Of a stretch of DNA of 32,000 nucleotides, positions 1 to 32,000 are shown one piece after another. The DNA comes from Candidatus Nanosynbacter lyticus (GTDB lineage: Bacteria; Patescibacteriota; Saccharimonadia; Saccharimonadales; Saccharimonadaceae): the NCBI RefSeq assembly GCF_000803625.1, contig NZ_CP007496.1:360001-392000 (forward strand), given 5' to 3'. A program made the position numbers and the translations under genes. Position 1 is the stretch's first letter. Each line of letters begins with the position of its first letter. The notes beneath the pieces are model-generated. The model saw nothing but the letters and a program-made list of their open reading frames with translations. It made no database searches and had not been told where the DNA came from.

Positions 1-498
1 TTTCGCCATCAACTGAGCCTTAGCACCGGCAGCGCGTACCATTTGTGCACCCTTACCAGCGGTCAACTCAATAGCGTAAATCATCGTACCAACAGGGATA
101 GCAGACAGCGGCAGGCGGTTTGATGCCTCGATTGGCGCTTCCTCGCCAGTCTGAATAGTCTTGCCTTTGACCATCGAGGTGTCGGCCAATACGTAGTGGT
201 ACAAATTGTACTGATCTTTCACTCGAGCGATACGGGCTGAGCGGTTTGGATCGTACTCAATTTCTTCAATCGTCAGCGTCAGACCAGCCGGCAAATTGTG
301 GTTCACCAAACGGTAGTGACGACGAACGCCACCGCCGCGATGACGCACGGTGATACGGCCCTGGTTATTGCGGCCAGCATTTTGCTTTTTGGCTTTGATC
401 AGACTTTTGAGCGGTTTTCTTGTCGTGATATCCGACAAGTCCTGACTCGTCATGCCGCGACGAGCAGGAGTGGTTGGATTGTAAGCTTTCACTGGCAT
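1..498 (-). CDS. rplB: 50S ribosomal protein L2, N-terminal part (gene runs off the left window edge)
   Basis: Minus-strand frame from ATG 498-496 reads MPVKAYNPTTPARRGMTSQDLSDITTRKPLKSL...GRITVRHRGGGVRRRYRLV, the conserved L2 N-terminus. The start overlaps the rplW stop by 1 nt (TAATG). It follows L23 as in S10 operons. It is absent from the ORF track because it is open at the window edge. Confidence 0.9.
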   Translation of the reverse strand, partial: MPVKAYNPTTPARRGMTSQDLSDITTRKPLKSLIKAKKQNAGRNNQGRITVRHRGGGVRRHYRLVNHNLPAGLTLTIEEIEYDPNRSARIARVKDQYNLYHYVLADTSMVKGKTIQTGEEAPIEASNRLPLSAIPVGTMIYAIELTAGKGAQMVRAAGAKAQLMAK

Positions 499-818
499 TA
501 CTTGGTCTCCTCCATCTGCTGCTCTACTGCGTCAAACACATCGAGCTTATCGCCTTCTTTCAGCGTCACGTAAGCCTTCTTCCAATCCTTGCGCGTTGTT
601 GTGCCAGGATAACGATTCTTGCCTCGTGAGAAACGCACAGCTTTGCCGTCTTGCACCAAGGTTTTCACCTTTAGGACGGTAACGTCAAATTGCGCTTCAA
701 CTGCTGCTTTGATCTCGTTTTTATTAAGGTTGAGCGGAACGCGGAACACGTACACGCCATTGGCGCTCTGTGCATATGCTTTCTCGCTAATGCGTGGGAT
801 AATTGTCATCTGTTTCAT
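498..818 (-). CDS. rplW: 50S ribosomal protein L23
   Basis: 106-aa ORF, MKQMTIIPRISEKAYAQS...VYVFRVPLNLNKNEIKAAVEAQFDV, L23-like. Sits between L4 and L2. Confidence 0.9.
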   Translation of the reverse strand: MKQMTIIPRISEKAYAQSANGVYVFRVPLNLNKNEIKAAVEAQFDVTVLKVKTLVQDGKAVRFSRGKNRYPGTTTRKDWKKAYVTLKEGDKLDVFDAVEQQMEETK

Positions 819-819
819 A

Positions 820-1419
820 TTACGCTTCCTCCTTACCCAGCCATTCAGTGATTACTGGCAGAGCTTTCGGGGTCATGACAATAGTATCCGCATTCAGAAT
901 GTGGTAGACGCTGAGGTAGCTCGCGCGAATCACCAATACGTTCTGAATGTTGTTTGTGGCACGCATCAATTCTGGCGTCTTTTCGTCGACGACGATCAGC
1001 ACGCGGCGCTCAAACTTGTTGTCAGCCAAGAAGGTTGCGACCTCTTTAGTCTTGCCAGTCGTCTTGATATCTTTGACGACGATCTTCTTCGCTTCATTGG
1101 CTACCGTCAAGGCTTGGCGAATTGCCACTTTCTTGGCGGTTTTAGACAATTTTTTAGTGTAGTTTTCGTTACCGCGTGGGCCAAATACTACACCACCGCC
1201 GCGCCAGATTGGGTTACGGCTTGAGCCAAAACGTGCTCGACCAGTTCCCTTTTGCTTCCATGGTTTTTTACCACCACCGGAAACTTCACCACGCTGCTTG
1301 GTGGTTGCACTTGCCAAACGAGCGTTGGCCAGGTAGCTGTCATATGCCAATTTCAACAGTTCGTGGTTTGGCACTTCAACAGCAAAAATGTCTTTAGGAA
1401 GTTTGGTTGATTCAGCCAT
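820..1419 (-). CDS. rplD: 50S ribosomal protein L4
   Basis: 199-aa ORF with GGGKKPWKQKGTGRARFGSSRNPIWRGGGVVFGP, the L4 signature region. The start overlaps the rplC stop by 1 nt (TAATG). Confidence 0.95.
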   Translation of the reverse strand: MAESTKLPKDIFAVEVPNHELLKLAYDSYLANARLASATTKQRGEVSGGGKKPWKQKGTGRARFGSSRNPIWRGGGVVFGPRGNENYTKKLSKTAKKVAIRQALTVANEAKKIVVKDIKTTGKTKEVATFLADNKFERRVLIVVDEKTPELMRATNNIQNVLVIRASYLSVYHILNADTIVMTPKALPVITEWLGKEEA

Positions 1420-2033
1420 TACTTGTTACCTCCTAAAATGATCAGCCCTTTTCGCGGCCCAGGTACAGCGCCCTTTACCCCGATCAGATTGGTCTCTGGA
1501 TCAACATATGCCACTTCCAGGTTCTTGACGGTAACGCGCTCGTGGCCCATGTGGCCAGCCATCGTCTTACCCTTGAACACTTTTTGTGGATACATCGAGC
1601 CAATTGAACCTGGCTTACGAGTATTACCTTTACCACCGTGCGTCTTGCGGTGACGCTTAAAGTTGTGGCGTTTAATGGTTCCAGCGAAACCTTTACCTTT
1701 GCTGGTTCCGGTCGCATCGACAGAATCGCCGACTTCGAACGCGGAAACGTTGATTTCATCGCCAACTTTGAGACCTTCAGGGATCTCGTCGACGCGGAAT
1801 TCCCGAATGTGCTTCGGGGTCACTTGGGCTGGCTTGACGTGTCCAGCCACGGCCTTGCTCAGGTTCTTACCCTCTCCATAAGCGACCTGTACCGCATTGT
1901 AACCGTCGGTTTCGACAGTCTTCACCTGAGTCACGGTGACAGGGCCGGCTTGGATCAGCGTCACCGGAATGGCTTTGCCGTCTTCAGCCAAGAGCTGGGT
2001 CATACCAAGTTTGGTACCGAGAAGTGTTTTCAC
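1419..2033 (-). CDS. rplC: 50S ribosomal protein L3
   Basis: 204-aa ORF, MKTLLGTKLGMTQ...KGKGFAGTIKRHNFKRHRKTHG. GTG start (2033-2031) preceded by GGGAGTGAGGAAAA. Confidence 0.95.
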   Translation of the reverse strand: MKTLLGTKLGMTQLLAEDGKAIPVTLIQAGPVTVTQVKTVETDGYNAVQVAYGEGKNLSKAVAGHVKPAQVTPKHIREFRVDEIPEGLKVGDEINVSAFEVGDSVDATGTSKGKGFAGTIKRHNFKRHRKTHGGKGNTRKPGSIGSMYPQKVFKGKTMAGHMGHERVTVKNLEVAYVDPETNLIGVKGAVPGPRKGLIILGGNK

Positions 2034-2182
2034 TTTTCCTCACTCCCACTTAAATACTCCTGATGACGTGCGGTTTCTGGGTTCTGAGTGAGGCGTTCAT
2101 GACAAACACTTCAACCATAGCCAGACCTGCTCATTCATCAAGGAGAACAGTTGATATTACGCGTAATAGAAATTACCTTGTG

Positions 2183-2212
2183 ATTGTAGCACAAAACATC
2201 GGTTAAAGTCAA
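2183..2212 (-). promoter_or_regulatory. Putative sigma70-type promoter for rplC-rplD-rplW-rplB (TTGACT, 18-nt spacer, TACAAT)
   Basis: Minus strand reads TTGACT (2212-2207), an 18-nt spacer, then TACAAT (2188-2183). It starts 5 nt after the stop of the upstream membrane-protein gene and about 140 nt before the rplC GTG. Confidence 0.5.
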
Positions 2213-2217
2213 GTAGA

Positions 2218-2550
2218 TCAGATCATCACGCCCACTGGCGTAAATGAGGTCAAAATTGCCATCAAAATGAGGGTGACGTACCAAATTTTACGGTTAAATT
2301 GGTACTGTTCAATTTTGAGGACGAGGAGTAGCGCGACGAACAAGCCAACTGGCACCGCCTGCACCGTAAAAGTGCCTAGTTCAAAGGGGTTTTTGAGACG
2401 TAGCCACAGCGCGCTGAGGATGACAAATATCACCAATTTCAAAAAGAACGTGCCGTCATTTTCATAAATTCGCTCACGTCCTTTGCGGCTGAACAAAGCA
2501 CTGGACTTTGAGCGGTTGCGGGCGTAGGTACGAGATTTTTGTTTTGTCAT
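2218..2550 (-). CDS. Small basic-N-terminus membrane protein (about 110 aa, 3 predicted TM segments), hypothetical
   Basis: ORF 2218-2589 trimmed to ATG 2550-2548 (MTKQKSRTYARNRSK...), because the upstream codons cover the rpsJ terminator and the -10 box. Hydrophobic stretches FFLKLVIFVILSALWL, AVPVGLFVALLLVL and WYVTLILMAILTSF. No family recognised. Confidence 0.55.
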   Translation of the reverse strand: MTKQKSRTYARNRSKSSALFSRKGRERIYENDGTFFLKLVIFVILSALWLRLKNPFELGTFTVQAVPVGLFVALLLVLKIEQYQFNRKIWYVTLILMAILTSFTPVGVMI

Positions 2551-2563
2551 AAGCTTGATGAGA

Positions 2564-2572
2564 ATTATAACA
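2564..2572 (-). promoter_or_regulatory. Extended -10 box TGTTATAAT for the small membrane-protein gene
   Basis: Minus strand reads TGTTATAAT, followed by 13 nt (tctcatcaagctt) and the ATG. No Shine-Dalgarno in between. Confidence 0.45.
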
Positions 2573-2573
2573 T

Positions 2574-2600
2574 AAAAAATCCGCCCCATTCAAGAGGCGG
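2574..2600 (-). terminator. Rho-independent terminator after rpsJ
   Basis: Minus-strand RNA CCGCCUC-UUGAAU-GGGGCGG (7-bp stem including one G.U pair) followed by AUUUUUUAU, 20 nt after the rpsJ stop. Confidence 0.7.
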
Positions 2601-2620
2601 AAATTTCTAGCGCGTTAAAA

Positions 2621-2938
2621 TTACATACGAATTTCAGCGTCAACGCCAGCTGGCAAGTTCAAATTCTGCAAGCTATCGATGGTCTTTGGTGTGGCGTTGG
2701 TGATGTCAATCAACCGCTTGTGAACGCGGCGCTCGTAGGTTTCACCACCCATTTTGTACACGTGTGGGCTTTTTACCACTGTGTAGGTGCTGCGACGAGT
2801 TGGTAGTGGCACTGGACCAGCAACGTTCGCGCCGGTGCGAATTGCAGTGTCGATGATTTGTTTTGCTGATTGGTCGATGACTTTGTGGTCATACGCCTTC
2901 AGACGGATGCGGATTTTGATCCCGGTATCTTGAGCCAT
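2621..2938 (-). CDS. rpsJ: 30S ribosomal protein S10
   Basis: 105-aa [42 protein letters not shown], typical S10. SD AAGGAGGAGC upstream. Confidence 0.95.
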
Positions 2939-3033
2939 AGCTCCTCCTTATGTGCAATCTCGTAACCTCTAATCATTCTACCGTACGAACAACCGAGTTC
3001 TCGAGATAAATTAGTAGTAACTAGGTGATTATA

Positions 3034-3978
3034 TCAATTTTCCTGGTCTTTATCAAGGTGGGCGATCATTCCACCGATGATCGCAGCGGAGTTATTTAGC
3101 GATTGCTTCTCGCGCTCGGTCAGTGGATAGCCCGTCAAAATTTTCACGCCGTCACAACAAATAATCGACGGTAAGCCCAGCACCACATTGTCCAGTCCAT
3201 ATTCACCCTCAGCCAGCGAACAGACTGGGTAGACTGTACGTGTTGACTGACGCAAAGCTGAAACGATTTTAGAGACCACAAAACCAATAGCAAAATACGT
3301 CGACTTCTTTGTCTCGATCACTCGGTAGGCGCGGTCACGGATTTTCTGCTCAATGCCCTCAATCATCTCCTCCGTAAAGCCTGGATATTCTCGAATGGGC
3401 ACCTCACCAACCTGCGCGGTCTCAATGGTCGAAAACGAAGAGTCGCCATGCTCACCCAAGATGTAGGCATCAACTGCTTTGCTATCGACGTTTAGCGCGT
3501 CTGCCAGGTATGACTTCAGGCGTGTGGTGTCCAGCGTCGTTCCCGTGCCGAACACTCGGGTTTTTGGCAGTCCCGATTCTTTCAAAGCTACATAGGTCAA
3601 GACATCAACTGGGTTACTGACGACCACCAAATACGGCTTGGCGCCACCAGCCATGATGTTTTTGACAATGTCACGCATGATACTGGCATTGACGCCGACC
3701 AATTCCAGTCGCGTCTGACCTGGCAACTGCGGCGAACCAGCGGTGATAACCACGATGTCATCGTCGTTGATATCAGCATAGTCGCCCGGGTGCACCACCA
3801 CGTTGCGGTCAAGCCCCATAGCATCGTTGATATCCGCCGCTTGACCCCACGCCAAATCCGCATTGCGGTCGATCAATACAATTTCTTCAATCACACTGCG
3901 CAGCGCACAAGCATATGCCGTCGTCGCACCAACCATTCCGCCACCACCGACAATCACCAATTTCTGTTTATTCACCAT
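3034..3978 (-). CDS. ldh: L-lactate dehydrogenase (LDH/MDH superfamily)
   Basis: 314 aa. Rossmann motif VIVGGGGMVGATTAYA. ITAGSPQLPGQTRLEL carries Gln at the position that, from recall, separates LDH (Gln) from MDH (Arg). Catalytic-His loop LGEHGDS. Confidence 0.85.
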   Translation of the reverse strand: MVNKQKLVIVGGGGMVGATTAYACALRSVIEEIVLIDRNADLAWGQAADINDAMGLDRNVVVHPGDYADINDDDIVVITAGSPQLPGQTRLELVGVNASIMRDIVKNIMAGGAKPYLVVVSNPVDVLTYVALKESGLPKTRVFGTGTTLDTTRLKSYLADALNVDSKAVDAYILGEHGDSSFSTIETAQVGEVPIREYPGFTEEMIEGIEQKIRDRAYRVIETKKSTYFAIGFVVSKIVSALRQSTRTVYPVCSLAEGEYGLDNVVLGLPSIICCDGVKILTGYPLTEREKQSLNNSAAIIGGMIAHLDKDQEN

Positions 3979-4045
3979 ATCTCCTTTTTCTTTTTACGTT
4001 AGATGGTTTCATTTTGTCATAAACATTATCACTTTGTCAATTGAC

Positions 4046-4074
4046 TTTACTTTATGGCAAAAAACATGTATAAT
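4046..4074 (+). promoter_or_regulatory. Putative promoter for the lipoprotein gene (TTTACT, 17-nt spacer, TATAAT)
   Basis: TATAAT at 4069-4074. TTTACT at 4046-4051 lies 17 nt upstream. About 45-nt leader to the ATG at 4119. Confidence 0.35.
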
Positions 4075-4118
4075 ATCGTCAATCTATTAACTTTTACATA
4101 TTATCAATGGGAGGATAT

Positions 4119-4856
4119 ATGGAAAGAGGAATACAAACAAAGGAAGCGCCACGCACAGGCATCGCGAGAATGTATCGATCGCTTGCTACATTAGCTTTAC
4201 TGCCGTCATGCTTTTTAGCTGGATGCGCAGGAGAGAAAGGAGTTGACGCCGGAAGCTCAAGTTCAGCTCCATACAGCAGCTCTGAAACCGCTACGCCTCA
4301 GCCGGAAAATAACGACTCCGAAAAAGGAATAGATATAGAAAAGAATTCGATTTACTATTCAGAAAATGGCGTTCGAGAAGGGTTTTCAGCTTACTGTACA
4401 GCAAGAACCTACAACGGATTCCCCGAAATGGCAGACTGCTCAGTATACTTGTGTGATGGAGATGACACAGTTAGGTTTACATTTGATAATGTAAATTTCA
4501 CCGAACAAACCTATGGAAAAAGAGAGCCTGGGGTTTCGGATCTAATGAGTAAAACAGCTACATTAGCAACAGACTATAGATATTATATTCCAGCAGAAAC
4601 CTTAAAGAATACAGCTGAGTGCAAAGAGAAGAAAAGTAACGTAGGGCAATTCACTAAACCCGTATCTTTCCCGTACGGCGAGAATGAGCAATACCTCTGT
4701 CTTCCTCAATTTTCAACCACAAGAGACGGCAGGAAAATGGGCATGAAGGTTACAAAGACTACATCCGTCAACGAGGAGGATAATAACGGTCCACGCTATC
4801 CGCTCTATACATTAGATATTTCTGAACAATGTTTTAATCCGATAACTGTCGATTAG
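4119..4856 (+). CDS. Cys-rich secreted lipoprotein, hypothetical
   Basis: ORF 4107-4856. Start moved to ATG 4119 just after GGGAGGA (4109-4115), though the 3-nt spacing is short, so 4107 or 4170 remain possible. Signal peptide with lipobox LALLPSCFLAG|C, followed by a Ser-rich linker. Six further Cys in the mature part. AT-rich relative to neighbours. Confidence 0.6.
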   Translation: MERGIQTKEAPRTGIARMYRSLATLALLPSCFLAGCAGEKGVDAGSSSSAPYSSSETATPQPENNDSEKGIDIEKNSIYYSENGVREGFSAYCTARTYNGFPEMADCSVYLCDGDDTVRFTFDNVNFTEQTYGKREPGVSDLMSKTATLATDYRYYIPAETLKNTAECKEKKSNVGQFTKPVSFPYGENEQYLCLPQFSTTRDGRKMGMKVTKTTSVNEEDNNGPRYPLYTLDISEQCFNPITVD

Positions 4857-4880
4857 ATATGTACTATCACGACGACATCA

Positions 4881-4908
4881 AAAATCCCCCGGGTTACCGG
4901 GGGATTTA
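4881..4908. terminator. Bidirectional rho-independent terminator between the lipoprotein gene (+) and tuf (-)
   Basis: aaaat-CCCCCGG-gtta-CCGGGGG-atttaatt: 7-bp GC stem (4886-4892 / 4897-4903) flanked by an A-run and a T-run. Lies between two convergent stops. Confidence 0.75.
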
Positions 4909-4929
4909 ATTAGGCTTGTGCTACAGAGA

Positions 4930-6114
4930 TTATTTGTTAATCTTTGTAATAACACCAGCACCAACGGTACGGCCACCTTCGCGGATAGCAAAGTTCAAAC
5001 CTTGCTCCATAGCGATTGGGGCGAGCAACTTAACCTTGAAGGTTACGGTGTCGCCTGGCATAACCATTTCTTTGTCAGCTGGCAGCTCAACTTCACCAGT
5101 CACGTCAGTGGTGCGGAAGTAGAACTGTGGCTTGTAACCCTTAGAGAATGGAGTGTGACGACCGCCTTCTTCCTTCTTCAAGATGTATACTTCAGCTTCA
5201 AACTCGGTGTGTGGGGTGATAGTACCTGGCTTACACAAAACCTGACCACGCTCAATGTCAGAACGCTCAATACCACGTAGCAAGACACCTGCGTTATCAC
5301 CTGCTTGACCTTGGTCAAGAGATTTCTTGAAGGCCTCAATACCAGTCACAACTGATTTTTGAGTTGGCTTCAAACCAACGATTTCAACTTCGTCGTTAAT
5401 CTTAACAACACCCTGCTCGATACGACCAGTTGCCACAGTACCACGACCCTTGATTGAGAAAACGTCCTCAATTGGCATGATGAATGGCTTGTCCATATCG
5501 CGAACTGGCTCTGGAATGTAGCTATCCATAGCTTCAACCAGTTCCATAATAGCGTCTTCGTACTTCTCTTCACCTTCAAGAGCCTTCAAAGCTGAACCCT
5601 TGATGATTGGAGCGTCTTTGTCAAAGCCGTTAGCTTCCAAAAGCTCACGAACTTCTTCTTCGATCAGCTCGACCATTTCTTCATCAGCCATGTCCATCTT
5701 GTTCAAGAAGACAACCAGCTTAGGCACACCAACCTGCTTTGCAAGCAGCACGTGCTCACGAGTCTGTGGCATTGGACCGTCAGTTGCGGCAATAACCAAA
5801 ACTGCACCGTCAACCTGAGCAGCACCGGTGATCATGTTCTTAACATAGTCGGCGTGACCTGGCATGTCAACATGCGCGTAGTGGCGCTTTGGTGATTCGT
5901 ATTCTTGGTGTGAAGACGCGATAGTAATACCACGTTGCTTCTCTTCTGGTGCGTTATCGATCTGGTCGTACGCAACAGGTTTGTTAACTGCGCTTGGAAG
6001 GCGCTTTGCCAACACTGCAGTAATCGCAGCAGTCAGCGTAGTCTTACCGTGGTCAACGTGGCCCATTGTACCAACGTTAACGTGCGGTTTGCTTCGGTCA
6101 AATGCATCTGCCAT
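4930..6114 (-). CDS. tuf: Translation elongation factor Tu
   Basis: 394 aa. [24 protein letters not shown] (G1), [15 protein letters not shown] (G3), NKMD (G4). Full-length EF-Tu architecture. Confidence 0.97.
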
Positions 6115-6193
6115 TTGTAGAAGTTCTCCTTATTTAATTATTATTTTCACGCGGGTACAGTCCATTAAAAAGACCTCACGGCGTATGAGTTTA

Positions 6194-6221
6194 ATTATAA
6201 CGGTTTTCTAATCAGTTGTAA
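6194..6221 (-). promoter_or_regulatory. Putative tuf promoter (TTACAA, 16-nt spacer, TATAAT)
   Basis: Minus strand reads TTACAA (6221-6216), a 16-nt spacer, then TATAAT (6199-6194), directly after the tgt stop. About 70-nt leader to AAGGAG and the ATG. Confidence 0.4.
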
Positions 6222-6226
6222 ATAGC

Positions 6227-7438
6227 TTATTTCTTACTATAATACTTCGCCAAAAATGAATCACGGAACTCATAGAACATGCCATTTTCCAGACTTTCGC
6301 GAATGTCATCAACCAATTTGACGATAAATCGTTCGTTATGGATTGATAGCAACGTGCCAGCCAATGATTCGCGCGCATGCAAAAGATGACAGAGGTAAGC
6401 GGCAGTGTAATGGCGGCAAGTATAGCAGTCACAATCTTCCATAATCGGTTCAAACAGTTCGCGGTATTTTTGGCCGCGAACATTGACCCGACCAAACGGC
6501 GTGTAGGCGGCACCGTTTCTAGCCACACGCGTTGGACTGACGCAGTCAAAGGTATCAATCCCCTGTTCAATCGCCGCAAAAATGTCGTCTGGCTCAGAAA
6601 TACCGAGCAAATGCCGCGGCTTGTTTTCGGGCAAGATTTGATTGACCCACTGAATTGTCTGCGCCATGGTTTCCTTTTCTAGCGCACCGCCGATGCCGTA
6701 GCCATCAAAATCCATCGCACCTAGAAACTCAGCTGTTTGCTTGCGTAAATCTTCATAATTCGCACCCTGCAGCACGCCAAATAGCGCTTGATACGGCTTG
6801 TCGGGATGGGCTGCACGCAGACGTTTAACTTCCGCCAAACTCCGCTCCGCCCAAGCGTGCGTTCGCGCCAAGGCTTCCACTTGATACTCATACGGATCAA
6901 TCAGCGAGGTCAGCTCATCAAATGCGAAAGTAATATCCGCACCAATGCCCGCCTGAATCTGCATGGATAATTCTGGAGTAAATTTATGGTACGAGCCGTC
7001 GAGGTGTGATTTGAACACCACGCCATTTTCATCCACCCAAGCGTGGCGCGACGATTTTTTAGCGATGGCGATTTCCTCATCAACATCCGTACTCATCGCC
7101 AAAACCTTCTTAAAGCCCGAGCCCAAACTCAGCACCTGGAAACCGCCGCTATCAGTGAATGTCGGCCCTGACCAATTCATAAACTTGCCCAAATAGCCAG
7201 CCTTTTCAATCAGCTTGTGTCCTGGCTGCAAATATAGATGATAGGCGTTCGCTAGTACCGCCTGCGCACCGACATCTGCCACCATCTCCGGAATCATCGC
7301 CTTAACATTAGCCTTAGTTCCAACAACAATAAACGCCGGTGTTTTAATATCTCCATGCGGCGTGTGAATAATTCCGGTACGCGCCAGAGTGTCATTAAAT
7401 CGTGAAGTTATTTCAAAAGAAAAAGGTTTTTGTTGCAT
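6227..7438 (-). CDS. tgt: tRNA-guanine transglycosylase (queuine/preQ1 tRNA-ribosyltransferase family) with an atypical pocket
   Basis: ORF 6227-7501 trimmed to ATG 7438 (MQQKPFSFEITS...), which removes the overlap with the upstream gene. Motifs: TDSGGFQV, LFGVLQGANYEDLR, DGYGIGG, FDCVSPTR, and the Zn site CDCYTC...H (Cys336/338/341, His367 in my numbering). Confidence 0.9.
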   Translation of the reverse strand: MQQKPFSFEITSRFNDTLARTGIIHTPHGDIKTPAFIVVGTKANVKAMIPEMVADVGAQAVLANAYHLYLQPGHKLIEKAGYLGKFMNWSGPTFTDSGGFQVLSLGSGFKKVLAMSTDVDEEIAIAKKSSRHAWVDENGVVFKSHLDGSYHKFTPELSMQIQAGIGADITFAFDELTSLIDPYEYQVEALARTHAWAERSLAEVKRLRAAHPDKPYQALFGVLQGANYEDLRKQTAEFLGAMDFDGYGIGGALEKETMAQTIQWVNQILPENKPRHLLGISEPDDIFAAIEQGIDTFDCVSPTRVARNGAAYTPFGRVNVRGQKYRELFEPIMEDCDCYTCRHYTAAYLCHLLHARESLAGTLLSIHNERFIVKLVDDIRESLENGMFYEFRDSFLAKYYSKK

Positions 7439-7454
7439 AATCTGTCTGATTATA

Positions 7455-7961
7455 TCATGAAATGTCCTTAGGATTACCGCGCGACAAGCCAACAATGTCA
7501 CGAACTCTCACTAGATAAAGAACGTCGTCCTTAGAATTTTCCAATATCAGCATTGGCTCTCCAAGACTTAGTGGCAAATCTAAAATGTTTGATATTTTCT
7601 TAGTTAAATATGACGAGCCTTCAAGTTCTGGATTCCACAGCTCAACTTTATCCGCCCGTAAATTAAATGGTTCAGTCTCTTCGCCGACACCCACTTCTTT
7701 TAGGGTAGCGTCATTCCACGACACAGTACTCAGTAAATCACCAGGTAAACATCGATAGGCCATTACTACACATTCACCCTTAAACTCCCTCGGTTCACTA
7801 ATATTCCTAATGACACCACGAGACTCATCCTCGTATTGCTTTAATAACTCTAATTGCTCCTCCAAAGAAAAATCATAAAAAACCTCGCTATCAAATACTT
7901 CACTTACGTCCCGAGCAATATCATGCAGTAAATCAACAGCAAGCTCTAAGTCTTGCGTCAT
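7455..7961 (-). CDS. Hypothetical acidic cytoplasmic protein, 168 aa
   Basis: Clean ORF with a single possible ATG. It overlaps the upstream ORF by 29 nt and ends 16 nt before tgt. No TM segment, signal peptide or known motif. AT-rich. Confidence 0.55.
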   Translation of the reverse strand: MTQDLELAVDLLHDIARDVSEVFDSEVFYDFSLEEQLELLKQYEDESRGVIRNISEPREFKGECVVMAYRCLPGDLLSTVSWNDATLKEVGVGEETEPFNLRADKVELWNPELEGSSYLTKKISNILDLPLSLGEPMLILENSKDDVLYLVRVRDIVGLSRGNPKDIS

Positions 7962-9144
7962 TATTTAAGCTCTCAAATCTTAATAATTTATCGCGGCTAG
8001 GTACGGCGTATATTTTCCTTGATGAGCTACTTAAATCGTCATGAAGCAATAATTCAAGCACAGCATAAATGGCGCCGTCATACCTGACAAATTTCACTGC
8101 ATTAAAATAAGCCCTATCACTATCAATGAATTCGTACTGTAATTTATTATTTGCACCGCTTGGCGATATAACAAAACCTGAAAGACCAATAGCATCAAAC
8201 CCAAGCTCATCAGGCAGTGCTTTATTAAGCGTTTTTATGTGATTACGGACAGTATTTGAAAAATATGGCTCATCCGTATACTTAAGGTCTGTTGCCAGCT
8301 GCCAAGCTAATTGTTGAAACTCATCCGCAAAAACCGTCTCAAACAAATCATCACCCTTCTTATAATCATTCTCACAAATTGGCAGAATGTCAATTATGTC
8401 TTTTACATCGATGCGAAAAATCACTGAACTATCTTTTGGATCAACCATCTCCAAGATAGGACGATTATCTCGCCACACAAACAATGGCGCAGCTCCAAAT
8501 AATACTTGCGCTCTTGCCTCAACGTCAACGCCGTATTCAATGCCACCAGCTCTTCGTCTATACGCCCGACAATCTATTCTCACCTCGGTTCCCTGTGATA
8601 TATCACCCAGCACACCATTTAGGTCATCAATGAGACATTCTCTGGACGCAACATCCCTAATGTCATTTTTCTCAACAGCTTCCTGAGTTTTATCAACATA
8701 ATGACGTAACTTACGAATATATCGAGGCAATACACTGTCGTCTGGAAATAATTCTGCCGACAAAATAGCTTGCGGATCAAGCGGAAAATAATAATCATCT
8801 GGTCTATCATTTTCTACGGCACGTATACACAAGGCCGCCATTTTTTTAGTATAAATCGCAAAAGGTACTGGAGTCTCAGGATCATTTTCTAAAGATGACA
8901 CCAAATCGACCACGCCCTCAACAGCGCATAGATCATATGAACCATCTTCGGTCTGCCTGTAGCCAACAACCCTCGCTCGCTCGCCTTCAATTTCGTCTGT
9001 GCGCATGACTTTCTCCACATCACCAAGGGCCTCAGCCTCACTTTCCCCACCGAGGCATAAGTTTGCAGCAGCAATCTGTCGCCAATCATCTTTGGACAAT
9101 CGACCAAGTAAATCAATACCCGTCCCAGCTTTTGGTAGTTCCAT
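7933..9144 (-). CDS. Hypothetical acidic cytoplasmic protein, about 403 aa
   Basis: ORF 7933-9261 trimmed to ATG 9144 (MELPKAGTGIDLL...), because longer versions would cover the glgB promoter and start. No Walker A, TM segment or signal peptide. AT-rich. The start is uncertain. Confidence 0.55.
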   Translation of the reverse strand: MELPKAGTGIDLLGRLSKDDWRQIAAANLCLGGESEAEALGDVEKVMRTDEIEGERARVVGYRQTEDGSYDLCAVEGVVDLVSSLENDPETPVPFAIYTKKMAALCIRAVENDRPDDYYFPLDPQAILSAELFPDDSVLPRYIRKLRHYVDKTQEAVEKNDIRDVASRECLIDDLNGVLGDISQGTEVRIDCRAYRRRAGGIEYGVDVEARAQVLFGAAPLFVWRDNRPILEMVDPKDSSVIFRIDVKDIIDILPICENDYKKGDDLFETVFADEFQQLAWQLATDLKYTDEPYFSNTVRNHIKTLNKALPDELGFDAIGLSGFVISPSGANNKLQYEFIDSDRAYFNAVKFVRYDGAIYAVLELLLHDDLSSSSRKIYAVPSRDKLLRFESLNNDARLRACC

Positions 9145-9155
9145 GTATGTATCGT

Positions 9156-9167
9156 ATATTGCAATAT
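9156..9167. repeat. Perfect 12-bp palindrome ATATTGCAATAT in the divergent intergenic region
   Basis: The sequence is its own reverse complement. It lies 12 nt upstream of the 403-aa gene ATG and 35 nt upstream of the glgB -10 box. Confidence 0.8.
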
Positions 9168-9201
9168 GGCAGACTTCAAGCACAAGCATTGCCTCATGCG
9201 G

Positions 9202-9207
9202 TATACT
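9202..9207 (+). promoter_or_regulatory. -10 box TATACT placed 6 nt before the glgB ATG (probable leaderless transcript)
   Basis: TATACT-ataacc-ATG. No Shine-Dalgarno. No convincing -35 box. Confidence 0.35.
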
Positions 9208-9213
9208 ATAACC

Positions 9214-11181
9214 ATGAGCAAGAAAACCCTGGTTGAGCTTGACCCGTGGTTGGCGCCGCACGAGGGTGTCATCAGCGCCCGTGAGGCGTATGTTTCGTCG
9301 ACAATAATGAAGGTTCTGAGCGGTAAATCGCCGGCGAAGTTTGCCTTAGGATTTCATCATTTTGGCTTACATCAGACGGCGGCGGGCTGGACATTTCGTG
9401 AGTGGGCACCGAATGCTACGCACGTAGTGATGGTTGGCGAGTTTTCTGACTGGCAAGAACGCGAGGAGTTTACTCTGCAACCAGACGCACACGGTGAGTG
9501 GAGTGTTGATTTGCCAAAAGACGCACTGCACCACAGCCAGAAATATAAACTACGAGTCTATTGGCCAGGTGGCGACGGTTGGCGTTTGCCATCATACGCC
9601 ACCTACGTTATTCAAGATGATGACTCGGTGGATTTTTCGGCCGTCGTGTGGCGGCCTGATGAGCCATACCAGTGGCAGTATGATATTCCACCTGCTCCGC
9701 GCGTGCCGCTAATTTACGAGGCGCATGTTGGCATGAGTAGCGAGGAGGAAAAGGTTGCCAGTTTCAATGAATTTACCGCCAATATCCTGCCACGCATCAA
9801 ACAAGCCGGCTATAATACCATCCAGCTGATGGCCATCGCCGAGCACCCGTACTACGGCAGTTTTGGCTACCATGTCAGCAACTTTTTCGCCGTGTCGTCG
9901 CGCTTTGGCACGCCCGATGATTTCAAGCGGTTGGTTGACGCGGCGCACGGTTTGGGGCTACGCGTCATCATTGACATTGTTCATGCTCATGCCGCCAAAA
10001 ATGAAGTCGAAGGCCTCGGCAATTTCGCGGGTGATCCAACGCAATATTTCAAGGCTCACGACCATCCAGCCTGGGACTCGCGGTTGTTTGACTATGGCAA
10101 GCCGGAAGTACTGCACTTTTTGGCCAGCAATTGCCGCTGGTGGCTGGACGAGTACCATGTTGACGGCTTTCGATTTGACGGTGTAACCAGTATGCTATAT
10201 CATGACCACGGTTTGGGCAAAAGTTTCACCAGCTATGATGATTATTTTGGTGATGATGTTGATAAGGACGCATTGGTCTACCTGAGACTGGCAAATGATG
10301 TCATTCACGCTGTTCGCCCCGATGCCACGACCATTGCCGAGGAAATGAGCGGGCTGCCAGGCTTGGCGGCACTGACTGAATATGGCGGCCTGGGCTTTGA
10401 TTATCGGTTACAGATGGGCACGCCTGATCTTTGGATCAAGACATTGAAAGAAAAGCGCGACGAAGATTGGGACTTAGGTGGATTGGCTCACACACTGAGT
10501 TCGCACCGCCCAGAGGAAAAAGTCATCACTTATGCCGAGAGTCACGACCAAGCCTTGGTCGGCGACAAGACGCTGATTTTTCGTCTGATCGACAAAGCCA
10601 TGTACTGGAATATGGATAAAGCCGATCCCAATTTAACCGTGGAGCGCGGCATAGCCCTACATAAACTGATTCGACTACTGACCACTGGGCTACACGGCGG
10701 CGGTTACCTTAACTTTATGGGCAATGAATTTGGGCATCCTGAGTGGATTGATTTTCCGCGCGAGGGCAATAATTGGTCGTTTAAGCACGCTCGTCGGCAA
10801 TGGAATTTACGCGACAACGGCTTCTTAAAATATCAATGGCTGGGCGAATTTGACGCGGCGCTGATGAAGATTATTAGGCAAATTGATGATCCTAATATTC
10901 ACCATTTGACGGTTCGCCAATCTGATCATATGGTCAGTTTTATGCACGGCGACTTTTTCTTTGTTATTAATTTTTCCCCAAATAAATCCCACTCAGATTA
11001 CGAAGCACCCGCAGAAGCTGGCTCTTATAAATTGGCATTAAGTAGCGACGACAAGAACTTCGGCGGACAGGAGCGAATAGATCATAATTCCCGTTTTTTC
11101 ACTTCCCCAGCTGATAACAATCACAATCTTAAAGTTTACTTGCCAGCCAGAACGGGCATTATTTTACAGAAAGTTGACTAA
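9214..11181 (+). CDS. glgB: 1,4-alpha-glucan (glycogen) branching enzyme, GH13 eukaryote-like subtype
   Basis: ORF 9166-11181 trimmed to ATG 9214 (MSKKTLVELDPWLAPHEG). GH13 conserved regions DIVHAHAAKN, GFRFDGVTSMLY, IAEEMSG and YAESHDQALVGDK. Confidence 0.9.
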   Translation: MSKKTLVELDPWLAPHEGVISAREAYVSSTIMKVLSGKSPAKFALGFHHFGLHQTAAGWTFREWAPNATHVVMVGEFSDWQEREEFTLQPDAHGEWSVDLPKDALHHSQKYKLRVYWPGGDGWRLPSYATYVIQDDDSVDFSAVVWRPDEPYQWQYDIPPAPRVPLIYEAHVGMSSEEEKVASFNEFTANILPRIKQAGYNTIQLMAIAEHPYYGSFGYHVSNFFAVSSRFGTPDDFKRLVDAAHGLGLRVIIDIVHAHAAKNEVEGLGNFAGDPTQYFKAHDHPAWDSRLFDYGKPEVLHFLASNCRWWLDEYHVDGFRFDGVTSMLYHDHGLGKSFTSYDDYFGDDVDKDALVYLRLANDVIHAVRPDATTIAEEMSGLPGLAALTEYGGLGFDYRLQMGTPDLWIKTLKEKRDEDWDLGGLAHTLSSHRPEEKVITYAESHDQALVGDKTLIFRLIDKAMYWNMDKADPNLTVERGIALHKLIRLLTTGLHGGGYLNFMGNEFGHPEWIDFPREGNNWSFKHARRQWNLRDNGFLKYQWLGEFDAALMKIIRQIDDPNIHHLTVRQSDHMVSFMHGDFFFVINFSPNKSHSDYEAPAEAGSYKLALSSDDKNFGGQERIDHNSRFFTSPADNNHNLKVYLPARTGIILQKVD

Positions 11182-11194
11182 TCTCCTACCAATG

Positions 11195-11223
11195 TTGACT
11201 TTTTTACGCAAGTGTGGCATAAA
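11195..11223 (+). promoter_or_regulatory. Putative promoter (TTGACT, 17-nt spacer, TGg-CATAAA)
   Basis: TTGACT at 11195-11200, a 17-nt spacer, then CATAAA at 11218-11223 preceded by TG. It lies upstream of the 11233-11262 inverted repeat and the 11300 gene. Confidence 0.45.
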
Positions 11224-11232
11224 TTAATACAG

Positions 11233-11262
11233 ACTTTTGTTGACAATCCCGTCAACAAAAGT
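11233..11262. repeat. Perfect 12-bp inverted repeat with 6-nt spacer: ACTTTTGTTGAC-aatccc-GTCAACAAAAGT
   Basis: Arms at 11233-11244 and 11251-11262 are exact reverse complements. It lies between the putative promoter and the SD (GAGGAG 11288-11293) of the next gene. Confidence 0.85.
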
Positions 11263-11299
11263 AGTCCTTGCATGATTCAAAAGAGTAGAGGAGTACATC

Positions 11300-11707
11300 A
11301 TGCTGAAACTCAAACTTGCTGTCGCGTCCATCGCCCTGACTGGTCTGGTGCTACTCCTTATGGGGAGTACGTACCTAACGACGAGCTGCTCTATCATCTG
11401 TACAGCAGCAGCGCTGTCCCTGTCACTCCATCTAGTATTTAGATGGTTCACAGGAGAACAACACGACTATCTACTATGGCTCTTCTTGGCAGCAGCGTAC
11501 ATTATATCGGGATCGATGGCAATTAGTGTACTCCAAGACGTCGGAGCTGTCGATACGGCGCTTAGTGCTGTAATCGACCCGGTGCAGAAAATAGAGACAG
11601 TAGGGTATTATACCTCGTCTCTGAACTCTATCGCTATCCTTCTCGCGGTTATCATCCCATCGTCGCCCACGCGCGATGATGATGACGGCGATAGCGACGA
11701 GGGCTAA
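11300..11707 (+). CDS. Small membrane protein with acidic C-terminal tail, hypothetical
   Basis: 135 aa. GAGGAG lies 6 nt before the ATG. At least three hydrophobic segments (VASIALTGLVLLLMG, LLWLFLAAAYIISGSMAISV, SIAILLAVIIP). The tail reads RDDDDGDSDEG. Preferred over the overlapping ORF 11212-11442. Confidence 0.6.
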   Translation: MLKLKLAVASIALTGLVLLLMGSTYLTTSCSIICTAAALSLSLHLVFRWFTGEQHDYLLWLFLAAAYIISGSMAISVLQDVGAVDTALSAVIDPVQKIETVGYYTSSLNSIAILLAVIIPSSPTRDDDDGDSDEG

Positions 11708-11708
11708 C

Positions 11709-11775
11709 GCCCGCTAAGAAATAGTTCGCTTGAGACTTTTAGTCTAGGCTGGATCTCTCTTGGCGGGCTATTTCT
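11709..11775 (+). terminator. Possible structured terminator after the small membrane-protein gene
   Basis: GCCCGCTAAG (11709-11718) pairs with CTTGGCGGGC (11759-11768, one G.U pair). The stem encloses the small hairpin AGACT-ttt-AGTCT and is followed by the T-rich run TATTTCTATT. The long loop makes this uncertain. Confidence 0.3.
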
Positions 11776-11777
11776 AT

Positions 11778-11786
11778 TGGTATAAA
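11778..11786 (+). promoter_or_regulatory. Extended -10-like box TGGTATAAA upstream of the ThrE-like gene
   Basis: TGGTATAAA lies 19 nt before the GTG at 11806. No SD in between. Confidence 0.35.
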
Positions 11787-11805
11787 ATTTGTTACACTAA
11801 GTATT

Positions 11806-13194
11806 GTGAAGAAAAAAGTACCAAAAATTATTGAACAATCACTAGCCAGAGTGGCTAATTTTTATAGCTTTGAGCCAGTGCATGATTTGGAAAAAATTGA
11901 CGACAGTTTAACGCCGAACATGCGAGCCCTGCGCATGACCATGACTATTGCTGAGCAACTCCTGAGTATGGGAGTGGTGGCGCGCGATGTGGTGCGTATG
12001 TCGCAAGGAATCACTCAGACCTATTGCCAGAAGCGCGTTCACATAGACATTAGTTATACATTGGTGACGGTTTCTCAAGATCGTGGCGTTAATCACGAGC
12101 CGCTGACGATGGCGCGGGTCATTGTACCAGACGACCCTAATTACCAATTAATCCAAGCCTTGCAGATACTCGCTCTTGATATTCGTCATAAACAACTTCC
12201 CTTGGAAGAAGCTGAAGAACGACTGAAGCAAATACTTAAAAAACCAAATAAGCACTCCGGGCTAGTCGTTTACGCAGCGGGAGGTCTGGTTAGCGCCGGT
12301 TCAGTTACTTTATATGGCGGCAGTCTACTAATGGCGGCCTTGGCGTTTTTACTGGGATTTTTAGCGACTGGTTTATTGCGATGGCTGGGGCATATTGGCG
12401 CACCATTATTTTACTCACAGGCTATTGTGGCTATTTTCGTGACACTGATAGCGGCGGGTACAGCTTGGTGTAGTAATTATTTAGGACTAAGTATCAATAC
12501 GACACTATTAGTCATTAGCGGCATTGTCTTATTAGTCGCGGGACTAATGTTTGTCGGCGCATTCCAGGATGCAATCGATGAATATTATATGACCGCTAAC
12601 GCCAGATTATTAAAAGTCGTAATGGCAACAGGTGGTGTAATTGCTGGCGTGATGGTCGGATTATACATTGCGACAAAATTTGGCATTACTTTCCCAGCAA
12701 CACCAGATCGATTAACATTAGCCGACAACCACACACAATATTTGGGCGCTGGAATTATTGCAGCAGCGTTCGTTCTGAGGAATCATTCTCGATTTTTGGG
12801 AATGGTTATATCTGGATTAATTGCAATTTTTGGCTGGTGGATTTCAAGATTAGCTATGAGCTTTGGTTTTGATATCGTAACAGCGAGCGGCATCGCTGCG
12901 GCGGCAATTGGGCTGGTCGCAGTCCTGACTTCCAGATTATGGAAATTCCCTTCCCTGGCGATTATTGCGGCGGGAATCGTACCACTAGTCCCAGGCTTGT
13001 CACTTTACAACGGATTAATGGGCGTCGTTCTATATCCGCCAAACAGCGCAAACTTCCTACCAGCCTTGGCTATCTTAGCGCGAGCAATCCTCATCGGCGT
13101 AGCGGTGGCAATTGGCGCATCATTCGGAAACGTCGTCGGCCGCCCAATTCGCCGACAATTCATTAATTTATTCCGTCGTGGCACTCAAGCATAA
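11806..13194 (+). CDS. Threonine/serine exporter (ThrE) family membrane protein
   Basis: 462 aa. Soluble N-terminal domain (MTMTIAEQLLSMGVVARDVVRMSQGITQTY..., ThrE/DUF1212-like from recall) followed by about 10 hydrophobic segments. GTG start at 11806 without an SD, so an internal ATG (11920) is possible. Confidence 0.65.
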   Translation: MKKKVPKIIEQSLARVANFYSFEPVHDLEKIDDSLTPNMRALRMTMTIAEQLLSMGVVARDVVRMSQGITQTYCQKRVHIDISYTLVTVSQDRGVNHEPLTMARVIVPDDPNYQLIQALQILALDIRHKQLPLEEAEERLKQILKKPNKHSGLVVYAAGGLVSAGSVTLYGGSLLMAALAFLLGFLATGLLRWLGHIGAPLFYSQAIVAIFVTLIAAGTAWCSNYLGLSINTTLLVISGIVLLVAGLMFVGAFQDAIDEYYMTANARLLKVVMATGGVIAGVMVGLYIATKFGITFPATPDRLTLADNHTQYLGAGIIAAAFVLRNHSRFLGMVISGLIAIFGWWISRLAMSFGFDIVTASGIAAAAIGLVAVLTSRLWKFPSLAIIAAGIVPLVPGLSLYNGLMGVVLYPPNSANFLPALAILARAILIGVAVAIGASFGNVVGRPIRRQFINLFRRGTQA

Positions 13195-13673
13195 TGAAAG
13201 AAGATTTATCGCAATTTATCGGACTATCTGACTCTAGACTATTTCATATGCGCGGCGTTGCTTATAAGTCATATGAACTAGCTCGCAACGTTTTTAAAAT
13301 GGAAGAGGACAAGGCACGTAGTTTATTTACAATGGGACTGATGCATGATTTTGCTTATGCCTTCGTCGAGAATCAGACCGAGCATGAACATGAAGGCGGC
13401 AGAATATTGGAATTATCTGGTTTCAATTGGGCTGAGGCTGTGTTTAATCACGGAGATCCTGACGCGGACAATTGGACAGACGAATTGCTGATCTTAAACT
13501 TGGCAGACATGACAACTAGTCCAGACGGCAAGCCGATAACCATAGGTCAACGACTGGAAGATATTGAAAACAGATATGGCACAGATAGCATTCAGGCGAC
13601 AAAAGCGCGCAAATTAAACAAACGAATCAAAGAAGAGCTCGCTAAACGAAACCTAATAATCCCAAACTTATAA
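13194..13673 (+). CDS. HD-domain metal-dependent phosphohydrolase, small single-domain form
   Basis: 159 aa. H...HD...D pattern: LFHMRGVA, GLMHDFAYAF, LNLADMT. The start overlaps the ThrE-like stop (TAATG). Confidence 0.7.
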   Translation: MKEDLSQFIGLSDSRLFHMRGVAYKSYELARNVFKMEEDKARSLFTMGLMHDFAYAFVENQTEHEHEGGRILELSGFNWAEAVFNHGDPDADNWTDELLILNLADMTTSPDGKPITIGQRLEDIENRYGTDSIQATKARKLNKRIKEELAKRNLIIPNL

Positions 13674-13692
13674 GCCTGAAATTTAGCCAAAC

Positions 13693-13725
13693 AAAAATCC
13701 CCGGATTCGCTCCGGGGATTTTTTA
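13693..13725. terminator. Bidirectional rho-independent terminator between the HD gene (+) and fusA (-)
   Basis: caaaaat-CCCCGG-attcgct-CCGGGG-atttttt (stems at 13699-13704 and 13712-13717) with A/T runs on both sides. Confidence 0.75.
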
Positions 13726-13736
13726 TGAAGTAGAGA

Positions 13737-15827
13737 TTATTTATTTCGCTTTTCGATAATCTCTTGCGCAACGTTTGGTGGAACTTCCTCGTACTGCGCG
13801 AGTTCCATAGTGCTGGCTGCGCGGCCCTGCGACATCGAACGGATGTCTGAGGTATAACCAAACATATTTGCCAATGGCACAAATGCCTTGATCAGCTTGG
13901 CGCCGCCCATCAAATCCTCCATAGCATCAATGCGACCACGACGTGAGTTCAGGTCACCGATGATGTCGCCCATAAACTCTTCTGGGGTGGTGACTTCAAC
14001 CTTCATGACTGGCTCAAGCAAGATTGGGGTTGCTTGCTTGATACCTTCGCGGGCTGCCAAACTACCCGCCAATGAGAAGGCTAGTTCTGAGGAGTCGACA
14101 TCGTGGTACGAGCCATCGTACAGCGTCGCCTTAACGTCAACCACTGGATAGCCAGCGATAACACCGCCCTCCAGAGTTTCCTTGATACCCTTCATGACAG
14201 CTGGGCGATATTCCTGAGGAACCACACCACCTTTAATCTCGTCAACAAACTCAAAACCTTTGCCAGCCTCATTCGGCTCAAAGCGTACCCAGACGTCACC
14301 GTATTGACCGCGACCACCAGACTGCTTGGCGTGCTTACCTTGGACTTCAGCCTTGCCCTTGATTGACTCACGGAAGGCTACCTGCGGCTCACCAATGTTA
14401 GCTTCAACCTTGAACTCGCGCTTCATGCGGTCGATCAAGATGTCCAGATGCAACTCACCCATTCCTGACATGATGGTCTGGCCGGTCTCTTCGTCAGTGT
14501 GGATGCGGAAGGTTGGGTCTTCCTCAGCCAAACGCTGCAAGGCGAGCGCCATCTTCTCCTGGTCAGCCTTTGACTTTGGCTCAACGGCGATAGATACTGG
14601 CGGTTCTGGGAACTCGATACTTTCCAGGGCGATTGGGTGCGCTGGATCAGTCAAGGTGTTACCGGTACCAGTATTCTTCAAACCAACCACCGCAGCGATG
14701 TCGCCAGCAGAGATCTTGTCAATGTCTTCGCGCTTGTCAGCGTGCATTCGAACGATACGACCAATACGCTCCTTATCGCCAGTGGTGGTGTTCAGGACGT
14801 AGCTGCCTGAGTTCAAGACACCTGAGTAGACGCGGATAAAAATCAGCTTACCAACAAATGGGTCAGTAGCAATCTTAAAGGCCAAAGCACTCATCGGCTC
14901 CTTGTCATCTGGTTTGCGGCTCACTTCGTCGCCAGTCTTTGGATTTTTACCCCAAATCTCGTCGACGTCCAGTGGGCTTGGCAAGTAGTCAACCATGAGG
15001 TCAAGCACCTTCTCGACGATGACACCGCGGCCATCGCCACCAGTGACCAAGAAGAAATCACCAGCCAACACGCGCTTGCGCAAGGCAGACTTCAGCTCAT
15101 CAATCGTAATCGCTTCTTCACCCTGGTCGAGGAACTTCATCATTAACTCATCGTCAGCTTCAACGGCGTTCTCCACCAACAAGCTGCGGGCGTTCTGACA
15201 CTTTTCCAGCATATCAGCTGGGATTTCGCCCTGTACCAATTCGTGGTCAGAAAAGTCAGTGTAGGTGTAAGCCTTCATGTCAATCAGGTCAACCACGCCG
15301 TTGATAGTCTTTTCGAAACCAATCGGGATGTGAATTGGGAAAGCTTGCTTACTCAAACGGTTGTGAATTGACTCCAGAGATTTCCAGAAATCACCACCAG
15401 TCTGGTTAATCTTGTTGATAAAGCAGATGCGTGGCACGCCGTATTTGTTGGCCTGGCGCCAGACAGTCTCAGACTGAGCCTCAACACCCATCTTACCGTC
15501 AAACACCGTCACAGCACCGTCGAGGACGCGCAGTGAACGCTCCACCTCAGCGGTAAAGTCGATGTGTCCTGGGGTGTCGATAATGTTGATCTTGTGACCC
15601 TTCCAGAAACAGGTCACGGCTGCTGAAGTAATAGTAATACCGCGCTCTTTTTCCTGCGCCATCCAGTCGGTGGTGGCACCGTCGCCGTCACCCTTCACCA
15701 CACCGATTTTGTGGGTCAAACCAGTGCGATACAAAATACCCTCAGTTGTCGTCGTTTTACCGGCGTCAATATGGGCGATAATACCGATATTTCTAAAATT
15801 TTTCAGCGGAACATTCGTCTCTGCCAT
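13737..15827 (-). CDS. fusA: Translation elongation factor G
   Basis: 696 aa. [29 protein letters not shown]. Full five-domain length. Confidence 0.97.
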
Positions 15828-15904
15828 AATTTTCCTTTATATTACGTTAATTTGTCGAGATCTTTGGTCAATTTTTTGGCACCAAAAAACTACTCTTGCG
15901 TTTT

Positions 15905-15913
15905 ATTATATCA
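15905..15913 (-). promoter_or_regulatory. Extended -10 box TGATATAAT upstream of fusA
   Basis: Minus strand reads TGATATAAT, 18 nt after the protease stop and about 75 nt before the fusA ATG. Confidence 0.45.
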
Positions 15914-15930
15914 GTTATCTGTAATTTTGA

Positions 15931-18453
15931 CTAGCTTTGAGCCGGCGGATTTTTAGATTCATCAACCTCTGAAATCGACCCAGTAGGCGGATAATTGCCT
16001 GAAGCCTGAATAGGCGCCGGTGGGTACTGGCCTGGCGATTGTTGATAATAACCCTGCGGCGGATATTGTTGTGAAGGCATAGGACTCTGCTGTGATGGAT
16101 ATTGCTGTGGGGACACAGGACCTTGCTGATAGACCTGTTGCTGATACGGCAACTGCTGCGGATACTGGCCGACTACATACTGCGGGTAGGCATTAAATTT
16201 TCGACGACTACTGACGGAAACGATAATGGCAATAATTGACACTATCAAGAATAATGCTCCCGTAGAGGCAATTACCACAACTACTACAACCATCACAGTG
16301 TCATTGTCCGTCTTATCTGTCTCGGACTTTTTATTCGCCCCAGCATCTGCTACGCCACCAGGCTCTTTGTCAGACTTTTTAGGTTCTACATAATCATCTG
16401 GTGTATTAGAAGCTACATCAATCATCTTTGTGACTAGATAATTGCCGGAGTATTTTTTATCAAGCTTCTCAAACTTATCTTTCGCCTTAGAATATTTACC
16501 CTGAGAGAAATCCTCTAAACCATCTTTCCATAGTTTAGTTAATTCGCCTTCAGACGAAAGCTTAACATTATTTTTCTTAGCCATGCTTTTCAGGTCGGCA
16601 ATATCACGGAAAACGCCACTTCCAAAACATGAATTATTCTTTTTATCACTGTTTGCACAGGCTGCACCACCATAAGTATTCAGCCCTATTTGCTTACCAT
16701 CTTTATCAAAAGCCGGACCGCCACTATTTCCAGCGGCAATTTGTGCCGTCATCGAGAATAATTTGTGACCACCAGCGTCTCTTCTCATGCCACTGACACT
16801 ACCCTGAGTTACTGTTGGCACAGTCTTAGCTTGCTTTGTTTGTGTGCCATTATCAACAACTGCTGGATAGCCAATTGCCGTTACCTGATCACCCTGAGAC
16901 AAACCATTACTATCACCTAAGTCAACTGCCGGGAATCTACCGTCAATCTTTAAAATTGCCACATCGGTTTTGTCGCTATTTAAATCCATCCTAGCCTGTC
17001 GCAAATTGACTTCTGCATCAATCTTCTTAGCGCTAACATTGGTCGGGGTCTTCTTCCATCTCGAAATTTCCGGATTACTTCTATCATGAACAATCGGGTC
17101 ATTTGAGGTCTGAATAATATAATCATATCGATCATTTTCTGACCGAATATTATCAATCGGCACGTTATCAATAAGACCTTGGATAGCTGCCGTTGCAGAC
17201 TGATCACCGCCCTGTGATTTTTTTATTAGATCAACTAGGGCTTGTCTGGTTATATAGCCAGCATTTATCATGAAATGACAATAAGTGTCCCACTGCTCTC
17301 TTGACCGCAGCCCCCTGATCATACTCTGGTTGGCGACTTCTGTCACATGGCCGTTTGTAGCAATATAGCCATCATCCGAAACAATTGAGCCGCTACCAAT
17401 CCCTCCAGTACACAGACCATTTAATCGCATAGTAGCACCATTTTGAGCTGTGTATATCATATCAGCGCAACGAATTGTCCCGACACGAACTGTAGAGATT
17501 TGGTTCCTAGCTACCACTTTAATAATAGATTTCTCATCTAAAGAATTTAGGGTATTTGTGGTATTCTTATCCTTCGAGAAATTCTCTACCTTAGCTAGGC
17601 TTATTCCCGAATCAGCCAGATGACCACTTCCGTCATTAGCGCTAACCAGATAACTCTCGTCTGGTTGATGGAAAGTAACAGCTCCCACTAACGATTCCAG
17701 CTGATCAATGTACGGCTGCATATATGCATTCTTGCTCAGCGCAAATATCGATATCCAGTAAGGTCTACCATTCTGGACAGTCATATATATTGTGCTCTCA
17801 CCAGTTTTCTGCCACTTACCGTCATAGGTACTTCCATAATCCACGACCAGTTTCTTAAACTGCAGACCAGAAATTGTCACATCGCCAGTGTGATATTTCA
17901 TATTTGGGTCTTTTTTCTTACGGCTATTGATATCGCCCTGAAGCAGCAGGTCTAAGTCGGAATATTTCTTAGTATCCTTATACTCATCGGGCATCGTCGA
18001 GCGGTCAAAATAGTTCTTCTTGCGCGAAGTTGTAATCGAAAGCTCTGGCATAATTTTCGTAAGTGAAAAGTTGCCATCTTTCTTATCTTTCTCTGGGTTC
18101 TGCCGATATATCAATTTAAGAATTGCGTAAGCGCGGCTTTCATTTAGTTCATCTTCACTGTATAAGTCGGCACGATATTCCTTACTGTTAGATTCTTTGC
18201 GAAGAACGTGGCCTTCACCAACAAACGTCTCCTTATCATATTGCAACGAAAATCCGTACTTAGAGACAACCTTACGATAATGCTGAGAGTTTTCCTCAGA
18301 AAGTAAGTCCTGAATCTTCTTCTTTGCTGAGCTACTAACGCCGGACGAACGATTATTATTAAGAACAACCACCCCAATAATGATTGAGATTAAAAAGATT
18401 ACACCTAGGACAATTGCTAAGATTCTTAATTTCTTAATTGATTTTTGATTCAT
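15931..18453 (-). CDS. Double-pass membrane protein with an extracytoplasmic trypsin-like (S1 / HtrA-like fold) serine protease domain and a cytoplasmic Gln/Pro/Tyr-rich tail
   Basis: 840 aa. TM1 is ILAIVLGVIFLISIIIGVVVL (aa 11-31). Catalytic triad candidates: His369 (YIATNGHVTE), Asp497 (KTDVAILKI), Ser577 (AAGNSGGPAFD). TM2 is VMVVVVVVIASTGALFLIVSIIAIIVSV (aa 720-747). The tail covers aa 748-840. Confidence 0.8.
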   Translation of the reverse strand: MNQKSIKKLRILAIVLGVIFLISIIIGVVVLNNNRSSGVSSSAKKKIQDLLSEENSQHYRKVVSKYGFSLQYDKETFVGEGHVLRKESNSKEYRADLYSEDELNESRAYAILKLIYRQNPEKDKKDGNFSLTKIMPELSITTSRKKNYFDRSTMPDEYKDTKKYSDLDLLLQGDINSRKKKDPNMKYHTGDVTISGLQFKKLVVDYGSTYDGKWQKTGESTIYMTVQNGRPYWISIFALSKNAYMQPYIDQLESLVGAVTFHQPDESYLVSANDGSGHLADSGISLAKVENFSKDKNTTNTLNSLDEKSIIKVVARNQISTVRVGTIRCADMIYTAQNGATMRLNGLCTGGIGSGSIVSDDGYIATNGHVTEVANQSMIRGLRSREQWDTYCHFMINAGYITRQALVDLIKKSQGGDQSATAAIQGLIDNVPIDNIRSENDRYDYIIQTSNDPIVHDRSNPEISRWKKTPTNVSAKKIDAEVNLRQARMDLNSDKTDVAILKIDGRFPAVDLGDSNGLSQGDQVTAIGYPAVVDNGTQTKQAKTVPTVTQGSVSGMRRDAGGHKLFSMTAQIAAGNSGGPAFDKDGKQIGLNTYGGAACANSDKKNNSCFGSGVFRDIADLKSMAKKNNVKLSSEGELTKLWKDGLEDFSQGKYSKAKDKFEKLDKKYSGNYLVTKMIDVASNTPDDYVEPKKSDKEPGGVADAGANKKSETDKTDNDTVMVVVVVVIASTGALFLIVSIIAIIVSVSSRRKFNAYPQYVVGQYPQQLPYQQQVYQQGPVSPQQYPSQQSPMPSQQYPPQGYYQQSPGQYPPAPIQASGNYPPTGSISEVDESKNPPAQS

Positions 18454-18465
18454 TTTATTACTACC

Positions 18466-18960
18466 TTACCTATAATTCACAAATTGCAGCGGCGTGTCAT
18501 AATCATTTTCACGCACTAAACTAATGACTTTTTGTAATTCATCTTTTGAAGCAGAGGTAACGCGGACGAGGTCGCCCTGGATTTGCGGTTTGGCCTTTGG
18601 AGCGTTGGTGCGAATATCTGCAGCAATCCGCTTTGCCATCGCTTGATCAAGACCCTGCTTAAACGGTATCTCCCAAGTAGTCTTCAGATTTGAAGTAACT
18701 TTTTCCTTAGTGAGGTCTAGAGATTTGCTTGACTGACCACGAGCCGCCAATTTCTTACGCACAATATCCAGTACCGCGTCAACCTGCCACTCATTATCAC
18801 CAGTGAGCTTCAAGCCTTTTTTATCATCCAGCCAGTCAATTCCAGCACTCGTCCCCTTAAAATCGTACCGCCCTTGGATTTCTTTTTCCGCCTGCATGAA
18901 TACGTTGTTCATCTCAGCTTTGTCAATTTCTGACACAATATCAAATGAAAAACTTGCCAT
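18466..18960 (-). CDS. yajQ: YajQ family (UPF0234) nucleotide-binding protein
   Basis: 164 aa. MASFSFDIVSEIDKAEMNNVFMQAEKEIQGRYDFKGTSAGIDW matches the YajQ N-terminus from recall. SD AGGAGGATAA before the ATG. 12 nt upstream of the protease gene. Confidence 0.8.
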   Translation of the reverse strand: MASFSFDIVSEIDKAEMNNVFMQAEKEIQGRYDFKGTSAGIDWLDDKKGLKLTGDNEWQVDAVLDIVRKKLAARGQSSKSLDLTKEKVTSNLKTTWEIPFKQGLDQAMAKRIAADIRTNAPKAKPQIQGDLVRVTSASKDELQKVISLVRENDYDTPLQFVNYR

Positions 18961-18979
18961 TTATCCTCCTGTTTTCTCT

Positions 18980-18988
18980 ATTATAGCA
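18980..18988 (-). promoter_or_regulatory. Extended -10 box TGCTATAAT for yajQ-protease
   Basis: Minus strand reads TTTTTGCTATAAT. The box begins inside the U-tract of the rpsG terminator, 19 nt before the yajQ ATG region. Confidence 0.45.
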
Positions 18989-19017
18989 AAAATCGCCCCT
19001 TCTACGGAGCGATTTTC
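18987..19017 (-). terminator. Rho-independent terminator after rpsG
   Basis: Minus-strand RNA AUCGCUCC-GUAGAA-GGGGCGAU (8 bp, one G.U pair) followed by UUUUUGCU. Confidence 0.7.
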
Positions 19018-19039
19018 TAATTTTGCGTTTAGGCAACGA

Positions 19040-19519
19040 TTAGCCGCGAGCAAAGTGCGCAAAGGCACGGTTAGCTTCAGCCATCTTGTGAGTGTCTTCC
19101 TTCTTCTTGAAGGCAGCACCAGATTCGTTGTAAGCGTCAACGATTTCCAGTGCCAAACGCTGTGAGTATGGCATACCGCTGCGAGCACGGGCTGATTGCA
19201 CCAGCCAGCTAAACGCGTAGTGCAACTGACGGTGTCCCTGAACTGGGAACGGAATCTGGTAGTTAGCACCACCAACACGGCGGCTCTTCACTTCAAAGTT
19301 TGGACTGACGTTTTTCAATGCTTTCTCAAACACTGCCAGTGGATCTTCTGAATCCAATTTCTTAGCAGCCGTTTCCAGTGCGGTGTAAACAGCGCGCTCG
19401 GCCGCCAATTTCTTGCCGTCCAACATTGACTTGTTGATCAAACGCTGCACCAACACGCTTTGGTAGCGGCGGTCAGGTTGCAATTGGCGTTGTAGTTTTT
19501 TGGTAACTTTACGAGGCAT
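19040..19519 (-). CDS. rpsG: 30S ribosomal protein S7
   Basis: 159 aa. MPRKVTKKLQRQLQPDRRYQS...NYQIPFPV...SWLVQSAR, typical S7. Follows rpsL. Confidence 0.95.
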   Translation of the reverse strand: MPRKVTKKLQRQLQPDRRYQSVLVQRLINKSMLDGKKLAAERAVYTALETAAKKLDSEDPLAVFEKALKNVSPNFEVKSRRVGGANYQIPFPVQGHRQLHYAFSWLVQSARARSGMPYSQRLALEIVDAYNESGAAFKKKEDTHKMAEANRAFAHFARG

Positions 19520-19521
19520 GA

Positions 19522-19935
19522 TTACTTATCCCCTTTCTTGGTACCGTACTTCGAACGGCCCCGCTTGCGGTTGTTGACACCCTGGAGGTCCAACGCGCCA
19601 CGGACAATGTGATAACGCACACCTGGAAGGTCAGGCACACGACCACCGCGGATTAAGACCACAGCGTGCTCCTGCAAGTTATGGCCTTCACCACCGATGT
19701 AAGCCCAGACTTCGTAGCCGTTGTTTAGTTTCACGCGGGCAACTTTACGCAAAGCCGAGTTTGGTTTCTTTGGCGTCTTGGTCGTCACACGCACACAAAC
19801 ACCACGCTTGAGCGGTGCATTCTGGTCGTAGTAACGCGTTTTCAGGGCGTTATGAATACGACCCAGTGCTGGCGACTTGGACTTTTTCTTAGCCGTTTGA
19901 CGCGGTTTACGCACCAATTGGTTGATAGTTGGCAT
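19522..19935 (-). CDS. rpsL: 30S ribosomal protein S12
   Basis: ORF 19522-20013 trimmed to ATG 19935 ([13 protein letters not shown]...), preceded by [31 protein letters not shown] motif. Confidence 0.95.
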
Positions 19936-20149
19936 CCAATTTCTCCTTGGTTTATTTACTAATACTGGCGATATTCGCCTAATGGCTCTAGCGGGCTGGT
20001 GTGGCATTGACACGAAAAAACCAGCTTCTCTTAGCGCCTACGGCTTGGATTCAGCAACTCCGCCCCGTGTCTATACCTTTTCTGCCGAGCATGCAGCCTG
20101 TACACATTCAAACCACCGCGCGCCCCGAAAAGAGGAAACTCTGTGAAAG

Positions 20150-20158
20150 ATTATAGCA
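20150..20158 (-). promoter_or_regulatory. Extended -10 box TGCTATAAT upstream of rpsL-rpsG
   Basis: Minus strand reads TGCTATAAT, 27 nt after the rpoC terminator stem. It leaves a roughly 200-nt leader before the rpsL ATG. Confidence 0.45.
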
Positions 20159-20180
20159 TAGATTACACGCAATTGCTATA

Positions 20181-20215
20181 GAAAAACCGCCCCGTACCCA
20201 TCGGAGCGGTTTTCT
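20181..20215 (-). terminator. Rho-independent terminator after rpoC
   Basis: Minus-strand RNA ACCGCUCCG-AUGGGUA-CGGGGCGGU (9 bp, one G.U pair) followed by UUUUUCU, about 20 nt after the rpoC stop. Confidence 0.7.
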
Positions 20216-20235
20216 GAGAAAAGAAGCTGGTTGGC

Positions 20236-23200
20236 TTATGCAGCCACGACCAATTCCTCTTCCTGGTTGTCAGCGAACTCGTCCTCGCTTGGCTCGTCGG
20301 TTTCCGTCTCTTCGACGGCGCCAGTTCCCACTGGAATCTTGCGGCCGATGATGACGTTTTCTTTGAGGCCATGCAAGTGGTCAGCGCGGCCAGATACGGC
20401 AGCGTTGATCAAGACGCGAGTGGTGTCTTGGAAGGACGCAGCTGATAGCCATGAGTCGCTCCAGATGGACACCTTGGTGATACCGAGTAGCAACTGGGTG
20501 TAGCTGATGAGGTTTTTACCCTCAGCGGCTAGTTGCTTATTGGTGTTCACCACCGCAGCCTTGGAGACGATGTCGCCAGTCACGAAGTCGCTATCACCCG
20601 CATCTTCGATCTGGACGCGACTGAACATCTGGCGAACGATGATCTCCAGGTGCTTGTCGGCCACGTCTTGACCCTGAGCGGCGTAAATACGCAGCACTTC
20701 GTTGATGATGTAGCGCTGAGTTACCTCGACACCCTTCAGGCGCATCAAGTCGTGCAGGTTCAATGAACCGGCCGTCAAGCGGTCGCCAGCTTCGACGACG
20801 TCGTTAGCCTTGACAACCAATTGCATGGTGCCTGGGATTTCGTAACGAGCTGGTGCGCCAGCTTCAGCAGCGATAACCAAGGTGTCTTCAGCTGCTTCAA
20901 CCACACCGTCAAATGGTGCAATCAATGGACGAGCGTCATCTTCGCCAGTTGCCAGCACGTCGCCGGCCTTGACGCTTGAACCGGCCTTGACCACGATGGT
21001 TCGGCCATCTAGTGGCAAGCGCTCAACGTTGCCGGATTCTGGGGTAACTTGGACGATGTATTTCTTGCCATCTTCCCAAACGTCAACTAACCCGGCAATT
21101 TCCGTAACAAACGCCTGACCCTTTGGTGTGCGCGCCTCAAACAATTCTTCAACACGCGGCAGACCCTGGGTGATGTCACCACCGGCCACACCAGAGTTGT
21201 GGAAGGTACGCAATGTCAGCTGAGTACCCGGCTCACCGACTGACTGAGCAGCGATGACACCGACTGGCTGATGATTACCGACCAATTTACCAGTTGACAT
21301 ATCAACACCGTAGCTGCGCTGCGGGATGCCGTTGAGGTTATTGGTCGACAAGACTGATTGAATCTTGACACTTTGGATACTTTCATCATCATCAATTGAG
21401 TCAGCGATTTCACGAGTGATCAATTCGTCCTTGTTGACGTGACCTGGAATTGTCTCGGCGGCGTAACGACCAGCCAAGCGGTTCGAGAAGTCGATCATCG
21501 TTTCCTCAGTTTCTGAACGGTAGATTGCGTAACCTTCGTCGTCACCTTCAACGTCCTCAACCGTGAAGACGTCCTGCGCCACGTCGACCAAACGACGAGT
21601 CAGGTAGCCTGAGTCAGCAGTCTTGAGCGCGGTGTCGATCAGACCCTTACGTGCACCACGTGTTGCCACAAAGGCCTCAAGGCTGGACAAACCACCGGTG
21701 TAGGAGCTACGGATTGGCAGCTCAATTTCGTGGTTGGTTGCGTCCATCTGGATACCGATCATGGCGCTCGCCAGCTTCACGTTGGAAATATCACCACGAG
21801 CACCAGAGTTGACCATCATGGAAATACTGGTGTCCATGTGTGCTAGCTGTTCCTTCAAGAACGCGGTAATCTTATTGTCGACGTTTCGCCATGCGCTCAC
21901 TGTCAAGTTGTAACGCTCTTCTTCGGTGATCAGACCTTGGTCGAACTGCTCAGAAATCAAAGCTCCCTTAGCATCACCTTCTGCCACGAACTCAGAAATT
22001 TCATCAAAGTGAACGTAGTCAGTCATACCGGTTGACACGGCCGCAGTTGTCGCAAAGCGGAAAGCTTGCCCCTTCATGCGGTCAGCGATTTTAGCAGTCT
22101 CCTCGGCACCATACTTGTTAAAGATTTGTGCCAATACCTTCTTCAGCTGCTTCTTCGTCTGAACATTGTTGTCATACGGGAAGTCCTCTGGCAGAATCTC
22201 ATTAAAGAAGACACGGCCCAAAGTTGTCTGGCGCATTTCGCCCTTGGCAAAAATACGGATTGGGGTTTGCAATTGAATTGCACCCTTGTCGTACGCCATC
22301 TCTGCCTCGTAGACAGAGCTGTAGGTTTTGACATCGTCAGTCTGAGCTTGCGGCTTGTCGTAAGTTAGATAATAGTTACCCAGCACGATATCCTGTGAGA
22401 TGTGCAGCACCGGCGCACCATCAGCAGGCTTCAACAAGTTGGCGGTTGCGCTCATCAATTCGCGAGCCTCAGCCTGTGCTTCTTTGGAGAGTGGCAAGTG
22501 AACGGCCATCTGGTCACCGTCGAAGTCAGCGTTAAATCCAGCACAAACTAGTGGATGTAGTTGGATAGCTTTTCCTTCAACTAGAACTGGCTGAAAGGCC
22601 TGAATTGACAAACGGTGCAAGCTTGGTGCGCGGTTAAGCAGTACGTACTTACCTTCAATCGCTGAATCAAGCGCGTCCCAAACCACTGCCTCGCCAGCCT
22701 CAATTAGGCGTGAAGCTGAGCGAATATTGTGCGCAAATTCGTTCTTAATCAACCAACTAATAACAAACGGCTTGAACAATTCTAGTGCCATTTGCTTTGG
22801 CAAACCACATTGGTGAATCTTCAATTTTGGACCAACCACAATCACCGAACGACCAGAATAGTCAACGCGCTTACCAAGAAGGTTCTGACGGAAGCGACCC
22901 TGCTTACCCTTCAGCATGTCGCTCAAGCTCTTCAAGCTACGGCGACCACCAGTTGAGCTAACGGCGCGACCACGTGATGCTGAATTGTCAATCAAAGCAT
23001 CAACCGCTTCCTGCAGCATGCGCTTTTCATTGCGCTGAATAACTTCTGGTGCATTAAGTTCAATCAACTTCTTCAAGCGGTTGTTGCGGTTAATAATTCG
23101 GCGGTACAAGTCGTTCAAGTCAGATGTCGCAAATCGACCACCAGACAACGCCACCATCGGACGAAGATCCGGAGGAATCACTGGTAGAACCGTCATACAT

Positions 23201-24081
23201 AGGCTAGATGGCTTAATGCCGGCAGCTTCCATACTCTCCAACATCTTCAATCGCTTCAGTAGCTTCTTCTGTCGCTGACCCTTTGCTCCTTCAGCTTCTT
23301 CAGTCAATTCCTCAATTAGCTTTGGCAAATCAATATTATCCAGAAGTGACTTCACTGCGCTAGCACCCATGCCAACCTCAATCAGCTCGTCATACTCTTC
23401 CGGCAAATTGCGATATTCAGTCTCTGAAATCAGCGCGCCCTTATTTAAGCCTTCCAATTGCGACTTCTTACCGACGTAATTTTCTTCCAACTCTTCAACT
23501 TCACGACTCTGCTCTTTAGCTAATTGCTTAACGTCAGCGCCATCTTCCTCGGCCATTTTTTCATAGCGGAGTTTGATAGCTTTACGAGCCAAATCAGTTT
23601 CCGCTTCCAAATCTGCCAAATATTGATCACGAGTTTCTTCGTCAACGTTCAAGATAACGTAAGTTGCAAAGTAAACAATCTTCTCAATATTACGGACCGT
23701 CATGCCGAGGAGCTGACTCATAGCGCTTGGTGTGCCGCGCATAAACCAAATGTGCGCCACTGGTACTGCTAATTGGATGTGGCCCATTCGCTCACGACGA
23801 ACGATTGATTTAGTAACTAGCTCACCGTTCTTATCAACCGCAGCTTCGCGTGAACGTACGCCCTTTAATTTTGAGTCGTGCGGATTGATATCCTTAACCG
23901 GACCGAAGATTCGCTCACAGAACAATCCGTCGCGCTCTGGCTTTTGGGTGCGGTAGTTAATTGTCTCTGGCTTCAAAACCTCGCCGTAGCTCCATTTCAG
24001 AATGTCTTCTGGGCTAGCTACCGCCAAACGAACCGCGTCAAAATCGCTGATGCCCGTTGCGTTAAATGCAGAATTTGCCAT
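20236..24081 (-). CDS. rpoC: DNA-directed RNA polymerase subunit beta prime
   Basis: 1281 aa. Catalytic NADFDGDQMAVH. N-terminal Zn-finger-region context. Starts 1 nt after the rpoB stop. Confidence 0.97.
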   Translation of the reverse strand: MANSAFNATGISDFDAVRLAVASPEDILKWSYGEVLKPETINYRTQKPERDGLFCERIFGPVKDINPHDSKLKGVRSREAAVDKNGELVTKSIVRRERMGHIQLAVPVAHIWFMRGTPSAMSQLLGMTVRNIEKIVYFATYVILNVDEETRDQYLADLEAETDLARKAIKLRYEKMAEEDGADVKQLAKEQSREVEELEENYVGKKSQLEGLNKGALISETEYRNLPEEYDELIEVGMGASAVKSLLDNIDLPKLIEELTEEAEGAKGQRQKKLLKRLKMLESMEAAGIKPSSLCMTVLPVIPPDLRPMVALSGGRFATSDLNDLYRRIINRNNRLKKLIELNAPEVIQRNEKRMLQEAVDALIDNSASRGRAVSSTGGRRSLKSLSDMLKGKQGRFRQNLLGKRVDYSGRSVIVVGPKLKIHQCGLPKQMALELFKPFVISWLIKNEFAHNIRSASRLIEAGEAVVWDALDSAIEGKYVLLNRAPSLHRLSIQAFQPVLVEGKAIQLHPLVCAGFNADFDGDQMAVHLPLSKEAQAEARELMSATANLLKPADGAPVLHISQDIVLGNYYLTYDKPQAQTDDVKTYSSVYEAEMAYDKGAIQLQTPIRIFAKGEMRQTTLGRVFFNEILPEDFPYDNNVQTKKQLKKVLAQIFNKYGAEETAKIADRMKGQAFRFATTAAVSTGMTDYVHFDEISEFVAEGDAKGALISEQFDQGLITEEERYNLTVSAWRNVDNKITAFLKEQLAHMDTSISMMVNSGARGDISNVKLASAMIGIQMDATNHEIELPIRSSYTGGLSSLEAFVATRGARKGLIDTALKTADSGYLTRRLVDVAQDVFTVEDVEGDDEGYAIYRSETEETMIDFSNRLAGRYAAETIPGHVNKDELITREIADSIDDDESIQSVKIQSVLSTNNLNGIPQRSYGVDMSTGKLVGNHQPVGVIAAQSVGEPGTQLTLRTFHNSGVAGGDITQGLPRVEELFEARTPKGQAFVTEIAGLVDVWEDGKKYIVQVTPESGNVERLPLDGRTIVVKAGSSVKAGDVLATGEDDARPLIAPFDGVVEAAEDTLVIAAEAGAPARYEIPGTMQLVVKANDVVEAGDRLTAGSLNLHDLMRLKGVEVTQRYIINEVLRIYAAQGQDVADKHLEIIVRQMFSRVQIEDAGDSDFVTGDIVSKAAVVNTNKQLAAEGKNLISYTQLLLGITKVSIWSDSWLSAASFQDTTRVLINAAVSGRADHLHGLKENVIIGRKIPVGTGAVEETETDEPSEDEFADNQEEELVVAA

Positions 24082-24082
24082 C

Positions 24083-27000
24083 TTACGCGTCCTCCTTTAT
24101 TTCTTCTACTTCATCAATATCTTGTACACTCATACCGCTGTCAATTTCACCGATGTCGTCTGATTCGTCCAAGTATACTTCTTTCTCTTCTTCATCGTCA
24201 GTAGCTACGGTCTTATCCTCTGGGCCGCTTGAAGCGATGACATGCTCAGCGTCAACTGTTGCTTCGTCATCAACCAAGTCAACCCGAAGGCCCAAGCCTT
24301 GAAGCTCCTTAACCAACACGTTGAAGGATTCTGGCAGTTTTGGACCGACAATCGGCTCGTCCTTAATGATTGACTCGTAAGCCTTAGCACGACCGTAAAC
24401 GTCGTCGGACTTAATTGTCAACATTTCCTGCAAGGTTGCAGCGGCACCGTAGGCTTCTAGTGCCCAGACCTCCATCTCGCCGAAGCGCTGACCACCGTTT
24501 TGCGCCTTACCACCGAGCGGCTGCTGAGTCACCATGGTGTATGGACCAGTTGAGCGAGCGTGAATTTTGTCAGAAACCATGTGGTGCAACTTAATCATAT
24601 GCATCACACCGACTGTGGTACGCTCTTCAAACGCTTCACCAGTACGGCCATCGAATAGTTGCGATTTACCGTCACGTGCTAGTCCTGCTTTTTCTAGTTC
24701 ATCAGAAATTTTCTCACTTGGCACACCATTAAACGACGGGGTTGCTACGCGGTAGCCCAATGCTCGCGCCGCCATACCGAGGTGCGTCTCAAACAGCTGA
24801 CCAAGGTTCATGCGGCTTGGCACACCAAGTGGGTTCAAGATTACGTCAACTGGCGTACCATCTTCTAGGAACGGCATATCCTCAACTGGCAGAACTTTCG
24901 CTACAACGCCCTTGTTGCCAAAGCGTCCAGCCATCTTATCACCAACACCAATCTTTCGCAGTTGTGCCACAAAAATCTGGATCTGCATCAAGACGCCTGC
25001 CTTCAATTCATGGCCATTTTCACGGCTAAAAATCTTCACACCAACAACTTTACCACCGCCAGCATTGTTCATGCGCTGTGAGGTATCACGGACATCCTTA
25101 GCCTTTTCACCGAAAATAGCGCGGAGCAGGCGTTCCTCAGAACTCAGTTCTTGTTCACCCTTTGGTGTAATTTTACCAACCAAAACATCGCCCGCCTTAA
25201 CCTCAGAACCAATTTGGACAATTCCATTCTCATCCAAGTGGCGCAGACTTTCCTCAGAAACGTTTGGAATATCGCGCGTCACAATCTCCGGACCAAGCTT
25301 CGTCTCACGGACCTCAACGGTGTAATCCTTAATATTGATACTGGTCAATCGATCATCTTCAACCAAACGACGACTCATGATAATCGCGTCTTCCATGTTG
25401 TAGCCACCCCATGGCATGAAGGCTACTAATAGATTCTTACCTAGGGCAATTTCACCACCAGCAATTGAGGCGCCTTCAATCAGAATATCGCCCTTCTTCA
25501 CCTTATCACCGCGCTCAACGCGAACTTTTTGGTTGTAACAACGATCGTCATTATTCTTCACAAAGTGCTTCAGGGTGTAAATCTTTACACCGTCAGCATA
25601 TTTAACATGAATCTCGTCCGCATCAGCACGAACAACTTCACCGTTTGCCTCAGCCTGGATTAAGTGACCACTATTTTCAGCCACAGCCTTCTCAATTCCA
25701 GTACCAACAGTTGCTGACTCCGGAGTAAGAAGTGGCACAGCCTGACGTTGCATGTTTGAGCCAGTCAAGGCGCGGTCAACACGAGTCTTCTCAATGAACG
25801 GAACCAACGCTGCGGTTGAGCCCAGAATCTGACGGTGAGCTGCGTCCATGAAAGTAACTTGGCTAGCGTCAACCTGTGATGGCTGCATATTGTTACGAGC
25901 ATTAACGCGCTCATCGCGGAAAGTACCATCTTCATTCAGAACTTCACCAGCGTCAGCGATAACTTCACCGATTTCCTGTGAAGCGTCCAGATAAACAAGC
26001 TCATCGGTCACGCGACCGTCTTTGACGCGTAGATATGGAGTCTCAATAAAACCATATTCATTAACTCGAGCATAAGCTGCCAAGTTCAGCACCAAACCAA
26101 CGTTAGCACCTTCTGGTGTCTCCACTGAACAGATACGGCCGTAATGTGTTGGGTGAGCATCACGAACTTCAAATCCAGCACGCTCACGGCTCAAACCGCC
26201 AGGGCCAGTCGAACTCAAGCGTCGCTTATGGCTCAATTCTGACAATGGGTTAACCTCGTCAAGTAACTGCGACAACTGGCTTGAAGTAAAGAACTCACGC
26301 ACTGCCGCTACAATTGGACGAGCATTGATTAGCTGACTTGGGCTAACACTTTCCATATCAGCCACGCTCATGCGGTCCATGGCGTTGCGCTGCATCCTGA
26401 GCATACCAACGCGGAACTGACGGGCAATCAGCTCGCCAACCAAACGAACACGGCGATTATTCAACGCATCAATGTCATCAGCTGGCTCCTGAGTGTTGTT
26501 AAGGCGAATCACTTCACGCAAAATCGCCACCAAGTCGCTCATCTGCAACGTACGATTTTCAGTCGTATTAGCAACATCAAGACCCAAACGCTGATTGATC
26601 TTATAACGACCAACGCGGGAGTAATCAAATCGCTTGAAGTCAAAGAACATGCGTTCAATCATCTGGCGAGCATTGTCAACCGTCGCCAAATCACCTGGAC
26701 GCAAACGACGATAAACCTCAATCAAAGCCTCATTTGCACCACGCGCTGTGTCCTTGTCTAGGGTTTCCTCGATATATTTCACGTCGCCTGTGTCGATATC
26801 AGCAAACAATTCCTTAATTTCACTAGTCTTTGGATAGCCCAAAGCACGTAGCAATGTCGTTGCTGGAATCTTGCGGCGGCGATCAATCTTCACGTAAATC
26901 GTACCGTTAGAAGCCGTCTCAAACTCCATCCACGCACCACGGCCTGGAATAATCTTTGCGCCGTAATAGTTACGACCAGCCACAGTTTCAGCTGTGAAGA

Positions 27001-27439
27001 ATACACCCGCCGAACGAATCAGCTGGCTAACAACTACACGCTCAGTACCGTTAATAACAAACGTACCACGATCGGTCATCCATGGATATTCACCGAGGTA
27101 AATTTCTTGCTCCTCAACCAGACCAGTTGTCTTGTTAGTCAATTCAACCGTCGCGTGCAGCGGCGCTTCAAATGTCAAGTTATTTTCTTTAGCAAACTGG
27201 TCAGTGTTTTTTGGCTCGCCAAAATAATATTTGCCGAATTTCAATGACAACTTTTGACCAGTATAGTCGTCAATTGGATTAACTTCTGAAAATATCTCGC
27301 TCAAACCTTCTTCGACGAACCAGCGCCAAGAATCTTTTTGGTGAGCGATTAGGTTTGGCAGCGGCAGGGCGTTGTCACCAGAGGTGAAATAGACGCGCTC
27401 GCTGCTTGTGGATGGTTTTTTTGCCACAGGCGTAAACAC
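24083..27439 (-). CDS. rpoB: DNA-directed RNA polymerase subunit beta
   Basis: 1118 aa. Conserved blocks such as GPGGLSRERAGFEVRDAHPTHYGRICSVETPEG and NMQRQAVPLL. GTG start at 27439 abuts GAGGAG, so a GTG 12 nt downstream is an alternative. Very acidic C-terminal tail. Confidence 0.95.
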   Translation of the reverse strand: MFTPVAKKPSTSSERVYFTSGDNALPLPNLIAHQKDSWRWFVEEGLSEIFSEVNPIDDYTGQKLSLKFGKYYFGEPKNTDQFAKENNLTFEAPLHATVELTNKTTGLVEEQEIYLGEYPWMTDRGTFVINGTERVVVSQLIRSAGVFFTAETVAGRNYYGAKIIPGRGAWMEFETASNGTIYVKIDRRRKIPATTLLRALGYPKTSEIKELFADIDTGDVKYIEETLDKDTARGANEALIEVYRRLRPGDLATVDNARQMIERMFFDFKRFDYSRVGRYKINQRLGLDVANTTENRTLQMSDLVAILREVIRLNNTQEPADDIDALNNRRVRLVGELIARQFRVGMLRMQRNAMDRMSVADMESVSPSQLINARPIVAAVREFFTSSQLSQLLDEVNPLSELSHKRRLSSTGPGGLSRERAGFEVRDAHPTHYGRICSVETPEGANVGLVLNLAAYARVNEYGFIETPYLRVKDGRVTDELVYLDASQEIGEVIADAGEVLNEDGTFRDERVNARNNMQPSQVDASQVTFMDAAHRQILGSTAALVPFIEKTRVDRALTGSNMQRQAVPLLTPESATVGTGIEKAVAENSGHLIQAEANGEVVRADADEIHVKYADGVKIYTLKHFVKNNDDRCYNQKVRVERGDKVKKGDILIEGASIAGGEIALGKNLLVAFMPWGGYNMEDAIIMSRRLVEDDRLTSINIKDYTVEVRETKLGPEIVTRDIPNVSEESLRHLDENGIVQIGSEVKAGDVLVGKITPKGEQELSSEERLLRAIFGEKAKDVRDTSQRMNNAGGGKVVGVKIFSRENGHELKAGVLMQIQIFVAQLRKIGVGDKMAGRFGNKGVVAKVLPVEDMPFLEDGTPVDVILNPLGVPSRMNLGQLFETHLGMAARALGYRVATPSFNGVPSEKISDELEKAGLARDGKSQLFDGRTGEAFEERTTVGVMHMIKLHHMVSDKIHARSTGPYTMVTQQPLGGKAQNGGQRFGEMEVWALEAYGAAATLQEMLTIKSDDVYGRAKAYESIIKDEPIVGPKLPESFNVLVKELQGLGLRVDLVDDEATVDAEHVIASSGPEDKTVATDDEEEKEVYLDESDDIGEIDSGMSVQDIDEVEEIKEDA

Positions 27440-27550
27440 TCCTCGCTTTATTTAGTGGTTGATAGACGGCCGTGAAGATCCCTAATTCATAGCCTAAAAT
27501 CACGATTTGCCCGCTCGCAATTTTCACCCGCCATGAATACACTACTTCTC

Positions 27551-27588
27551 TAAATAATCATTATGACGAAAAATGTCAATAAAATCAA
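27551..27588 (-). promoter_or_regulatory. Putative rpoB promoter region (two overlapping candidates)
   Basis: Minus strand: TTGATT (27588-27583), 17-nt spacer, CATAAT (27565-27560). Overlapping it: TTGACA (27579-27574), 17-nt spacer, TATTTA (27556-27551). About 110-nt leader to the start codon. Confidence 0.4.
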
Positions 27589-27606
27589 GGGGTTTGCATA
27601 ACTATC

Positions 27607-28335
27607 CTAAGCGGCATTCGGCAATTCTTCCTCAATAGATCCCATACGAACAGGAACTGGATTGCCGAGCGGACCTCTTAGATTACCCAGCAAGGAGAGG
27701 GCGGCACCCCCCAATCCCGCAAGCACGCGAGCAGTCTGAGGAACATCAAACTCTACATCATGACGAAAATACAAACCAGCTAATCTACCCACAACGCCAA
27801 ACGAGCCCACCTCTCCACCATGCTTTTCATACGTACGAGGATTAACACGCCTTACAGCATCAGCAAATCTCTCATCGGCATCAGTAGAGGCGTAAGCGCA
27901 AAGCTTAGTGACTCTGCTTCTCATGGATTGACCAAAGTCCTTTCGTGCCTGATCTACCATACTCTGGAGATAGTCTGGCCAAGCCTTCTCAGCATCATCA
28001 CTCGCGCCAAAAATCTCCATATACATAGGCCTACCCGCTTGATTATCACCATATTGCGGAGCAACTCTACCCCTTTTAATAGTCACTCTCGCAGCAGCCA
28101 GTAAAGCGCCGCTACCGAGCCTTTTTACTACATAAATTCCAGAATCCCGCCTACGCACCTCACGCCGTAAATTGTCTGGGCTATTTATATCACAAACGGC
28201 ACGTGTTAAGTCGGGATTTGTCTGCCCTTCGCCTATAAGATTCCCCGCTCTTAACCATATATCACGGATAGACTCCGCACATTCATCATCAATTTCATCC
28301 GGCATCAGTCTGCCTATTAGTAGCTTTTCAGACAT
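27607..28335 (-). CDS. Hypothetical protein, 242 aa, translationally coupled to tmk
   Basis: ORF 27607-28365 trimmed to ATG 28335 (MSEKLLIGRL...), preceded by GGAGGAATTG. The tmk stop TGA (28330-28328) lies inside codons 2-3 (ATGTCTGA). No Walker A and no TM segment. A weak GNAT-like K-x-x-G-x-G (KRLGSG) is the only hint. Confidence 0.6.
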   Translation of the reverse strand: MSEKLLIGRLMPDEIDDECAESIRDIWLRAGNLIGEGQTNPDLTRAVCDINSPDNLRREVRRRDSGIYVVKRLGSGALLAAARVTIKRGRVAPQYGDNQAGRPMYMEIFGASDDAEKAWPDYLQSMVDQARKDFGQSMRSRVTKLCAYASTDADERFADAVRRVNPRTYEKHGGEVGSFGVVGRLAGLYFRHDVEFDVPQTARVLAGLGGAALSLLGNLRGPLGNPVPVRMGSIEEELPNAA

Positions 28336-28990
28336 CAATTCCTCCATCCTCCTTAATCTCATCAATCAGCATATCATGAACTTCTTCGACATTTCCATCT
28401 GCTAAGACGACTGGAATATCGTAATCCTTAGCAATTTCCAGATAACCATCATCAACCTTTTCCTGAAAGTCCTGCCCGCGCGACTCAAAAGTGTCGGGAT
28501 TTTTCAGCTCGCCGCGCATAGCAATTCTCTCCTCACGCTTATCATGACTTAAACTTAGGATAATCATAATATCTGGATGCAAATACCTCTCATCAGTAAA
28601 AAGCTTAGTTAATCGTAAAATCTCAGACTCATCATAACCTTCACCTCGGCCCTGATAAACCAGTGTTGAAATATAGTTTCGCGCGCTCAGGACAATCTCC
28701 CCGCGCTCTAAAGCCGGCTGAATTTTTTCTCGCCACAGTTCCCGCCGCGCCGCCGAAAATAATGCCACGTTAACCGCCGCCGAACGGGCCAGATCGCCGT
28801 TCTTAATCACCTTTCGCAGCTCATCGGCTATCGGCGTTGATTTCTCTGGATCATCACTGCCAGGCTCCTCGACTACACAAACCGTCCGCCCACGCTCTCG
28901 AAAATAATTCGCCAACTTAGCCACCTGTGTTGATTTGCCCGTTCCGTCATTACCTTCAATAACAATATATTTTCCTAAACTACCCATCAT
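28328..28990 (-). CDS. tmk: Thymidylate kinase
   Basis: ORF trimmed to ATG 28990 (MMGSLGKYIVIEGNDGTGKSTQ...). P-loop EGNDGTGKST. The start overlaps the HIT stop (TGATG). Confidence 0.85.
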   Translation of the reverse strand: MMGSLGKYIVIEGNDGTGKSTQVAKLANYFRERGRTVCVVEEPGSDDPEKSTPIADELRKVIKNGDLARSAAVNVALFSAARRELWREKIQPALERGEIVLSARNYISTLVYQGRGEGYDESEILRLTKLFTDERYLHPDIMIILSLSHDKREERIAMRGELKNPDTFESRGQDFQEKVDDGYLEIAKDYDIPVVLADGNVEEVHDMLIDEIKEDGGIDV

Positions 28991-29433
28991 CACCTCGTAA
29001 TTACAATATGCGGCTTCCGTAAAAATACCAGCCATTTTTTTGTTTTGCCATCAATTCTTATCAAGTGAGTATGCTGATGTATCATCGACTTGGTTTTGCT
29101 GCCTTGGGCTCGAGCATAAATTGAATAGCCACTAGATTCAAACCTAGCAACCTGATTAATATAGTCAATCTTTTCCTCGTCCTTCAAATTTGCCAACGAA
29201 TCGACGTGCCGCTTAGGTATCACCATTAGATGGTCATTCACACCGCAGCCGTCCCAAAAATCATAGCCAAATCGATTTTTAATGATTAGGCAATGTTTCG
29301 TTTCTTCTACGACTTGACTTGTGTGCTGTTTTACCAATTGACAGAAGTCGCAACTTTCAGATTTATTACTTTTCTTATGATTATTATATTCTTTTTCTTT
29401 CGTCCGCCAACGGAACATTGAGCCAGTCATCAT
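28990..29433 (-). CDS. HIT-family nucleotide hydrolase/transferase
   Basis: 147 aa. Histidine triad HQHTHLI. CDFCQ (CxxC) upstream. Lys/Asn-rich N-terminal extension. The start overlaps the dcd stop (TAATG). Confidence 0.75.
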   Translation of the reverse strand: MMTGSMFRWRTKEKEYNNHKKSNKSESCDFCQLVKQHTSQVVEETKHCLIIKNRFGYDFWDGCGVNDHLMVIPKRHVDSLANLKDEEKIDYINQVARFESSGYSIYARAQGSKTKSMIHQHTHLIRIDGKTKKWLVFLRKPHIVITR

Positions 29434-30152
29434 TATAAAATCCCCTCGCTTAGACCCGGAATTTCCATCGGTTTATGTCGATTGTCCTTAAAGGCTCGCG
29501 GCAACATCATTTCAGGTTGCCAAGTTTTTATCAATTCATCCAAATCATCAGTGTGCTGATATTTACCACTCATACCACCGCGACCACTAGCGTAACCGCC
29601 GTCAACCGGGCCAGTGTGATGAAAAATCAGCTGCCCAATGCGCTCGCCGACAGGCAGTACTACACTTTCGTGTTTATTCAAATTGTAAATCTCAAGTGTA
29701 ATCCGATTTATATAACCCGGATCAACCCAGCCCGCATCAAAACACACTGCCACGCCATTTCTACCCCACGAGCTACGACTTTTCACCTCAGCCGCTCCAC
29801 CGTGCGCCCGAATCCCCACAAACTCATGCGTATGTGCCAAAATTCGCTCACCAGGCTTTAAGACGATTATCGGATGATCTGGCGGAATATTTTGAAACTC
29901 TCGAAAGCCATGCCGCTTACACCACTCGGCATGCGGCATCGCTTTAAGAGGGCCTTTAAAGTAGCGGTCAACGTCCGCCTTATCAAATGGATTATAAACC
30001 CGCGATATCTCGTCATATTCCTGTTTATAAAAATTAAAGCCTAGCGTAAAATCTAAGCTGGCTTCTGATACGTTTTTTGGATTAAACGGCGTACAGACAA
30101 TTGTCCCATCGTCAATTGCCGCCAATATATCTTTATTTGAATACACGCTCAC
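29433..30152 (-). CDS. dcd: dCTP deaminase family protein (long form, about 239 aa)
   Basis: ORF 29433-30185 (TTG start) trimmed to GTG 30152, preceded by GGGAGGTG. Motifs KSRSSWGRNGV, DAGWVDPGY and TLEIYN match the Dcd/Dut fold signatures (RSS..G, DPGW/Y, LE.xN) from recall. Confidence 0.8.
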   Translation of the reverse strand: MSVYSNKDILAAIDDGTIVCTPFNPKNVSEASLDFTLGFNFYKQEYDEISRVYNPFDKADVDRYFKGPLKAMPHAEWCKRHGFREFQNIPPDHPIIVLKPGERILAHTHEFVGIRAHGGAAEVKSRSSWGRNGVAVCFDAGWVDPGYINRITLEIYNLNKHESVVLPVGERIGQLIFHHTGPVDGGYASGRGGMSGKYQHTDDLDELIKTWQPEMMLPRAFKDNRHKPMEIPGLSEGIL

Positions 30153-30241
30153 TAAACACCTCCCATTGCGTGATTTTTCTACCAAATCTCATTATGGCAA
30201 GTTTCCGCATTTCCATCAAGCTTTCCGTAAATTTTACATCA

Positions 30242-30250
30242 TGATAGACT
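30242..30250 (+). promoter_or_regulatory. Extended -10-like box TGATAGACT placed 6 nt before the folA ATG (probable leaderless transcript)
   Basis: TG-a-TAGACT-acaatt-ATG. No SD. Confidence 0.35.
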
Positions 30251-30256
30251 ACAATT

Positions 30257-30760
30257 ATGGAGAAAGCTATAATCGTTGCCTATGATAAAAATCGTGCTAT
30301 TGGACGAAACGGTGATTTGCCTTGGGGCCGGAGCTTACCAGCAGATTTGGCGCATTTTAAGAAGCTAACCAAAGGCGGCAATGTCATTATGGGCCGAAAA
30401 ACTTTTGAATCAATCGGCAGCCGTCCGCTACCAGACCGCGAGAACATCGTTATTTCCTCGCGGCCCACTGGCGTTAAGAAAGTGTTAACAGCCATGAATT
30501 TACAGAGCGCCTTAGCTTTGTCACGCTACCCGACTTTCATTATCGGCGGCTCGCAGGTTTATAAAGATGCACTAGACACCCCAGAAATTGATACTATTTA
30601 CACCACTGAGGTGGACGCTGCATTTTCAGACGCTGACACCTTTTTCCCAGAGATAGACATGACCGTTTGGGAAGAGGTTGACCGTGTCTACCACCCAGCA
30701 GATGAAGCCAATGCCTACGCTTTTGACTTTGTGATCTACCGGCGAAAACCCGCGGCATGA
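30257..30760 (+). CDS. folA: Dihydrofolate reductase
   Basis: 167 aa. IIVAYDKNRAIGRNGDLPWGRSLPADLAHFKKLT and VIMGRKTFESIG are classic DHFR motifs. Confidence 0.9.
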   Translation: MEKAIIVAYDKNRAIGRNGDLPWGRSLPADLAHFKKLTKGGNVIMGRKTFESIGSRPLPDRENIVISSRPTGVKKVLTAMNLQSALALSRYPTFIIGGSQVYKDALDTPEIDTIYTTEVDAAFSDADTFFPEIDMTVWEEVDRVYHPADEANAYAFDFVIYRRKPAA

Positions 30761-30765
30761 CAGTT

Positions 30766-31704
30766 TTACACCGCAATCGGCGCCTTAATCGGCGGGTGAT
30801 GCTCGTAGTCCTCCAGGCGGATATCGTCAATGGTGAAGTAATCAATATTCTTAACATCTGGATTCAGCCACAGCTTTGGCAGCGGCAGCGGACGGCGCGA
30901 CAATTGCTCATCGACCTGCGCGCTGTGATTATTATAAATATGCGCACTATTTAGCGTATGGATGAATTCGCCAGGCTGTTTATCAGTTACTTGAGCGATC
31001 ATCGACAGTAGCAGAGCGTAACTGGCGATATTAAACGGTACGCCGAGGAACATGTCCGCCGAACGCTGGGTTAACGCCAGATCCAGCTTATCCTTCTCAC
31101 CGTTTCTGCCTGGCCGCACATTAAATTGGAACATAGTATGACATGGCGGCAGTCCGCCCGACCGCACAATGTCGTCAATTTCCGCCACGTTCCAGGCGCT
31201 GACAATGTTGCGCCGCGACGTCGGATTATGTTTTATCATGTCGATGGCGTTTTGGATTTGGTCAATCGTCCTGCCCTTGCCGTCCGGCCATTTCCGCCAC
31301 TGCACGCCGTAGACTGGTCCCAAGTTACCCCACTTCTCAGCAAACGCGTGATCCGTCGCAATCTTATCAATAAATCCCTTCATTCCAGCGCGCCACTCGT
31401 CGCCGTTAATTTCTGGTATTTTCTGACCAGTTTTTTCTAGGTAATTTTTATATGGCCACTCATCCCAAATATGAACGCCGTTTTGCGCCAAATATTCAAT
31501 ATTGCCCGTACCCTTAAGAAACCATAAAAGCTCATGAGCGACGCTTTTGAAATATAACTTCTTCGTGGTCATAGCCGGAAATCCGTCCGCCAAATCATAC
31601 CGCGTCTGCACGCCAAACACTTCCGTAGTACCCGTGCCAGTGCGGTCGCCTTTTTTTACGCCGCTGTCACGGACATGCTGTAACGCGTCTAAATATTGCC
31701 TCAT
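30766..31704 (-). CDS. thyA: Thymidylate synthase ThyA (long form with the about 50-aa insert seen in some Gram-positive enzymes)
   Basis: ORF trimmed to ATG 31704 ([11 protein letters not shown]...), preceded by AAGGAGGAGG. Motifs DRTGTGT, LPPCH (catalytic Cys), [26 protein letters not shown], and C-terminal IKAPIAV. Confidence 0.92.
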
Positions 31705-31726
31705 ACCTCCTCCTTGCCTTTTCTCA

Positions 31727-31755
31727 ATTATGACAATACGCGAGCATAACCGCAA
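31727..31755 (-). promoter_or_regulatory. Putative thyA promoter (TTGCGG, 17-nt spacer, TGt-CATAAT)
   Basis: Minus strand reads TTGCGG (31755-31750), a 17-nt spacer, then TGTCATAAT (31735-31727). Confidence 0.45.
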
Positions 31756-31788
31756 GCAAAACCAGCGGTATTTTTGACAACAAAAAGA

Positions 31789-32000
31789 CTATGATAGCTT
31801 ACTTAAAACCTTATCAACCAACCCGTACTTTACCGCTTCCTGAGGACTCATCCAGTAGTCGCGTTCCATGTCGGTTTTGACTTTAGCGAGTTTCTGGCCG
31901 GTGTTTTTGGCCATGATTTTCGCCAGCATCTCCTTCACTTCCAGCGTTTCTTTCAGGTCAATTTCCATGTCGGTCACCTTGCCGCGCGTGCCAGAGGAAG
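31789..32000 (-). CDS. clpP: ATP-dependent Clp protease proteolytic subunit, C-terminal part (gene runs off the right window edge)
   Basis: The frame is open to the window edge: ...SSGTRGKVTDMEIDLKETLEVKEMLAKIMAKNTGQKLAKVKTDMERDYWMSPQEAVKYGLVDKVL. This matches the ClpP C-terminal region (G.A.DIEI...E.L......L....TG......D..RD.(F/W)MS..EA..YGL(I/V)D.V). Confidence 0.85.
   Translation of the reverse strand, partial: SSGTRGKVTDMEIDLKETLEVKEMLAKIMAKNTGQKLAKVKTDMERDYWMSPQEAVKYGLVDKVLSKLS

Follow-up and report, generated by a model that had tools for sequence, protein, structure and literature searches.

A probable frameshift-split gene of Candidatus Nanosynbacter lyticus from a variable and recurrently inactivated orphan family

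Within the window (the whole 32,000-nucleotide stretch of Candidatus Nanosynbacter lyticus DNA that we analyzed), two overlapping open reading frames (ORFs) next to tgt very probably represent a single gene, here called X, that has been split by a real 2-nt deletion (Table 1). Taken together, the observations are probably best explained by a split gene that is built from four modules in the order A-B-A'-B', that is variable among relatives, and that is recurrently inactivated.

The initial annotation had described this region as a two-gene cassette. Its coordinates, the ORF sizes of 403 and 168 aa, and the 29-nt overlap in which the first stop codon lies inside the second ORF were all correct when we rederived them. 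However, the separate conserved ORFs that a cassette implies were not encountered among relatives. Orthologues, at identities ranging from 28% to 99.8%, consist of one continuous ORF of 557 to 580 aa. At least 120 matches were listed for the 403-aa ORF; 120 of 120 covered 80 to 99% of the query, and nearly all were 557 to 579 aa long. As sole query, the 168-aa ORF retrieved just three fragments. The reading frame crosses the junction in relatives down to 20% identity (alignment A2), and the single-ORF orthologues read ...LRFESLNNDAKDLELAV... across the boundary between ORF1 and ORF2. When the 2 missing nucleotides were put back, the window itself yielded an uninterrupted frame of 563 aa. The proposal that the two ORFs are paralogous partner genes is therefore an artefact of a 2-bp frameshift within one gene, and the idea of a toxin-antitoxin-like overlapping pair was dropped. 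Left uncorrected, the two-gene reading would enter a spurious system into the catalogue, which the single-gene reading prevents.

Table 1. Features of the gene X region, in window coordinates
Feature	Position	Strand	Evidence or remark
tgt, tRNA-guanine(34) transglycosylase, 403 aa	6227..7438	-	Pfam TGT 3.8e-124; TIGR00430 412 bits
Spacer from X stop to tgt ATG, 16 nt	7439..7454	-	No terminator-like hairpin
Gene X, about 563 ancestral codons, frameshift-split (very probable)	7455..9144	-	Single-ORF orthologues; restored frame; dN/dS
ORF2, 168 aa, module B'	7455..7961	-	ATG 7961-7959
ORF1, 403 aa, modules A, B, and A'	7933..9144	-	Ends in 6 out-of-frame residues (RLRACC), then TGA 7935-7933
Lesion: AA left of an ancestral AAAA run (GCAAAAGAC -> GCAAGAC)	7953..7954	-	DNA alignment
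Module A'	about 8325-7969	-	AF2 model of P0004
Module B	about 8724-8377	-	AF2 model of P0004
Module A	about 9093-8749	-	AF2 model of P0004
Block identical (100%) to Ca. Minimicrobia vallesae IHU2 record, 1708 bp	7501..9208	.
Divergent intergenic region X/glgB, 51 bp	9145..9195	.
glgB	9196-11181	+

The deletion follows codon Ala397, so that Lys398 is gone and the frame is shifted. Its position coincides with the boundary between modules A' and B', leaving a 403-aa ORF that comprises A-B-A' (C-terminal tail peptide, ...SLNNDARLRACC) and an overlapping 168-aa ORF that comprises B' (peptide, MTQDLELAVDLLHDIAR). The start of X lacks a Shine-Dalgarno (SD) sequence. An alternative start at GTG 9261 would extend ORF1 to 442 aa, and the ATG at 9144 is favored by the conserved "ME.." N termini in alignment A2.

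We characterized the protein from its composition and from predicted structures. X is the most acidic protein of the window (pI 4.2 to 4.5; net charge, -43 to -65), and its two ORFs (pI 4.3 to 4.6) have the most negative charge per residue. There is no signal peptide or transmembrane helix (maximum KD19, 1.18), and GC content is 0.415, compared to 0.474 for the window and about 0.48 to 0.50 for tgt, glgB, and tuf. Acidity, low GC content, and the lack of transmembrane helices had all been noted initially, and each of these descriptions holds. AlphaFold predicted four modules, each with two helices and a beta-sheet, with AF2 pLDDT values of 79.5 (full protein) and 89 (module B') and pTM values of 0.49 and 0.84, respectively. 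The module limits in Table 1 were taken from the AF2 model of P0004, a protein 95% identical to X of the window. Conservation within the family is highest in B', which has two long helices and a beta-sheet and carries the motifs YRCLP, NPE/D, DFPLSxGEP, and YLVRxRDI. Shorter family members consist of A+B', A'+B', or A+A'+B'.

The A-B-A'-B' arrangement arose via duplication of a two-module unit inside one protein. In a profile self-alignment, residues 263 to 575 paired with residues 9 to 274 (E = 3.8e-8), and the score of 55.8 exceeded the shuffled-column background (14.7 +/- 2.6), with 0 of 150 shuffles reaching it. An earlier claim of a motif recurring three times across both ORFs was right in part. 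Motifs 1 (PILEMVDPKD...) and 3 (PMLILENSKD...) are homologous and mark the ends of the B-type modules (hhalign E = 2.3e-5), but motif 2 (AVLELLLHDD...) lies in the other module type, where its true partner is ALCVRTVEND..YYFPLD of module 1. Likewise, a shared, repeated module does exist, but it reflects internal duplication and not a relationship between two proteins.

X is often knocked out by independent lesions in nature. We found the gene disrupted in 8 of 81 loci (five nonsense mutations and three single-base indels), whereas none of 155 flanking genes was disrupted (Fisher P = 1.5e-4), although a few disrupted copies could be assembly errors, since some come from metagenome contigs with low coverage (3 to 7x). 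The allele lineage of the window, whose members are at least 98.4% identical, has been hit three times independently, by the AA deletion, by Ser322stop (L102 and L103), and by Trp477stop (L005). The split allele is most likely a young loss-of-function allele, with a working two-piece version being less likely. It resembles the frameshift-split genes and young pseudogenes of reduced bacterial genomes in having continuous orthologues, a small homopolymer indel, two overlapping ORFs, and other segregating null alleles. Unlike the usual frameshift-split gene, however, the break in X falls exactly between two domains, and a start codon has been gained in frame.

Because of these two features, a two-piece product from split X is possible, with the 403-aa A-B-A' fragment and the 168-aa B' fragment both made and working as a two-subunit protein, B' being translated by coupling at the overlapping ATG. 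Such a tolerated split, which comes near the original idea of partners, seems to us rather unlikely. In its favor, the break falls exactly in an intermodule linker, B' by itself is predicted with confidence, the full model has a low pTM, which suggests loosely connected modules, the split allele occurs in at least five sequencing runs, and family members with fewer modules exist naturally. In intact alleles the ATG of ORF2 lies in another frame, and solely the deletion brings it into frame, with its 29-nt overlap. Yet this preexisting ATG has no strong SD sequence, with a weak GAGAG 9 nt upstream; the copies of the split allele are all 100% identical, which indicates a young allele and not one kept over time; and the pieces are separately conserved genes in no lineage. 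Moreover, Ser322stop and Trp477stop fall within modules of sister alleles, pointing to plain loss of function.

X is variable, though it is under purifying selection where intact (dN/dS = 0.11 to 0.30). Across loci, protein identity ranged from 28 to 99% for X, compared to 87 to 97% for Tgt and about 97% for EF-Tu, and the nonsynonymous rate of X was about 9 times that of tgt. With dN/dS below 1 everywhere, the comparisons give no direct sign of diversifying selection. Synonymous distances for X disagreed with those for tgt: dS between the window and L001 was 0.13 (X) and 0.70 (tgt), and that between the window and L013 was 2.3 (X) and 0.75 (tgt). Identity along the locus is mosaic from one segment to the next, and the N-terminal part of X holds 30 of the 55 differences that separate the window from L005; tgt (dN/dS = 0.03) has zero differences from L005. 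A 1708-bp block matches the Ca. Minimicrobia vallesae IHU2 record at 100% identity, with flanks that are only 67 to 86% identical. This block is the strongest hint of transfer, but it lies in an assembly that is full of indels and may be chimeric, and its identity reflects either an exchanged allele or an assembly chimera. We downgraded clean horizontal transfer because frameshifts affect tgt, glgB, and tuf alike in the IHU2 record and because the procedure in the IHU2 paper used long-range PCR, with TM7x as the mapping and comparison reference.

In human oral Saccharibacteria, X sits in the fusA-tuf interval. Its slot between glgB and tuf is fixed, and tgt can precede X, follow it, or be missing. 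The initially reported 16-nt gap before the tgt ATG is correct, and no terminator is predicted inside it. The adjacency and shared direction of X and tgt are compatible with some functional link. An accessory role for X in Tgt function, which had been one of the first guesses, is nevertheless unlikely, since about 23 loci keep X without tgt (glgB and X, then tuf directly). The full version of this proposal, in which X is an accessory factor for queuosine or tRNA modification cotranscribed with tgt, can draw on the X-tgt spacing of 16 to 19 nt without a terminator, on codirectional adjacency held in both X-tgt and tgt-X orders down to 28% identity, and on one distant member that adjoins the tRNA-modification gene Sua5/YrdC. 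We consider it very unlikely. Besides the loci without tgt, the neighbors of the distant member P0151 are small genes with no relation to tgt or X, X is null with tgt intact in the eight disrupted loci, and the two genes differ in nonsynonymous rate and have discordant dS. Pfam and NCBIfam revealed no resemblance to proteins of the queuosine pathway or the DpdA system. Scans of the window for Rfam families and tRNAs found nothing, including no preQ1 riboswitch. Nor is the enzyme atypical, as had been suggested: at 412 bits against an equivalog cutoff of 307 for TIGR00430, Tgt is canonical. Adjacency to tgt was found in most loci and in either order, but it was missing from the tgt-less loci and from distant members located elsewhere.

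The deletion itself is genuine and circulates in natural populations. Five retrieved contigs (L097 to L101), each from a different run, are 100% identical to the window over 1.0 to 2.0 kb, deletion included, and the exact 168-aa ORF is present in 11 contigs. The five runs are SRR26142725, SRR26142728, SRR18033964, SRR18033970, and SRR18033973. In a DNA alignment with L001, L003, and L005, the deletion is the only indel in 1.9 kb. L102 and L103, which are 99.8% identical to the window, have AAAA intact at the site. When JGI metagenomes were scanned for exact patterns of the junction with 0 to 2 extra bases, no match was found. Although the lesion lies within a homopolymer and L008, the one genome record that shares the AA deletion, is full of indels, it is scarcely credible that the gene is intact and functional and that its frameshift is programmed or comes from faulty sequencing or assembly, because the five short-read runs were assembled independently, the window and L005 differ by no other indel over 8.5 kb, intact relatives need no frameshift, and repair of the frame would require a +1 or -2 shift at a nonslippery site with the loss of one codon. 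A programmed frameshift of the prfB or dnaX type was rejected as well: the site is not conserved, and, apart from the identical allele, every relative stays in a single frame there.

By sequence searches, the X family is an orphan restricted to oral Saccharibacteria. The early statement that neither ORF belongs to a family held up, as Pfam and NCBIfam gave no match for either. Searches of Pfam, NCBIfam, PADLOC, and PHROGs with the ORFs, full-length relatives, and 32 family members returned nothing below an E value of about 0.03; PADLOC models gave zero families for six queries, PHROGs gave none below an E value of 0.05, and a scan of IMG/VR found no relative. Neither the profile of the whole family nor that of B' alone had a significant match among PDB sequences. 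Comparison of the predicted structures with Foldseek likewise produced no confident fold match: there was no match in PDB at E <= 1e-3 (lowest E values, 3e-3 with the full model and 0.21 with B') and none in BFVD. Only 30 representatives were found among 1.84 billion proteins. Protein identities of 89 to 95% to uncultured Saccharibacteria metagenome-assembled genomes and to Ca. Minimicrobia vallesae place the genome among oral Saccharibacteria of the family Nanosynbacteraceae. Searches of the literature on Saccharibacteria for hypervariability, recombination, or queuosine brought up no mention of gene X.

Some partial likenesses deserve mention. The full model matches bL19 chains locally over ~80 to 100 residues with a Foldseek probability of about 1.0, and module B' weakly matches SspB and SH3b, both of which recall SH3-like small beta-barrels. 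E values are 0.01 to 2 and TM scores 0.2 to 0.44, sequence similarity is lacking, and each module of X adds a helical hairpin. Ocr, ArdA, and immunity proteins of the barstar/Im type are acidic DNA-mimic or inhibitor proteins. X resembles them in composition only (net negative charge, no catalytic motifs, and modular build), but it is much larger (563 aa), chromosomal, and located beside translation genes. ArdA and Ocr gave no Pfam match and neither is among the top 50 Foldseek PDB matches listed; the immunity families of polymorphic toxins (SUKH/Imm) gave no Pfam match, and the neighbors of X are glgB, tgt, and tuf, with no toxin gene.

Across the family, the invariant positions are structural prolines, glycines, and aromatic residues only. 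Because no catalytic-type residue is invariant, we tentatively read X as a nonenzymatic protein. It may be a conditionally dispensable binding or scaffold protein whose role most likely lies in conflict between epibiont and host or in some other conflict. It could then serve as a decoy, an immunity-like binder, or an effector, and would not be a Tgt cofactor; its loss would be tolerated or sometimes favored. The observed evolutionary pattern agrees with the fallback suggestion of the initial annotation, an unrelated accessory or conflict module, with the function itself being inferred. Like variable accessory or conflict loci (immunity or defense islands and antigenic loci), X has low GC content, a fixed slot, deep allele classes, a gene tree discordant with those of its neighbors, and recurrent loss of function. 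Unlike them, it is a single cytoplasmic-looking protein. Genes for a toxin, nuclease, ATPase, or mobile element do not lie beside it, PADLOC and the Pfam immunity families give no match, and dN/dS never exceeds 1.

The Saccharibacteria phylum has become genetically tractable only recently, and natural intact and null alleles of X are already at hand for comparison. What is new is modest but real: a lineage-restricted family with a confidently predicted structure and no detectable relatives. By itself, X opens no long-standing question. A host Esx defense against Saccharibacteria, described in a 2026 preprint, serves as background only. A bolder and unlikely possibility is that X is the founder of an unrecognized class of epibiont conflict proteins, an acidic A-B-A'-B' binder with a new fold that is directed against Actinomyces/Schaalia hosts. 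If so, X would neutralize host-delivered toxins in a decoy or immunity-like manner or would itself be a delivered effector, and its allele exchange and recurrent knockouts would be the record of an arms race. Genes of the X type are reasonable candidates for factors of epibiont-host specificity or conflict.

The initial annotation had read two consecutive ORFs of 403 and 168 aa (ORF1 and ORF2) as a two-gene cassette welded to tgt. That central reading was wrong, and the two ORFs are instead a single gene, hereafter X, carrying a real 2-bp deletion. A protein search with ORF1 returned 347 relatives; among the 120 listed, nearly all were 557 to 579 aa long, approximately 403 plus 168, while ORF2 alone as a query returned only three fragments. 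The relatives are continuous across the junction (...SRDKLLRFESLNNDAKDLELAVDLLHDIARD...), and a 32-sequence alignment extending down to 20% identity passes it unbroken. When the DNA of the window was aligned with three relatives (95 to 98.4% identical), there was only one internal indel, with GCAAGAC in the window versus GCAAAAGAC in all three. The same deletion is the sole indel in the 8,514 bp shared with the related contig L005 (99.35% identical). Putting AA back gives an open frame of 563 codons. The ORF2 ATG exists out of frame in intact alleles, and the deletion brings it in frame. We therefore rejected the two-gene cassette, since relatives carry one continuous ORF that a 2-nt deletion splits in the window.

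Eleven contigs matched the 168-aa product exactly, and five of them were retrieved (Logan assemblies of SRR26142725, SRR26142728, SRR18033964, SRR18033970, and SRR18033973). All five were 100% identical to the window across 1.0 to 2.0 kb, including the deleted junction, and in each a 416-aa ORF overlaps the 168-aa ORF. Two further contigs (L102 and L103), 99.8% identical, have the AAAA run intact but contain a Ser-to-stop mutation (...AIGL*GFVIS), and L005, whose X is 98.4% identical, has Trp477 changed from TGG to TAG. Together with the AA deletion, these lesions represent three independent knock-outs in the window's allele lineage. The split form is a recent frameshift allele of one uncharacterised Saccharibacteria gene and circulates in nature.

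Features of the X locus and of other parts of the window (window coordinates unless stated)
Feature	Position	Strand	Description
Gene X	7455..9144	(-)	Ancestral gene
ORF1	7933..9144	(-)	Length counted from ATG; mechanical ORF reaches GTG 9261
ORF2	7455..7961	(-)	Module B'
Deletion in X	7953-7954	(-)	Two A's gone from A4 run; DNA alignment with three relatives
Modules A, B, A', B'	P0004 residues 31-145, 154-269, 287-405, 409-569		AlphaFold2 prediction
Upstream tgt start region	7439-7501		
Identical block	7501-9208		1,708 bp
glgB-ThrE spacer	11181-11747		
orf135	11300-11707	(+)	
ThrE-family permease	11806-13194	(+)	
Second low-GC insertion	15931-18960	(-)	Between rpsG and fusA

Using the family alignment as input, we modeled the full-length member P0004 (95% identical) with AlphaFold2 (mean pLDDT, 79.5; pTM, 0.49). 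The model comprises four predicted modules, each with two helices followed by a beta-sheet. In a profile self-comparison, residues 263 to 575 paired with 9 to 274 over 255 columns (probability, 95%; E = 3.8e-8). Over gap-free columns, the N-half versus C-half score was 55.8, compared with 14.7 ± 2.6 after shuffling, and exceeded all 150 column shuffles (maximum, 23.5); a cruder prior control with shuffling of gapped columns gave a noisy result. By the self-alignment and shuffle control, the architecture is A-B-A'-B'. This accounts for two of three copies of a motif described in the initial annotation: motifs 1 and 3, which form the C-terminal strands in B and B', respectively, are homologous (E = 2.3e-5), whereas motif 2 is different, representing the end of A', with ALCVRTVEND..YYFPLD as its partner in A. 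Shorter natural members consist of A+B' (P0146), A'+B' (P0150), or A+A'+B' (P0142, P0152, and P0153). Another structural variant, P0028 (ENA contig, 524 aa), has lost ~52 module A residues in frame, joining …LCLGGE to NDPETPVPF…. In B', the positions that never vary (Phe, Gln, Pro, Gly, Pro, and Tyr) suggest a structural role more than a catalytic one. The split allele could in principle still function as two polypeptides: the reading frame breaks in the linker between A' and B', and the window's ORF2 modeled alone had a pLDDT of 89 and a pTM of 0.84. Set beside the stop codons in sister alleles, we consider this improbable.

X is an orphan four-module acidic protein. Neither ORF matched Pfam or NCBIfam, in line with the initial annotation, and no relative was found when 32 family members were searched against Pfam or when X was searched against PDB sequence profiles, PADLOC, PHROGs, and IMG/VR. 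The family is tiny, with 30 representatives (50% clustering) in 1.84 billion proteins, 10 of them below 1e-30, and its members are labeled "hypothetical protein." The closest genome matches were uncultured Candidatus Saccharibacteria MAGs and Ca. Minimicrobia vallesae IHU2. Other details reported earlier were accurate, including the overlap (TGA 7935-7933 sits 29 nt within ORF2), the 16 nt between ORF2 and the tgt ATG (7438), the acidity (pI 4.49 and net charge -43 for repaired X), and the low GC (0.39 to 0.41 over 7501-9000 in 1-kb windows versus 0.46 to 0.55 elsewhere). Other alleles have a pI of 4.2 to 4.4 and a net charge of -61 to -65, and charge per residue is most negative in X among the window's 21 proteins. 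X has no TM segment (maximum KD19, 1.18) or signal-like N terminus. By gene, X has a GC of 0.415 and tgt, glgB, and tuf have 0.48 to 0.50, with 0.474 for the whole window. Similarly low values occur in orf249, the HD gene, and the 840-aa protease.

The window covers the str/S10 region (rpoB, rpoC, rpsL, rpsG, DUF520, 840-aa trypsin-like protease, fusA, HD, ThrE, orf135, glgB, and, across the divergent spacer, X, tgt, tuf, orf249, and ldh). That spacer is only 51 bp, X lacks an SD, and window scans found no Rfam families or tRNAs. With no terminator predicted between X and tgt, their co-transcription is plausible from sequence. In related contigs, tgt is called from a GTG 63 nt upstream (424 aa, 47-nt overlap with X), and in other relatives from the ATG (403 aa); ATG 7438 fits the Pfam model better, and both starts lack an SD. 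X lies between divergent glgB and tuf in all 96 related loci, mostly in the order X, tgt, tuf, and as tgt, X, tuf in the 28%-identical class. In ~23 loci, X is followed by tuf at 180 nt, without tgt (L030, L032-L036, L038-L048, L050, L053, L054, L089, and L092, a whole related Saccharibacteria subgroup). The two most distant members are outside this slot, one adjoining Sua5/YrdC. In that contig (L016, 759-2757), a gap of 28 nt separates the three-module P0149 (476 aa) from the Sua5/YciO/YrdC-family gene downstream of it, giving a second adjacency to a tRNA-modification gene (t6A) that may be coincidence. X thus has no obligate link to tgt, contrary to the proposed partnership, and tgt itself is canonical rather than "atypical" (Pfam TGT, 3.8e-124; TIGR00430 equivalog, 412 bits versus a 307-bit cut-off). 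A Tgt-related role, for which adjacency and plausible co-transcription speak, is very unlikely.

The X locus is fast-evolving, discordant in distance with its neighbors, and often inactivated. Across loci, identity to the window protein was 28 to 99% for X, 87 to 97% for adjacent Tgt, and ~97% for EF-Tu, and in the three closer classes X GC was 3 to 8 points under its flanks. The dN/dS was 0.11 to 0.23 for X and 0.03 for tgt; per-module X values were 0.12 to 0.30, none above 1. For X and tgt, dS was 0.13 and 0.70 against L001, and 2.3 and 0.75 against L013. The identity profile along the locus is mosaic. Of the 55 differences from L005, the N-terminal two-thirds of X accounts for 30 and the ThrE-family permease, a second local hot spot, for 17 (1.2%); tgt, fusA, and the HD gene are free of differences. 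Once redundant loci and four assemblies prone to errors had been removed, 8/81 loci had a disrupted X, compared with 0/155 of the complete genes that flank it in those loci (Fisher P = 1.5e-4). The disruptions comprised TGG>TAG (×2), GAG>TAG, GAG>TAA, CGA>TGA, T6>T7, GG>G, and AA>AAA.

The 1,708-bp block matches the Ca. M. vallesae record at 100% identity, against 67 to 86% in the record's flanks, and is possibly chimeric. Frameshifts interrupt each of tgt, glgB, and tuf in that "complete genome" (L008; NZ_CP076459.1, Ca. Minimicrobia vallesae IHU2, 8040-12250). The record derives from MiSeq and Nanopore reads with long-range PCR completion and is reported to have 1,017 CDS versus 1,324 in its sister genome (~0.7 Mb each). 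These features suggest indel errors, chimerism, or both. Elsewhere, the glgB-ThrE spacer is a second variable spot, with no counterpart in L001, L006, and L007 (their blastn alignments have breaks at 11180 and 11748). The 135-aa product of orf135, which lies in this spacer, is hydrophobic and has the acidic tail DDDDGDSDEG; at the same place, L013 carries a gene for 89 aa. The second low-GC insertion (GC ~0.42 to 0.44) encodes an 840-aa protein that has a hydrophobic stretch at its N terminus and a trypsin-like S1 peptidase domain at its C terminus (Trypsin_2, 4.9e-20). A 164-aa DUF520/YajQ-like protein is encoded there as well.

X may be a binding protein without enzymatic activity that is dispensable under some conditions. 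Its reduced GC, deep classes of alleles at one fixed position, lineage exchange, repeated null alleles, and purifying selection on intact copies fit the pattern expected of conflict or host-interaction genes, and we propose a conflict role only tentatively. Hosts of oral Saccharibacteria raise Esx-dependent defences against them (PMC13622651), a paper that does not mention X. As an event the frameshift is ordinary, and the orphan family it affects is of mild interest.
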